Source of the DNA: an uncultured Chloroflexia bacterium
GTDB lineage: Bacteria > Chloroflexota > Dehalococcoidia > Dehalococcoidales > UBA2162
Direction: 5' to 3'
Assembly (NCBI GenBank): GCA_963739865.1
Contig: CAVUCA010000004.1
Location: 64,280-128,279, forward strand
DNA: 64,000 nucleotides
In this document: piece after piece, positions 1 through 64,000 of the stretch
Layout of the letters: every line of letters starts with the position of its first letter
How positions within the stretch are numbered: the stretch's first letter is position 1
The notes under the pieces: generated by a model
The model's database searches: none
Told to the model about the DNA's origin: nothing
The model's input: the letters and a program-made list of their open reading frames with translations, nothing else
Made by a program: the position numbers and the translations under genes

Positions 1-404
1 ATGTCGAGCACCCATGTATTCGAATCGGGCGTCGACCATTTCTCAGCTAGACATCCAATAACATCCGCCATACTCGTTGGCCCATTGCCATAATCGACGA
101 GTTTGCTTCCCGCTGGGCCACGGGTGCGGTCGGCTCGGGTAATCCCCTCCCACATGAATGGGGGTCCTCCCGGACGCCCGGCGCCAGGAGCGAATACCTG
201 GAAGTTGGTTCCCGATAGTAGCGTGAGAGTCCCGCCATACTGCGGCTTATCAGAAGGCGGTTTGGTAGTCGTGGTGGTAGTCTGGGTAGGGGGTTTTGAG
301 GTGGTAGAAGCCGGTGCGGTAGTTGGTTCCGGATTGCATGCAAAAAGCAACATCGCGAAGGTTAAAAGTAGACCGATGATTACACACAAGGTTTTCTTTT
401 GCAA
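1..404 (-). CDS. ABC transporter substrate-binding lipoprotein, peptide/nickel family 5 (5' part only; runs off the window)
   Basis: Not in the ORF track. TTG at 404 after AGGAGG reads MQKKTLCVIIGLLLTFAMLLFAC (lipobox), then a Thr/Pro linker, KPQYGGTLT and GCLAEKWSTPD. The frame is open to position 1. Confidence 0.85.
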   Translation of the reverse strand, partial: MQKKTLCVIIGLLLTFAMLLFACNPEPTTAPASTTSKPPTQTTTTTTKPPSDKPQYGGTLTLLSGTNFQVFAPGAGRPGGPPFMWEGITRADRTRGPAGSKLVDYGNGPTSMADVIGCLAEKWSTPDSNTWVLD

Positions 405-756
405 AACACTATCCTCCTATTTACGATTTATAAAGACGATACAAATATGGAGTTTTTGCTCGAAAAAATCTGCACCTCCTGACATGATATTTTTATAATT
501 AAGGTACTGGGGATTTTGAAACAATCCATAAAATAAGCCCGGGTTCATGAAGTGTTTCAAAATAACCTAATCCTCTATAATAAATAAGGACTTAATCAGA
601 ATATGGAAAATAAGCCACCCGGGAGAAAAAAGAGACAATAAGACAAGCAGACAGGTGACATGACCCATTTTCTGAGAGTAAGCCTATTATAGAAGAAATC
701 CAGCGTCCCGTTTTCATTTCGGCAACATCGTCCCCATGTTGCTAAATTAGCCCACA

Positions 757-785
757 GATATATCATTCAGAGCAGCAAATGTCAA
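757..785 (-). promoter_or_regulatory. sigma70-type promoter for the substrate-binding protein gene
   Basis: Minus strand TTGACA-N17-TATATC with an extended -10 TG. Confidence 0.55.
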
Positions 786-966
786 TGGTCACATACGCCT
801 CTAAATATTCTATATTGATCAGTTGAGAAACGTAAAATATGAAAGTTAAGTGTAAAACAAAGCAATTGAATGTGTTTGAATAGGGAACAAAGAGAAAAGA
901 TTAAGTTCTGTAGTTAAGTACCATTGATTAACGGCTGTTAGTAATAAGGCTTGATTCCTGCGGTTC

Positions 967-995
967 TTGCAGGTATTTGGTTTCATGTGTATAAT
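967..995 (+). promoter_or_regulatory. sigma70-type promoter for the zinc-ribbon gene
   Basis: TTGCAG-N17-TATAAT with an extended -10 (TGnTATAAT). Confidence 0.6.
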
Positions 996-1109
996 ATCGT
1001 CTGGTGGTTACAGTTCAGGTGGTCACAAACTTGGTGGAATCAAGCAGATTTCAATTACAAAGTTGGATGACCCCGGCTCAGCCCACTAATGATATGAGGA
1101 GGTCGTCCA

Positions 1110-1409
1110 ATGGCTTATCAGGATAAGTCAATCCAATGTGCCGATTGCGGTATCACCTTCACCTTCAGCGCCCAGGAACAGGAATTTTACGCATCCAAGG
1201 GTTATACTAATGAACCCAAGCGCTGCCCGGCATGCCGCGAGGCTAGAAAAGCAGCCCGCGGGGAAACTTCTTCCGGACCACGGCAGAAGCGCCAGTTGTT
1301 CCCGGCTGTTTGTGCCCAGTGTGGTAAAGAAACCGAAGTACCCTTCGAACCACGCCAGGGTAGACCGGTCTATTGCAGCGATTGCTACCGGACCGTAAAA
1401 CCTAACTAG
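1110..1409 (+). CDS. zinc-ribbon / CxxC-x17-CxxC domain protein
   Basis: CADCG..FTF..EQEFY..KGY.NEPKRCPAC followed by CAQCG..VPFEP..GRPVYCSDC; GAGGAGG RBS. Confidence 0.9.
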   Translation: MAYQDKSIQCADCGITFTFSAQEQEFYASKGYTNEPKRCPACREARKAARGETSSGPRQKRQLFPAVCAQCGKETEVPFEPRQGRPVYCSDCYRTVKPN

Positions 1410-1426
1410 ATAAATAAACTGAAAAT

Positions 1427-1462
1427 AAAAAGAGCAGGCCTGACATCAGGCCTGCTCTTTTT
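1427..1462. terminator. bidirectional intrinsic terminator
   Basis: AAAAAGAGCAGGCCTGA-CA-TCAGGCCTGCTCTTTTT between convergent genes. Confidence 0.9.
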
Positions 1463-1478
1463 GTATTGTCCTGGAAAA

Positions 1479-2213
1479 TTACTTTTCCGGTTTATTGTTG
1501 ATAACCCGCCGCATCAATTCGTCGAAAGCAGTGAACCATTTCAGCTTGACATCATCGGACCAATCAGGATCAAAAGTCGGGAATTTAGTCAACAACATTT
1601 TATCCCAGGAACTGATAGCAGTATTATCTTCCGTATTGTTTTGAATAGTAAAGTTACGTCCCATTCTAACATTCGTACTTTTGGTAATGACTTTAGTTCC
1701 ACCGGATGTTTTTTTAGTAATCAGTTTGGAACTTGTTGCCGAATAACCGGAACGGAATCTTCTGGTAATGAAGGGCGATAAAGAAATACCGGCATTATTA
1801 CTTAGTTCGATAAAAAATTTTAGACATTTGCGGCTTAACTGGCCGGTAAGCTGGTATTTTTCACTGAATATCTCTTCAAGTTGAGAATAGGTAGCATTCT
1901 GCGGGTCAAGTTCACCTTCCAGAACAAAATCGAAGCTGGTTAAAGCGATTTCACGAAGGATATTGTTCCGTTGTTCTCCCCGGGAAGAAACAAGCGGCTT
2001 CAAACGGTCGGTCGGCCTTCCATTTTCATCGATCAGGTCAAGGAAACGTAGAGCGGCCATCAACTGGGTGCCGGTACTACCGGATAACATATCACCCCAA
2101 TACGAGCGGTCAATACGGGCCGGCATACGCTGCTGCAACCCTTCAAGGAAGTTATGAAACGTACGATATGAGATGTAGGGTGGCAACCGTTTTCGCCCAT
2201 GTTCCGCTACCAT
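1479..2213 (-). CDS. DUF5343-like protein of unknown function
   Basis: PPYISYRTF...MPARIDRS...ALRFLDLIDENGRPTD resembles DUF5343; C-terminal FPTFDPDW motif. Confidence 0.65.
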   Translation of the reverse strand: MVAEHGRKRLPPYISYRTFHNFLEGLQQRMPARIDRSYWGDMLSGSTGTQLMAALRFLDLIDENGRPTDRLKPLVSSRGEQRNNILREIALTSFDFVLEGELDPQNATYSQLEEIFSEKYQLTGQLSRKCLKFFIELSNNAGISLSPFITRRFRSGYSATSSKLITKKTSGGTKVITKSTNVRMGRNFTIQNNTEDNTAISSWDKMLLTKFPTFDPDWSDDVKLKWFTAFDELMRRVINNKPEK

Positions 2214-2422
2214 ATCCCGCCCCTTAGTGGAGTTTTGGTAATTATAGGGTAATGAGTCCTTTTATACAATAGGTAATGAGGACAAATTTTAGTAATGAAG
2301 AAGAAATGGTATGGAATTTATTTTATATGACGCGGAACTGTAAAGGACAGTTTTTGGCGGGTACTTTTTGTAACGAGTACGATATTGACATATTTAATTT
2401 TTCAAAAGGAGGAACGTCAATC

Positions 2423-2635
2423 ATGGGGCAATCAATCGAGTACCAAAAATTAATGACAGAGATGGTGTATGTGAACCTGCCAGGACCAGAGGAGGCTGCT
2501 CCCGGGATGACCGGTGGTGAGTTGCTGCACGGTTTTCTGGCCGAACTTTACAAAACTTCAAATCCAGATGTAAAGAACTACGTTAATCTACTCTGCAGCA
2601 AATGGAACGTTCGCTATCGAGAGATGAGAGGATAA
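2423..2635 (+). CDS. small hypothetical protein (70 aa), first gene of the ftsA-ftsZ operon
   Basis: Strong AAAGGAGG RBS before ATG 2423, in frame with track ORF 2276..2635; MGQSIEYQKLMTE...GMTGGELLHGFLAEL. Confidence 0.75.
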   Translation: MGQSIEYQKLMTEMVYVNLPGPEEAAPGMTGGELLHGFLAELYKTSNPDVKNYVNLLCSKWNVRYREMRG

Positions 2636-2675
2636 GCGACAGTTCAACCACTATCATCGAAAGGAAGGAGGAAAA

Positions 2676-3881
2676 ATGAAGAGATCCAAGGTTGCTGCCA
2701 TAGATGTCGGCACAACTAAAGTATGTACTATAATAGGTGACCTCGATACCGAAGGTTCACTGCGTATCCTCGGCGTCGGCGTCGGTCCCTCTCAGGGCCT
2801 TCAGAAAGGCCTGGTCGTAAATGTAAGCGAAGCCAAAGAAGCGATCCGGGCATCGATCAAGAAAGCAGAGAGTACTGCCGGTGTTAAACTGGAATCAGCT
2901 TATATCGGTGTTACCGGACGCCATATCAGTTCAGTAAACAATCATGGTGTAATTGCCATCACCCGGGGCGATCAGCTAGTCAAACCTGCTGATCTGAAGA
3001 GGGTACTGCAGGTAGCCCGAACGGTTAAAGTTCCCTCAGACCATAAAGTATTACATATTATTCCGCGCCAGTATGTGGTTGACGGACAAGAAGGCGTAAA
3101 GAATCCAGTCGGTATGCATGGTTTCCGTCTTGATGTGGAAGCTCATATCATTACCGCGGCGATCACTTCAGTACAAAACCTGACCAAATGCATCCGCGGC
3201 CTGGGCATCGAAATCGATGACCTGGTCATGGAACCGCTGGCCAGTGCCGAAGCTGTTCTGAGTGAAGAAGAGAGAATGGATGGCGTCATGATCGCCGATA
3301 TCGGTGGCGGAACTACGGATATTGCGGTACTCAAAGATGATACCATCTGCCATACCTCAGTATTACCGGTAGCCGGTCATCTGATCACCCGTGATATCTC
3401 AGTCGGCTTGGGGTTGTCCCCGGAATTAGCCGAATCGATGAAAAAGAAATACGGCAATGTCAGCTTGAATATGGATGTTGCCGTGGATGCCGAGAAAACC
3501 CTAACTGAAGACGGGCATGCCGTCTCATATAAGGACCTATCTGAAATCATCCGCATTAGAGTTGAAGAACTGGTACGACTGATCATGATGGAATTGCCGA
3601 GAACCGATTATGCAAAATTCATTCCGGCAGGCCTGGTTCTTACCGGTGGTTCATCGAATTTACCCGGTATTGCTGAAGTAGCCCAGGAAATCGCTCATGT
3701 GCCCGTCAGGGTCGGTGAGCCGGTCAGCCTGTTCGGCGTATCCGATGAGTTGCGTGATCCAGCCTATGCCACCGCCGTCGGACTTCTTCTATGGAAGATG
3801 CGGAACCAGGGAGTGAATACCTGGGTACCGCAGAGCGGAATAAAGCATACTTTATCGCAGATGTTCCGCATCTTCAAATAA
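2676..3881 (+). CDS. ftsA: cell division protein FtsA
   Basis: IDVGTTKV, DIGGGTT and VLTGGSS actin-like motifs, YATAVGLL, and a C-terminal amphipathic helix; directly upstream of ftsZ. Confidence 0.96.
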   Translation: MKRSKVAAIDVGTTKVCTIIGDLDTEGSLRILGVGVGPSQGLQKGLVVNVSEAKEAIRASIKKAESTAGVKLESAYIGVTGRHISSVNNHGVIAITRGDQLVKPADLKRVLQVARTVKVPSDHKVLHIIPRQYVVDGQEGVKNPVGMHGFRLDVEAHIITAAITSVQNLTKCIRGLGIEIDDLVMEPLASAEAVLSEEERMDGVMIADIGGGTTDIAVLKDDTICHTSVLPVAGHLITRDISVGLGLSPELAESMKKKYGNVSLNMDVAVDAEKTLTEDGHAVSYKDLSEIIRIRVEELVRLIMMELPRTDYAKFIPAGLVLTGGSSNLPGIAEVAQEIAHVPVRVGEPVSLFGVSDELRDPAYATAVGLLLWKMRNQGVNTWVPQSGIKHTLSQMFRIFK

Positions 3882-3907
3882 AAAGAGAATAATTAAGGAG
3901 GAATGAA

Positions 3908-5010
3908 ATGGCTAAAACAAGTTACGTCCCCAGTGGGGCAAAGATAAAAGTCTGCGGCCTTGGTGGCGCTGGTTGTAATGCAATCACCAGAATGGTTCGT
4001 GAGCAAATCCGTGGCGTAGAATTCATCGCCATGAATACCGATGCGCAGGCTCTGGCAATTACAGAAGCAGCAATCAGAATTCAACTTGGTGAGAGAATCA
4101 CCAGAGGCCTTGGCGCCGGCGGCGACCGCACCATGGGCCGTAAGGCAGCAGAGGAGAGCCGCGATGAAATCAAACAGGTAATGGCTGGATCCGACATGAC
4201 CTTCATCACCGCTGGTATGGGCGGCGGTACCGGTACCGGTTCTGCACCGATGGTAGCCGAAGTTTCGAAACAGACCGGCGCCTTAACCATCGCTATCGTA
4301 ACCAAACCCTTCGGGTTTGAAGGTAATTACAGATCACGGACAGCAGAAGAAGGCATCCAGGAATTGATGGATAAAGTCGATACCCTGGTTATTATCCCCA
4401 ACGATCGATTGCTCAATCTTTGCGATCAGAAGACCGGTGTTGACGGCGCCTTCAAGATGGCTGATGAAGTTCTGTACCATGGTGTCCAGGCAATCGCTGA
4501 AGTAGTAACGGTTCCCGGCCTTATCAACCTTGACTTTGCCGATATCAGAGCGATCATGAAAGATGCCGGCCCGGCTTGGATGTCGATCGGTCGTGGTTCA
4601 GGTCAGAACCGTGCGGTCGATGCAGCCAAGACAGCGCTTGCCAGCCCATTACTGGATGTATCAATGGACGGCGCCAAGGGCGTTCTGTTCAATATCGCCG
4701 GTGGTCCAGGCCTTAGCCTGTTCGAAGTCAATGCGGCTGCTGAAATTGTCCGCCAGGCAGTCGACCCTGAAGCAAATGTTATCTTCGGTGTCGTTCTCGA
4801 TCCCGAATATGGGTAATGAAGTTCGCTTAACACTTATTGCGACTGGTTTTACCACGAGAGAAGCATTTCGCCGGAAGTTCCAGAGAAAAGGAAATCGTTA
4901 AGAATCTTAAAATCTTAAAGACTGAAGAAGAATTCGAAGTTCCTTCCTTCCTGAGACAACGGCAGAGCTATACCTCCCGGCCGCGTACCGGGACATACAC
5001 CACTCGCTAA
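3908..5010 (+). CDS. ftsZ: cell division protein FtsZ, with two apparent +1 frameshifts near 4802 and 4867
   Basis: GLGGAGCNA, GGGTGTG tubulin signature and INLDFAD. After correcting two insertions the frame continues NMGNEVRLTLIATGF...EEEFEVPSFLR to TAA at 5010. Confidence 0.93.
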
Positions 5011-5025
5011 TTGCCCCGTGAGTGG

Positions 5026-5069
5026 AGGGAGCGGCGGGGGTCAGCCCCGCCGCTCCCTGGTTTCCTTTT
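5026..5069 (+). terminator. intrinsic terminator after ftsZ
   Basis: AGGGAGCGGCGGGG / CCCCGCCGCTCCCT 14-bp stem followed by a T-rich tail. Confidence 0.8.
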
Positions 5070-5094
5070 ATATACTAGACCGGGGAGGGCGTGC

Positions 5095-5442
5095 ATGTTT
5101 ACCTCCGATATTGAAATAGAAGAACAACTGGGAAAATATACAGAGAACTATAATGATGACCGCTGCAGCTTGTTGGAATTGATAAGGTTTCTTGGAAAAC
5201 ATCCGTATACACGGTTTAGCCGCGCGGCAATCGTCCTTGCTTTCAGACACCAGAGTGTCTTCGTTGAGCGAGGTTTAAAATATCTGGTCTCAAATGGTAT
5301 TGTTACCCTGGAAACAGAAAACAAGATCAACCTGTATTCATTAACTTCATGTGAAGAGATAAGAAATTGGGCATTACAGCTTGTAAAATTAGACTGGATT
5401 CAGTGGCAAACGATCTTACGAAAAGCTATTTTACAAGAATAA
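5095..5442 (+). CDS. hypothetical protein, possibly winged helix
   Basis: GGGGAGG RBS before ATG 5095; VERGLKYLVSNGIV..LYSL resembles a recognition helix plus wing. Confidence 0.6.
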   Translation: MFTSDIEIEEQLGKYTENYNDDRCSLLELIRFLGKHPYTRFSRAAIVLAFRHQSVFVERGLKYLVSNGIVTLETENKINLYSLTSCEEIRNWALQLVKLDWIQWQTILRKAILQE

Positions 5443-5483
5443 CATTTTGATATTCTCGGCTTAATATAGGCCAGGGAGAATAA

Positions 5484-5669
5484 ATGGAAGAACTGCAAAG
5501 TGCAATTAAGTATGTTGTAATTATCGTTGCAGCGATCGCAGCAATGATATTAGGCGATTACCTTGGTTATAAATTGGGACGGATGAAAGTGGTATGGATA
5601 GGGATAGGCGTGGCGTTGTTGGCGATCATCGTGTTTGCCGTATACGCAGCAGTAGTATTATTAAGTTAG
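5484..5669 (+). CDS. small membrane protein (2 TM)
   Basis: AGGGAG RBS; two hydrophobic segments. Confidence 0.65.
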   Translation: MEELQSAIKYVVIIVAAIAAMILGDYLGYKLGRMKVVWIGIGVALLAIIVFAVYAAVVLLS

Positions 5670-5740
5670 TAATCAAGAAAGAAACGAAAAAGCTAGACAA
5701 TTTAGCAGTAACCAACTGGCAAAAGCCGGTGTTGATATAA

Positions 5741-5775
5741 CGAAGAGTCTCCTTATGGAGACTTTTCGTGTTTTT
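5741..5775 (+). terminator. intrinsic terminator
   Basis: CGAAGAGTCTCC-TTAT-GGAGACTTTTCG followed by TGTTTTT. Confidence 0.75.
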
Positions 5776-5814
5776 GGGAACGTACTAATATCTTCCTACA
5801 ATTTGAAAGTAGTC

Positions 5815-5846
5815 TACAACAATATTTATCGATAAATATTGTTGTA
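5815..5846. repeat. perfect 32-bp palindrome with no loop
   Basis: TACAACAATATTTATC|GATAAATATTGTTGTA; the half-site CTACAACAATA recurs at 5880-5890. Confidence 0.9.
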
Positions 5847-5973
5847 ATGGAAATAACTAAACAGAGTAGTAGAAGGAGACTACAACAATAAACTTGCAAT
5901 TACAAAATAAACGGAATAGATATTAGAAAATATTCATATCCTAAAAAAGTTAAAAACCGATCAAAGACAAGTA

Positions 5974-6000
5974 GTGGTAACCGAAATATCCGGTTACCAC
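5974..6000 (-). terminator. hairpin downstream of pilT
   Basis: GTGGTAACCG-N7-CGGTTACCAC. Confidence 0.65.
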
Positions 6001-6032
6001 CTATGAAGATAAAACGTTTGAATATACCCAGC

Positions 6033-7097
6033 CTATGATTTATGGCTAAGTAGCTTTTCGACTTCTTCAGAATCAGCGCAGTAAGAATAGAGAGTTTTTG
6101 CATCGATTATGCGCTTGGTATAGAGATTTACCAGAGATTCGTCCAGCGTAATCATACCGATGCTACGGTAGCTGCGCATCGTATTATATAACTGGTATAT
6201 TTTCCCATCACGGATAAGACTGCGTACTGCAGTATTACCAAGCATGATTTCAACAGCAGCTATCCGCCCGGAACCATCTGCCCGGGGAACCAGTGTTTGT
6301 GAAATGACGGCAATCATGAGAGAGGCTAGCCTGGTTTGAGCTAAAAACCGTTCAGCTGGAGGGAAAAAGTCAATAATCCTTTCAATTGCCTGTGGTGCAT
6401 ATGGGGCATGACTGGTGGTAAGAATAAGATGACCGGTTTCAGCTACCGAAATAGCCGCAGAGGCTGTTTCTGAATCACGCATTTCACCAACCAGAATGAC
6501 GTCAGGATCATGTCTTAACACATGTTTTAGTGCTTGAGGGAAAGAGAGCGTGTCATGACCAAGTTCACGCTGAGTAATAACCGAGTCGATGTTAGGTTGG
6601 AAATATTCAATAGGGTCTTCGATCGAGAAAATATGCCGGGTGGCGACTTTATTAAGATGATGGATCATGGCGGCCATGGTCGTTGTTTTACCGCTGCCGG
6701 TTGGGCCTGAAATAATAATGAGCCCGCGCAATTTCATGACAAGGTCCTTCATGATTTGAGGGAGTTCGAGTTCATCGATGGAAGGAATACGTGGCGGTAG
6801 AATACGAATAGCCAGACTGAGAACCCCTCTTTGTTGTGCAGCACTACATCTTAGACGAGTCCCGTCAGGCAAAGTATAACCGAAGTCCAATTCAAGTTCG
6901 CGAAGATATTTTTCGCGTTCTTCAGTAGTAGATATCAATGAAAAAGCCTCAGAAAGGTCGGCTTTGTTTAGCAATGGAAATCCATCGACAGGAACTAATG
7001 TACCATCGATACGAAAAAGCGGCCGGGCATTTGATGAAAGGTGTACATCGGATGCATTTTTAACGATGGCTTCGTCCAAGAGTTTAAAAATATTCAT
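6033..7097 (-). CDS. pilT: PilT/PilU family type IV pilus ATPase
   Basis: ASDVHL, Walker A GPTGSGKTTT, IEDPIE, DPDVILVGEMRD, AETGHL and an AIRNLIRE-like AVRSLIRD. Confidence 0.9.
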   Translation of the reverse strand: MNIFKLLDEAIVKNASDVHLSSNARPLFRIDGTLVPVDGFPLLNKADLSEAFSLISTTEEREKYLRELELDFGYTLPDGTRLRCSAAQQRGVLSLAIRILPPRIPSIDELELPQIMKDLVMKLRGLIIISGPTGSGKTTTMAAMIHHLNKVATRHIFSIEDPIEYFQPNIDSVITQRELGHDTLSFPQALKHVLRHDPDVILVGEMRDSETASAAISVAETGHLILTTSHAPYAPQAIERIIDFFPPAERFLAQTRLASLMIAVISQTLVPRADGSGRIAAVEIMLGNTAVRSLIRDGKIYQLYNTMRSYRSIGMITLDESLVNLYTKRIIDAKTLYSYCADSEEVEKLLSHKS

Positions 7098-7337
7098 CTG
7101 ACATCCTCACTACAACGACATAAATATTAAATATTACGCTCGACCAATTATGAAATATTTGAAAGTATTATAACATGTATTTACATAAAATATAATAAAC
7201 ATAGTAAAGAATATACAAATAACGCAGAAGAATAACTCATTGACAATTTATAGGAAAGCTTCGATTTTTAACAGTCGTAAGTGACGAAAATAAGGCAGGT
7301 TTGCTAAAATATGATTAATAGGTATTTGGAGGTAGAG

Positions 7338-7586
7338 ATGTCTGAGAGCACCCAAAAGAAAGTGGTGGTATATACAACTAATACTTGACCATGGTGCCAC
7401 CGGGCGAAAGAGTATCTTTCGCGTAAAGGGATAACCTTCACGGAATACAATGTAACTAATGACCGGGAGAAAGCACGAGAACTGATACAGAAATCAGGAC
7501 AGATGGCGGTTCCGGTAATACTAGTTGATGACAAAGTAGTAGTAGGATTCAATCAACCAAAACTTGATGAATTACTAATGAACTGA
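7338..7586 (+). CDS. selenocysteine-containing glutaredoxin-like protein (NrdH/YruB-like, UxxC)
   Basis: GGAGG RBS; MSESTQKKVVVYTTNT-U(TGA 7386-7388)-PWCHRAKEYLSRKGITFTEYNV...GQMAVPVILVDDKVVVGFNQPKLDELLMN. The TGA occupies the first Cys position of the CxxC motif. Confidence 0.9.
7404..7422 (+). promoter_or_regulatory. candidate bacterial SECIS hairpin
   Basis: GCGAAAGA-GTA-TCTTTCGC stem-loop beginning 16 nt after the in-frame UGA, with a G in the apical loop. Confidence 0.7.
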
Positions 7587-7596
7587 AAGAGGGATA

Positions 7597-7628
7597 CCTG
7601 CGGAGTTGATAAACAACAACTCCGCAGG
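7597..7628. terminator. hairpin terminator between the glutaredoxin and the convergent copA operon
   Basis: CCTGCGGAGTTG-N8-CAACTCCGCAGG. Confidence 0.75.
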
Positions 7629-7709
7629 AAACAGACCTGGTTATACACTCACGAAAAAAGCCGGGATAAATTTAGATAACCGGTAAAAAGTCCAGGTAAA
7701 AACAACCGA

Positions 7710-7859
7710 TTATTTATTGGAAAGAAATTTCTCTGGATCCTTATCGAAAGCACGTTTACACCCCGGAGCACAAAAATAGTATTTATTTCCTTTATATATT
7801 GAAGTCGCCGGGGCATTTTTTTCGTCTACTTGCATCTTGCATACTGGATCAATAGCCAT
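7710..7859 (-). CDS. YHS domain protein (putative copper chaperone)
   Basis: GGAGGAG RBS; MAIDPVCKM...YYFCAPGCKRAFDKDPEKF; downstream of copA. Confidence 0.9.
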   Translation of the reverse strand: MAIDPVCKMQVDEKNAPATSIYKGNKYYFCAPGCKRAFDKDPEKFLSNK

Positions 7860-7884
7860 TTTACTCCTCCAAAATCCAAACTGG

Positions 7885-10353
7885 TTAACTCCCGACGGGT
7901 TTAAACCGTTTAAGCCGTAATGAATTGCTAACGACGGTGACTGAACTAGCAGCCATTGCGGCAGCGGCCAGCATGGGATTGAGAAAACCGTAATCACCAA
8001 GGATAAAGCGGAGGGATGAGGGGACGCCGCCATTTTTAAAAACAAGGTATAAAATACCAGCAGCAACCGGTATAAGAACTACATTATAGGCAAAAGCCCA
8101 GAAAAGATTTTGCTTAATGGTCTTCATGGTACGTTTACTAAGGGCAATCGCAGTAACAATATTCTTAAGTTCTCCCCCAATCAGTGTGATATCGGCGGTC
8201 TCGATGGCAATATCGGTCCCGGTCCCGATAGCGATACCGATATCTGCCTGGGCGAGTGCCGGGGCGTCATTAATACCATCGCCAACCATAGCTACTACTT
8301 TACCTTGTTGTTGAAGATGCTTAACTTCGGCAGCTTTATTTTCAGGTAAAACCTCGGCCAAGACCCGGTCGATACCGATTTCAGATGCGATAGCGTTGGC
8401 AGTGCGCGGGTTATCACCGGTAATCATACCGACTTCGATACCCAACCGGTGTAAGGCGTTAACGGTATTGCCAGCATCAGGCTTCAAGGTATCAGCAACG
8501 GCAATCAGCCCCACAACCTCCCGCCCGATACCAATAAAAATAGTTGTCTTTCCGTTTGCTGACAGTGTATCGGCTTGTCTATCCAGCTCTTTCAGGGAGA
8601 AATCCAGTTGAGTCATCAGGCTACGATTACCCAGAACTACTTTGTTATCACCAAGTTGAGCCTCGACACCCTGCCCGGGGAGGGCATTGAATTCTACCAC
8701 AGGGACCAGTTTCAATGATTTTTCACGGGCAGCCTGAACAATAGCTTCACCAAGGGGATGTTCGGAACCATGTTCGACCGAAGCGGCGAATTGAAGTATT
8801 TCATCTTCAGTATATAAGGAAGCGGTAACGATATCGGTGACCTTTGGTTTTCCGAAAGTCAGGGTGCCGGTTTTATCCATGAGGATAGTGTTGATCCGAT
8901 GAGCTTTTTCCAGTGTTTCCGCATTCCGGATAAGGATACCGTAAGCGGCACCCTTACCAGTCCCCACGATAATCCCGGTTGGTGTCGCCAATCCCAGGGC
9001 GCACGGACAGGCTATGATGAGCACTGCGATAAAATTAAGCAGGGCATAAGTAAAAGACGGTGCAGGCCCTAAAAAGAACCATACAAGAAATGTAACTAAT
9101 GCGATGATGATGACAATTGGCACGAAATATCCAGCGACGATATCGGCGAAACGCTGGATAGGAGCTTTACTGCCCTGGGCTTCTTCTACCAGTTTGACAA
9201 TACGGGCAAGCATCGTATCTTTGCCAACTTTCGAGGCTTCAAACTGGAAACTACCGGTCTTATTAATCGTAGCGCCAATCACGGTATCCCCAACATTTTT
9301 TTCAATTGGGAGGCTTTCCCCGGTGATCATGGCTTCGTCGATACTTGAATGTCCCTGACGAATAATACCATCGACCGGAATCCGGTCTCCGGGGCGGACG
9401 AGCAACAGGTCACCCGGTTGAACATCGTCGACGGGAACCTCAGTTTCCTGCCCATCACGGACCAACACGGCGGTTTCAGGTTGCATCCCCACTAGTTTTT
9501 TTATCGCTTCGGATGTTTGCCCCTTTGCCAGGGCTTCCAGATAGCGTCCCAGCAGAATCAAGGTAATAATGGACGCCGAAGTATCGAAATATGAGTGCGG
9601 CATGACACCGCCGATTGTGAATATCGCAGGAAAAAGGATGGCAGTGACGCTGTATATATATGCAGCGGAGGTGCCGACGGCAATCAGGGTATTCATATCG
9701 GCAGTACGGTGCTTCAGTGCTCCCCACATACCACGGTAAAACCGCCATCCGGCCCAGAATTGTACGGGTGTTGCCAGTGCCCACTGCAGGTAATTACTAC
9801 CGGGGAAAGAAGGAGCAAAACCAAGCCCCATAACCAGAACTGCCATGATAGCAGCAAAAATAAACCGGATTTTCAGCTTCTTGATTTCAATCCCTGTATC
9901 AGAAGCAACCCCCGAAATGGGTTCACTTTCGGGTAGAAGATCATAACCGGCATCTCTAGCAGCACGTCTCAAGTCATTGAAAGTTACGGTATCCAGGTAT
10001 TCAACCGTGACTCTTTCTGAGGCCAGGTTAACAGAAACGGTAATTACACCAGGGACGAGAGAAAGAGCATTTTCAACACGGGCAACACAACTTGCGCAGG
10101 TCATCCCATGAACCGGAAATACGGATCTCTTCGAGGCGACTTCATACCCTAATTCAGAAATAACGGATTTGATTTTAGCCAGATCAACCAGTTCAGGATC
10201 GAATTCCGTAACAGCGCTTTCTGTAGCCAGATTAACCTGACAAAAAGAAATACCCGGGATTTCCCGAAGCCCTTTTTCTATTATTTGGGCACAACTAGCA
10301 CAGGACATACCGCGAATCGGTATATTAATCCGCCTTAATTTTGGATCAGGCAT
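7885..10353 (-). CDS. copA: Cu(I)-translocating P1B-type ATPase
   Basis: Two GMxCASC metal-binding domains, [27 protein letters not shown] and MAASS. Start is 10353 (ATG) or 10377 (GTG). Confidence 0.95.
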
Positions 10354-10543
10354 AGTACCTACCAGTACCTTTTTCACGTGTAGATTTGAGTTACTAGGTT
10401 GATTATAGCACCGTTAACATGTAGGAATAGGACATTAGTCACATTATGATTGAGAGGGAAAAGAATATTCAGACATCAAAGGAATGAAGACAACAGATTC
10501 GGTACATTAACGGTATAGATTCATAATCCGAAGGTTCTTTTTC

Positions 10544-10573
10544 TTGACAACAGCGGAGTTATTATGTTATAAG
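10544..10573 (+). promoter_or_regulatory. sigma70-type promoter about 310 nt upstream of oppD
   Basis: TTGACA-N18-TATAAG with an extended -10 TG. Confidence 0.5.
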
Positions 10574-10885
10574 GTGCGTGTTATTTTTTTATTCCTGTGG
10601 TTTAAGGGGTATTGCCTAAACAGCGAATTGGTAGGGTCCAAAGGGACATTTTTCTAACTAATATCAGGTAAATATTTTCCGGTGATTAATTATTTATCAG
10701 TATTTGCGGGTAAATATCCGGAGAAAGGAAGAAATTTCAGTAACCGGGTAGAGAAAATACAGGTATATCGAATGAAGGGCAGGCCAGTAACAGGGTAGCC
10801 AGGTGATGTTGACCGGGACAGAGAAGGGGGTTACAATACAAACCGAAATGCTGGTGATAGCCTGAATAAAGAGAGGTGAACGACC

Positions 10886-11887
10886 ATCGCAGACACAATT
10901 CTGGACGTTAGGAATCTAAAAACATACTTCTATGTACAGGACGGAGAACTCAGAGCAGTCGATGGGTTAACGTACAACATCGAAAAGGGCGAATGCGTCG
11001 CACTGGTCGGAGAAAGTGCTTGTGGGAAGAGCGTCAGTGCTTTATCAATCATGAGATTGATCCCATATCCTCCGGGAATCATAGTTGGTGGTGAGGTTTT
11101 CTTCGACGGCAAGGATTTACTAAAAGTCACTGAAGAAGAAATGCGCCATATCCGGGGAAACCGAATCGCCATGGTATTCCAGGAACCCACAACTTCCCTC
11201 AATCCGGTATTGACGATAAGCCGTCAACTCTCCGAAGCATTACAGCTACATCGGGGAATCGACCTGAAAACAGCTAATGAAGAAGCAGCAAAGTTACTAA
11301 AACTAGTGGGCATCCCGGACTCAGAAAGAAGAGTAAATGATTATCCCCACCAATTCAGCGGCGGAATGCAACAACGCATCATGATTGCCATGGCATTAAG
11401 CTGCAATCCAGCACTTCTTATAGCTGATGAACCGACAACCTCAGTCGATGTCACAGTGCAAGCCCAACTCCTGGAAGTAATCAACAACCTCAGAACCCAG
11501 TTCGGTACGGCAGTAATCATTATCACCCATAACCTGGGAGTAGTAGCCCGATATGCTGACAGTGTCAATGTAATGTATGCCGGGCGTTTAATGGAAACAG
11601 GCCCGACGGATGCGATATATAATGCGCCAAAACATCCCTATACCGTGGGTCTGATCGCTTCAGTACCGCGACTCGACCTGCCCAGAAGACGAGATTTAAG
11701 TGTTATCGACGGCCTCCCGCCAAATTTAGCCAAGTTACCCAAGACAATGTGCCCCTTCAGCCCTCGCTGCAAACTGGCTGTTGCCAAGTGCCGGGAACAA
11801 CGGCCGGAACTTGAAGAGGTTGGGAAAGATCATCTTTCCGCCTGTTTCAGAATTAAAGACGTACATCAACTAATGGAGGCTGGATGA
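10886..11887 (+). CDS. oppD: oligopeptide ABC transporter ATP-binding protein OppD/DppD (apparent ATC start)
   Basis: The frame extends 55 codons upstream of the track start: IADTILDVRNLKTYF...LVGESACGKSVSA (Walker A). Also YPHQFSGGMQQR and the C-terminal HPYT/Cys domain. Confidence 0.92.
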   Translation: MADTILDVRNLKTYFYVQDGELRAVDGLTYNIEKGECVALVGESACGKSVSALSIMRLIPYPPGIIVGGEVFFDGKDLLKVTEEEMRHIRGNRIAMVFQEPTTSLNPVLTISRQLSEALQLHRGIDLKTANEEAAKLLKLVGIPDSERRVNDYPHQFSGGMQQRIMIAMALSCNPALLIADEPTTSVDVTVQAQLLEVINNLRTQFGTAVIIITHNLGVVARYADSVNVMYAGRLMETGPTDAIYNAPKHPYTVGLIASVPRLDLPRRRDLSVIDGLPPNLAKLPKTMCPFSPRCKLAVAKCREQRPELEEVGKDHLSACFRIKDVHQLMEAG

Positions 11888-12879
11888 TGGCACAAACAGA
11901 TAGCAACATCTTGGTAAAAGTAGAAAATCTAAAGATGTATTTCCCCGTTTTAGCGGGTGTTTTTCGATCTAGAGTGGCTGATGTTAAAGCTGTAGACGAT
12001 ATAAGTTTCTATATCAAGAAAGGTGAAACGCTGGGACTGGTTGGAGAGAGTGGATGTGGCAAGACAACAACCGGACGTTCCATATTACAGCTTTACAAAA
12101 TCACCTCAGGAACAATCGATTTTGAAGGAAACGACCTGACCAAACTAAAGGGAGAAAGCATGCGGCGCATGCGCCGGAACATGCAGCTTATCTTCCAGGA
12201 TCCATATGCATCGCTGGATCCAAGAATGACAGCCGGCGATATAATCGGAGAACCGTTAATTGTCCATAATATGGTGAATAAAGCGGGGTATAACGAACAG
12301 GTTAACGAGTTGCTGAGCATGGTTGAACTTGAGCCGAGAATGGGGGTCCGTTATCCTCACGAGTTTAGCGGTGGTCAGCGGCAACGCTTGGGAATTGCCC
12401 GGGCATTAGCAGTCCGCCCGAAATTCATCGTCTGCGATGAACCGGTATCTGCTCTTGATGTGTCCATTCAAGCACAGATCATCAAGTTGCTGATGAGACT
12501 GAAAGATGAATTTAATCTGACATATCTTTTTATTGCACATGATCTTTCCGTCGTAAGGCACATAAGTGACCGTGTTGGCGTTATGTACCTGGGTAAAATC
12601 ATGGAAATAACACGAAGCGATGAATTATATGATCATCCGCTTCACCCATACACTCAAGCCTTGCTTTCAGCTGTACCGATCCCGTCTCCCCAGGTTGATC
12701 GTCAGCGGAAACGGATTCTCCTGACCGGCGATGTTCCGAGCCCTGTCAATCCGCCGAAGGGCTGTCATTTCAACCCGAGATGCCATTTGGCGAATGATAT
12801 TTGCCGGGAACAAAGTCCGGAACTGATTGATGTTGGTGGTGAACACTGGGTAGCCTGTCATCGTGTAAACGGCAGATAA
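11884..12879 (+). CDS. oppF: oligopeptide ABC transporter ATP-binding protein OppF/DppF
   Basis: GESGCGKTT, YPHEFSGGQRQR, HPYTQALL and GCHFNPRC. Confidence 0.93.
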   Translation: MMAQTDSNILVKVENLKMYFPVLAGVFRSRVADVKAVDDISFYIKKGETLGLVGESGCGKTTTGRSILQLYKITSGTIDFEGNDLTKLKGESMRRMRRNMQLIFQDPYASLDPRMTAGDIIGEPLIVHNMVNKAGYNEQVNELLSMVELEPRMGVRYPHEFSGGQRQRLGIARALAVRPKFIVCDEPVSALDVSIQAQIIKLLMRLKDEFNLTYLFIAHDLSVVRHISDRVGVMYLGKIMEITRSDELYDHPLHPYTQALLSAVPIPSPQVDRQRKRILLTGDVPSPVNPPKGCHFNPRCHLANDICREQSPELIDVGGEHWVACHRVNGR

Positions 12880-12892
12880 CGTACATAAAGTA

Positions 12893-12957
12893 CCTTCGCA
12901 ATTATGCGGTTTCCTCCGGTATATTCCCTACCGTGGGTGAACCGCGTCTTGTGAAGG
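12893..12957. other. extended imperfect stem-loop after oppF
   Basis: Nested pairings CCTTCGCAA/TTGTGAAGG, GCGGTT/AACCGC and CGGTA/TACCG. Confidence 0.6.
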
Positions 12958-13048
12958 AAGATTGTTAATAATCATGTACCGGTTTGGTAGGGGTAATAAT
13001 CGACCAAAAACCTATTCAAAATAGATAAATAGTTGGATTGTAAAAAAG

Positions 13049-14062
13049 ATGTCCCAAGTAAAAAAAGAAAAAAGAAAAGACACGCTAAAAGAAAGTACCA
13101 AACCTGTAATATCCAGACGAAAAACAAGCCGTGTCCCATATATTATTGCGTCGGTAATCATTGCCGCGGTAGTAGTACTGGTCGGTATTGCTTTTTACCA
13201 ACAATATGTAGCCCCATTCCAGAAGACGATAATGACGATTGATGGTGATACTGTCATCAAGATGCGGTATTTTCTGGACAGAGCAAAACTTGCCGGAGCT
13301 AGTGGGCTGGCGACGATGCAAAATTTGAATAATGAGGAAATACTGAAACTATCTGCAGAAAAATACAGTATAAATGTTACTGAAGAAGATATTGATAATG
13401 AGTTAAGAAGAGAAGCAGCCGGTAGCGATAATATGACGATTACCGAAATTGAATTTGCAGAATGGTACCGTCAACTTCTCAACGAACGAGGTGTCTCCGG
13501 GTCTTTATACCGGCAAATGGTAGCAGCGAGTTTAAGGGAAGCTAAATTTAGAGAATACATTTACGGTAATATTTCTACTACGAGAGAACATGCTCATGTA
13601 TACGCAATATTCCTCAGTACATACGATGAGGCACTCGCAGTGAAAGAAAGAATAGACAATGGCGAAAACTTCCAAAAATTAGCCAGTGAGATATCGATTG
13701 ATCCGACAACCGGCGAACTCGGAGGAGAACTGGACTGGCTACCGCAGGGAGTGTATTTTTATAATATGGATCCCTTTAGTATTGAAATAGGGAAAGCCAG
13801 TGATGTCCTGGCAGTAGTTGAAGATATCACATCCGAAGAAGGCCCGGCGGCTTATTATGTGATGATGGTTATGGAAAGAGAGGACCGGGAGATTCTCGAC
13901 GGGTATTTGTCACAAGTTCAAAGCTACGATTATCAGCAATGGCTAAGCAGCGAAACAAAAACACATACGATCAAGTGGAATTATAACTCCGAAATCGATG
14001 CCTGGGTTAGCTGGCAATTATCCAAATCCAATCCATCTTCTACTACGGCAACGGGTGGTTAA
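13049..14062 (+). CDS. membrane-anchored SurA/PrsA-like parvulin foldase
   Basis: N-terminal TM, a SurA_N-like region, and GENFQKLASEISID...GGELDW rotamase motif. Confidence 0.8.
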   Translation: MSQVKKEKRKDTLKESTKPVISRRKTSRVPYIIASVIIAAVVVLVGIAFYQQYVAPFQKTIMTIDGDTVIKMRYFLDRAKLAGASGLATMQNLNNEEILKLSAEKYSINVTEEDIDNELRREAAGSDNMTITEIEFAEWYRQLLNERGVSGSLYRQMVAASLREAKFREYIYGNISTTREHAHVYAIFLSTYDEALAVKERIDNGENFQKLASEISIDPTTGELGGELDWLPQGVYFYNMDPFSIEIGKASDVLAVVEDITSEEGPAAYYVMMVMEREDREILDGYLSQVQSYDYQQWLSSETKTHTIKWNYNSEIDAWVSWQLSKSNPSSTTATGG

Positions 14063-14064
14063 AA

Positions 14065-15006
14065 ATGATTGAAGTCCAAAATTTAACTAAATACTACGGG
14101 AAACGTCTTGCCGTTGATGATATCAGTTTCCGGATAGAAAAGGGAGAAATCGTCGGGTTTCTCGGACCCAATGCGGCAGGAAAGACAACCACAATGCGGA
14201 TGTTAACCGGCTTCCTGGCACCGACAAGAGGAACAATTAAGATAGCCGGGTATGATGTGACTACCAATTCATTGGAAGCCCGCCGTCACATCGGCTATCT
14301 CCCTGAAGCAGTTCCCTTATATACAGATATGTCGATACAAGCTTACCTGGAGTATATGGCAAGATTACGAGGGATGCCGCGTATCGAAATAAAAACAAAA
14401 GTAGATAATGTAATAGAACGGTGTCATTTAGAAGAATATGCCGATGTGGTGATCGGAAAGTTGTCAAAAGGTTTTCGCCAGAGGGTAGGGATAGCTCAGG
14501 CAATTATTCATGAACCGGAAGTACTGATATTCGATGAACCTACTATTGGTATCGATCCTATTCAAATCGCTTCTACGAGACAGCTTATCAGAGAACTAGG
14601 AGAAGCACATACAGTTTTAATATCAACTCATATACTCCCTGAAGCGAGTGTGATATGCCAGCGGGCAATCATCATCGACCATGGCAATATCGTAGCTGAA
14701 GATAAAATCGAGAACCTAACTACGATGGTTACCGGCTCGAAGCGCGTACGCCTGGAAGTAGAAGGGCCAACGAAGAAAATCTCAGAAAGATTGCATGCGA
14801 TTAAAGGGGTAAAGAGGGTCATATATCAAGACTCAAGATTCGTCGTAGAGTTTCCAGCCGACCAGGACCTGCGAAGTAAGATAAGCGAAGCAATCGTGCA
14901 AGGTGGTTTTACGCTACTTTCGTCGGAATCGGTGGACATGAGTTTAGAGGACATCTTCCTCAAATTGACGACGAAAGATGACGTCCAGGAGCAGGACGAT
15001 GAATAA
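14065..15006 (+). CDS. ABC-2 type ATP-binding protein (GldA-like)
   Basis: GPNAAGKTT, LSKGFRQRVG, DEPT and a C-terminal SLEDIFL. Confidence 0.9.
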   Translation: MIEVQNLTKYYGKRLAVDDISFRIEKGEIVGFLGPNAAGKTTTMRMLTGFLAPTRGTIKIAGYDVTTNSLEARRHIGYLPEAVPLYTDMSIQAYLEYMARLRGMPRIEIKTKVDNVIERCHLEEYADVVIGKLSKGFRQRVGIAQAIIHEPEVLIFDEPTIGIDPIQIASTRQLIRELGEAHTVLISTHILPEASVICQRAIIIDHGNIVAEDKIENLTTMVTGSKRVRLEVEGPTKKISERLHAIKGVKRVIYQDSRFVVEFPADQDLRSKISEAIVQGGFTLLSSESVDMSLEDIFLKLTTKDDVQEQDDE

Positions 15007-15724
15007 CATTTTGACCATAAGTGCCAAGGAATTCAAATCCTACCTGACCTCGCCGATGGCTTATATTATCACGGCTGCTTTTCTGTTGGGCACCGGATTC
15101 TTCTTTGCCTTGCCGCAAGAAACCTCGGCAGCCTATACCGAGACGAGTATGCGGGGTGTCTTTGCAAATATCTTTTATATTATCGTTGTGCTGTTGTTGA
15201 TGGCTTTGCTAACGATGCGCCTGATATCGGAAGAGAAGAAGCTGGGAACGATAGAACTACTAATGACAGCACCGATCAGAGACAGTGAACTGATTATCGG
15301 CAAATACCTGGGAAGCGTCGGCTTGATGTTGATGATGTTAGTCTTTACGATATATTACCCGATCATGCTGTTCGTATTCGGTGATCCCGATCCCGGTCCG
15401 ATATTCGGTGGATACCTGGGCCTATTTCTTCTTGGTTGTTTAGCCCTGGCGGTTGGTATTTTTACTTCTTCATTGACTTCAAATCAACTGATTGCGGCGG
15501 TAGTAGCCGGAGCGATATTACTTGGATTATGGTTTCTGAATTCAGTCGCCGTGCTAATGCCGACTACTATAGCAAATGTTCTCAGTTATTTTTCTCCAGC
15601 GAGTTATATCTCGGACTTCTATACAGGGGTAATCGATACCAGGGGAATCATCTATTTTATTAGTGCAACCGCATTATTCCTTTTCCTGGCGGTACGATCG
15701 CTTGAAAATAGCAGGTGGAATTAA
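14999..15724 (+). CDS. ABC-2 type permease (GldF-like)
   Basis: KEFKSYLTSPMAY, TMRLISEEKKLGTIELLMTAP; about 6 TM; GGAG RBS before ATG 14999. Confidence 0.88.
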   Translation: MNNILTISAKEFKSYLTSPMAYIITAAFLLGTGFFFALPQETSAAYTETSMRGVFANIFYIIVVLLLMALLTMRLISEEKKLGTIELLMTAPIRDSELIIGKYLGSVGLMLMMLVFTIYYPIMLFVFGDPDPGPIFGGYLGLFLLGCLALAVGIFTSSLTSNQLIAAVVAGAILLGLWFLNSVAVLMPTTIANVLSYFSPASYISDFYTGVIDTRGIIYFISATALFLFLAVRSLENSRWN

Positions 15725-17302
15725 ATGCAGAGGAATCGGGAGTCAAACGCCAACACCAGCATCCTGGCAATCCTGGGTGTTATCATCCTCCTTGCCGGTT
15801 TAATAGTCATGTTACTGCTGCCGGATATAAAACTGGCAGCCTGGGGAGTCATGGTACTGGGAGTGTTGATGCTGTTGGCAGCACTAGTCCTTGATTTTCG
15901 AAAAGTCAAAGGGGCGTTAACCGGACGTAGGGGCCGATTCGGGGCGGGGACTACTCTTATGGCCTCATTATTTCTGGGTATTACGTTATTAATAAACGGC
16001 ATCAGTGTCAGCGCGTATCAAAGGTTTGATATAACTAAACTGTCCCGTTTTACCCTTACCGAACAAACCAAGGATGTACTAAAGAAACTGGAAAAACCGG
16101 TAAAAGCATTATGTTTCTTTGTCCCGGCAAAAGATACGTATGGAATTGCTACGTATGCCGAGAACTTAATAAATGAATACATGAACTATTCTGATATGTT
16201 GACATACGAGGTGATAGACCCGGATGAAAGCCCGGAGAAAGCGAGAAAATACGGGGTATTTCAATATCAGTCTGTGGTCTTTGAAAGCGGTGATAGTAAG
16301 CGGATGGTCTATCCTTCCCAGATCATGTCTTTCGATGATGAGGGTAATGTAGAATCGATAGAAGCGGAACACGCTTTTACCAGTGCATTACTGGAAGTGA
16401 CAGGCATCGCTCAGAAGAAGATTTATTTCCTTACCGGGCACGGTGAAGCCAGCTTGACCGGGAATTATAGTTATGTTCTGAATGGCTTACGGGATGATTT
16501 GTATGTCGTAGGTGAACTTGATTTAATGTCCTACCCGGTTATTCCCGAGGATTGTGCAGTACTGGTTATAGCTTCACCAAGAAAAGAAATGATAGATGCC
16601 GAAATCGAAGCCATCAATAACTATTTGGCGGCAGGTGGTCAGGCTCTTGTAATGGCTGATCCCAATTTCCCGGAGCAACTGAATAAAATTCTTATTCCGT
16701 GGGGCCTGCAATTCGATGATGGTACGGTCATTGACGGAGGCTCTTCATTAGGGTCGAGTTATGATATGCCAAGGGTAATTGCGGCCAATAACTATTTTTA
16801 TACGATAGGGTTAAATATCATTTCCTATTTTCCGGGAGCACTAGCAGTTTCATACACTTCTGACGATACAACGACACCATGGCCGACATTGGTTGCTACC
16901 AGTACCGTAAGCTTTCTGGATAAGGATTTTATTACTTTAGAGGAATCTACATATAACGAAGAAAAAGGCGATACCCTTGGGCCGTTATCAATCGGCATGC
17001 TTGTTGACGGCGCCTTGACTGACGATCAAACGAAATGGACCCGTATCATAGTGATCGGTGATTCCGATTTTGCCTCAAATGATCATTATACACAGGTTAA
17101 TAACAGCGATTTACTACTTAATTGTGTTAGCTGGCTGGCAGATGAGACAAAATTGATCTCGATCCGGCGGGTAGTGCTGCCGTACCGGAGATTGGTTGTA
17201 AATGACGACCAGTCTAAATTCATCACCTATTCGAGCTTGATGATACCACCTATTATTATTCTTCTCATTGGTGGAATCATATGGTGGTACCGCAGGACTT
17301 AA
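15725..17302 (+). CDS. GldG-like ABC transporter auxiliary component
   Basis: FDITK..RFTLTEQT, IYFLTGHGE, IVIGDSDF and N.DLLLN.VSWL; C-terminal TM. Confidence 0.85.
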   Translation: MQRNRESNANTSILAILGVIILLAGLIVMLLLPDIKLAAWGVMVLGVLMLLAALVLDFRKVKGALTGRRGRFGAGTTLMASLFLGITLLINGISVSAYQRFDITKLSRFTLTEQTKDVLKKLEKPVKALCFFVPAKDTYGIATYAENLINEYMNYSDMLTYEVIDPDESPEKARKYGVFQYQSVVFESGDSKRMVYPSQIMSFDDEGNVESIEAEHAFTSALLEVTGIAQKKIYFLTGHGEASLTGNYSYVLNGLRDDLYVVGELDLMSYPVIPEDCAVLVIASPRKEMIDAEIEAINNYLAAGGQALVMADPNFPEQLNKILIPWGLQFDDGTVIDGGSSLGSSYDMPRVIAANNYFYTIGLNIISYFPGALAVSYTSDDTTTPWPTLVATSTVSFLDKDFITLEESTYNEEKGDTLGPLSIGMLVDGALTDDQTKWTRIIVIGDSDFASNDHYTQVNNSDLLLNCVSWLADETKLISIRRVVLPYRRLVVNDDQSKFITYSSLMIPPIIILLIGGIIWWYRRT

Positions 17303-17317
17303 CCAGGAAAGACTGAT

Positions 17318-17884
17318 TTGAAAACAAAAAACATCCTGATATTATTACTGGTACTGGTGGTTTTAGGTGGTATATTCTATATTGTTTCACGTCCTAAAGC
17401 AGGTACTCCGGTACAACCAACCGAATATGTCTGGATGATCGATGAGGATGAGATCGATCATGTCACGATTACGTTACCCCGGATAAATCCAGTATTAAGT
17501 CAGTCGTTCATCCGTATTAAGCATGACGATGATTTTCCATGGTTTTTTGACGATGAAGCCCATACACCGGTAAACTCAGACCGGTGGGGGGGCGGCATAC
17601 CTTTGCTTCTCAGCGGTCCCGGAGCCGACCGGGTCATAAGTTACAGTACTTCAATAGATAAGCTGACTGAATATGGATTGATGTCGCCTATCATGACGAT
17701 TGACCTGATGTTATCCGACGGTCAGATAATGAAGATACAGGTTGGAGATAAAACTCCGAATGGAAACGCCTATTACGTGAAAGCGCCAGACTCAACTGCG
17801 GTAGCAATAGTTGATTATACCTGGTACGATGTTTTGGCAAAGCTGATTACCGAACCACCTTATGCTGTTGGTGAGGAGAAATAA
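17318..17884 (+). CDS. DUF4340-like membrane-anchored protein
   Basis: N-terminal TM; LTEYGL.SP and VGDKTPNG.AYYV; usual position after GldG. Confidence 0.75.
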   Translation: MKTKNILILLLVLVVLGGIFYIVSRPKAGTPVQPTEYVWMIDEDEIDHVTITLPRINPVLSQSFIRIKHDDDFPWFFDDEAHTPVNSDRWGGGIPLLLSGPGADRVISYSTSIDKLTEYGLMSPIMTIDLMLSDGQIMKIQVGDKTPNGNAYYVKAPDSTAVAIVDYTWYDVLAKLITEPPYAVGEEK

Positions 17885-17911
17885 TAATAGTCTCTCCGGC
17901 AAGGAGAATGG

Positions 17912-18145
17912 CTATTCGTGTTTCTTACGGACGTAAAGGTGTAACTCAGTCCCCTTTTCTTCCATCCCTAAGAATTCATGACCGGTTGTCTTGCACCATG
18001 CCGGGATATCCGACTTAATACCTTTATCGTCAGCAACAATCTCCAGTACTTCACCGACTTGGAGTTTCTTTATCTGCATGGCGGTTTTAGCAATCGGCAT
18101 CGGACAATATAATCCAACACAATCCATAGTGATGTCAGCTTTCAC
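17912..18145 (-). CDS. tusA: TusA/SirA family sulfur carrier
   Basis: DCVGLYCPMP, GEVLEIVADD and DIPAWC; probable GTG start at 18145. Confidence 0.88.
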   Translation of the reverse strand: MKADITMDCVGLYCPMPIAKTAMQIKKLQVGEVLEIVADDKGIKSDIPAWCKTTGHEFLGMEEKGTELHLYVRKKHE

Positions 18146-18193
18146 TTTATGCCTTCTCAACAAAATAAAATAACAAATATCCCGTGGCAGCGG

Positions 18194-18388
18194 TTACTTA
18201 TATTTTTTCCCACAATGCGGACAGGATACAGCTTCACGGGAAACCGGTTTACCGCATTCAGGACAATATTGCAACTTGACACCGCAACCCTTACACCATG
18301 GTAATTTTGCTTCTTGAACGTCCTGGTCACAATACGGGCAATGCGGTGTATTACCGGTAGTTTTTGCAGAAGTATTATTTTTGACCAT
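18194..18388 (-). CDS. double zinc-ribbon protein
   Basis: Four CxxC pairs; GGGGAGG RBS. Confidence 0.8.
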   Translation of the reverse strand: MVKNNTSAKTTGNTPHCPYCDQDVQEAKLPWCKGCGVKLQYCPECGKPVSREAVSCPHCGKKYK

Positions 18389-18410
18389 AAGCGACTAAAT
18401 CCTCCCCTGG

Positions 18411-18794
18411 CTATTTACCTTTTTTCTGCTTGCCCAGATAATTCTCAATGGCTTTATGTAGAGCCTGGGCACCGAGATTAGAACAATGGAACTTCTGTTT
18501 GGGCAGTCCTTCCAGTTCGTCAGCAACGCTCTGAGGAGTAATTTTCATTGCTTCTTCGAGTGTTTTACCCATAGCCATCTCACTTACCATACTCGAGACG
18601 GCGATGGCGGCACCACACCCGAATGTTTTAAATTTGACGTCTTCAAGGTGGTTATCTTTTACCTTGATGTAAAAAGACATCATGTCGCCACAAACCGGAT
18701 TGCCTACTTCCCCGATGCCATCCGCATTTTCGATTTCCCCAACGTTGCGGGGATGCATGAAATGGTCCATCACTTTATCACTATAAACCGGCAT
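18411..18794 (-). CDS. iscU: Fe-S cluster scaffold IscU/NifU
   Basis: YSDKVMDHF.HPRNVG, GNPVCGD, FGCGAAIA and HCS. Confidence 0.95.
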   Translation of the reverse strand: MPVYSDKVMDHFMHPRNVGEIENADGIGEVGNPVCGDMMSFYIKVKDNHLEDVKFKTFGCGAAIAVSSMVSEMAMGKTLEEAMKITPQSVADELEGLPKQKFHCSNLGAQALHKAIENYLGKQKKGK

Positions 18795-18796
18795 CT

Positions 18797-19981
18797 TTAT
18801 TCTCCCTTGGTTTTTTTCAGGTATTTTGAGTACAGGGGTGACATTTGGCGTAGACGGTCTACGATAGGCGGTAGAGCTTGAATGACATAGTCTACGTCTT
18901 CGTCATTATTACTAATACCGAGACTCATCAGAAGCGAACCCTGAGCAACTGCATGAGTCAAACCCATGGCGATAAGGACATGAGAAGCTTTTAAAGCTCG
19001 TGAAGTACAAGCTGAGCCGCTGGTCACGGCGATACCCTGGCTGCTTAGAAGCATAATCATTGCTTCACCTTCGATAAACTCAACACACATGCTGGCATGT
19101 CCGGGCAAACGTTTGGTAGGATGACCGGTGACCAGGACACGTTCGATTTTCGCTGGTATTCCGGAAAGCAACCGGTTCCTTAAGGATTCCAGATGTGAGA
19201 TTCTTTCAGTAAGATTAGCTTTAGCTGATTCCGCAGCTTTTCCAAGGCCGACGATAGCGGGGACATTCTCGGTGCCGGGACGCCGACCTCCTTCCTGAAC
19301 CCCCCCGTCCATTAATGGAATGATGCGGACTCCTTTGCGGACCCAGAGGGCAGCGGCTCCCTTTGGCCCGTAGAACTGGTTTCCGGCAAGACTGAGGGCA
19401 TCAACACCAAGTTCTTGAACATTTACGGGGATATTTCCAACAGCAGCTACACTATCGGTGTGGAACAGGACTTTGCGTTTTTTTGTGATTTGAGCGATTT
19501 CCTTAATAGGTTCAATAGTACCTATTTCGGAACTGGCATGAATAATAGAGACTAAAACGGTATCATCGCGAATGTTCTTTTCAACATCTTTCGGATTTAC
19601 CAGTCCCTTTTTGTCAACCGGTACAAGAGTAACCTCGAATCCCCATTTTTCCAGGGTTTTTGCTGAGTTTAAAACAGAGTAATGTTCGATAGCAGAGACA
19701 ATAATATGTTTACCTTTTGATTGTTGAGCTAAAGCAAGCCCTTTCACGGCAAAGTTGTTACTTTCGGTCCCACTTGAAGTAAATATAATATCTTCGGCTT
19801 CTGCTCCAATCAAATCGGCTACTTGCGCCCGGGCTGTTTCGATACCCTCACGGGCAGCGTCTCCCCAATCGTGCATACAGGACGGATTACCAAATAGTGT
19901 GTCGAGGTAGGGCAGCATTTTTTCACGTACTTCAGGAAGGAGAGGGTTAGACGAGGTGTTATCCAAGTATATCTGTCTCAT
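18797..19981 (-). CDS. iscS: cysteine desulfurase IscS/NifS
   Basis: IYLDN, FGNPS, FTSSGTESNN, GTENVP and SGSACTS; GGAGG RBS before ATG 19981. Confidence 0.92.
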   Translation of the reverse strand: MRQIYLDNTSSNPLLPEVREKMLPYLDTLFGNPSCMHDWGDAAREGIETARAQVADLIGAEAEDIIFTSSGTESNNFAVKGLALAQQSKGKHIIVSAIEHYSVLNSAKTLEKWGFEVTLVPVDKKGLVNPKDVEKNIRDDTVLVSIIHASSEIGTIEPIKEIAQITKKRKVLFHTDSVAAVGNIPVNVQELGVDALSLAGNQFYGPKGAAALWVRKGVRIIPLMDGGVQEGGRRPGTENVPAIVGLGKAAESAKANLTERISHLESLRNRLLSGIPAKIERVLVTGHPTKRLPGHASMCVEFIEGEAMIMLLSSQGIAVTSGSACTSRALKASHVLIAMGLTHAVAQGSLLMSLGISNNDEDVDYVIQALPPIVDRLRQMSPLYSKYLKKTKGE

Positions 19982-20212
19982 ACTGCCTCCTGCCGGTAAA
20001 TTGAATTTCCGATAATTTCTTAAAGTTCCCTGAGTATATATCATAACATGTTTTACCGGATGTGACGCTGGTCACAAAATATGATACAAACAGAAGATAT
20101 TTTGTTTCAAAAGATATACGAAATTACCGATATTAGATGCTTGTTAAGTATGATAGAATTATTATGCGTAATATGGCATCCGGCAATAATAAATGCGAAT
20201 CGAGGTCTGAGA

Positions 20213-21175
20213 ATGGCAATTATATCAGATAATCAGATTATGTCAGACCAATTGAATATCGAAACAATCGTTTGGGAAAATCTTACCTGGACCAATATTA
20301 CCAAGCCGACTTCCAGGGAGATGGATTACCTGGCGAAAAATTTTTCCTTTCATCCCCTGGACCTGGACGATTGCCTGAGCCGTAAGCAGCGTCCGAAATT
20401 GGATGAATATAAAGACTACCTGTTTTTCATCTTCCATTATTCTGTATATAACCGGGAGAAGAGAATCAGTTCTCATGATCAAACGGCAGTATTTATCGGA
20501 GAAAAGTACCTGGTTACAGTACATACCGGCGGCCTGAAAGCTATCGGGAAATTATTCCGGGAATGCCAAATCGATGAAGAGACAAGGCAAAACAACTTTC
20601 AGTACGGATCCGGATTTCTGTTGTACCGTATCCTGGACCGCTCGATCGATGCTTATTTTCCCATTCTTGATAAAATACTAAGCTGGACGGAAGAGGTCGA
20701 GGACCAGGTTTTCGATGAGACTGTAGAAGCAGCAAAAGAATTATCCATATTAAGGCGAGATGTAATTACGCAACGCCGGATCATGTTCCCATCACGCCAG
20801 GTAATAATTGAACTGGAACCAAAGTTAAAGAAATTTACTACTATGGATATCTCGGTTTATTACGGCGACTTGATGGACCACTTCAATAAGATATGCGATA
20901 CGCTGGATGAAGCGAGAGAAATCATCGAAGTATATAAAGATACAGACTTTATACTCGGTACCGACCGGGTCAACAGCGTGATGCGGATGCTGACGATGCT
21001 ATCCACGATCATTTTACCCTTTCTCGTGGTATCGAGTATTTTCGGAATGAATGTGCTGCTGCCGGGCGGAAATAGTACAGAGGGCCATTGGGGCACATTC
21101 CTGGTATTAGTCGGTATCATGGGGGCAATTTCAGTAAGTATGTTAATCTACTTCCGCAGGAAACGCTGGATCTAG
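20213..21175 (+). CDS. corA: CorA family Mg/Co transporter
   Basis: HPLDLDDC, QRPKLDEY and FGMN signature with two C-terminal TMs. Confidence 0.92.
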   Translation: MAIISDNQIMSDQLNIETIVWENLTWTNITKPTSREMDYLAKNFSFHPLDLDDCLSRKQRPKLDEYKDYLFFIFHYSVYNREKRISSHDQTAVFIGEKYLVTVHTGGLKAIGKLFRECQIDEETRQNNFQYGSGFLLYRILDRSIDAYFPILDKILSWTEEVEDQVFDETVEAAKELSILRRDVITQRRIMFPSRQVIIELEPKLKKFTTMDISVYYGDLMDHFNKICDTLDEAREIIEVYKDTDFILGTDRVNSVMRMLTMLSTIILPFLVVSSIFGMNVLLPGGNSTEGHWGTFLVLVGIMGAISVSMLIYFRRKRWI

Positions 21176-21176
21176 G

Positions 21177-21848
21177 ATGAAATTTTCCCAACACCTTGTT
21201 ATTATCACGGCGTTATTTGTCACCTGCCTGATCACGGCTAATGTAATCACCACCAAACTTATCGGGCTGGGTTTCCTGGTGGTTCCAGCGGCAATTATCG
21301 TCTTTCCGCTATCTTATATTTTTGGTGATGTATTAACCGAAGTATATGGTTTTGCTACAGCCCGGCGGGTGATATGGTTAGGGTTCCTCTGTAATCTGGT
21401 TTTTGTCCTTTTCACGTGGCTCGGCCAAATATTACCACCGGCATCATTTTGGGAAAATCAACAAGCATATGTCAGTATACTTGGAGCTGCACCGCGGATA
21501 TTATTGGCCTCTTTCCTGGGTTACCTTGCAGGAGAGTTTTCTAACTCAATCGTGCTGTCAAAGCTAAAAGTGCTTACTCAAGGCAGAAAGCTATGGGTTC
21601 GTACGATAAGTTCAACCATAGTGGGAGAAGGACTCGATACTGCGATATTCCTGACGGTAGCTTTTGCGGGCACGTCTTCGTTTATACCAATGATGATAAT
21701 TTATCACTGGTCGGCAAAAGTGTTGATCGAAATTACGGCAACACCTTTGACTTATTTACTGGTAGGCTGGTTGAAAAAAGCAGAAGCTATCGATAATTTC
21801 GATACTAAAATTAGTTTTAATCCGTTCTCGATGAAAGTAAATCAGTAA
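21177..21848 (+). CDS. yhhQ: queuosine precursor transporter (YhhQ/DUF165)
   Basis: FPLSYIFGDVLTEVYG, ARRVIWLGF and R..SST.VGE.LDT. Confidence 0.9.
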   Translation: MKFSQHLVIITALFVTCLITANVITTKLIGLGFLVVPAAIIVFPLSYIFGDVLTEVYGFATARRVIWLGFLCNLVFVLFTWLGQILPPASFWENQQAYVSILGAAPRILLASFLGYLAGEFSNSIVLSKLKVLTQGRKLWVRTISSTIVGEGLDTAIFLTVAFAGTSSFIPMMIIYHWSAKVLIEITATPLTYLLVGWLKKAEAIDNFDTKISFNPFSMKVNQ

Positions 21849-21992
21849 CCTGCCGGGACATAATACTAAATATCACGTAATACCAGACACAATTCATAGT
21901 TGACCACTGGTTCACATGCTGTTAGACTCAAGCATATTAGTACCTTTCACAATAACCAATGAGTGTAGTACCATCTCACAACGACTGATCAA

Positions 21993-23549
21993 ATGAAAAT
22001 ATTAACGGCCACGCAAATGAGACAAGCTGAACAGAAATGTGCAGCTTCGGGAACGACCACGGATATGTTAATGGAGAACGCCGGCCGGGCTGTAGCTGAG
22101 ACGATAAAAAATGAGGCGAAGGCCAGCGGCATTAACATCCTGATACTGGCTGGTCCCGGAAATAATGGCGGAGATGGATTAGTCGCCGGACGGTATTTAC
22201 GAACTTACGGATTCGGAGTAACTATCTACATTACATCTCCCCGTCCTGATTCCGACATAAATTTGATCCGGGCGAAAGATCATGGCCTTGTTGTGACGGA
22301 TATCAGCCAAGTTAGTGAAAACAAATTTGAAGAAGACTTATCTTCAGCAGATATCGTACTAGATGCCGTATTTGGGACCGGAAAAAACCGGGTTATGTCC
22401 GGCAAGCCGGTAGAAATATTGAATGCAGTCGCTGAGGCAAAAAAACGGCGTCCGAAATTAAAGATCATCTGCCTGGATTTACCCTCAGGCCTTGATGCTG
22501 ATACTGGAACGGTAGACCCGGCATGTTTATTTGCAGATGAGACGATTACCCTCGGATTTCCAAAGCCCGGCTTATTCAATGTGCCAGGGGCTGAGAGAGC
22601 TGGCATTATCAAGGTCGTGGACATAGGTATACTACATGATATGACGGATAGCAGAATCGAGTATATTACTCCTGGTATAGTAAAAGATATTTTACCGGGA
22701 AGACCTTTTATCTCAAATAAGGGAACATTCGGCAAAGTGATAGTAATTGCCGGGTCGACGAAGTATACCGGAGCCGCATACCTGGCTTGCAGCGGGGCAA
22801 TGAGGGTCGGAACGGGACTGGTTACCCTGGCAATCACTGCCAGCTTACAGCCGGTCCTGGCTGCTAAATTAACCGAAACTACTTTCATACCTTTACCGGA
22901 AAGTAAATCGGGAGAGATTAGTCCGGAAGCGGTTGACATAATAAATAATGAGGTCGAGGATTATCAAACAATACTGGTCGGCCCCGGGCTTGGCCTGGAA
23001 AAACCGACTACTGAGTTGGTAAAAGGATTGATATTCGAGAAACGTAATTCCGTAATTAACATGGTATTGGATGCCGATGCTTTAAATATAATTTCCAATG
23101 AAAAGATGACTACTGAGAGGTGGAGGGGAGTATCCGGCAATGTTATACTTACACCGCATCCCGGGGAGATGTCCAGGTTAAGCAAAATACCTGTTGTAAA
23201 GATACAGGGTGACCGGTTAGGAACGGCATCCAGGGCGGCTAGTGAATGGGGGAAAGTGGTTGTCTTAAAAGGGGCTTATACAGTGATTGCTGCACCGGAT
23301 GGCCGGGTATCTGTCTCGCCATTCGCAAACCCGGGCCTGGCTACAGCCGGTACAGGGGATGTGTTAGCAGGAATTATTTCAGGATTAGCTGCCCAGCATA
23401 TTCCCATTTATGATGCTGCGATAGCCGGAGTGTACATCCACGGCAAAGCTGGAGAAATGGTAACATGTAGTATGGGTGATACCGGGATGATTGCCGGTGA
23501 CCTGTTACCTGTAATACCAAAGGTAATAAAGGTTATAAAAGAGAGTTAA
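21993..23549 (+). CDS. nnr: bifunctional NAD(P)H-hydrate epimerase/dehydratase
   Basis: LMENAG, GPGNNGGDG, DAVFGTG, DLPSG, LTPHPGE and AGTGDVLAG. Confidence 0.95.
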   Translation: MKILTATQMRQAEQKCAASGTTTDMLMENAGRAVAETIKNEAKASGINILILAGPGNNGGDGLVAGRYLRTYGFGVTIYITSPRPDSDINLIRAKDHGLVVTDISQVSENKFEEDLSSADIVLDAVFGTGKNRVMSGKPVEILNAVAEAKKRRPKLKIICLDLPSGLDADTGTVDPACLFADETITLGFPKPGLFNVPGAERAGIIKVVDIGILHDMTDSRIEYITPGIVKDILPGRPFISNKGTFGKVIVIAGSTKYTGAAYLACSGAMRVGTGLVTLAITASLQPVLAAKLTETTFIPLPESKSGEISPEAVDIINNEVEDYQTILVGPGLGLEKPTTELVKGLIFEKRNSVINMVLDADALNIISNEKMTTERWRGVSGNVILTPHPGEMSRLSKIPVVKIQGDRLGTASRAASEWGKVVVLKGAYTVIAAPDGRVSVSPFANPGLATAGTGDVLAGIISGLAAQHIPIYDAAIAGVYIHGKAGEMVTCSMGDTGMIAGDLLPVIPKVIKVIKES

Positions 23550-23571
23550 GCTGACAGGCCAGGAGGAAATC

Positions 23572-24336
23572 ATGCTGTTAGCAATAGATATCGGTAATAC
23601 CAATGTTACACTGGGTGTCCTGGAGAATGAAACAATCCGTGCTACATGGCGCATGGCGACGGATATTAACCAAATGGGTGATGAGTATGCTGCGATGCTT
23701 CTCACGCTACTTGAACACAATGGTATTAAAAAAAGTGATATTGGCGAAGCTGCCATGTGTTCGGTAGTACCACCTTTGGTTAGTACGTTTGAAGATTTGT
23801 TATCAAGGTATTTTGGAGTAACCCCAGTTGTAGTAAGACCCGGGGTAAAAACAGGGGTAAGAATTGTTTATCCCAACCCCAGGGAGGTGGGGGCTGACCG
23901 TATTGTAAACGCGGCGGCGGCGAATCATCTATATAACGGCCCGGTAATCATCGTAGATATGGGGACGGGAACTACTTTCGATATTGTAAATAGAGAAGGT
24001 GAGTTCATCGGGGGGGTGATTGCACCCGGCATAGGAATCGCAGCACAAGCACTCTACACGAGGACGGCGGCATTACCAAGGGTAGAATTGGTAGCTCCGG
24101 AAAAAGCTATCGGGACGACAACGGTAACGGCGATGCAATCAGGTATCGTTTATGGATATATCAGCCTGGTCGAGGGTCTACTTAAGAGGGTTCAGAACGA
24201 ACTACCGGAGAAAGCTCTGGTAGTAGCTACCGGAGGGTATGCCAGTCTGATAGCCAGCGGTACCAGGCTAATTGATAAAATCAATCCTGATATTACGCTT
24301 ATCGGGCTTAAAGTTATATATGAGATGAACAAATGA
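23572..24336 (+). CDS. coaX: type III pantothenate kinase
   Basis: IDIGNT, EVGADR, VDMGT and ATGG. Confidence 0.95.
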   Translation: MLLAIDIGNTNVTLGVLENETIRATWRMATDINQMGDEYAAMLLTLLEHNGIKKSDIGEAAMCSVVPPLVSTFEDLLSRYFGVTPVVVRPGVKTGVRIVYPNPREVGADRIVNAAAANHLYNGPVIIVDMGTGTTFDIVNREGEFIGGVIAPGIGIAAQALYTRTAALPRVELVAPEKAIGTTTVTAMQSGIVYGYISLVEGLLKRVQNELPEKALVVATGGYASLIASGTRLIDKINPDITLIGLKVIYEMNK

Positions 24337-24413
24337 TAGATCGTATTCGTGTATTGTAATATAGATGATTGAAAAAGCATCCGGATTCCGGTTTTTCCCT
24401 GTAGGGGGTAGAG

Positions 24414-25610
24414 ATGTTAGAAAATAAAACGATCGTATTAGGTATTACCGGGAGTATAGCTGCTTACAAAGGAGCGGACCTGGCGAGCAAATTGACCCAA
24501 GCCGGGGCTAAAGTAGAGGTAATTTTAACTGAAGCCGCGATGAAATTCGTTTCTCCGGTTACTTTTCGAGCAGTAACCGGCAGGCCGGTAGTATATAACA
24601 TGTTTGAATTAAGCGGCGAGTTTAGCGTAGAGCATGTTGCCCTGGCGGAGGCGGCTGATGTGGTAGTGGTAGCACCGGCAACAGCAGATATTATTGCGAA
24701 AATAGCGGCTGGGATCGCCAGCGACATGGTCTGTACAACGGTAGTTGCAACCAGGGCACCGATTGTAATTGCTCCGGCGATGCATACCGGAATGTGGGAA
24801 AATAAAGCTACCCAGGAAAATGTAAAGCTGCTTAAATCAAGAGGGGTGGTTTTTGTTGATCCCGGGGAAGGGCATCTGGCTTCGGGAGGTGTGGGTCAGG
24901 GACGGTTAGCGGAAGTCCAGGATATCATTGCTGCCATTAACCGGGTATTAGCGAAAAGTGGAGACCTGGCTGGAAAGCGGATAGTGATTACGGCAGGAGG
25001 GACTCGAGAGCCTATCGATCCTGTTCGTTTCATCGGAAACCGTTCTTCCGGAAAGATGGGATTTGCCCTGGCCAGTGCAGCGAGAGACCGGGGTGCTTAC
25101 GTAACACTTATCTCAACAGTGGACCCGCAAAACACCGGAATTTACAATGTGCTACGGCTGGTTGGTACAGTATCAGAAATGCGAGAATCGGTATTGGAGG
25201 CATGTAAAGCCACGGATGTACTTGTTATGGCAGCAGCAGTTTCCGATTACCGGGTGGCAATACCGGCGACTGATAAAATAAAAAAATCCGGTGGAAAACT
25301 AACCCTGGAACTGGTAGAAAATGAGGATTTTCTATTGGAACTCCCTGAAAATTTTATCAAGGTAGGATTTGCGGCTGAAACCCGCAATTTGTTGGAAAAT
25401 GCCAGGAAAAAACTAACACAGAAGCACCTGGATTTTATATGCGCTAATGATGTAAGTGCGGCGGATTCCGGCTTTGCCGTAGAGACCAATCGCGTTACGA
25501 TAATCGATAAAACAGGAGAAACTGAAGAATTACCGTTAATGCCGAAGCGCGAGGTAGCGGACAAGATATTGGATAAGATAATTGGGTGGATGAAGAATAG
25601 GAAGAAATAG
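24414..25610 (+). CDS. coaBC: phosphopantothenoylcysteine decarboxylase/ligase
   Basis: GITGSIAAYK, APAM, TAGGTREPIDPVRFIGNRSSGKMG and GFAAET. Confidence 0.96.
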   Translation: MLENKTIVLGITGSIAAYKGADLASKLTQAGAKVEVILTEAAMKFVSPVTFRAVTGRPVVYNMFELSGEFSVEHVALAEAADVVVVAPATADIIAKIAAGIASDMVCTTVVATRAPIVIAPAMHTGMWENKATQENVKLLKSRGVVFVDPGEGHLASGGVGQGRLAEVQDIIAAINRVLAKSGDLAGKRIVITAGGTREPIDPVRFIGNRSSGKMGFALASAARDRGAYVTLISTVDPQNTGIYNVLRLVGTVSEMRESVLEACKATDVLVMAAAVSDYRVAIPATDKIKKSGGKLTLELVENEDFLLELPENFIKVGFAAETRNLLENARKKLTQKHLDFICANDVSAADSGFAVETNRVTIIDKTGETEELPLMPKREVADKILDKIIGWMKNRKK

Positions 25611-25611
25611 G

Positions 25612-26040
25612 TTGAATACCGAGTTCGTAATCCGGCCTTATAATACAGGAGATGAATCTGGAGTTATTGATCTCTGGCAGCGGTGTAAGTTGACCCGGCC
25701 ACAGAACAACCCTAAACTCGATATTGAACGCAAACTGAAAGTGAATCCAGAACTTTTCCTTGTAGGTCTAATTGAGAGAGAGATAATAGCAACCGCGATG
25801 GGTGGATATGAAGGACACCGGGGATGGATCAATTATCTGGCTGTCGATCCCCGTTTTCAAAGAAATGGTCTGGGCCGGAAGATGATGGATACAATCCAGT
25901 CCAAACTCAGTACACTAGATTGCCCGAAGATAAATTTACAAGTCCGTGAGGATAATCTGGAAGCAGTAAATTTTTATACAGCAATCGGTTATACGCAAGA
26001 CCCGGTTTTGAGCATGGGCAAGAGATTGGTGCAGGACTAG
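25612..26040 (+). CDS. GNAT acetyltransferase (YpeA-like)
   Basis: MGGYEGHRGWINYLAV and CPKINLQVR. Confidence 0.88.
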   Translation: MNTEFVIRPYNTGDESGVIDLWQRCKLTRPQNNPKLDIERKLKVNPELFLVGLIEREIIATAMGGYEGHRGWINYLAVDPRFQRNGLGRKMMDTIQSKLSTLDCPKINLQVREDNLEAVNFYTAIGYTQDPVLSMGKRLVQD

Positions 26041-26084
26041 ACCATATTCAGAGTCCTGAATATGAACCTACTTCAGGATAAACA

Positions 26085-26444
26085 ATGGATTTAACACTAC
26101 TTTTTATCACAGCTTTACTAATGGCTTTCATTACCGTCCTGATAAATGCAATATTCGGGAAAAGAGTAGCCTGGGTTATAGGTGTTATCAGTGCACTCTC
26201 CGTATTGCTGCCGTTACTAATAATTATCGTACTTGGAATAATGGGCATACTTGATGGAGGGTCGAATTCAGGGCAGATAGCTTCAGATACAATCAGTAGT
26301 ATCACTCACTACATAGTAGAAAATCTACCCGAGTTAATAATGTCGGCCATCGCAGGAGCCATAGTAGGCTTTATACTCGGGCTACTTAAAAGAATCACAC
26401 CTAAAAGTGTAAGGAAGAAAGTAGTCAGACGAATACGCATCTAA
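26085..26444 (+). CDS. hypothetical membrane protein
   Basis: Three hydrophobic segments; in operon orientation. Confidence 0.65.
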   Translation: MDLTLLFITALLMAFITVLINAIFGKRVAWVIGVISALSVLLPLLIIIVLGIMGILDGGSNSGQIASDTISSITHYIVENLPELIMSAIAGAIVGFILGLLKRITPKSVRKKVVRRIRI

Positions 26445-26470
26445 GTAATTTTGTTTAGGAAAGGCTTAAC

Positions 26471-29143
26471 ATGACAGATTCTCACACACAAAGCGAAATG
26501 CCGAAAGCATATGAACCAGGGAAAATCGAGGAGAAATGGTACCAATACTGGGTTCAAAGAGGATACTTTACTCCCAAGATAGATAAAACGAAAAAACCAT
26601 TTGTAGTCATCATGCCGCCAACTAATATTACCGGCGAATTACATCTAGGCCATGCTCTTACGGCAACAATCGAAGATATCATGGTTCGCTGGCATAGAAT
26701 GCAAGGCGACCCGACTTTGTGGCTACCGGGGGTAGACCATGCCGGCATTGCAACACAAGTAGTAGTCGAACGGACGTTGGCAAAGGAACATATCGACCGG
26801 CACCAATTAGGCCGGGAAAAATTTCTGGAGCGGGTGTGGGAATGGGCTAATAAGTACCGCAATAAAATCATCGAAGAGCACCGCCGGTTGGGGGCTTCAA
26901 TGGACTGGTCCAGGCTTAGTTTTACCATGGAAGAAGGACCGAGCCTGGCGGTACGGACCGCCTTCGTCCGCTTGTATAATAAAGGACATATCTACCGCGG
27001 GGAAAGAATCATCAACTGGTGTCCAAGGTGTGCCACGGCATTATCAGACCTGGAGACGGAACATCAGGATGTCCAGGGTAATCTTTATTATATAAAATAT
27101 CCTTTTGCAGAAGGTGAAGGATATATTACGGTGGCCACCACCCGGCCGGAAACGCTGCTTGGCGATACTGCGGTGGCGGTAAATCCGGATGATGAGAGAT
27201 TCAAAGCCGTAATAGGGCAAAAACTGATAGTGCCTGCAGTGAAACGAATCATTCCTATAATAGGCGATGAAGCGATCGATGTAGCATTCGGCACCGGAGC
27301 AGTAAAAGTCACTCCTGCCCATGATCCGGTTGATTTCGAAATATCGCAGCGTCATAACCTGGAACTAGTTAACATAATGAACCTGGATGCAACCCTCAAT
27401 GAGAATGCCGGTCCGTATAAGGGGATGGAACGCTTTGAAGGGCGGAAAGCGGTGTTAGCCGACCTCGAAAAAGAAGGGTTGCTGGTAAAGATCGAACCTT
27501 ACATGCATTCGGTCGGGCATTGCCAGCGCTGCCGTACCATGGTGGAACCTTTAGCCAGTAAGCAATGGTTTGTGAAGATGGCACCTCTGGCTGTCCCGGC
27601 TATCAAAGCAGTGGAAGATGGCCGGATAAATATTATTCCGGGACGTTTCGCCAAGGTTTACTTAAACTGGATGGAAAATATCCGAGACTGGTGCATCAGC
27701 CGGCAGTTGTGGTGGGGACATCAGATCCCTGTCTGGTATTGCCAGGACTGTGGTGAATTAACAGTTACCGTCGATATTCCTGAAACTTGTAATAAGTGCC
27801 ATTCGAAAAATCTTAAACAAGACCCGGATGTACTGGATACCTGGTTCAGTTCAGCACTTTGGCCTCATTCGACCCTTGGATGGCCTAACGATACGGAGGA
27901 TATTCGTTATTTTTATCCCACATCCGTACTGGAAACGGCATACGACATTCTTTTCTTCTGGGTAGCAAGAATGATCGTGATGGGTATTGAAGATACAGGA
28001 GAAGTCCCATTCCGAGCGGTATATTTACACGGCCTTATCCGGGATGAAAAAGGTGAAAAGATGAGTAAAACCCGGGGAAATGTACTTGACCCGGTACCTC
28101 TTTTAGAACAATATGGTACGGATGCGGTGCGGTTTGCCTTATTGATGGGGACAGCCCCAGGAAACGATAGTAAATTATCAACGATCAAGCTGGAAGCTGG
28201 ACGCAATTTTGCCAACAAACTATGGAATGCCGCCCGGTTCGTAATCCGGTCTATTGAACCCGTAAACCAGGATATATCCATCCATATAGACAAACTTACG
28301 GTAGAAGACCGCTGGCTTATAAGCCGGCTTAACCGGACGATCGCTACGGTGAACACGGCTATCGACGCTTATCACTTTGAAGAAGCGCAAAGTACGATAC
28401 ATGATTTTCTGTGGGGTGAGTATTGCGATTGGTATATCGAACTGGCCAAGATACGTACAAAGAATGCAACAACCGAGAATAATCCAATCCCGGTCTTGAT
28501 ACATGTTCTGGAAACAGCACTTCGACTCCTGCACCCATTCATGCCTTTCGTTACCGAAGAAATCTGGCAATCGTTAAAGAAAGCTTCCCTGTCTACAACC
28601 ATGCAGGCCGAGTCGATTATGGTCACTGAGTATCCTGAAACCGATAATAGCCTGATTGATATTGAAGCCGAGAGGGTGATTGATACTGTAATTGACATAA
28701 TACGTTCGATACGCAATACCAGGGCAGAGCATAATGTGGAAAATAATATCTGGATAGAAGCTCAGGTATATGCAGGAGAACTGACTCCTTCAGTGTTACT
28801 TCATGCCCAGGCAATTGAATCGTTGGCGCGTGTGAAACCTCTGATATTCCTGGAAAAACATCGTGAATCAAAGCCGGGAGAAAATGTCCTGGTCAATGTA
28901 CTGAAAGAAGCTGAAGTTACCATACCGATGGCTAGTATGGTAGATGTTGAGGCGGAAAAGTTGCGATTACAAAAGGAAATCAATCAGAATCAGGCTGAAG
29001 CCAACAGGCTTGATACCCGGTTACAGGACAGTCAATTCTTATCCAGGGCTCCGGCGGCGGTAGTTGAAAAAGAACAGGCCAAACAATTAATGATCAAAGA
29101 TAAATTATCCCGGCTAAAACAAGAATTAGATAGACTGCAGTGA
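26471..29143 (+). CDS. valS: valine--tRNA ligase
   Basis: HLGH, DHAGIATQ, TTRPET, DWCISRQLWWGH, KMSKT and a C-terminal coiled coil. Confidence 0.97.
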   Translation: MTDSHTQSEMPKAYEPGKIEEKWYQYWVQRGYFTPKIDKTKKPFVVIMPPTNITGELHLGHALTATIEDIMVRWHRMQGDPTLWLPGVDHAGIATQVVVERTLAKEHIDRHQLGREKFLERVWEWANKYRNKIIEEHRRLGASMDWSRLSFTMEEGPSLAVRTAFVRLYNKGHIYRGERIINWCPRCATALSDLETEHQDVQGNLYYIKYPFAEGEGYITVATTRPETLLGDTAVAVNPDDERFKAVIGQKLIVPAVKRIIPIIGDEAIDVAFGTGAVKVTPAHDPVDFEISQRHNLELVNIMNLDATLNENAGPYKGMERFEGRKAVLADLEKEGLLVKIEPYMHSVGHCQRCRTMVEPLASKQWFVKMAPLAVPAIKAVEDGRINIIPGRFAKVYLNWMENIRDWCISRQLWWGHQIPVWYCQDCGELTVTVDIPETCNKCHSKNLKQDPDVLDTWFSSALWPHSTLGWPNDTEDIRYFYPTSVLETAYDILFFWVARMIVMGIEDTGEVPFRAVYLHGLIRDEKGEKMSKTRGNVLDPVPLLEQYGTDAVRFALLMGTAPGNDSKLSTIKLEAGRNFANKLWNAARFVIRSIEPVNQDISIHIDKLTVEDRWLISRLNRTIATVNTAIDAYHFEEAQSTIHDFLWGEYCDWYIELAKIRTKNATTENNPIPVLIHVLETALRLLHPFMPFVTEEIWQSLKKASLSTTMQAESIMVTEYPETDNSLIDIEAERVIDTVIDIIRSIRNTRAEHNVENNIWIEAQVYAGELTPSVLLHAQAIESLARVKPLIFLEKHRESKPGENVLVNVLKEAEVTIPMASMVDVEAEKLRLQKEINQNQAEANRLDTRLQDSQFLSRAPAAVVEKEQAKQLMIKDKLSRLKQELDRLQ

Positions 29144-29190
29144 TAATAGAAACGAGTTTTCAAGGTCATATATAGACCGGAGTGGGAAGA

Positions 29191-29865
29191 ATGGAATTAT
29201 TCGAAGCGATAAAAAAGAGAAAAACATACCGTGGATACAGACCTGATCCCATCCCGGAAAAAACACTGCGTGAAATCATGGAATTAGCTTTACGTGCGCC
29301 ATCCTGGGCAAATACCCAACCCTGGGAGTTTGCTGTGGTGACAGGGAAGAAGTTGGAGGCAATAAAAGAGGGATTTCTGGAAAAGTCGGATACTGAACCG
29401 AATCCGGACCTGGCTTTTCCAAGATTTTTCCCTGAACAATACCGGGTACGGCTGCCGGCAATGAGGAGAGGACCGGATGCAGACCGGGTCCGCGATGACA
29501 AGGAACTGCGCAGGGAACGCCAGATGATGGGAGTGAAAATGTACGGTTGTCCCTGTGTAATTTATATTTATACAGACAGGTCGTTCTTTACGCAAGACGG
29601 CCAGGGGACGAATGCTTATCCAGTATTTGATTGCGGCCTGGCTGCGGAAAATATCATGCTAACAGCGGTCCAGTTTGGCCTGGGGACAACTCCGGCAGCC
29701 CAGGCGGTACCTTATCCTGATATAGTTCGTAAAGTGTTGGGATTAACCGAGTCCAAATTATTAGTCCTGGGAATTTTCATCGGTTATCCGGATACTGCCA
29801 ATCCCCAATATAACGTTTATTCCGGACGGGAAGAATTCGACAAACTGGTAAAATTCTTCAAATAA
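29191..29865 (+). CDS. nitroreductase family protein
   Basis: R...RGY, APSWANTQPWEF, DCG..AENIML.A and IGYP. Confidence 0.9.
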   Translation: MELFEAIKKRKTYRGYRPDPIPEKTLREIMELALRAPSWANTQPWEFAVVTGKKLEAIKEGFLEKSDTEPNPDLAFPRFFPEQYRVRLPAMRRGPDADRVRDDKELRRERQMMGVKMYGCPCVIYIYTDRSFFTQDGQGTNAYPVFDCGLAAENIMLTAVQFGLGTTPAAQAVPYPDIVRKVLGLTESKLLVLGIFIGYPDTANPQYNVYSGREEFDKLVKFFK

Positions 29866-29873
29866 CAAAGCGG

Positions 29874-30623
29874 TTATAGTTCCTCGGAAGCTGTGTCGAC
29901 GAAGAATTCGGGGATATCATGGCGCTGAATATAACTGGATACCCCGTGTTCTTTGAGCCAGTTGACGGCTTTTCTGGAATCACTGGCAACCTTTGCTTTT
30001 TCACACATTTTAAGACGATACTTAAACCGCCAATAAGCAAATTCTTTCATTTCAGTGAGTTCGATAGACTTGATCTGGGGATAATTATTTTCTTTCCGGA
30101 AGTGCTTGAGCATAATGGAAAAAGTCGTACCATAGATACGGCGATATGATTCATTGGTTGCTTCAGCTTCGCGGGCATAACCCCAGGCCCTTTTTTCTTT
30201 CCTGACTTCCTCTTCGACGGCAAACACCAAAGCTTCTTCAGCCGTGATTCCATAATAATAATTAAGGTATTGATGATATTTGGCGTTGCCGATAAGCTCA
30301 ATAAATCTATCCGATGATAGATTTATTGGGGGGACACCCCGGTAAAGGAAATTATCCTTTTCAACTTCAGAAATCAACCCCGGGAGAGTGTCACACAACC
30401 GTTCCGCAAGCAACATCCAGTCGAAGGCTTCACCGGCAATGAGGTAACGATAACGGCGCCCGTTACTGGATTCCTCGGCTTTTTTCCACAGCCCAATTGA
30501 TTCAAGTAAGGAAATATACCAGTGTTGGCCATTTCGGACTGACTGTTCAAAATGGTCAATCGCAGGGTCTGTTTCAGATAAAGCGGTATCAGGATTAATT
30601 GAACTATTACCTACTTCTTCCAT
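29874..30623 (-). CDS. hypothetical protein
   Basis: 249-aa ORF with natural composition (YLIAGEAFDWMLLAERL, YWRFKYRL, KVASD); no family recognised. Confidence 0.75.
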   Translation of the reverse strand: MEEVGNSSINPDTALSETDPAIDHFEQSVRNGQHWYISLLESIGLWKKAEESSNGRRYRYLIAGEAFDWMLLAERLCDTLPGLISEVEKDNFLYRGVPPINLSSDRFIELIGNAKYHQYLNYYYGITAEEALVFAVEEEVRKEKRAWGYAREAEATNESYRRIYGTTFSIMLKHFRKENNYPQIKSIELTEMKEFAYWRFKYRLKMCEKAKVASDSRKAVNWLKEHGVSSYIQRHDIPEFFVDTASEEL

Positions 30624-30641
30624 ATCACTATTGTATCCGGG

Positions 30642-30836
30642 TCAGGTTTTAAAAACATCTTTATACCGCTCTTGAGGGAATTCAGCGTTGGACAATGACG
30701 GTAAAAGTTCTTCGGATAGTTGTTCAATCGTAAAAGCGACTTTCCGGTAAGCCCGTATCTTGAAGATGTTTTCCTCTTTCATCTCAAGTAAGCAGGCGAT
30801 ATCTGTAAAAACTTTAGCAATCACCTTGTTGTTCAT
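30642..30836 (-). pseudogene. truncated N-terminal (8-kDa) domain of a family X DNA polymerase
   Basis: MNNKVIAKVF.DIA.LLEMKEENIFKIRAYRK.A..IE.L matches the PolX N-terminus; the HhH motif (IPGxG) and all catalytic domains are absent. Confidence 0.65.
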
Positions 30837-30890
30837 GCCCAACCAAACCTGCTAAAGTCAACAACCTGATCAAAATAATGACAATGCCGG

Positions 30891-31436
30891 TTAAATGGCC
30901 CGCCACAACCCGGGAAAATCGGACCTGGTAGCCTTATGACTCTCGGCTTTCCTTTCGACAACAGAAGGAGTGACTGCGGGCGTGGCTGTAGTTGATAGGT
31001 CACCGAGAAAATGGGTGCGTTGATTTTTCTCTTTTAAGTTACTGAAGAGATACCGGTTAGCAGTCCAAAATTCTGCATCCATCAATTCAGCAAGGGCTAG
31101 ATAATACAAATCGGTAATATGAGTCAGATCATATTTACCAATCAAATCCCAGGCGGTTTGAGTAAGGGAAGGAGGATTCACGATATCGATACCTATCTGC
31201 CGGTAAAATTGGAAAGCTTGTTCTCCCTGTTGCGGTAATAATAGTTTCATCTGCATCATTTTCCTGATGAAAGCAGTCATATCGATATCCAGTAAAGGCG
31301 GGCTAATAATCTGAATACCGGCATCATCCCATTTTTTAAGGAGCGAGTCAGCAATTTGAGATTGAGGAGTAGGTATAATCCATAGTAAAGCAATACTGGC
31401 ATCAATACATATTTGGGTACTCACTTGTGTACTCAT
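30891..31436 (-). CDS. PIN domain protein (VapC-like)
   Basis: ICIDAS...TDLYYLALAE...FWTAN pattern. Confidence 0.8.
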   Translation of the reverse strand: MSTQVSTQICIDASIALLWIIPTPQSQIADSLLKKWDDAGIQIISPPLLDIDMTAFIRKMMQMKLLLPQQGEQAFQFYRQIGIDIVNPPSLTQTAWDLIGKYDLTHITDLYYLALAELMDAEFWTANRYLFSNLKEKNQRTHFLGDLSTTATPAVTPSVVERKAESHKATRSDFPGLWRAI

Positions 31437-31439
31437 CGA

Positions 31440-31808
31440 TTAGTCTCCCCGTAGTTGTCCAATATATTTCTCAACATCCAGTTGTCCGGCTCGCTCACGG
31501 ATTTGTTCACGCAAGGTCAGGCATTTGCTGATGATTTCTTTTCGGTTGAAAGATTGTTTGATAGTTTGAGAATCAGACTTGGGTTGTTCCGTATCCCCGC
31601 TACTACTATCGACTTCCTCTTGATGTGGAACCATCATACCAAGGCAGAAATTTTGAAGTATGCTTCTTTTAACAAAAAGCTGATTACCAAGCTTTTCAGC
31701 GGGCAGCTTGCCACTCCATATCCAGCGCCGGATAGTTTCCGGATTTCGATCACATTCTTTAGCAGCTTCACGGACACTTATCAGTTTATCATCAGTATCG
31801 ATTTCCAT
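31440..31808 (-). CDS. excisionase/MerR-like HTH protein, putative antitoxin
   Basis: SVREAAKECDRNPETIRRWIWSGKLPAEKLG; GGAGG RBS before ATG 31808; stops 3 nt before the PIN gene. Confidence 0.8.
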   Translation of the reverse strand: MEIDTDDKLISVREAAKECDRNPETIRRWIWSGKLPAEKLGNQLFVKRSILQNFCLGMMVPHQEEVDSSSGDTEQPKSDSQTIKQSFNRKEIISKCLTLREQIRERAGQLDVEKYIGQLRGD

Positions 31809-31913
31809 TAATTCCTCCAGGAGCGTTGTAGTAGACGACAATATATTTTATGGCTCTTAGGATTGTAGAGAGTTATTCCGTTAATATCAAGTTATCAATC
31901 CCAAAACAACCTG

Positions 31914-34881
31914 CTATTTTCCATGACAGTGTTTATATTTTTTACCACTGCCACAGGGGCAAGGGTCATTCCGGCCGACTTTACGGACACCATCCGGAGC
32001 ATTGGAAACCGGTTTACTATCTCTACCGGAAATGACTTGAGCCATGGGAGATGGCGCCGGCTGCCTGGGAGTTTGCCGGCTTCCGTCCTGAACGACGGCA
32101 ACATGATAAATCATGTGGGCAACATCATGTCGGATACTAGAAATCAGTAAATCTAGCTGCTCACCACCAAGCCTTCGGTATTCATCAATAGGTTTAGTTT
32201 GTTGTAAACCTGCAAAACCTGCTTGCTGCCGTTTTTCTTCCATCACTGAGACATGTTCAATCCATAGATTGTCGATAATGCGGAGCATCACCAATCTCTC
32301 CAGGATTCTCATGTTCTGGGGATTATATTGTTGTTCTCTTTGACTGTAAATAGATTCAGATAACGCAAGCAGTTTTTCTTCCATTTCTTTAGGTTTACTC
32401 GCGCTTGAGTCCATCATGTTTATATCCGGTGGTACCGGAAGAATCGAATTCACATCAATAAGGGTACCTTTGATATCCCATTCTTCAGCGCCAACAGTCG
32501 AATGGGAACCGATAATTTCTTTTATCTCATCTTTAACCATAGAAAGGATATTGGCCTTAAGGTCAGCCCCGCTGAGTATCTTGCGCCTTTCATTGTAGAT
32601 GAGTTCCCGGTGTTTATTGACAACATCGTCAAATTCGACCAGTTGTTTACGAACATCGAAGTGATATCCTTCAACCCTGACCTGGGCGCTCTCGATTGCA
32701 CGGTTCACGAGTTTATTTTCAATGGCGGTGTTCTCATCCATGCCAGCCATCTGCATAATGCCGCGGATACGATCGCCGCCGAACCGTTTCATGATATCGT
32801 CATCGACTGAGACGAAAAAGCGGGTACTGCCCGGGTCGCCCTGGCGCCCGGCAGCGGCCGCGTAACTGGTTATCGATACGCCTGGCCTCATGCCGCTCGG
32901 TACCGATAATATGCAAACCGCCCAGATTGATGACTTGATCATGTTCTTTTTGCCATTCACCCTGTGGATGTATCTGGGGATTACCGCCCAGGATAATGTC
33001 GACGCCGCGGCCAGCCATATTGGTGGCTACCGTGACGGCACCTAACCTCCCGGCTTCAGCTACGATCCCTGCTTCTTTCTGTGCATTCTCAGGTTTAGCA
33101 TTTAAGACTTTAGCAGTAATACCTTTCCGTTTTAACATATCGGCGAGCATTTCCGAGGTCTCGATCGCAACGGTACCGATAAGCACTGGCCTTTTTTGGG
33201 AATTCAATTCGACCACTTCATTGACGACCGCACCGAATTTACTTTTTTCATCCTTAAAAATACGGTCGGTGTAATCTTTGCGAATCATAGGTCTATTCGT
33301 CGGTATCTGGACAACTTCAAGTTTATAGATTTTATGAAATTCTTCAGCTTCAGTTTGGGCAGTACCAGTCATACCTGATAACTTGTTATACATACGGAAA
33401 TAGTTCTGGAAAGTAATTGTGGCATAAGTCATCGATTCACGTTGGATACGCAGGTCTTTCTCTTCCAAACTTTCTTTAGCTTCGATTGCTTCATGCAGCC
33501 CTTTGGAGTAACGCCGGCCGTGCATTAACCGGCCGGTGAATTCATCAACGATGACAATACTTTTCTCCCCATTCTGACTTTGGAAGATAATATAATCGCG
33601 GCCCTTTTCGAACCAGGACTTGGCGAGAAGAGATTGGTTAAAAACAGAAAGAATGGAATCCAAACGGAGATTCTCATGATGGTCGAAATAGCTTGAGTTT
33701 TCTTTCTCCTCCCGGTTGAATAACTCAACTTCACTCAGATTGAAGGCTCTGGCAAGTTTTGCCAACCCTTTTGAAGTACCCTTAACCGTGTGGCTTTTCT
33801 CGTATTTTATATAGTCGACCTCATTTTCCAGGGCAGCTTCTTCTTCTCTCTCCTCAGGTGTGCTTGGCTCATGATGTAATGTCTTGTGCTGCATTCCCCG
33901 TACAATCACGGCTATTTGTCGATATTGTTCCTGTTCTTTTTCCTTTTCATCATTTTTAGGAGGAGGGCCAGAGATGATAAGAGGAGTACGTGCTTCATCG
34001 ATGAGCAGGTTATCGACTTCATCAACGATAGCATAATTAAGGGGACGCTGGACGCATTGCTTGAGGTCCAACACCATATTGTCCCGCAGATAATCGAACC
34101 CGAATTCGTTGTTCGTACCGTAGGTAATATCAGCTTCATACGCTTCTTTTCGGGTTACCGGCCTTAGGTATTTGAAAGCTTTGTCAGCAGAATCATAAGC
34201 GGGGTCGAAGATAAATGAAGGAGTATGATTCTCGGCAGTCTGGCTGTGAATAGCCCCGACGGAAATGCCAAGGGTGTGATAAACCGGACCCATCCAATGA
34301 GCATCACGTTTTGAAAGGTAATCGTTCACCGTGACGAGATGGCAACCCTTCCCGGTAAGGGCATTAAGATATAAGGGTAGAGTAGCAGCTAGAGTTTTAC
34401 CTTCACCGGTCTTCATTTCAGCGATCTTACCCTGGTGCAGGACAATACCACCAAAGACCTGAGAATCGAAATGTCTTTGTCCGATAGTACGTTTGGCTGC
34501 TTCACGAACAACAGCGAAAGCTTCCGGGAGTATTTCATTCAGGGCTTCCTTTTCAATATCCCGGCGTTCATCCTCTAAGTGAACGATTTTCTCTTCCAAA
34601 CTTTTAATACGGGTGTTGAGTTCATCCCGTTCCATTTCGTCGCTGGTATTCAGCTTGCTTTTTGTTTCTTCAATATCAGCTTGATTTTGTTTAATTTCCG
34701 CGATGGTATCTGAGGTTGCTTTATTCAGATAGTCTTTGAATTCGCTTGTTTTTACTTTAAGCTGCTCATCATTTAGAACACTCATCTCAGCTTCGAGCCC
34801 TGTTACCTCATTCACCAGTGGGCGAAGCCGCTGGATCTGTTTCTCATTAGAGTCAGTAAGATTACTTAGCCATTTAAACAT
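31914..34881 (-). CDS. secA: preprotein translocase ATPase SecA, with an apparent +1 frameshift near 32853
   Basis: [29 protein letters not shown]|AGRQGDPGS spanning the two track ORFs, and [23 protein letters not shown]. Confidence 0.94.
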
Positions 34882-35068
34882 AGTTTTACCTGCAACTTAT
34901 TACTTGATTATCTTAAACCAACTGCAATCCTTGTAAGCTATATTATTCAGAGGCATATATCTTTAGAATATACTCTAAGTGAATGATCAGCTCAACATCA
35001 CCAGATATAATTTGTTGGTATATAAAAGTGCTTTTCAATTTATTACAGTATTCGGCGATACTGGTTTA

Positions 35069-36019
35069 CTACTTATTCCCATTGAATAATTCACCCACCG
35101 ATTGCCCGGTATGAATCCGGTGTATTGCTTCACCAAGTAATGAAGCCATAGAAAGGACCGTGATCTTACTAATCTGTTTTTGTTCGGACAGGGGCAAACT
35201 ATCAGTAACGACCACTTCTTTTACCGGCGAGGAGGATATCCGCTCGATCGCCGGACCGGAAAAGACGGCATGAGTGGCGCAGAAATATACTTCCCGGGCA
35301 CCTTTTTCGATCAGGGTATTGATATTATTTGTCAATGTACCAGCCGTACTTATCTCATCATCGACGACGAGAGCTGATTTCCCCGCGACATCGCCGATTA
35401 CCATCAGAATCTGGGATTGATCATCATTGCCGGAGCGGTGTTTTTCCATAATAGCCAGAGGAGCTTTCAACCGGTTGGCAATATCACGGGCACGTTTGGA
35501 AATACCGGTGTCAGCCGCAACAACAACCAGGTCATTTGTAAACTGCTTTTTCTTGAAATAATCTACCAGGAGGTATTGACCGGTTAGTTCATCAACCGGG
35601 ATATTAAAAAATCCCTGGATTTGAGATGAATGAAGGTCAACGGTAAGGACACGGTTAGCACCGGCTACGGTTAGTAAGTCCGCCAGTAAACGGGCGGTTA
35701 TAGGCACCCGCGGTTGGTCTTTTCTATCCGAACGGCCGTAAGCATAATAAGGAATTACTGCGGTAATGCGTTCAGCGGAAGCACGCTTAAGGGCATCTAA
35801 CATAATCAGTAATTCCACCAGGTTCTGGTTCACCGGTGAAGCCAGAGGTTGGATAACGAAAGTATCTCGAGAACGAACGTTCTCGAGTATGCGGACGAAA
35901 ATATTTTCATTAGCGAATTGAAAGACTTCAGCTTTACCCAATGGGATACCTATGTATTCAGCTACCTTTTGTGCTAATACCGGATGAGCGTTTCCGGTGA
36001 AGACCTTTAATTCATCCAT
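35069..36019 (-). CDS. prs: ribose-phosphate pyrophosphokinase
   Basis: PYYAYGRSDRK, VDLH and VDDEISTAGT. Confidence 0.95.
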   Translation of the reverse strand: MDELKVFTGNAHPVLAQKVAEYIGIPLGKAEVFQFANENIFVRILENVRSRDTFVIQPLASPVNQNLVELLIMLDALKRASAERITAVIPYYAYGRSDRKDQPRVPITARLLADLLTVAGANRVLTVDLHSSQIQGFFNIPVDELTGQYLLVDYFKKKQFTNDLVVVAADTGISKRARDIANRLKAPLAIMEKHRSGNDDQSQILMVIGDVAGKSALVVDDEISTAGTLTNNINTLIEKGAREVYFCATHAVFSGPAIERISSSPVKEVVVTDSLPLSEQKQISKITVLSMASLLGEAIHRIHTGQSVGELFNGNK

Positions 36020-36188
36020 GAAAAGAACTACCTCCTGATTCCAGGTGATGGCAGAATCATTATATCACTAATGCTTTGCCGACTCACGCCTGTCTTAAGT
36101 TTGTCCATTCAACCGTCGAGACACATTGAAGAGAATCCGTAAACGATTGTATACTCAACCTATACAATAGTATTCAGCGGGGGGAACC

Positions 36189-36635
36189 ATGAAAGCAACG
36201 GAAGGAAAGCTCGGGCGTGTTTTTGTACTACGCCTTGATGATGGCGATATTATTCCCGGATGTATCGAAAAATTTGCGTATGAAAATGATATAAATGCGG
36301 CAGAGGTAATTTTGGTGGGTGGTGTCGGGGCAGGCGAGGTAGTCGTTGGACCTCATGAATCTGATAAAATGCCGCCGGCGCCCATGATGCTGCCTGTTGA
36401 CGGTGCTCATGAAGTGGCAGCAGTTGGTCTGATAGCTAAAGACACCACCGGCAAACCGATTTTACATATTCATGGTGCGATGGGACGTTCCGGACAAACC
36501 TTGACCGGCTGTTTCCGGCCTGGAGTAACAACTTGGCTGGTAGCCGAAGCAGTGATAATTGAGTTACTGGATGTGAACGTGTTCCGGCGGCTTGACACAA
36601 AAAGTGGATTCACTTTGTTAGACATTCAGGTATGA
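36189..36635 (+). CDS. PPC domain (DUF296) protein
   Basis: GRVFVLRL..G and LHIHGAMG. Confidence 0.85.
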   Translation: MKATEGKLGRVFVLRLDDGDIIPGCIEKFAYENDINAAEVILVGGVGAGEVVVGPHESDKMPPAPMMLPVDGAHEVAAVGLIAKDTTGKPILHIHGAMGRSGQTLTGCFRPGVTTWLVAEAVIIELLDVNVFRRLDTKSGFTLLDIQV

Positions 36636-36692
36636 TGAAGTATATGTTTACTCCAGTTATCCGGCCAGGGGAATGCCTGATTTAGTAACCGA

Positions 36693-37178
36693 CTAGTAGA
36701 AAAAGCCGGGTATTTCTTTAAAGCTACTGGGGAACAACTTAAGAATAAAGGGAAAATAATCAAGTAAGACTTTTGCGATCCATGATTCGGTGACCAATCC
36801 TTCACCGAAGAACTTGATTATGCCGGCGAATAGAGCACCGATAAGTAATACCCCGACTACCAGCCCCAAAAACCCGCCAGCGGCCTTATCGATACATCCT
36901 AAATGAACTGCTGAAAGTAAGGCTTTTATCACAGATCCGATTATGATAGCGACAATAAAAACAATTACCATGATCAAGATAAAAGCGATGATATTAGCGA
37001 TGCCGGGATTGGGTACGAATTTCAATAGTGTACTGACTTGAGAGTATATATTAGAAGCGAGAAGGATCCCGATAACAGTCCCTAAGAGGGAAAAAAACAT
37101 CATGACAAAACCCTGTATAAATCCTAAAATAACCGCTCCGGCCAGAGCAACAATGATAGCAATATCTATCCAGTTCAT
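36693..37178 (-). CDS. CvpA family membrane protein
   Basis: MNWIDI, G..QGF and IDK.AGG.LG. Confidence 0.88.
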   Translation of the reverse strand: MNWIDIAIIVALAGAVILGFIQGFVMMFFSLLGTVIGILLASNIYSQVSTLLKFVPNPGIANIIAFILIMVIVFIVAIIIGSVIKALLSAVHLGCIDKAAGGFLGLVVGVLLIGALFAGIIKFFGEGLVTESWIAKVLLDYFPFILKLFPSSFKEIPGFFY

Positions 37179-37322
37179 ATTTGGCCACCCCCTGAAAATA
37201 ATTTCGAGGCATCATTTCTTTATGAAATAACTTTGACACTAATATATACGATTGTAATAATATAGTTACTAGTTAGTCCATTTCAAATATCATAAGAAAT
37301 TCAATAACCGGGTGATACTAAA

Positions 37323-38651
37323 ATGTTCAATGAAGAAATAACGTTAACCAATATACTACATGTAGGATTAGTGCTGCTAGTTTCCTTAGTCCTTGCCTGT
37401 ATTTTTGTATTTTTTATCAATAGGATACTAAAAAGATGGTCGAAAAAAACAAGTACAGTATTGGATGACTTGATTTTTAGGGCTATTGAGTGGCCGGTCT
37501 TCACGGCGATATTGATAGCCGGTTGTTATTTTTCAGTGGCTTATCTTCCTTTCCAAGCAGAAGTGGATTACGAAATAAGCCGGGTTTTACAATTGGCCTT
37601 TATCATACTCGGGGGATTTAGTGTTGTAGCGGTAATAGATGCGTTATTCAGGTGGTTTAAACTGGAGGTTACCGCAAAAACCAATACCCCGATCGACGAC
37701 TGGATAACCATCTTCGTCAGGATTATCTCCCCCGTTATTTTGGGCCTGCTTACCCTAATTGCCTCTTTGGAACTCTATAATATCGATGTCCAATGGTTGA
37801 AACAATGGTTAGTGACATATGGAATCGAGATATTGGTGGTTTTGGTGATATCGATTATTGCCCTGTTTATTCTAGGCATTATAGGGTCAAAAGCAATTGT
37901 GATGTATATCGCCAACAAACCTCCTGAGCAACCAGTTGATGAAGTGAAAAAACGGGCTAATACTTTATCCGGGGTCATTATTACTACCGGCCAAGTTCTG
38001 ATAATTGTCATTGCGCTCTTTATCATACTAGCTGAATTTGTAGACGTTACTCCGGCATTAGCCAGCGCCGGAGTGGTTGGTATTGCAATAGGACTGGGAG
38101 CTCAAAGCCTGGTAAAAGACCTGATCGGTGGATTTTTTATCGTAATGGAAAATCAATACCGGATCGGTGATGTAGTCAACATATCCGGTATTGGAGGACT
38201 TGTAGAAGACCTGAATCTGAGAAGAACTATTCTTCGAGATATGGACGGAACAGTACATTCCATACCAAACGGACAAATCACAGTAGCCAGTAACTTAACC
38301 AAAGACTTCTCCCGTGTAAACCTGAATATCAGTGTTTCATATGATACGGACCTGGACCACGCAATTGAAGTAGCGAACCGGGTATGCCGGGAAATGGCTG
38401 AGGAACCGGAATGGGCAGCGCTGATTAACAAAGCACCTTCGATATTACGCGTGGAAAAACTAGGTGATTCTGGAATCGACCTCAAAATAACCGGAGAAAC
38501 AAAACCTATACAACAATGGGCAGTAATGGGTGAGTTGCGTAAGAGACTTAAAAAAACATTTGATCAAGAGGGTATTGAAATACCATGGCCTCATACCAAG
38601 GTGTATTTTGGAAATTCTCTGCTACAAAATGAACAAACAAAGAAAAATTAA
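37323..38651 (+). CDS. MscS family mechanosensitive channel with extra N-terminal TMs
   Basis: GIAIGLGAQSLVKD...ENQYRIGD, IPNG and GIEIP. Confidence 0.9.
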   Translation: MFNEEITLTNILHVGLVLLVSLVLACIFVFFINRILKRWSKKTSTVLDDLIFRAIEWPVFTAILIAGCYFSVAYLPFQAEVDYEISRVLQLAFIILGGFSVVAVIDALFRWFKLEVTAKTNTPIDDWITIFVRIISPVILGLLTLIASLELYNIDVQWLKQWLVTYGIEILVVLVISIIALFILGIIGSKAIVMYIANKPPEQPVDEVKKRANTLSGVIITTGQVLIIVIALFIILAEFVDVTPALASAGVVGIAIGLGAQSLVKDLIGGFFIVMENQYRIGDVVNISGIGGLVEDLNLRRTILRDMDGTVHSIPNGQITVASNLTKDFSRVNLNISVSYDTDLDHAIEVANRVCREMAEEPEWAALINKAPSILRVEKLGDSGIDLKITGETKPIQQWAVMGELRKRLKKTFDQEGIEIPWPHTKVYFGNSLLQNEQTKKN

Positions 38652-38753
38652 CGGAGCTATCTTACTAGACTACCTTCTTTGCATTTTTGGGGGATACAAA
38701 CCTTGACCGGGACTTAAGAAATAGTATATACAATAAGGTGAAAAGGAAGTTGT

Positions 38754-39395
38754 ATGCCAGTTATCACAATCAGGGGACTAACAGGCAGTGGAGCCGGAGA
38801 GATAGGCCATGAGGTTGCCAGGCTGATAAACGGCGATTATGTGGACAGGGAAGTGATAGCCGAGGTAGCAGAGTTGCTTAAAAGGCCGGAAGAACAAATC
38901 GCGGCTAAAGAGAAAGAAGCCCCAGGCCTGTTATACCGGATAATGAATCCTCTACGTAAAGCGTTATCCGGCTCCGGAAAAATCGAAAGCGCGTACATGA
39001 GAACCTGGGAAGAGCCTTTGAATGATGAAGAGTATCTTTCTGCCCTGGAATCTGTGATTCGAGATCTGGCACTTGAACCGAACATAGTGATCGTTGGCAG
39101 GGGTAGTCAGCACATTTTGAGAAATAATCAGTCGGTACTCCATGTATTGGTGATAGCACCGATGGAGGAACGCCTGAACAGGATAACGGCGGAGAAACAG
39201 ATAGAGCGTGATGATGCCGTCCGCTATATCGAAGAAAATGATAATAGCCGTAAAGCTTTCGTACAGCGTTTTTTCCAGAAGGATTTCGAAGATCCGTTGT
39301 TATATGACCTGGTTGTTAATACCAAGTACATTACCAGTACTGTAGCGGCACAACTCATTCATAAAGCTGCCACAGAGAAAAATCCCTGGAATTAA
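38754..39395 (+). CDS. cytidylate kinase-like family protein
   Basis: VITIRG..GSG, VIVGRG and YDLVVNT. Confidence 0.85.
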   Translation: MPVITIRGLTGSGAGEIGHEVARLINGDYVDREVIAEVAELLKRPEEQIAAKEKEAPGLLYRIMNPLRKALSGSGKIESAYMRTWEEPLNDEEYLSALESVIRDLALEPNIVIVGRGSQHILRNNQSVLHVLVIAPMEERLNRITAEKQIERDDAVRYIEENDNSRKAFVQRFFQKDFEDPLLYDLVVNTKYITSTVAAQLIHKAATEKNPWN

Positions 39396-39522
39396 CCACG
39401 AAAAAATACAAGTGACTTAATCTTCCGTTTAAATACATACTATTAATCGGTTCAATATTTCCTATTGATTGATGCCTTTCTATTTTTACGGTTATACTAT
39501 TAATATCGTGTGAGGTTATAGA

Positions 39523-41670
39523 ATGCCCGAGTTCGAATTAATCGCTGATTATGAAATGACCGGTGATCAACCTCAGGCAGTTGATAAACTAGAAGCGGGA
39601 ATACGAAAGGGACATAAATACCAGACACTGCTGGGTGTAACCGGAAGCGGTAAAACATTCACTATGGCTAATGTTATCACTCGTGTTCAGCGGCCGACAT
39701 TGATTATCAGCCATAATAAAACCCTGGCAGCGCAACTTTACAGTGAGTTCAAGGATTTTTTCCCTCATAACGCCGTCGAATATTTCGTCAGCTATTACGA
39801 CTATTATCAGCCGGAAGCTTATTTACCGCAGACAGATACATATATTGAAAAGGATGCTGATATCAATGACGAAATCGATAAGTTACGCCACGCTGCCACC
39901 CGGTCTTTATTCGAACGGCGGGATGTGATTATTGTGGCCTCGGTCTCGTGTATCTATGGCCTGGGTTCGCCTGAGGAATATAATAAATTTATCCTTGAAC
40001 TCAATAAGGGTACGGCATACAACCGTTCCCGGATATTACACCGTTTAGTCGATATGCAATATGAACGGAACGATATCGATTTTTCACGCGGAAAGTTCCG
40101 TGTCCGGGGAGACACCCTGGAAATTCAACCGGCATACGATGAACTGGCAATAAGAGTAGAATTTTTCGGTGATGATATTGAGCGGATTGTGGAAATCGAT
40201 CCGTTGACGGGGGAAATTGTCGCCCAGCTTGATACCATTTCCATCTATCCGGCCAAACATTTTGTGACCTCAGCAGATAAGCTTGACCGTGCCATCGAGT
40301 CGATTCGCCAGGAATTACATGGAAGGCTGGATGAATTTAAGAAACAGGGAAAAGTACTGGAAGCCGCACGTTTGGAGTCCCGTACCAATTATGACCTGGA
40401 GATGTTGCGAGAAGCCGGTTATTGTTCCGGGGTTGAGAACTATTCACGTCATCTTCTTGAAAGAGCACCGGGTAGCCCGCCATGGACTTTACTGGATTAT
40501 TTCCCGGATGACTTTTTACTGTTTATCGATGAATCACATATGTCGATACCACAGATACATGGTATGTATGGAGGAGACCGTTCCCGTAAACAAACCTTGA
40601 TTGATTTCGGTTTCCGTTTACCTTCAGCTCTGGATAACCGCCCCTTAAATTTCGATGAGTTTGACGAGAGGGTAAAGCAGACGGTTTATGTTTCAGCCAC
40701 CCCCGGTCCACGTGAGCAAAAAGTTAGTCAACAAACGGTGGAGCAATTGGTTCGTCCCACCGGTTTGCTGGAACCGACAATAGAAATAAAACCGACCAAA
40801 GGCCAGGTCGATGACCTGATGGATGAAATCAAGAAAAGAGTAGCCAATGGTGAACGGTGCCTGGTGACAACTTTAACCAAACGGATGGCAGAAGAGTTGG
40901 CAGACTATCTGTTGGAGATGGGAATCAAGACGCATTACCTCCATTCTGAAGTGGTAACCCTGGAACGGATAGAGATTCTACGTGACCTGCGCCTGGGAGT
41001 GTATGATGTAGTTGTGGGTATCAATTTATTACGTGAAGGCCTGGATTTACCGGAAGTGTCACTAGTAGCGATACTCGATGCTGATAAAGAAGGGTACTTA
41101 AGATCTGAGGGTGCCCTAATACAGACCATGGGAAGGGCAGCCCGGCATGTTGACGGCCATGTAATTATGTATGCAGATAGAGTAACGGTATCCATGGCGA
41201 AGGCGATCGCCGAGACGCAACGCCGGCGAAAAATCCAGGAAGACTTTAACAAAGAGCATAACATCACGCCGCAGGGAATTCGTAAAGCGATTAAAGATAT
41301 TACCGAACGAGTGAAGGTGGTAGCAGAAAACCGCACAAAGTACGAAGCTACGGCGATACCTATGCTTAAGGAAGATATCGTACGGTTAATAAAAGACCTG
41401 GAATCACAGATGAAGGCAGCCGCTAAGAATCTGGAGTTTGAGAGAGCAGCCTTATTGCGTGACCGGATCGTGGAATTACGGCGGTCAATCGATGAATCTC
41501 AATTACCTTTCGTTCCAACAACACCATCCCAGGCAAACAAGGAAATGCTCAGGTCCGATCTGGATAAGCTATACAAGACATCAAAAGTAATAACGAGGAA
41601 GCAACAAGATGAGCGAGATGAAAAAAGAAGAGGCAACCACACGCCAGGAGCGTCGCGAACAACGTCTTGA
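39523..41670 (+). CDS. uvrB: excinuclease ABC subunit B
   Basis: [32 protein letters not shown] and UVR domain [10 protein letters not shown]. Confidence 0.97.
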
Positions 41671-41806
41671 GAAGAAAAAGGAAAAGATGCCCCAGCACGG
41701 ACGGGGAGTGGGGCGGGTGTACAAGGAAGCCATTCTAAAGCGTGTCGATCAACTTAGAGATGAAAAAGAAAAAAGAAAACGCCTGGAAGAGAAGAAGTCC
41801 GAGTAG
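41609..41806 (+). CDS. small highly charged hypothetical protein
   Basis: GAGG RBS; Lys/Arg/Glu-rich 65 aa; overlaps the end of uvrB. Confidence 0.55.
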
Positions 41807-41917
41807 CATATCAGCTTTAGGGTGACCCGGATAAAAAGTTAACATTTCTTCACTCCGATACCGGCAGACTATAATGTTTGAAGAAATGATGGTCTATATT
41901 TACTGTATGAAGAATAT

Positions 41918-42457
41918 ATGTTTTTATTATCGCAGGATGTCAGAATGAGATATTTAAAGATGAATATTGGCCCGATGCTGATGGCAGCAACATTAGCATT
42001 TATCGTGTTTTTGTGTCCGCAAAGAGTTGATGCCCAGGATAAATCTGCGTTGTCGTTAATGATACTTAACACTGGATATAACCTCGAAGTAGAAGCTGGG
42101 AATGATAATCATTTTCCTTTGGAAGTCAGGAATTTAGGAACAACGACATTCGACAATATTAAGTTATCATCGGATATGGTCGGCGGTTGGATTATTGAGT
42201 TCACCCCGGTGGAAATCCAGTCATTAAGTCCCGGAAGTGTACAGATCATCGATGTTAATATACGGCCATCCTCAAATCTATCAGAAAAAGTACATTACAT
42301 AAGGATTTTTGCGACATCAGGTGCATTTCAGACGGTACAGAGTTACCAGCTGGAAGTAAAAACCGCTCCGATATGGTTATGGGTGGTCGTTGCTGTTGCG
42401 ATAGTTGCAGCAGCATTATTTGTGCTCATCTATCTCCGGATGGGAAGGCGGGGATAA
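41918..42457 (+). CDS. exported Ig-like (NEW3-like) protein with a C-terminal membrane anchor
   Basis: Signal peptide, VRNLG....NI.L and GW..EF.P..I.SL.PG; C-terminal TM plus basic tail. Start uncertain. Confidence 0.7.
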   Translation: MFLLSQDVRMRYLKMNIGPMLMAATLAFIVFLCPQRVDAQDKSALSLMILNTGYNLEVEAGNDNHFPLEVRNLGTTTFDNIKLSSDMVGGWIIEFTPVEIQSLSPGSVQIIDVNIRPSSNLSEKVHYIRIFATSGAFQTVQSYQLEVKTAPIWLWVVVAVAIVAAALFVLIYLRMGRRG

Positions 42458-42568
42458 AACCGGTAAATAACAGCTTTCCACTGCTGCCGGGTGTACTATC
42501 TCGAAATTCAGTGTTCGCCGAAATGCAGGTAATAAATTGATAGCAAACTGTATACTATGACAGACGTG

Positions 42569-44863
42569 TTATGCTTCCGGTTCGTCTTCATCTAGAGTAA
42601 GGTCATCTTCTGATTTCCCGTAACCCGGTTTTTCAGGTCCATAACCTTCCTGCTGTAATTTCTCAGCAATATTAGCTGCCCGGTTGTACCCCACGCGCAA
42701 CTTACGCTGTAAATACGATACCGAGTACTGGGGATGTTCGGCGGCAATAATGCGGGCTTCTTCCATAAGGGGGTCTTCGGTGGGCGTCGGTTTTAATGAA
42801 CCACCGACAGATGTGAATATTTTTCCAGTTGTAGGAGCGTTGGTTGAAGTATCAATTTTTAAAGATGGAGTATCTTTCCGTTGATTCCCCCAAAAATAAA
42901 CCAGCCGCTCGATTTCTGTATCGGATACATAACATCCCTGCAACCGTTTGGGTTTCGAGGCTTCCTGGGGCATATAGAGCATATCTCCTTTCCCCAGCAA
43001 CTTCTCCGCTCCGGCGCCATCAAGAATAGTCCTTGAGTCTACTTGAGAACTTACTGCGAAGCTGATCCGGGTGGGAAAATTAGCTTTTATCAGGCCGGTG
43101 ATGACATCGACCGACGGCCGCTGGGTAGCGACGACAAGATGTATTCCGACAGCCCTGGCCAACTGGGCTAAACGGCAGAGGATACGTTCTACTTCATCAC
43201 CCGACTGCATCATCAGATCGGCTAATTCATCGATGACCAGTACCAGGTACGGCAACTTCTGATCACCCTGCCGGGTTTTGTTATAACCATCGAGACTGCG
43301 TGCAGCAGCCGCTTGAAGTTTTTGATATCTCCGGTCCATTTCCTGGGCGAGCCAGCGAAGGGATTCGACGGCTTTTTCAGCTTCAACAATAACAGGAGCC
43401 GCGAGGTGCGGGATACTGTTGTATGAGGTCAATTCAACTCTTTTAGGATCGATTAATACGAAGCGTAAATCATAAGGAGTATTATTCATCAACAGGGAAC
43501 ATACGATCGTATTCAGGCAAACAGTTTTGCCACTTCCGGTAGCTCCGGCTATCAAAAGATGGGGCATCCGGGCGAGGTCACCAGTGACCGCTTCACCTCC
43601 CGCCCCTTTACCAAGGGCGATGGCTAATTTGGTTTTATTGACGGTCTTTTGGAATACGTTAGTTTCGATCACACCGCGCAGGGTAACGCTGGTAGATACA
43701 GTATTGGGGACTTCAATACCGACCAATGACTGACCGGGTATTGGAGCTTCGATACGGATAGTGGGGGCTGCTAAAGCCAGTGCTAAATCGTTAGCAAGTG
43801 AATTTATCCGCTCTACTTTCACACGGGTCTTTGAAATTTCTTCTTGCCGGACCCTGGTATGACCGTCCCGGTCTTTCTCTTTAAACTCCCTCATTTTACG
43901 GTCCCAGCCAGGTTCGATACCGAATTGAGTCACGGTAGGTCCCGTGTTTATCTGAACTACCTTGGCTTCGACACCATAGCTTTCCAGAGCTTCTTCAATC
44001 AGCTTTGCCCGGCGGTTATTATCGGACTGGTTGAAGACAACTTCAGGTGATTTTTCCAGGATATCAATAGGAGGTAATTTCCACCCGTCAACTACTGCGG
44101 TGGTAGGAGATTCCCCGTATTTTTTCCAGACTTCCTGGGCGACTTGTTTTAAATCTTCCCGGTTAGGAGATTCGATAGTTGAACCAGCGGTCTCGGTTTT
44201 AGGTGGCGGAGGAGTTTTAATCGTTTCGGTTTTCACAGCGGTCCGGGGAGGTTTTGGAGAAGCTATAGTGGGGAGGGTATCTACCGGTTCGTCCATTTTA
44301 AGTTTTGGCTGAGATACCGAACGGGCAGATTTCCATTTTTGAGTTTGTGTTGCAACTCCCGAAGCAGCCCGGCGTGTTAATCTCCAGGAAGCGAAGGGAG
44401 CTAACAAGATCAAACCGATCAAGACAAGACCGGACACTCGAAGTCCGCCGACAAAACTTTGACTGCTGATGATAGCTATACCGATACTGCCACCTAAAGC
44501 AAAGAAAGCCAGGATACCCCAGGCAGCGGTAAGGAAAAAAACAACGGCCAACCAATAGCGCCAACCATACCATAAGGCTGAAAGTCTATGACGTACAGCC
44601 AGTATGATAACCGTAATAACCAATAACACGATAATGACCAATCCCCAACCGAACGTGTTGGTGATACTATTCACCGTGTTGGTGATCCATGAGGAAATAT
44701 TATCCCACTGCCAGATGGCGACACCGACAACTGCGGCGATGATTGTTAAAAATAATCCAGGAGGTACAAGAAAAAAGCGAATGACTTTGAGCCAAAAGAT
44801 GATGAATCTCAACCAGAAAGGCCGATTATTATTAGCTGCTTGCCTGGAGTTTTTCCTTGCCAT
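42569..44863 (-). CDS. ftsK: DNA translocase FtsK/SpoIIIE
   Basis: PHLLIAGATGSGKT, IDPKRVE, DELADLMM, ATQRPSVDVITG and gamma domain LQRKLRVGYNRA. Confidence 0.96.
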   Translation of the reverse strand: MARKNSRQAANNNRPFWLRFIIFWLKVIRFFLVPPGLFLTIIAAVVGVAIWQWDNISSWITNTVNSITNTFGWGLVIIVLLVITVIILAVRHRLSALWYGWRYWLAVVFFLTAAWGILAFFALGGSIGIAIISSQSFVGGLRVSGLVLIGLILLAPFASWRLTRRAASGVATQTQKWKSARSVSQPKLKMDEPVDTLPTIASPKPPRTAVKTETIKTPPPPKTETAGSTIESPNREDLKQVAQEVWKKYGESPTTAVVDGWKLPPIDILEKSPEVVFNQSDNNRRAKLIEEALESYGVEAKVVQINTGPTVTQFGIEPGWDRKMREFKEKDRDGHTRVRQEEISKTRVKVERINSLANDLALALAAPTIRIEAPIPGQSLVGIEVPNTVSTSVTLRGVIETNVFQKTVNKTKLAIALGKGAGGEAVTGDLARMPHLLIAGATGSGKTVCLNTIVCSLLMNNTPYDLRFVLIDPKRVELTSYNSIPHLAAPVIVEAEKAVESLRWLAQEMDRRYQKLQAAAARSLDGYNKTRQGDQKLPYLVLVIDELADLMMQSGDEVERILCRLAQLARAVGIHLVVATQRPSVDVITGLIKANFPTRISFAVSSQVDSRTILDGAGAEKLLGKGDMLYMPQEASKPKRLQGCYVSDTEIERLVYFWGNQRKDTPSLKIDTSTNAPTTGKIFTSVGGSLKPTPTEDPLMEEARIIAAEHPQYSVSYLQRKLRVGYNRAANIAEKLQQEGYGPEKPGYGKSEDDLTLDEDEPEA

Positions 44864-44884
44864 ATCCAGTACCTCTTGGTAAGA

Positions 44885-46543
44885 CTATACACTAACCATG
44901 ACAGGCAAGATCATCGGCCGACGGTGCGTCTTTTCATAATAATATTTGTAAAGGGCATCTCTGACCTTGGTACTGACGAAGCCCCAATCGGCAGTCTGTT
45001 CGCTTCCGTGGTTAACTACTTTGGCGACAAGGTCGCGGCTTGCCTCGATCATATCCTTGGACTCTTCGATATCTACAAAACCGCGTGATGTAATATCAGG
45101 ACGCCCGACCAGTTTACCATTTTGGCGGTTTAAAGCGATAACTACCATGACAATGCCGTCTTTTGATAGTGTCTTCCGGTCTCGTAAAATAACACTATCG
45201 ATATCACCTACACTAAGACCATCGACATAAACATGGCTGGCGGAGACTTTATCCGTCTTTTCCCCCCCCTGTTGGTTAAGTTCAAGGACATCACCATCTT
45301 CCAAAATGAATATGTTTTCCGAGGGGATGCCAACCGATTCTGCTAATTTGGCGTGCATCGACAGGTGCCGGTATTCTCCATGGATGGGGACGAAGAACTT
45401 TGGTTTAGTCAAGGTAAGGATTAGTTTTAGTTCTTCCTGGCTGGCGTGGCCATGGACGTGGACACGGGCGATTTTATCATAAAGGACAACGGCACCCTGT
45501 CTAAATAAACTGTTTATGGTGCGGTCGATAAGAGCTTCGTTACCCGGTATCGGTGTAGCGGAAATGACGACTGTATCCCCTTTCATAACATGAAGCTGCC
45601 GATGGTCCTGATTAGCCATGCGTACCAGGGCTGAAGTTGGCTCCCCCTGAGTACCGGTGGTAATGATTATTACCTGTTCCGGGGGAGCATTATAGAATTC
45701 ATCAAGCCGGGCCAAGGTACCTTCGGGCGGCTTAAGATATCCAAACTCACGAGCCATACGTACGGTTTCAGTCATACTATGCCCGATGATAAAAACCTTT
45801 CTGCCGTGTTTGGCGGCGACATCCATGATCTGTTGTATACGTGAGACCAGTGAGGAGAAGGTAGCTATAATTACTCTTCCTTTAGCTTCGGTTACGATCC
45901 GGTCGATGGCTTCTCCGACTACTCTCTCCGAGGGTGTATAACCAGGTAGTTCAGCGTATGTGGAATCGGATAATAGTAACAGAACGCCTTCACTAGCTAA
46001 TTGAGCGAGTTTGGAAAGATCAGTAGGCTGACAACCGACAGGGGTATAATCCAGTTTAAAATCGCTAGTATGAACAAGAGTGCCGATAGGAGTCCTGATG
46101 ATCAGTCCTACTGAATCAGGAATACTATGGCATACCGGGAAAAATTCGATATGGAACTTGCCCAGAGAAAATGAACTGCCGGGGGGGAATACTTTGATGT
46201 CCGCCTCAGCCAGTGTCCGGCGCTCCCGGAGTTTTACCGATATCAGACCTTCAGTTAGTTTTGTACAGTAAACCGGGACATTTAATTGAGGCAAGATGTA
46301 AGGAAGAGCGCCGATATGGTCTTCATGCCCATGGGTGATCACGATACCACGCACTTTCTCCCGTCTTTCGAGAAGGTAGCTGATGTCGGGGATAACCAGG
46401 TCGATGCCAAGCATTTCTTCCTCGGGAAACATTAAACCGGCATCGATGACGATAATATCTTCTTCGTATTCGAGGACCAGCATATTTTTGCCAACTTCGC
46501 TATGGCCGCCTAAAGGTATGATTCTTATCTTAGATTTGGGCAT
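44885..46543 (-). CDS. rnj: ribonuclease J
   Basis: EVGKNM, THGHEDHIGA, HSIPD, GTQGEP and HVHGHA. Confidence 0.96.
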   Translation of the reverse strand: MPKSKIRIIPLGGHSEVGKNMLVLEYEEDIIVIDAGLMFPEEEMLGIDLVIPDISYLLERREKVRGIVITHGHEDHIGALPYILPQLNVPVYCTKLTEGLISVKLRERRTLAEADIKVFPPGSSFSLGKFHIEFFPVCHSIPDSVGLIIRTPIGTLVHTSDFKLDYTPVGCQPTDLSKLAQLASEGVLLLLSDSTYAELPGYTPSERVVGEAIDRIVTEAKGRVIIATFSSLVSRIQQIMDVAAKHGRKVFIIGHSMTETVRMAREFGYLKPPEGTLARLDEFYNAPPEQVIIITTGTQGEPTSALVRMANQDHRQLHVMKGDTVVISATPIPGNEALIDRTINSLFRQGAVVLYDKIARVHVHGHASQEELKLILTLTKPKFFVPIHGEYRHLSMHAKLAESVGIPSENIFILEDGDVLELNQQGGEKTDKVSASHVYVDGLSVGDIDSVILRDRKTLSKDGIVMVVIALNRQNGKLVGRPDITSRGFVDIEESKDMIEASRDLVAKVVNHGSEQTADWGFVSTKVRDALYKYYYEKTHRRPMILPVMVSV

Positions 46544-46551
46544 CTTGTTTT

Positions 46552-47175
46552 TTAGAACAGATTTAACTGTTTCGGCTCCCGTTTAGTTTCAGGTTTGACC
46601 TCAGTTTTCACCGGTTCCGGTTCTTTCTCCATTTCATTTAATAAAGGGCGTACTTTTAATATGTCAGATTCAATTTCCTGCCTTAAGCTTTGTTGGTGCA
46701 GAGCAGCGGCAGGATGATACATGGCAAAGCAAATAAGGCCGTCTTTCCTAATATAGGTACCGTGTATTTTACTAATACTTTTACCCGGAAAAAACAACTC
46801 CATCGAGTGACGTCCCAGGGTAATGATTATTTTAGGTCTAATTGTAGCTATCTGTTTATCAAGCCAAGGGCGGCAGCCGGCGATTTCACCGGGCAAAGGG
46901 TCCCGGTTATTAGGAGGGCGGTGCTTTACCATGTTAGTAATATAGACCTGTTCTCTTTTTATATCGATTGATGCCAGTAGACTATCCAGTAATTGTCCTG
47001 CTGCTCCGACAAAAGGACGTCCTTGCTGATCTTCATGAAACCCCGGCCCTTCACCAATAAACATAATACTGGCATTCTCAGGGCCTTCACCGGGAACTGC
47101 TCTGGTGGCGGTCTTGCTGAGGATGCAGCGTTGACAGGCGGCGATTTCTTTATAGAGGTCAGTAATGCTAGACAT
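46552..47175 (-). CDS. uracil-DNA glycosylase family 4
   Basis: C..C.L, GEGPG..ED..GRPFVG, RPPNNRDP and YHPAA. Confidence 0.92.
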   Translation of the reverse strand: MSSITDLYKEIAACQRCILSKTATRAVPGEGPENASIMFIGEGPGFHEDQQGRPFVGAAGQLLDSLLASIDIKREQVYITNMVKHRPPNNRDPLPGEIAGCRPWLDKQIATIRPKIIITLGRHSMELFFPGKSISKIHGTYIRKDGLICFAMYHPAAALHQQSLRQEIESDILKVRPLLNEMEKEPEPVKTEVKPETKREPKQLNLF

Positions 47176-47214
47176 TTAACGGAGCCACATTTCAGGGTGA
47201 TTCAATTCGCAGGT

Positions 47215-47243
47215 ATAATATCACTTGACATGGTTGAAGTCAA
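47215..47243 (-). promoter_or_regulatory. sigma70-type promoter of udg-rnj-ftsK
   Basis: Minus strand TTGACT-N17-TATTAT with an extended -10 TG. Confidence 0.6.
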
Positions 47244-47500
47244 TCTCGATTCGAATCTACTTGACTAACTTAACTGAAATCACTCGATCTACCCGGAGTT
47301 GGAAATTCACAAATAGTACTAAAATGTTATTTATAAGACTCATACTATATTACTTTAAGTACAGTGATTTATTCCCAGTGTGATACTTAGTTCACTTATC
47401 TATCAAATCCAATGTATAATCAGCGAATATACCCATTTATACAAGATAACCGGGCAATAAATATTACCATAAGTTTACATAATAGTACAGGTTTATATTT

Positions 47501-48820
47501 GTGAAAATACACCGAGATACTCCGGACCAGACACTAGGAAAGTCACTCCCTTTCGGAGGTAAAGGTCCTTTTTATGGATGGGTTATTGTGGGCGTCGGGG
47601 TGGTTACGCAGTTTTTCCAGGGAGTGACCAACCAGGGTTTTTCAAGTTACTTACCTTTTTTACAAGCAAAATTCGGCTGGTCGAAAGCATTGATGGCAGC
47701 TCCCCGGTCCGTATCACAGGTTGATAATTCAGTTCTAGGGCCGATCGAAGGTTACCTGGTGGACAAGTTCGGGCCCCGGGTGATAGCTACCATAGGTATT
47801 TTCTTCATGGGATTAGGACTAATCCTATTCGGATTAACCAACTCTTTATGGATGTATTTTGTGGCCAATATCGTTATAGACATCGGTACCGGTTTTGAGG
47901 GACTGTTGATAATGTCGGTAGCGGTAAATAACTGGTTCCGCCGTAAACGAACACTGGCCCAAGCGATCATGTTGCTGGGGTTTTCCATGGCTGGTTTGGT
48001 AGGTGTCCCTGCTTTAGGACTGGTTCAGACGAATTTAAACTGGCAGTCGGCAGCGATCGGGTCCGGCCTTATTATTTGGCTTTTCGGATTTCCCTGTGCT
48101 CAATTATTGCGAACAAACCCTGAACCTTACGGCTTGCAACCGGATGGTATCAAGTCAGGTTCAAACATCCCGGTAGAAAAAGCATCCCGGTATTTACCGT
48201 CGGAATATGATTTTTCCTTGAGGGAAGCAATCCGGACACCAACCTTTTGGTTTCTCGCGGTCGGTTGGGCTCTGGGAGGGATGGGGATGGGAGTGGCGCA
48301 AACTCATCTCTTCTTACACCTTGAAGCCACGGAGGGCGGAGCAGGCTTGACACATGCTTCTGCAACATTAGTCTGGAGTGTCGCTGCCTTCTCTAACATC
48401 CCATGCCGTCTTCTCGGGGGAATTCTTGGTGATCGACTTCCCAAGAACATTCTCCTCGGTATTGCTTCGATATTTATGGCGGTCTCCGTATATCTTCTGG
48501 CAATATCAAACAACCTCAGAATGGCTATAATATTTGCGGTGATATACGGTATTGGCTGGGGCATCAGGACTCCGGTAATGAATGCGATCCAAGCAGATTA
48601 TTTCGGAAGGCGCTCTCTTGGAAAAATCGTCGGCTGGCTGCAATCAATAAGCCTTCCGGTTACGATCGCTGCGCCGATAATCGCAGGTTATGTGGCAGAT
48701 GTGCAGGAGACTTACCGTGTGGCTTTTTCAGTTACTGCATTGATCAGTTTATTTGGCTCAGTTGCTATCTTCATGGCTAAGCAGCCACAGCCGCCATCTT
48801 TATCAATGACAAAATCCTAA
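47501..48820 (+). CDS. MFS transporter (monocarboxylate/OFA-like)
   Basis: FYGWVIV, GYLVDKFGPR, WFRRKR, G.LGDR and DYFGRR; about 12 TM. Confidence 0.88.
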   Translation: MKIHRDTPDQTLGKSLPFGGKGPFYGWVIVGVGVVTQFFQGVTNQGFSSYLPFLQAKFGWSKALMAAPRSVSQVDNSVLGPIEGYLVDKFGPRVIATIGIFFMGLGLILFGLTNSLWMYFVANIVIDIGTGFEGLLIMSVAVNNWFRRKRTLAQAIMLLGFSMAGLVGVPALGLVQTNLNWQSAAIGSGLIIWLFGFPCAQLLRTNPEPYGLQPDGIKSGSNIPVEKASRYLPSEYDFSLREAIRTPTFWFLAVGWALGGMGMGVAQTHLFLHLEATEGGAGLTHASATLVWSVAAFSNIPCRLLGGILGDRLPKNILLGIASIFMAVSVYLLAISNNLRMAIIFAVIYGIGWGIRTPVMNAIQADYFGRRSLGKIVGWLQSISLPVTIAAPIIAGYVADVQETYRVAFSVTALISLFGSVAIFMAKQPQPPSLSMTKS

Positions 48821-48857
48821 AAAGGTCTTCTCCCTTTTATAAGGAGAAGACCTTTTT
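48819..48857. terminator. bidirectional intrinsic terminator
   Basis: AAAAAGGTCTTCTCC-N9-GGAGAAGACCTTTTT. Confidence 0.88.
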
Positions 48858-48877
48858 CCTACAGAGTTCACTGTTTG

Positions 48878-50827
48878 TTATTTTCTACCGTTAACTAATT
48901 TGGTATTTGTCTTGGAAGGAGTGATAACCGGTTCTGTTATTGGTAAGGTACTTTTTTGGGTTAATAGTGAAACAACAACCAGTGTAATAAAACTAATCGG
49001 TACTGATATGATTGCCGGCTGACTGATCGGGTTAGGAGCTTTTACTCCTACCAGATGGTATACATTGGTGTAGGTATCTTGGGATAATAAAATCAAAACC
49101 AGCGATGAAATCAAGCCAGCTAAAATGGAGGCAATAATTCCTTTTGCAGTGGCTTTTTTCCAAAAGATAATCCCGAATATTGCCGGGAGATTAGCCGATG
49201 CGGCGATAGCGAATGCCCAACCGACTAGAAAAGAGACATTCATGCTTTTGAAAACAACTCCGAGTCCCATAGCAAGAATACCAACACCAATAGCGGTTGC
49301 TCTACCAGCGAAAACTATTGCATGATCGCTTAATTGCATGCGTCCGAATTTCAACATAAGGTCGTTAGCAACTGCACCTGAGGCAGCAACAATAAGACCG
49401 CTTACCGTTCCTAAGATCGTTGCAAAAGCGATAGCAGTGATGACTGCGAATATGCCGAGCCCGAACGAACGAGCTAGAAGTGGAGCTGACATGTTCTCAT
49501 TAGTGATATCCAACGAGCCACTGGTCATTGCCCCTAACCCGAGGTAGAGCGTGAGAAGATAAAATAGTCCTATCGCTGCTACGGCAACTATAGTAGATTT
49601 CCGAGCATAAGCCGGAGTGGGGACTGTATAGTAACGAATAAGAATATGAGGTAATGCCGCCGTCCCCAAGAATAAGGCAATCATAAGGGAAACGAAATTT
49701 ATGCGATCTAACGGAGTCGCACCGTGAGCCGGATCAATTTTGAATTTCAGTCCAGGAACTAAAACACTACTTCCTTCGGTTGGTACCTGATAATATGCAA
49801 CAACATGACTAGCACCGTCGTTAAATTCTGCTTTTCCCCACCGGATAACGGTGCCATCCTTGATTTTTTGGATGAAAGTAAAGGGATTAAGACTACCAGT
49901 TGAATCAACTTCCTGCCCTTCGATTTCACTGAGATATCCTACAAGATGAAATTCACCTTCTATTTTCGGATATCCGTTATACAAAGCTGGACCGTTAGGT
50001 TGAGAAGCGATAGTTTGTACCTCAGATAATACACCAGCCGACTTATCAAGTTTCCAATAGGTATCGATATCTTCCTTTTCAACTTTGATGAAAGTATTGG
50101 CTCCTACGGTATATTCGTCGATCACCTGATAGGATGTATCTTCAAGCGATATCCCGCTAGTATCGGACGAGATAATCTTTAATACATTTTTAAATTCTTC
50201 CGGAATAGTGCCAATACCACGGACGAACAGCATGATTACCAGAATTAGCGAGAATACAACCAGTAGGCCACCTTTAATAAACTGGACATAGGTTGTCGAT
50301 GCCATACCAGCGGTAGCAACAATTAGAATTACAATAAACCCAACTATTGCTACTCCTGCCTCGAAGGGTAGACCTAATAGGGGAGTTACCAGCGAACCGG
50401 CACCTACCATTTGGGGAATTAAGTAAAACAGAGAAACGACAAGAGTACTGATAGCAGCTGCTAAAACTACGCCACGAGATTTGAATTTAGCATTGATAGC
50501 ATCTGCAAAGGTATATTTCCCCAATCTCTTTAGTGGTTCAGCAACCACGAATAAGGCTACCATCCATCCAGCAAGGTAGCCGATTGAATATAGAAAACCA
50601 TCGAATCCAGCTACTGCAATCATTCCAGCGATACCGAGAAATGAAGCTGCAGAAAGATAATCTCCAGCGAAAGCGACCCCGTTTACAGTCCAATGAATAT
50701 TCCCACCAGCGGCATAGTAACCGCTGGCAGATTTAGCCTTACGGGCGAAAAACCAGGATAAAAATAAAACAGCAGCTACGAATCCAATAAAAATGATGAT
50801 TGCTAATGGTTCAGCTTTATAGTTCAT
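48878..50827 (-). CDS. actP: cation/acetate symporter (SSS family)
   Basis: GDYLSAASFLG, LIPQMVGAG, GTAALPHIL.RYYTVP and AFAIAASANLP; DUF485 partner upstream. Confidence 0.9.
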   Translation of the reverse strand: MNYKAEPLAIIIFIGFVAAVLFLSWFFARKAKSASGYYAAGGNIHWTVNGVAFAGDYLSAASFLGIAGMIAVAGFDGFLYSIGYLAGWMVALFVVAEPLKRLGKYTFADAINAKFKSRGVVLAAAISTLVVSLFYLIPQMVGAGSLVTPLLGLPFEAGVAIVGFIVILIVATAGMASTTYVQFIKGGLLVVFSLILVIMLFVRGIGTIPEEFKNVLKIISSDTSGISLEDTSYQVIDEYTVGANTFIKVEKEDIDTYWKLDKSAGVLSEVQTIASQPNGPALYNGYPKIEGEFHLVGYLSEIEGQEVDSTGSLNPFTFIQKIKDGTVIRWGKAEFNDGASHVVAYYQVPTEGSSVLVPGLKFKIDPAHGATPLDRINFVSLMIALFLGTAALPHILIRYYTVPTPAYARKSTIVAVAAIGLFYLLTLYLGLGAMTSGSLDITNENMSAPLLARSFGLGIFAVITAIAFATILGTVSGLIVAASGAVANDLMLKFGRMQLSDHAIVFAGRATAIGVGILAMGLGVVFKSMNVSFLVGWAFAIAASANLPAIFGIIFWKKATAKGIIASILAGLISSLVLILLSQDTYTNVYHLVGVKAPNPISQPAIISVPISFITLVVVSLLTQKSTLPITEPVITPSKTNTKLVNGRK

Positions 50828-50854
50828 TTACAAGATCCTCTTTTTGATGGTAGA

Positions 50855-51118
50855 TTACTTTTCCAATTTTTCCCGTTTAGAACACAAATAGTTGTAGATG
50901 AGTGCCTGTATAATTGCGAGAACGATGAGGCCAAAACCGAAAAAAATAGCCAGATTAAGACTTCCGATATTAATTGACAATGTTTTTGGACTAAGAACAC
51001 TTATCAGTACAAATGCCAAGTACATCGGAACATAAATAGCTATCATTATAAGCCCAAGAGTAGATTTATAACCCTCAGATTTCCCCTTTTTCCAATCAGT
51101 TGACGGACCGTGATCCAA
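50855..51118 (-). CDS. DUF485 (YjcH-like) small membrane partner of ActP
   Basis: GGAGG RBS before TTG 51118; two TMs; immediately upstream of actP. Confidence 0.85.
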   Translation of the reverse strand: MDHGPSTDWKKGKSEGYKSTLGLIMIAIYVPMYLAFVLISVLSPKTLSINIGSLNLAIFFGFGLIVLAIIQALIYNYLCSKREKLEK

Positions 51119-51292
51119 ATTACACCTCCAACAAGCCGGAAAAACAATCGTTTTCAAAAAACCTTTATTCTGCTCGATGAGCATCTCATATAAAAAACGC
51201 GACACATTACATATGTAAGGCCGCGGTAAACATTATTTAGCACACTAACAGAAGATAGTAAGTCATAGTACTTATTCATGTCAAGTTCATAA

Positions 51293-51378
51293 CAGGTATA
51301 AATACCTGCTTAAACAGGTATTTACTTCTAGATTATATTGTAAATAACAGGCTTTTCAGAATATATGTAATCAGGTAT
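51293..51378. promoter_or_regulatory. clustered CAGGTAT operator-like repeats in the divergent actP/satP promoter
   Basis: CAGGTAT-AA-ATACCTG (51293-51308), TAAATACCTG-N6-CAGGTATTTA (51299-51324), CAGGCTT at 51348, and CAGGTAT at 51372 abutting TTGACG. Confidence 0.7.
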
Positions 51379-51462
51379 TGACGCTGATGTAATAGCCCAT
51401 ATTCACTGATATTCTTAAAATGATAAGGGTAATTTGGCTTTGAATAAATAAAAGGGGGATAA

Positions 51463-52128
51463 ATGGCTTCTCATTTAGTCAAGAGGGGTGTTTTTGAAGA
51501 GATTGAAGATGATGAAAATCAATTCAAACTTTTCGAAGAAATACAGACGTCTTTGTCACAAACAAAATCGAAGCCGGTATTCGGGAATCCGGCTGCGGTA
51601 GGGTTGGGGGCTTTTGGCGCAACTACGATTTTGTTACAATTCCACAACTTGGGGTTTGTAGGCACCGGGGCAGTAATGTGGCTGGCTTTCTTTTTCGGAG
51701 GGCTATCACAACTTATCGCTGGTTTTCAGGAGTTTCGTACAGGAAATAGTTTCGGTTCAGCTGCATTTGTAACCTACGGTTCATTCTGGATTGCTTTAGG
51801 CGGGATTTTCCTATCAACCCAACTGAAATTATTTGGTATAACCGGAACAGATATCGGTTGGTTTTTAGTTGTATTTACCGGACTAACGGCGATTTATTTT
51901 ATTGGTTCAACACGGCAAAACGGAGCAATGGCTGTAGTATTTCTTTCGCTTCTTATCGGTTTTATTCTCCTTGATATCGGCCATCTGGTTCCAAATGCGG
52001 AAGTCTTTAATAAAATTGCAGCAGTTGAACTTATTTTTTGTGCCCTTTCTGCTTGGTATCTCATGGCTCATGTGATTTTAACGCCATTAAAGATTAAAGT
52101 CCCAGTTGGTAATGCCTGGGTTAAATAG
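51463..52128 (+). CDS. satP: acetate uptake transporter, SatP/GPR1/FUN34/YaaH family
   Basis: NPAAVGLGAFG.TT, GGLSQLIAG..EF..GN and YGSFW. Confidence 0.9.
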   Translation: MASHLVKRGVFEEIEDDENQFKLFEEIQTSLSQTKSKPVFGNPAAVGLGAFGATTILLQFHNLGFVGTGAVMWLAFFFGGLSQLIAGFQEFRTGNSFGSAAFVTYGSFWIALGGIFLSTQLKLFGITGTDIGWFLVVFTGLTAIYFIGSTRQNGAMAVVFLSLLIGFILLDIGHLVPNAEVFNKIAAVELIFCALSAWYLMAHVILTPLKIKVPVGNAWVK

Positions 52129-52165
52129 AAAGTATTCGTACTTAAATTAAGTAGGAGGTTTAGGA

Positions 52166-52690
52166 ATGGAAAAGAGGATATTAGTTCCCTTAGACGGGAC
52201 TGAAGCTGGTGAAGCGGTCCTTTCTAAACTTGATAATCTGGTACTAAAAGGCGTACCGAATGCTGTTGTTGAACTTACACTCCTTAAAGTAATCCAGATA
52301 GTGAATTTCAATGTTTTAACTACCGATAAAAGAGCCCAACTTCCATATTCAAAAGATGACCAGAAGCAAATGAATAATGAGTCTAATTCATATCTTGAAA
52401 AGATAGCTGAAAAGCTGCGGAAACAGGGATTTCAAGTTAAGACAATGATAAGAACTGGTGCAGCCGCAGAAGAAATAGTTAAAGCAGCTAATGAAACAAA
52501 TGCGAGTCTTATTGCCATGTCCACCCGCGGCCGGAGCGGCATTATCCGATGGGCTATCGGGAGTGTTACCGACAAAGTAATCAGACTGGAAGGAAAGATA
52601 CCAGTCCTTGCAGTCCATGCAAATCAGAAAGCAGAAGAGAACTCGGTGTTACCTATTGGCTCACTTCAGAGTTTGCTGAAACACAGTTAA
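52166..52690 (+). CDS. universal stress protein
   Basis: ILVPLDG, LIAMSTRGRSG and GSVTDKV. Confidence 0.92.
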   Translation: MEKRILVPLDGTEAGEAVLSKLDNLVLKGVPNAVVELTLLKVIQIVNFNVLTTDKRAQLPYSKDDQKQMNNESNSYLEKIAEKLRKQGFQVKTMIRTGAAAEEIVKAANETNASLIAMSTRGRSGIIRWAIGSVTDKVIRLEGKIPVLAVHANQKAEENSVLPIGSLQSLLKHS

Positions 52691-52711
52691 GTTTATTCCG
52701 CACCGACGTTT

Positions 52712-52752
52712 AAATAGCAATACCCCCTTCAGCAAGGGGTATTGCTATTTTT
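52712..52752. terminator. bidirectional terminator between the USP genes
   Basis: AAATAGCAATACCCC-N9-GGGGTATTGCTATTT. Confidence 0.88.
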
Positions 52753-52815
52753 GTTGGCAAAGATTTAATGGTATTTGGATATTAACGAAATAATACAAAA
52801 CGCAGATAACATTGA

Positions 52816-53289
52816 TTAAGATTTTACCGGGGGTAAAGCTCTAACAGTTAATACTGGTATCTTGCTTTCATGTAGTACTTTATCAGTGATACTTCCTAAC
52901 GCCCATCGCCGAAAACCGGAACGTCCATGAGAAGACATCGCTATCAAGTCGGCTTTTGTATTTTGAGCGGCTTTGATGATTTCTTCGGCAGTATTGCCTT
53001 CAACGATCATTGTAGATGTAATGATTCCCTTTTCTTTAAGGGCTTTCGCTATTTTATCCAAATATTCCTGAATACTTATTTTGATTCTTTTTATATCATT
53101 TTCACTATAGGGAAGTTGCGCTGCAATCGAATCGGTTAAAACATCGAATGTTAGATCCGAGATGACCTGGAGTAAAATGATTTCAACACTCGTGTTAGGA
53201 GATAGTTTTACTAACAAGTCCTCTACATTTCGTAAGGCAGTCTCTCCCACTTTCGAACCATCGAGGGGTATCAAAATCCTTTCGTACAT
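52816..53289 (-). CDS. universal stress protein
   Basis: YERILIPLDGS, IAMSSHGRSG and GSITDKVL. Confidence 0.92.
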   Translation of the reverse strand: MYERILIPLDGSKVGETALRNVEDLLVKLSPNTSVEIILLQVISDLTFDVLTDSIAAQLPYSENDIKRIKISIQEYLDKIAKALKEKGIITSTMIVEGNTAEEIIKAAQNTKADLIAMSSHGRSGFRRWALGSITDKVLHESKIPVLTVRALPPVKS

Positions 53290-53425
53290 TGTTACTTTCT
53301 CCTCTTTTCAGCATTTGGGGATAGATAATGTCCGACGTCTAAAGTAGCTTTCATAATAGCTATCGTATTAAACTATTGTCAACAATAATATTTGCCAAAC
53401 CTAAATCAAACTAGTTGGAGTAAAT

Positions 53426-54103
53426 ATGGAGAAAATACGAATTATAATAGCAGATGATCATGATGTTGTTAGAGAAGGAACGAGAACACTCTTAGAAAGA
53501 GAGAGTGATATGCAAGTAGTTGGTGAAGCGAGTAATGGCGAGGAAGCAATAAAACTGATCGAAAAGCTAAGCCCGGATGTTGTAATCCTTGATATTTCTA
53601 TGCCGAAACTAAGTGGTATAGAAGTTACACGGCAAATCAAACCTCGTTTCCCAACCTTAGCGGTACTGATATTATCAGCATACGATAATGATGAATATGT
53701 GTTCTCTTCATTGGAAGCGGGTGCGACTGGCTATCTACTAAAAGATGTTCACAGCCGTGAAATCGTTGAAGCTGTTAGGTCGGTGTATTCCGGCGAATCA
53801 GTACTCTATCCATCTATTGCATCCAAGGTAATACAGAGAGCCATAACCAGTACACCAAAACTTATAGAACCTAAAACAATATCAGAATTAACTGACCGTG
53901 AGATCGAGGTACTTCGGCTAGCTTCCAAAGGTGCCAGCAATCAAGATATTGCCGATTCATTATGTATCAGTGTTCGCACGGTACAAGGCCATATTAACAA
54001 CATATTCAGGAAATTAAGTGCCGATTCAAGGACGGAAGCTATTTTTCAAGCTGTTAAAAAAGGACTGATTTCCTTTGAAGATGTAGACGAATCCAAAGAC
54101 TAA
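53426..54103 (+). CDS. NarL/LuxR family response regulator
   Basis: IADDH, LDISMP, GYLLK and HTH LTDREIEVL...TVQGH. Confidence 0.95.
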   Translation: MEKIRIIIADDHDVVREGTRTLLERESDMQVVGEASNGEEAIKLIEKLSPDVVILDISMPKLSGIEVTRQIKPRFPTLAVLILSAYDNDEYVFSSLEAGATGYLLKDVHSREIVEAVRSVYSGESVLYPSIASKVIQRAITSTPKLIEPKTISELTDREIEVLRLASKGASNQDIADSLCISVRTVQGHINNIFRKLSADSRTEAIFQAVKKGLISFEDVDESKD

Positions 54104-54137
54104 TCACTGTGTCTTGTTTGGAGGTAAATCGAGGAAA

Positions 54138-55760
54138 ATGAAAGTCGTGTTTTCCTGGTCATACTGGAATATCACCACTAAGATATTATCGCTTTTCCTA
54201 GGACTTTCAGTGTTATCCATGGGGGTCCTCGGGGCGTTTGCAATTATCAGCTTGAGAAATCTTGGTAATTATGCCCTGGAAACGAGTAGTGCATTAGGTC
54301 AGCGGGCGATTCTTAACAGTACGGAGCACCTGAATAAATTAGGTGAGAACCTGGTCAATCAAAAAGCGGCCGATGTAGCCAAACAAATAGAGATGTACCT
54401 GGCAAGTAAACCGAGAACGACATACCAAGATATGAGGTCTGATATTGAACTCCGAAATATCGTAGTCCAATCCGTAGGTACATCGGGGTATACAACACTG
54501 ATTGATCCGGTTGAGAAAGTGATAATAATCCATAAGTTTTCGGAGCAAGAGAAGAACCTTGAATCTCTATCCGAAAGAATTCCATCATTCTGGAAATTAC
54601 TGGATTCCTCAATAGGAAAAACACAAGCTTCAGGGTATTACGATTGGATTGAAGTGGATAATTCAGTTAGTGAAAAATATGCGAGCATTGTTTCAGTAAA
54701 CTACCCGGAAATACCAAACTTAACATTATGGGCGACAACGTATATCAGTGAATTTTCACTTCCGGCGTTACAAACCGAAGGAGAGATAAATGGAGTTATT
54801 GGAGAAAGCAGGGAATACTTCAGTGCTAATTTTAACGAACTCAGGGATTATTTTCTTGTAATCTTCGCTGTATTAGTAATATTCGTAATTGTCATCGCTT
54901 TATTACTATCAAAAGTGATTACCAGCCCTATCCAAGCTCTTAAATATGGAGCGGCACAAATAAGCCGAGGAAATCTAGAATACAAAATCAGGGTGAAAAG
55001 TAAAGATGAACTGGGGAAATTAGCAGATTCTTTCAATGAAATGGCCACAGCTTTATTTAGAGGGAGAGAAAAAGCCAGAGAAGTTGCTGATGAGAATATA
55101 GACAAAGAAAGAAAGATTCAAGAAAACTTAAGACTATATGTCCAAAAGATAAGTGAAGCACAGGAATCAGAGAGGAAGCGGGTAGCAAGAGAATTACACG
55201 ATCAGACAGTGCAAGACCTGATAGTAGTTACTCGTCAACTTGATGACCTTAGCTCAGGAAATACGAAACTAAATGCTCAGGATATTCGGGTAGAAGTTCA
55301 AAAAATATTGCAGGGAGTACGTAATTTCGGTCAGGAATTAAGGCCCTCGATCCTGGATGACTTGGGATTGGTACCGGCAGTAAATTGGTTGGCATCGTTA
55401 ATAAATAAAGAAAATGTAATATCGGTAGATACAGAAATTACCGGCATTTATCCCAATTTACCACCGGAAACGGATTTGATGCTATTTCGTATTGTTCAAG
55501 AAGCATTAACCAATGTCAGAAAACATTCCGGTGCTAAAAAAGTACTGGTAAAGATTGATTTCAACGATAAACTTGTTAATATTCTCATACAGGATAATGG
55601 TATGGGATTTAGTATGCCATTAAGGATAGCTGATTTTACCCGGACAGGGAAACTTGGCCTTGTAGGTATAACCGAAAGGGTTCAGTTATTGGGGGGAAAC
55701 ATCAATATCTTTAGCCAACCAAATCAAGGCGTAACAATAAAAATCGAAATACCGATATAA
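54138..55760 (+). CDS. sensor histidine kinase (extracellular Cache-like domain, HAMP, HisKA_3)
   Basis: Two TMs flanking a soluble domain; DELGKLADSFNEM, ERKRVARELHD, QEALTNVRKH and DNGMGF. Confidence 0.92.
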   Translation: MKVVFSWSYWNITTKILSLFLGLSVLSMGVLGAFAIISLRNLGNYALETSSALGQRAILNSTEHLNKLGENLVNQKAADVAKQIEMYLASKPRTTYQDMRSDIELRNIVVQSVGTSGYTTLIDPVEKVIIIHKFSEQEKNLESLSERIPSFWKLLDSSIGKTQASGYYDWIEVDNSVSEKYASIVSVNYPEIPNLTLWATTYISEFSLPALQTEGEINGVIGESREYFSANFNELRDYFLVIFAVLVIFVIVIALLLSKVITSPIQALKYGAAQISRGNLEYKIRVKSKDELGKLADSFNEMATALFRGREKAREVADENIDKERKIQENLRLYVQKISEAQESERKRVARELHDQTVQDLIVVTRQLDDLSSGNTKLNAQDIRVEVQKILQGVRNFGQELRPSILDDLGLVPAVNWLASLINKENVISVDTEITGIYPNLPPETDLMLFRIVQEALTNVRKHSGAKKVLVKIDFNDKLVNILIQDNGMGFSMPLRIADFTRTGKLGLVGITERVQLLGGNINIFSQPNQGVTIKIEIPI

Positions 55761-55869
55761 AATGATATAGAGTATGTGTAAATACTTCGAGAAACTACTA
55801 TAAATCCGAGCGGAAGTATCCGGCAAATATTTACGGTTCTTGTTAAGACTGAAAATCAAGATGAAATAA

Positions 55870-56550
55870 TTATTCCACTAACATACCATCACTCATACGA
55901 TGGGTGATAGTGGCGAATTTAGTGGCTGAAATATCATGGGTGACAACGATCACTCCGACTTGTTCGCTTTCCACGACCTGCTTTAATAAGTTCAATATGG
56001 TAGTCCCGGTAGTCGTATCCAGTTCTCCGGTAGGTTCATCAGCCATGAGTAAACTGGGCCGGTGAGATATAGCCCGGGCGATGGCTACCCGCTGCCGTTC
56101 TCCACCCGATAATTCATACGGGCGGTGACTGGAGCGGCGGTCAAGGCCAACCATTTTTAGACATTCCTGGACACGGTTATCTCGTTCGTACCGGGTCCAC
56201 CCGGCAATCCTTAACGGGAGTTCCACATTTTCATATGCGGAAAGTAAAGGTAGTAATCCGAATGACTGGAAAACAAAACCGATTTTACGTCTTCTCAGCT
56301 CAACTAGTTGCCCGTCATCGAGTTTGTTTGTATCCTGGTTTTCGATGAAGACAATGCCGCTTGTTGGACGGTCCAATCCGGCCAGCAGGTTTAACAGGGT
56401 AGTTTTTCCGGAACCTGATCTGCCCGTGATCATCATGAGTTGTCCGGGATATACATCGAGTGTTACATCACGTACCGCTTGTATCCGGCTGTTGCCCAGG
56501 GTAAAAACCCGGGAGACTTGCCTGGCTGAGACCAGCGATGAAGTATTCAC
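55870..56550 (-). CDS. ABC transporter ATP-binding protein (MacB/LolD type)
   Basis: GRSGSGKTT, LSGGERQR and DEPTGELD. Confidence 0.92.
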   Translation of the reverse strand: MNTSSLVSARQVSRVFTLGNSRIQAVRDVTLDVYPGQLMMITGRSGSGKTTLLNLLAGLDRPTSGIVFIENQDTNKLDDGQLVELRRRKIGFVFQSFGLLPLLSAYENVELPLRIAGWTRYERDNRVQECLKMVGLDRRSSHRPYELSGGERQRVAIARAISHRPSLLMADEPTGELDTTTGTTILNLLKQVVESEQVGVIVVTHDISATKFATITHRMSDGMLVE

Positions 56551-57446
56551 TGGTTATTCTCCTTGCGGTTTTGTTCGGGAATAATCGTGATATGGTCCCC
56601 CGTCAACTCTATTTTTACTCTTTCATTAAGACTTAATTTACGCATGTAGTCATTCGGGAGTTGAAGTCGTCCCGCACGGTCGACAACTACATATTCATCA
56701 AGCATCTCTGCCGGTTCCGGAGGCGGTTGATATGTAGGTACTCGAATAGCTTCCAGACTCGACCTGCCATCACGGATAGTAATAACACGGTCTACTTTCC
56801 GGGTGATACTTAAATCATGGGTAACGATAACGATAGTGATGCCGTAACGTTCGTTGAGGGTATGGAAAGCATCGAGGATCGTACCGGCGGTCTGACTATC
56901 CAGTTCACCGGTAGGTTCATCAGCCAGCAGCAGGGGCGGGTTGTGGGCCATTGCTACAGCAATGGCGACCCGCTGCTGTTCTCCTCCGGAAAGACGGTCG
57001 GGTTTATGATGGGCGCGGTCGGCAAGCCCGATGGCAGTCATAAGTTCCAAAGCCCGGTAGTGACGTTTCGAAGGCGACCACCCCAATAACTGCAGCGGTA
57101 ATTCGACATTTTGCAGGGCAGTTAAATATGGTATAAGGTTTCGGCCGCCCTGTTGCCAGACAAATCCAACATCTTTACGCCGGTAGGCGACTAAGTCCCT
57201 GGGGGATACGTCCAGCAAATCCCGTTTACCGACTATTACTTTACCAGCCGATGGTGTTTCCAACCCGCCTAGAATGTTAAGGAGAGTTGATTTTCCGCTG
57301 CCGCTGGCGCCAATGATCGCCATCAACTCGCTTCTGCGAACCCTTAAGTCAAGGCCGCGTAAGGCCACGACTTCGAGATCGGCGATCTTATAAATCTTAA
57401 ACAGGTCTTCACAAACTATATAGTAGTCATCATTCAATTCAATCAT
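56547..57446 (-). CDS. ABC transporter ATP-binding protein (MacB/LolD type) with a C-terminal AbrB/MraZ-like extension
   Basis: GASGSGKST and LSGGEQQR; tail [12 protein letters not shown]...[14 protein letters not shown]. Confidence 0.9.
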
Positions 57447-57448
57447 AG

Positions 57449-60400
57449 TTATTCTTCACCCATTCTTAGAGCACGTGCCAATGCAACTCTGGAGAAGAAA
57501 AGGACGACCAGGGACATGGTGACGATAAAGGCGATGGTCAATATAATATAGGCAATGCTGATGGTTGACCAATCAGTAACGATAGAAAAGGGAGGGATTA
57601 CAGTTTCCCCTTTTTCGGTAAGCTGGAGGAAAGGCATCATGATTCTACTGAGACGGCTCCCCAGCAGCGTACCAATGCCCATACCCAGCCCGATGACACA
57701 TACTTGCTCAAGACTAACCAGGCTGATGATCTGTTTCCAGGAAAAGCCGAGCGTCCGGAGTACGGCAAATTCCAGGTGGCGGCTGCGGGCAGCCAGGTAA
57801 GCATACACGATAAAGCCTAAACCACTTACCAGGACCACCCCGACAAAGGAGATCAACAGGATACCTGCCCAACCGGCGGCGACCAGGGGGTCTGATTTCT
57901 GTTCTTCAAGTAATGCTTCTCTATCGTAAAAATTATCAGCCCGGTATCCCCCGGTTTTCAAGGTTGCGATAGCTTTCGCCCTTTCCTTAGAGTCGTTAAC
58001 CAGACTCAACCATACTTCATTTGGATAGATACGGTTATTGTTACTCAAGCCGGCATATGCCAGACGGTCATAATTCAGTATCAAAAATGGCTGTTCATCC
58101 GGATATAAGGTTGGGAAATAGTCCACTACGGCTTTTATTTCAATAGGAACGAACTGTCCGGGGATACGGATCGTCAACCAGTCGCCGATACCAATGCCTA
58201 CAGCATCTAGGAATGATCGGCTGGCGATTGCAGAAAGGGGACGCTCATCAAAGTTGGGGAAGATACCCTGGAAGGCATTGCGTCCGTTCCATGTGTATCT
58301 TGCCGCGTATTCTCCGCTGTGAACAACTGTACGCTGTTTACCTAATGAATCGGCATTTGTTGCTTGATTAACGGCGCTGCCTTGTGCTTCGGTACGCGTC
58401 GTCCATTCACTGATATCCTCAAAGTCTTCGATTATTACCGGTTCAGATGGAGATGGCCCCCGGACCTGCAAATCATCAAGATAGATGCCCTGTAATCCTG
58501 ATAGTCCGGTTACGGAAAGGGAGATACAATGGAGCCTGATAGGGAATGCTGGTAATTCATCAAGGGAATCATAAAGTTCTGCTTCGATATACTGCCATTC
58601 GTTGTACTGGGTTGATCCGAGGGTGATATCATGATAAACCCCACGGCCGTCTTCAATCCTGGCAATCAAGGTGAGTTTGGAACTATCGGAAGTCCGTGAA
58701 GGAAAAGCATATTGTGAACTGGTAGCGTATACCGGTGATATCCAGATACCGATGGCTTCGATTCCGTCAGGAAGGAGGATGCCTGATTTTTCCAGTTTAT
58801 CGTTCTCCAGTATCGTCATCAATTCGGGGACGGATAATTCAGAAAAATCATTGCGGTACCAAACTAATTCACCGAGTGTCGAAGGATCTACCGCCAATAC
58901 TTCTCCGTCTGTTTGGGTAAACGTACCTATAGTCGCTGAAGTCCGGTAAGCTGTACTGAAGCCCTCGATTCCGGATACTTTGGAATATTGGTCGATCAAA
59001 GCTTGCTTACCTTTTCCGTAACTGACAAGTTTTTCCAGTCTGACCTCGCTGCCGGTTAGATAGTCTACACGTTCGTTATAACTGCGGTTAAGCGTCCCCA
59101 GGAAACTGGCGGAAAACATCCCGACGCTCGCAGCCATCATCAGAAGGAGTATCAACCGGCTGTAATGGATCGGATTTCTTGCCATATACCGAAGGGTTAA
59201 TGTAACTACGGAGCTAGTGATATAGCGGCTTAATTTCGAGGCTAAATTAACCAGTAATGGGAAGAGGCGAAGGAAGACGATGGCTACTGCTAACATAAAC
59301 AACAATGGTGTGATCAGCATCAGTGGGTCGATGCCCAGGTCGCCGAAGATTTTTTGAGTAAGCAGACTGCCCCGCTGCCTTAATTCATAATACAGTCCCC
59401 CACCGGCAACCAGAAAGACTATATCGAGATAGAACCTCTGCCAAACGGGAGCACGCGGGGGACGGGCAATCATCTGGCGGTGATGGAGGATACTACGCCG
59501 GGAAGCTTGAATGGCGGGAATCATAAAAGCCAACAGACACAAGACCGCAGCAACTCCAGCCAGGATGAATACCATGGGAGAGAACCTGATCGGTAAAAGG
59601 CCTCCCCCGGTTAATGGCAAAAAAGGCCCTGTTTTACCAAGTAAGCCAAAAACAAAGGCACCGAGTAAGGGACCGACAACTCCCCCGAAGGCACTTATAA
59701 TGACCCCTTCTATCAGGAATATACCAAATATCTGGAAAGTACTGGCGCCCCGGCTTCGTAATAAGGCTATTTCACCGGTTTGTTGTTCGATGACCATACT
59801 GGCAACAGTGGCAATATAGTAGAAAATAATAGCTGCTATCTGGAATACCAGGAGATAGAGGGGCACCTGGGTATATAGTTGTTTTTTCAGATATTCCAAT
59901 ATCGTTGTATCGAGGCTGGTGAACACAGTACCGTTGATAACCTGAGTGGTAATACCTGAATCGACAACGTCTATCAATTGAGCAATATGTTTTGCATTGG
60001 TAGAATCAATCCGTGTAGTATCGATGTAGTAGTACCAGTGATAGCTGATCCTTGTTTTGGGGGATAACGGACCAATGACACCGAAAATAGTATCCTGGGA
60101 AACAAATAACGGCACGATGACATTTTCATCCGAAGGGACATCAAAAACCTTCTTATTGAGGAACCAGAATTCATCATCGGCATCCAGCGGCTCGATCAGG
60201 CCTACCAAATGAATGTAAATAGTCGTGGGATCCAGCCCGCTGCCTTCTTTATAAAAGATGATCCTGTCTCCCACTTCTGCATGAAGTAGTTCTGCCGTCC
60301 TGGGACTGATCAAGCCCTCAATTTCGATATCGGGATTGATTAGGTCTTCCGGCATGAGCGTTCCGGTGGTACCGGAAGAAGAACTCTGTTGCGCTAAAAG

Positions 60401-60877
60401 CTGTTGGTTGGAAGGTACTTCGCCGGTATATTTGGGAAAACGGCCTTCTACTAACCTTACGTGTTGTTCGAGGTTGGTATATGCCTGGAAGTAACCTGTG
60501 GGCCGGCTGGAGTCGGTGGGGATAATTTCCCCCGCGATCATGGCATTAAAGTCTTGACTCAGGATGAATGATTCTTCCTGACGAATGAAGTTTCCAATAT
60601 AAGCGTCGACCTGTTGTTTGATAAATGCGGTCGTACTAGTAAATTCATCACGGTCGATGGGGTTGTTGGAGGAGTACACATCAATATCCAGCATCGGTGC
60701 CGGTTGCTTATCCAGGGTATGCCTGAGGCCAAGATCATTTAACGCATTTGAGTAGAGAGGAGTACTCGCTAAAATCGCCACGGCTACTACTACACCAACG
60801 ACAATACTGGATAGCAGTTTCCAATGAGCTTGAGTCCGTTTTACTACCAGTTGTAATGCATTAAATAGCTGAATCAT
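57449..60877 (-). CDS. large FtsX/MacB-like ABC permease with two extracytoplasmic domains
   Basis: Two FtsX modules (EIALLRSRGAS; EFAVLRTLG) and large soluble regions. Confidence 0.88.
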   Translation of the reverse strand: MIQLFNALQLVVKRTQAHWKLLSSIVVGVVVAVAILASTPLYSNALNDLGLRHTLDKQPAPMLDIDVYSSNNPIDRDEFTSTTAFIKQQVDAYIGNFIRQEESFILSQDFNAMIAGEIIPTDSSRPTGYFQAYTNLEQHVRLVEGRFPKYTGEVPSNQQLLAQQSSSSGTTGTLMPEDLINPDIEIEGLISPRTAELLHAEVGDRIIFYKEGSGLDPTTIYIHLVGLIEPLDADDEFWFLNKKVFDVPSDENVIVPLFVSQDTIFGVIGPLSPKTRISYHWYYYIDTTRIDSTNAKHIAQLIDVVDSGITTQVINGTVFTSLDTTILEYLKKQLYTQVPLYLLVFQIAAIIFYYIATVASMVIEQQTGEIALLRSRGASTFQIFGIFLIEGVIISAFGGVVGPLLGAFVFGLLGKTGPFLPLTGGGLLPIRFSPMVFILAGVAAVLCLLAFMIPAIQASRRSILHHRQMIARPPRAPVWQRFYLDIVFLVAGGGLYYELRQRGSLLTQKIFGDLGIDPLMLITPLLFMLAVAIVFLRLFPLLVNLASKLSRYITSSVVTLTLRYMARNPIHYSRLILLLMMAASVGMFSASFLGTLNRSYNERVDYLTGSEVRLEKLVSYGKGKQALIDQYSKVSGIEGFSTAYRTSATIGTFTQTDGEVLAVDPSTLGELVWYRNDFSELSVPELMTILENDKLEKSGILLPDGIEAIGIWISPVYATSSQYAFPSRTSDSSKLTLIARIEDGRGVYHDITLGSTQYNEWQYIEAELYDSLDELPAFPIRLHCISLSVTGLSGLQGIYLDDLQVRGPSPSEPVIIEDFEDISEWTTRTEAQGSAVNQATNADSLGKQRTVVHSGEYAARYTWNGRNAFQGIFPNFDERPLSAIASRSFLDAVGIGIGDWLTIRIPGQFVPIEIKAVVDYFPTLYPDEQPFLILNYDRLAYAGLSNNNRIYPNEVWLSLVNDSKERAKAIATLKTGGYRADNFYDREALLEEQKSDPLVAAGWAGILLISFVGVVLVSGLGFIVYAYLAARSRHLEFAVLRTLGFSWKQIISLVSLEQVCVIGLGMGIGTLLGSRLSRIMMPFLQLTEKGETVIPPFSIVTDWSTISIAYIILTIAFIVTMSLVVLFFSRVALARALRMGEE

Positions 60878-63800
60878 CTATCGGTACACCGTAACCCCAA
60901 TTTCAATAAGATCCGGAACATACGATTGGATCGATGAGGTGCTCAAGGGATTATAACGGAGGTCAATAATGTCCCCGGATGAAATACCATTACTATCCAA
61001 CAGGGGCGAAACATCTGTTATCTGGTTATATTGAAGGTCAATCCGTGCGACTAAAGGTAGTGATTTCAAAGACGTGATGTCAGTAATCGCATTACCTGCC
61101 AGATAAAGAGTATTTAGTTTGGAAAGATAGCTGAGTTCCGAGATATCTTTGATCCGGTTATAAGATAAATCAAGCCCGTTAAGGTTAGGAATAAATTTGA
61201 GGGGAGAAATATCCGAGATACTGTTGCCTTTCAGCCAAACCCAATTCAGCCGGGTTAAACGAGCCAGGGCAGTGATATCGGATATCCGATTGTTCTCCAA
61301 CCATAATTTAGTCAAGCTGGTTAATTGTCCTACAGGGTCTATCGAACTGATTTGGTTGTTATTCAGGGAGAGTGTTGAAAGGCGTTTCAACGATCCCAGC
61401 GGCACGATGTTGGTAATATCATTGGCATCGAGTGAAAGTGTAGTCAAGTTTCCGAGCGAAGATAATGGGATCAGATCGGATATGTTATTGTTGGACATGC
61501 TAAGCATAACTAAACCTGAGCAATTTTGTATACCGTCAAGATCCGATATGCCCAATCCGCCGGCTGAAAGTGAAGTCAAACCCTTAACGTCTGAAACAAA
61601 GAGAAGTCCATCGGGTTTACTGATAGCTTTTCTAATAGCGGCTTCTAAAGCCGGATCATGAAATTCAGCTAAGGTAGTATCAATTACCTTGGATATCCAA
61701 ACCACGGTAATACCTTTTCCCGTCAATAACGGAATAGATTCTTCAATAGTATTAACTGTAAGGGGATTATCTCGTAAATCCAAGAGGTCACCCTGGCCAA
61801 GTCCGGTATTGTCAAGTAGTGATTCTACACCGGCTAGTACGTTACCGTGGAGGTCCAAACGTGACAGGCCTGAAAGTTCAACAAGTGGGCCAATATCGGA
61901 TAAATGGTTGCCTGCCAGAGATAGATCGGTAAGACTAACAAGTGACCTGATATCGGAAATGTCTTGAATATCGTTATTCTCAAGAGATAAAGTCGCCAGG
62001 CCGGACAGGGTAGACAGTGGGGATATGTCCTGTATGTTATTGAAATCCAGATAAAGCCTGTTAAGCGATAGGAGGGATGAAAGAGGTGATACAACGGAAA
62101 TCTGGTTATTTCTTAAAAATAATCTGGTTAATTTTTGTAGAGAAATAAGGACTTTAATATCTGAAATTGAGTTGTCATTGGCCGATAAATATTCCAGTTC
62201 GGCGAGTGACTCTATTGAAGAAAGATCACTAATCCCAGTCCGGTCGAGTGATAGACTGGTCAAATTTTCCAGAGTAGATAATGGCATGATGTCAGTGATA
62301 CGGTTTCCATTGAAAGAACACACCGTCAATTGACGAAGCGTCACGATGGGATTGATGTCTGTGATGCGGTTGCCGTCTACAGCCAGGGATCTCAGGTTGA
62401 TCAGTGTAGAAATCGGGGAAAGGTCGGATATTTGATTCGTACTTAGATTTAAACTCATAAGATTATTTGCATATTCCAATCCGGAAAGATTGGTAATACT
62501 ATAATTTTGTGCATCTAAAACGGTCAGTGAGGACATATCTGAGGCGGTAATCGGACCATTTTCGACCCCCGTAGCTTCCCGCAATGCAAAAAGTAAACCC
62601 GGATCAGGAATAAGAACCGGGGATTTATCAACAGTGTTTTCATTCCAACTGATATTTACACCCTTTTCAGATAACTTAGGGATATTTATGTCGACAGCTT
62701 CTGAATTAAGAGGATTTCCTGTCAGGTCAATGGAATCATTCTTTCCCAGTCCACGGTTTAAAACCAAAGGAGTGATATCGCCTACACGGTTATTACTGAT
62801 ATCCAGATATGATAGGGCAATCAGAGACCCCAGAGAAGTTATATCTTCTATATAATTATTATTGATAGTGAACCTGGTCAGACTGGCCAGAGTATTCAAA
62901 GGCGTCACATTACCAATCTGGTTTTCTGACAGCATGAGAGTATTCAACTTGTTTAAAGATGTTAACGGGGATATATCGCTGATCCGGTTATTTTCCAGGG
63001 AAAGGTTGACCAGTTTATTTAGTGAGGATAATGAGCTTATTGAACTGATTTTGTTATTGTTTATCGATAGATACCGGAGTTCCTTACATTTCGCTAACAC
63101 ATCAATATCGCTGATTTCATTATTGTCAAGTGATAATGATGTTAAAGTAGTTAACGAGGCAAGAAGAGAAATATCACTGATATCATTGTCATTCAAAGAG
63201 AGTTCAAGAAGCCCTGTACACCCTTCAATGCCGCTAAGATCGGTAATCTCTGCGGAATCGATAATTAGCGACTCGATATCTTCAAGCTGTGAAACAAATA
63301 TGGTACCTTCCGGCTTGAGAAGTGCTTCTCTCACGGCCTCTTCTATATGTTCATCCTGGAATGTGGCGATCGTTGATGAAGCCGCCGCAGTAGACCAATT
63401 GACTGTAATACCACTTCGCTGCAGCTTGGGGATATATGACGTGGTTGAAGCATTATCCAGCGGATTATTCTTAAGATTGATGGTTGTTTTGTTGGTTAAT
63501 CCGGCACTCAGTAAAGGAATAACACTTTCTATCTGGTTGCTGTTGAATTCCAGCTTGGTAAGGTAGGTCAGAGCAGTAATGTCGGGGACCAGGATGATCC
63601 GGTTATTGCTCAAACTGACCGTTTCAAGATGGCTCAGGTTTCCTATTGCCGAAGCATCAGTGATCTTGTTGTCTTGCAGAGAAAGAAATACAAGATTTTC
63701 GAGTGGAGAAAGCGGTGATATATCAGTGATTTCGTTAAAGTCCATTCGCAGGGAAGTAAGATTAAGCAAGTTAGAGAGAGGGGAGATATTAACAATATTA

Positions 63801-64000
63801 TTCTCACTGAGGTCAATATTCTTTAAGTTCGTACAATATTCCAGGCCGGAAATATCAGTTATTTCCTTGTTTAGAGCAGTTATTGATTCGAGCTTAGCAC
63901 AGTCTGAAACATATAGAGTGCCTTCCGGTTTCCCGACCGCATTTCTCACTGCGGCTTCCATGTATGGGTCAAAAAAGTAAACCGGCATCGTTTCATCGGG
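60878..64000 (-). CDS. internalin-like leucine-rich repeat protein with four or more capped LRR modules (5' end probably outside the window)
   Basis: 22-aa LxxLxLxxNxIxDIxPL repeats; the frame is open to the window edge (PDET before M at 63988); the stop codon abuts the permease ATG. Confidence 0.92.
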   Translation of the reverse strand, partial: PDETMPVYFFDPYMEAAVRNAVGKPEGTLYVSDCAKLESITALNKEITDISGLEYCTNLKNIDLSENNIVNISPLSNLLNLTSLRMDFNEITDISPLSPLENLVFLSLQDNKITDASAIGNLSHLETVSLSNNRIILVPDITALTYLTKLEFNSNQIESVIPLLSAGLTNKTTINLKNNPLDNASTTSYIPKLQRSGITVNWSTAAASSTIATFQDEHIEEAVREALLKPEGTIFVSQLEDIESLIIDSAEITDLSGIEGCTGLLELSLNDNDISDISLLASLTTLTSLSLDNNEISDIDVLAKCKELRYLSINNNKISSISSLSSLNKLVNLSLENNRISDISPLTSLNKLNTLMLSENQIGNVTPLNTLASLTRFTINNNYIEDITSLGSLIALSYLDISNNRVGDITPLVLNRGLGKNDSIDLTGNPLNSEAVDINIPKLSEKGVNISWNENTVDKSPVLIPDPGLLFALREATGVENGPITASDMSSLTVLDAQNYSITNLSGLEYANNLMSLNLSTNQISDLSPISTLINLRSLAVDGNRITDINPIVTLRQLTVCSFNGNRITDIMPLSTLENLTSLSLDRTGISDLSSIESLAELEYLSANDNSISDIKVLISLQKLTRLFLRNNQISVVSPLSSLLSLNRLYLDFNNIQDISPLSTLSGLATLSLENNDIQDISDIRSLVSLTDLSLAGNHLSDIGPLVELSGLSRLDLHGNVLAGVESLLDNTGLGQGDLLDLRDNPLTVNTIEESIPLLTGKGITVVWISKVIDTTLAEFHDPALEAAIRKAISKPDGLLFVSDVKGLTSLSAGGLGISDLDGIQNCSGLVMLSMSNNNISDLIPLSSLGNLTTLSLDANDITNIVPLGSLKRLSTLSLNNNQISSIDPVGQLTSLTKLWLENNRISDITALARLTRLNWVWLKGNSISDISPLKFIPNLNGLDLSYNRIKDISELSYLSKLNTLYLAGNAITDITSLKSLPLVARIDLQYNQITDVSPLLDSNGISSGDIIDLRYNPLSTSSIQSYVPDLIEIGVTVYR

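Follow-up and report, generated by a model that had tools for sequence, protein, structure and literature searches.

The closest solved relative of the gene described here is cGrx1 of Clostridium oremlandii, whose native form is a selenoprotein having U(C)PXC as its active site and which was crystallised with its Sec replaced by Cys (PMC7642778). According to the accessible part of that report, cGrx1 is re-reduced by glutathione and serves as the reductant of MsrA. Another described group is that of YruB, or Cp9 of Clostridium pasteurianum, redoxins of 75-80 amino acids with mostly a C-P-[YW]-C site. The gene for Cp9 is flanked by cp34, which encodes an NADH-dependent thioredoxin reductase (TrxR), and by cp20, which encodes a peroxiredoxin, and Cp9 passes electrons between these two proteins. 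NrdH-redoxin is reduced by thioredoxin reductase, and the Cp9, NrdH and BC3987 groups have a conserved Pro and Gly-Phe pair in common (accessible text of PMC3720550).

Glutaredoxins with selenocysteine have also been catalogued. The entry 'Glutaredoxin (Grx)', with Pfam domain PF00462 and the motif UxxC, appears in Table 1 of PMC1794560 as a bacterial selenoprotein family with three Sec members, the examples being from Geobacter sulfurreducens, Alkaliphilus metalliredigenes and Moorella thermoacetica, and Sec-Grx is listed among the experimentally verified families in PMC9312934 and PMC13188914, where Kim et al. 2011 is cited. Very large selenoproteomes were already reported in the class Dehalococcoidia, two genomes of which, with 49 and 46 selenoprotein genes, stand in the BSepDB top ten (PMC13326102, in its accessible part). 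A literature search returned no paper naming a Sec-glutaredoxin in Dehalococcoidia specifically; the gene considered below may be catalogued already.

A plus-strand frame with one internal TGA

The window, that is, the whole analysed stretch of 64,000 nucleotides, comes from a Dehalococcoidales-type genome available as 13 contigs of 2.99 Mb in total and 89% complete. It was originally predicted that at 7338-7586 the list of open reading frames holds only an antisense shadow, and that the plus strand carries a ribosome binding site, an ATG and a full glutaredoxin-like sequence, whose single in-frame TGA falls on the catalytic N-terminal Cys. All of this was borne out. Under translation table 11 no plus-strand ORF of at least 30 amino acids is listed across the gene, the only entries being the antisense frames 7304-7552 and 7248-7400. 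On the plus strand, a Shine-Dalgarno sequence GGAGG can be read at 7328-7332, 5 nt upstream of the ATG at 7338, which begins a frame running from 7338 to 7583 with one internal TGA only (7386-7388) and closed by a second TGA at 7584-7586. When the internal TGA is translated as U, the 82-amino-acid product contains all of the motifs given in the prediction, namely VVVYTTNT-U-PWC, AKEYL, MAVPVILVD and VVGF. The internal TGA is codon 17, position 1 of the U-P-W-C active site, and its column is that of the first Cys of CPxC in the Cys-containing orthologues; the resolving Cys is encoded by TGC at 7395-7397 (codon 20) and is a Cys in all 37 orthologues described below.

The terminal TGA at 7584-7586 is a real stop, because TAA or TAG stands there in 20 of the 26 orthologues that carry a TGA in the active site. 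At this common position the codon is TAG in 13 of them, TAA in 7 and TGA in 6, and nothing is conserved beyond it. We also considered the terminal TGA as a second Sec codon of the kind presumably implied by the name of the 'Uxx-star' family NF041212, in which we take Sec to lie three residues from the C-terminus (U-x-x-stop). This candidate was rejected, given the TAA and TAG codons of the orthologues; the only Sec is residue 17, and readthrough of the terminal codon would give KRDTCGVDKQ, with no stop after two codons.

A weak match to a sigma-70-like promoter (GTGACG, 18 nt, TAAAAT preceded by TG) lies at 7281-7310 on the plus strand, which is a plausible position; however, two promoter-like sites were counted in 7050-7950 versus 3.1 expected from shuffled sequences, so this match is at chance level and is not taken as evidence. 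Downstream, 10 nt 3' of the stop and between convergent genes, a perfect 12-bp hairpin at 7597-7628 folds with -24.6 kcal/mol (z = -5.88), which none of 200 shuffles equalled. It is the probable end of the transcript, formed without a U-tract; for want of a run of T we do not call it an intrinsic terminator, and the consensus scan for terminators called none.

Family profiles were scored with C replacing U. The plus-strand frame matches curated families with E values from 1e-21 to 1e-28, among them Pfam PF00462 Glutaredoxin (3.4e-21, 75.7 bits against a cutoff of 22.9) and NCBIfam TIGR02196 GlrX_YruB, the Cp9 type, where the score of 99.4 bits exceeds the cutoff of 88.55. NF041212 (Uxx-star glutaredoxin-like) is also passed, with 70.6 bits against a cutoff of 66, well under the TIGR02196 score. 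The match to TIGR02181 GRX_bact, the profile of glutaredoxin 3 (8.6e-19), reaches 67.6 bits and stays below its cutoff of 90.

An AlphaFold2 model, built from a 25-sequence alignment, has a thioredoxin fold with the order beta-alpha-beta-alpha-beta-beta-alpha and a mean pLDDT of 81.1. Its strands comprise residues 9-13, 34-38, 60-63 and 66-69 and its helices residues 18-30, 43-53 and 73-81, so that residue 17 is placed immediately before the first helix. Invariant in the alignment are C20, Y26, L27, V58-P59 and G70-F71. The closest PDB match of the model is 7c10, 'Dithiol cGrx1' (Foldseek E 8.2e-08, TM 0.80/0.87, rmsd 1.5 A, 53% identity), and cGrx1 was also matched by sequence (phmmer E 3.7e-21).

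The internal TGA, its hairpin and the Sec machinery among relatives

A protein search of 41 related genomes gave matches in 36 of them. All matches with E <= 1.9e-22 were analysed, making a set of 37 loci from 33 genomes; the 31 weaker rows left aside consist of longer paralogues (frames of 170-203 amino acids), one fragment and distant glutaredoxin-like genes. The original prediction had proposed that alignment of homologs should reveal alternation of Cys and TGA at the catalytic column, and such alternation is what we found: TGA occupies the column in 26 loci of 22 genomes, and TGT or TGC in 11 loci of 11 genomes. The TGA forms are spread across several families, and their amino-acid sequence is conserved 3' of the TGA up to the end of the protein. 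Degeneration downstream of the TGA, named beforehand as a sign against the prediction, was thus looked for with the opposite outcome. The same is true of reads with TGC or TGT in place of the TGA, as the TGA is kept in 25 other loci and in contigs assembled from a DNA run and an RNA library. From a metatranscriptome library (run X6) comes a 288-nt contig spanning 7331-7618, in which the TGA is intact and the sole change listed within the ORF is a synonymous G>A at 7403; since RNA libraries can contain DNA, this contig is no proof of transcription. A contig from the DNA run X1, which could be the source sample, covers 7303-7571, also with the TGA intact. Run X5 contributed no contig here, from which no absence can be deduced.

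The history of the alternation is another matter. In a maximum-likelihood tree of the 37 proteins (73 columns), 23 of 34 inner branches are open and only 3 are well supported; the tree as drawn needs seven changes between Sec and Cys, of which the well-supported branches force only one. As the branches are left open, we make no claim on the direction or number of the switches.

The 8-bp hairpin that had been predicted to start 16 nt after the TGA is present within the coding sequence at 7404-7422 of the plus strand. Eight perfect pairs are formed between GCGAAAGA (7404-7411) and TCTTTCGC (7415-7422) around the loop GTA (7412-7414); the first base of the stem is the 16th after the TGA, with 15 nt between them, and the distance from the UGA to the loop is 23 nt. 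The hairpin folded alone has a minimum free energy (MFE) of -8.6 kcal/mol, with a 3-nt loop GUA and G-U at the start of the loop. For bacterial SECIS elements, the legend to Fig. 2 of PMC13188914 gives a loop of 3-9 nt, a stem of 4-16 bp, a G in the first two loop positions, a spacing of 16-37 nt and an MFE <= -7.5 kcal/mol, and the hairpin lies within all four published criteria. Taken alone, as a single sequence, it is weak evidence against chance. The 71-nt region around it has a fold z of -1.42, and 18 of 200 shuffles fold equally well; when 20,000 TGA trinucleotides were sampled at random from this genome, a perfect stem of at least 8 bp that satisfies the same criteria came after 250 of them (1.25%). 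An Rfam scan of 7200-7700 at E <= 10 returned no SECIS model, its five matches, to snoRNA and CRISPR-repeat models, all having E >4.

It is the comparative data from relatives that put the hairpin far beyond chance. At the same offset, and with the same 8+3+8 geometry, the 26 TGA forms retain all eight pairs in 20 cases and seven of eight in the other six, as against one to five of eight among the 11 forms with Cys. At codons +6 to +11 the TGA forms are fixed as GCG AAA/AAG GAG TAT CTT TCG (n=26), with third-position entropies of 0, 0.71, 0, 0, 0 and 0.24 bits, while the flanking codons of the same genes mostly have about 1-1.8 bits. In the 11 Cys forms the encoded peptide is the same but the codons vary, third-position entropies over this stretch being 0.95-1.87 bits. 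Only one change recurs in the stem: five loci have AAG for AAA, by which an A-U pair becomes G-U. As the stem is invariant, there is no two-sided compensatory covariation, and the support for a SECIS element comes from the synonymous sites frozen in the TGA forms and from the contrast between Sec and Cys forms. Within the 2.99 Mb genome, the 15-nt core of the hairpin occurs in two copies, versus 0.011 expected, both of them 20 nt 3' of an in-frame TGA in Grx-like genes. The pattern is what one would expect of an RNA element kept by selection within a coding region, and only where the UGA needs recoding.

The original prediction had supposed that the organism possesses the Sec trait and had named selA, selB, selC and selD as the genes to be sought. 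All four were found, each above the curated cutoff. Three of them are clustered on contig C8: selA (C8:298609-299943, 552.8 bits), which is immediately followed by selB (C8:299981-301816, 334.9 bits), and close by the tRNA-Sec gene, selC (C8:302647-302738, 74.3 bits), which ARAGORN also calls tRNA-SeC with anticodon TCA. The fourth, selD (C1:229085-230011, 395.6 bits), has one in-frame TGA of its own. Among the relatives, selA was detected in 20 of the 22 TGA-form genomes (19 matches above the cutoff and a contig-end fragment in G022), the search giving no match in G003 (86% complete) and G037 (72% complete), and in 4 of the 11 Cys-form genomes (G014, G027, G032, G040); with relatives that are non-independent and genomes that are incomplete, this distribution supports the reading consistently but does not amount to a statistical test.

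Decoding of the TGA and alternative readings

With the genes and the signal both present and under selection, the TGA at 7386-7388 is, as judged by sequence, a codon for selenocysteine, and we infer that selenium itself would be inserted at codon 17. In the mechanism that we propose, the UGA would be read as selenocysteine during translation, with charged tRNA-Sec supplied by selA, selB, selC and selD; SelB carrying Sec-tRNA(Sec) would bind the mRNA hairpin at 7404-7422 and so deliver Sec-tRNA to the ribosome at the UGA. In the protein, Sec17 would act as the attacking nucleophile on a disulfide or sulfenate of the substrate, Cys20 would resolve the intermediate to a selenenylsulfide, and the redoxin would then be re-reduced.

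Other readings of the same stretch have to be weighed against this one. A Cys codon, TGT or TGC, becomes TGA by one base change, and under table 11 ORF calling the gene is indeed broken, as would be expected of a dead glutaredoxin gene whose Cys codon mutated to a stop. Such a pseudogene is, however, very hard to reconcile with a TGA held at one column in 26 loci of 22 genomes from several families with the protein conserved 3' of it, with synonymous sites of the SECIS frozen in the TGA forms only, or with a genome in which the Sec machinery is present and the ribosome binding site, start and stop of the gene are intact; we give it hardly any weight. Reading of the TGA as tryptophan, or as another standard amino acid under an alternative genetic code, might seem to be favoured by the W that stands at the Sec column in 6 of 15 fetched database relatives (P0002, P0003, P0005, P0006, P0009, P0011), but W is the product expected from a gene caller set to TGA=Trp. 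Eleven orthologues have at this column the catalytic Cys of the CPxC motif, and a Trp in its place would kill a thiol oxidoreductase; TGA also terminates this very gene, and it serves as the final codon in 6 of the 26 TGA forms, at a position where TAA or TAG stands in the remaining 20. The genome has, besides, a dedicated Sec system that is complete, and the gene a SECIS to match; we regard a standard amino acid at this codon as almost certainly wrong. It is no more credible that the antisense ORF 7304-7552 on the minus strand is the real gene and the plus-strand frame its shadow. That ORF is the sole one of at least 30 amino acids listed by table 11 across the gene, and an antisense frame of at least 80 amino acids recurs in 14 of 20 related loci; this recurrence follows from the conservation of the sense gene. 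Neither antisense ORF has a Pfam match at E <= 1, against the strong matches of the plus-strand frame to curated families. The best explanation as a whole is, with a high degree of confidence, a functional, monocistronic redoxin gene, the product of which would be an 82-amino-acid thioredoxin-fold protein of the YruB/Cp9 type with the active site Sec17-Pro-Trp-Cys20.

The claim that standard pipelines will miss the gene can be upheld in part. The table 11 ORF list does miss it, and 6 of the 15 database relatives carry the W discussed above, a residue that looks as though it came from mistranslation by TGA=Trp gene calling; on the other hand, dedicated selenoprotein resources exist, such as BSepDB (PMC13326102). 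Trp at the catalytic position in public protein sets would mislead functional or structural inference. The chief worth of the present finding is the correction of annotation, as the gene is invisible to table 11 ORF calling. It also makes a clean textbook case: within one gene family, close relatives comprise 26 Sec forms and 11 Cys forms, the SECIS shows itself by nothing but its frozen synonymous sites, and the presence of Sec or Cys tracks selA. The set of Sec and Cys orthologues could serve as a benchmark for predictors of SECIS elements and selenoproteins.

Reductant, clients and comparison with known redoxins

In this genome neither a TrxR-like nor a peroxiredoxin gene adjoins that of the redoxin. 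Its immediate neighbours all lie on the opposite strand; the one at 6033-7097 encodes a PilT-type ATPase, the one at 7710-7856 a YHS-domain protein and the one at 7885-10377 a heavy-metal P-type ATPase. Flanks of about 1.5 kb were compared in 20 related loci. The convergent ATPase is found in 8 of them (this genome, four genus relatives and three others), and in 8 of the 20 the redoxin gene, a Sec form in 6 cases and a Cys form in 2, is directly followed on its own strand by a gene of about 305-333 amino acids. The product of this neighbour resembles TrxR (TIGR01292, 299.6 bits) and the C-terminal part of AhpF (TIGR03140, 332.9 bits), but it scores below the equivalog cutoff in both cases, TrxB as well as AhpF. 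The flanks of the 20 loci showed no peroxiredoxin gene next to the redoxin. Elsewhere in the genome studied here there are three TrxR-like genes, at C10:133820-134719, C6:135117-136028 and C5:110491-111396, with 36-38% identity to the 3'-adjacent reductase of the relatives, and three genes of the peroxiredoxin family, two of which have an in-frame TGA.

One possible explanation of the function, which bears on this layer only and leaves the decoding of Sec in place, is that the protein depends on glutathione in the classical way of glutaredoxins, as cGrx1 is described to do, and not on TrxR like redoxins of the Cp9 or NrdH type. For the closest solved relative, at 53% identity, glutathione is named as final reductant (PMC7642778), glutaredoxins are called GSH-dependent in a 2026 review, in its accessible part, and the match to GRX_bact TIGR02181 has an E value of 8.6e-19. 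Nevertheless, that match falls under the TIGR02181 cutoff while TIGR02196 is over its own, a TrxR-like gene adjoins the redoxin in 8 of the 20 loci, and the invariant G-F motif is common to the TrxR-dependent NrdH, Cp9 and BC3987 groups as these are described in the accessible text of PMC3720550. In addition, gshA and gshB, the two families of glutathione synthesis that were searched, were not found in the 89%-complete genome. We consider dependence on glutathione unlikely, though worth keeping in mind. By analogy with the Cp34/Cp9/Cp20 chain of Clostridium pasteurianum, we lean towards a TrxR-like flavoprotein, and not glutathione, as the reductant. Peroxiredoxin-type proteins would be plausible clients of the redoxin.

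A more far-reaching proposal may be put forward tentatively, and we rate it as rather improbable in its entirety. This Dehalococcoidales lineage might possess a relay composed largely of selenoproteins, in which electrons would pass from a flavoprotein resembling TrxR and the C-terminal part of AhpF, through the Sec-containing redoxin of the Cp9 type, to a Sec-peroxiredoxin; a duplication would have given rise to an undescribed Grx-PDZ fusion selenoprotein, encoded just beyond the window, and would have brought the same SECIS core with it. If this reading of the relay and the duplication were true, the 19-nt SECIS, which is frozen and common to several families and to paralogues, would represent a lineage-specific signal for SelB placed in the conserved peptide A-K-E-Y-L-S.

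Among known systems, cGrx1 of Clostridium (Alkaliphilus) oremlandii OhILAs (PDB 7c10, 7c12, 7c13), as far as it is described in the accessible part of its report, shares with the present protein the small, single-domain glutaredoxin fold and a Sec that comes first in U-P-x-C. The two differ in that the active site is UPWC here, whereas the crystallised Sec-to-Cys cGrx1 reads CPHC, and in that they come from different phyla, the named database relatives of our protein being entries such as 'glutaredoxin family protein [Dehalococcoidales bacterium]'. The pairing of cGrx1 with MsrA was considered for this organism and rejected, as MsrA (PF01625), the proposed client of cGrx1, had no match in the 89%-complete genome, in a search whose control run matched 12 of 14 genomes.

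NrdH-redoxin resembles the protein in its small glutaredoxin-like fold and in the G-F motif (as described in the accessible text of PMC3720550), but an assignment to NrdH (TIGR02194) was rejected: the score is 52.3 bits against a cutoff of 85.75, the active site is UPWC and not C-[VMI]-Q-C, and there is no nrdIEF context. The likeness to the Cp9/YruB redoxins (TIGR02196), taken from the same accessible text, extends to the length of 82 amino acids, to U-P-W-C as the counterpart of C-P-[YW]-C, and to the invariant P59, G70 and F71. In contrast to Cp9, the first Cys is replaced by Sec, and unlike at the Cp9 locus the gene is solitary in this genome, with neither a TrxR nor a peroxiredoxin gene adjoining it.

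The redoxin belongs to a selenoprotein family that was known before, and it opens no new mechanism. With the catalogued Grx selenoproteins it has in common both the Pfam domain and the UxxC motif, while its host here is a Dehalococcoidales-type genome; the redox inventory of this anaerobic, uncultured lineage is enlarged by a thiol/selenol redoxin.

Surroundings of the redoxin gene

A perfect inverted repeat, composed of a 12-bp stem and an 8-nt loop, starts 10 nt after the stop codon of the redoxin gene (window 7597-7628) and lies between convergent genes. Its folding energy is -24.6 kcal/mol (z = -5.88); it was not called in the terminator scan because a U-tract is absent. One RNA-library contig (X6) was found to stop within this repeat, at position 7618, which by itself is no proof of anything.

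Convergent with the redoxin gene are two minus-strand genes, one for a heavy-metal P-type ATPase that contains two HMA domains (window 7885-10377) and, directly downstream of it, one for a small YHS-domain protein (7710-7856; domain match 6.6e-17). A P-type ATPase neighbour was present at 8 of 20 redoxin loci, those of the genome studied here and of its four genus relatives among them.

Conservation in the family and possible decay of some copies

Three short contigs from another RNA library (X19) match the window at 7382-7429 only, that is in the TGA and SECIS block, while their flanks are unlike it. These contigs fit relatives' genes in which the TGA-plus-SECIS block is the most conserved nucleotide stretch. 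In the Cys-form orthologue of the related genome G005 (L030:1536 onward), a genome in which a search for selA gave no match, 5 of the 8 hairpin pairs are kept (codons GCC AAG GAG TAT CTA TCC). This hairpin could be a decaying SECIS relic left after a Sec-to-Cys switch, a change that the gene tree does not orient.

Some relatives carry two or three TGA-form copies, namely G002 (L026, L043, L045), G006 (L041, L049) and G020 (L038, L058). Two loci may hold decaying copies: L058, whose protein carries an insertion and whose SECIS stem contains one mismatch, and L055 of G009, where the C-terminus is shortened. Public database copies of the family (P0002, P0003, P0005, P0006, P0009 and P0011) bear W at the Sec column, as would arise from gene calling with TGA read as Trp, and P0009 additionally extends beyond its stop.

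Other candidate selenoprotein genes in the genome

The selD gene (C1:229085-230011) has a TGA in the context G-U-ACK, followed by a GGUCC-GGA-GGACC hairpin. Two of the three AhpC-TSA (peroxiredoxin-family) matches of the genome, at C8:246319-246720 (minus strand) and C10:305406-305780 (plus strand), both outside the window, contain one in-frame TGA each, and on this ground they probably represent further selenoproteins.

About 1.6 kb ahead of the window start, on the minus strand, lies an ORF of 173 aa (C4:62145-62666, equivalent to L065:346-867), in which a glutaredoxin domain (9.1e-18) is fused with a PDZ domain (PDZ_6, 3.1e-11). Its single in-frame TGA is codon 11, in the context SSPT-U-VYC, and it shares with the redoxin gene the SECIS core GAAAGA-GTA-TCTTTC, placed at an equal offset from the TGA in each. 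Eight related genomes contain comparable frames, 170-203 aa long and each with a single TGA. No NCBIfam model scored above its cutoff (TIGR02196 reached 80.7 versus 88.55), and the ORF may encode an undescribed Grx-PDZ selenoprotein.
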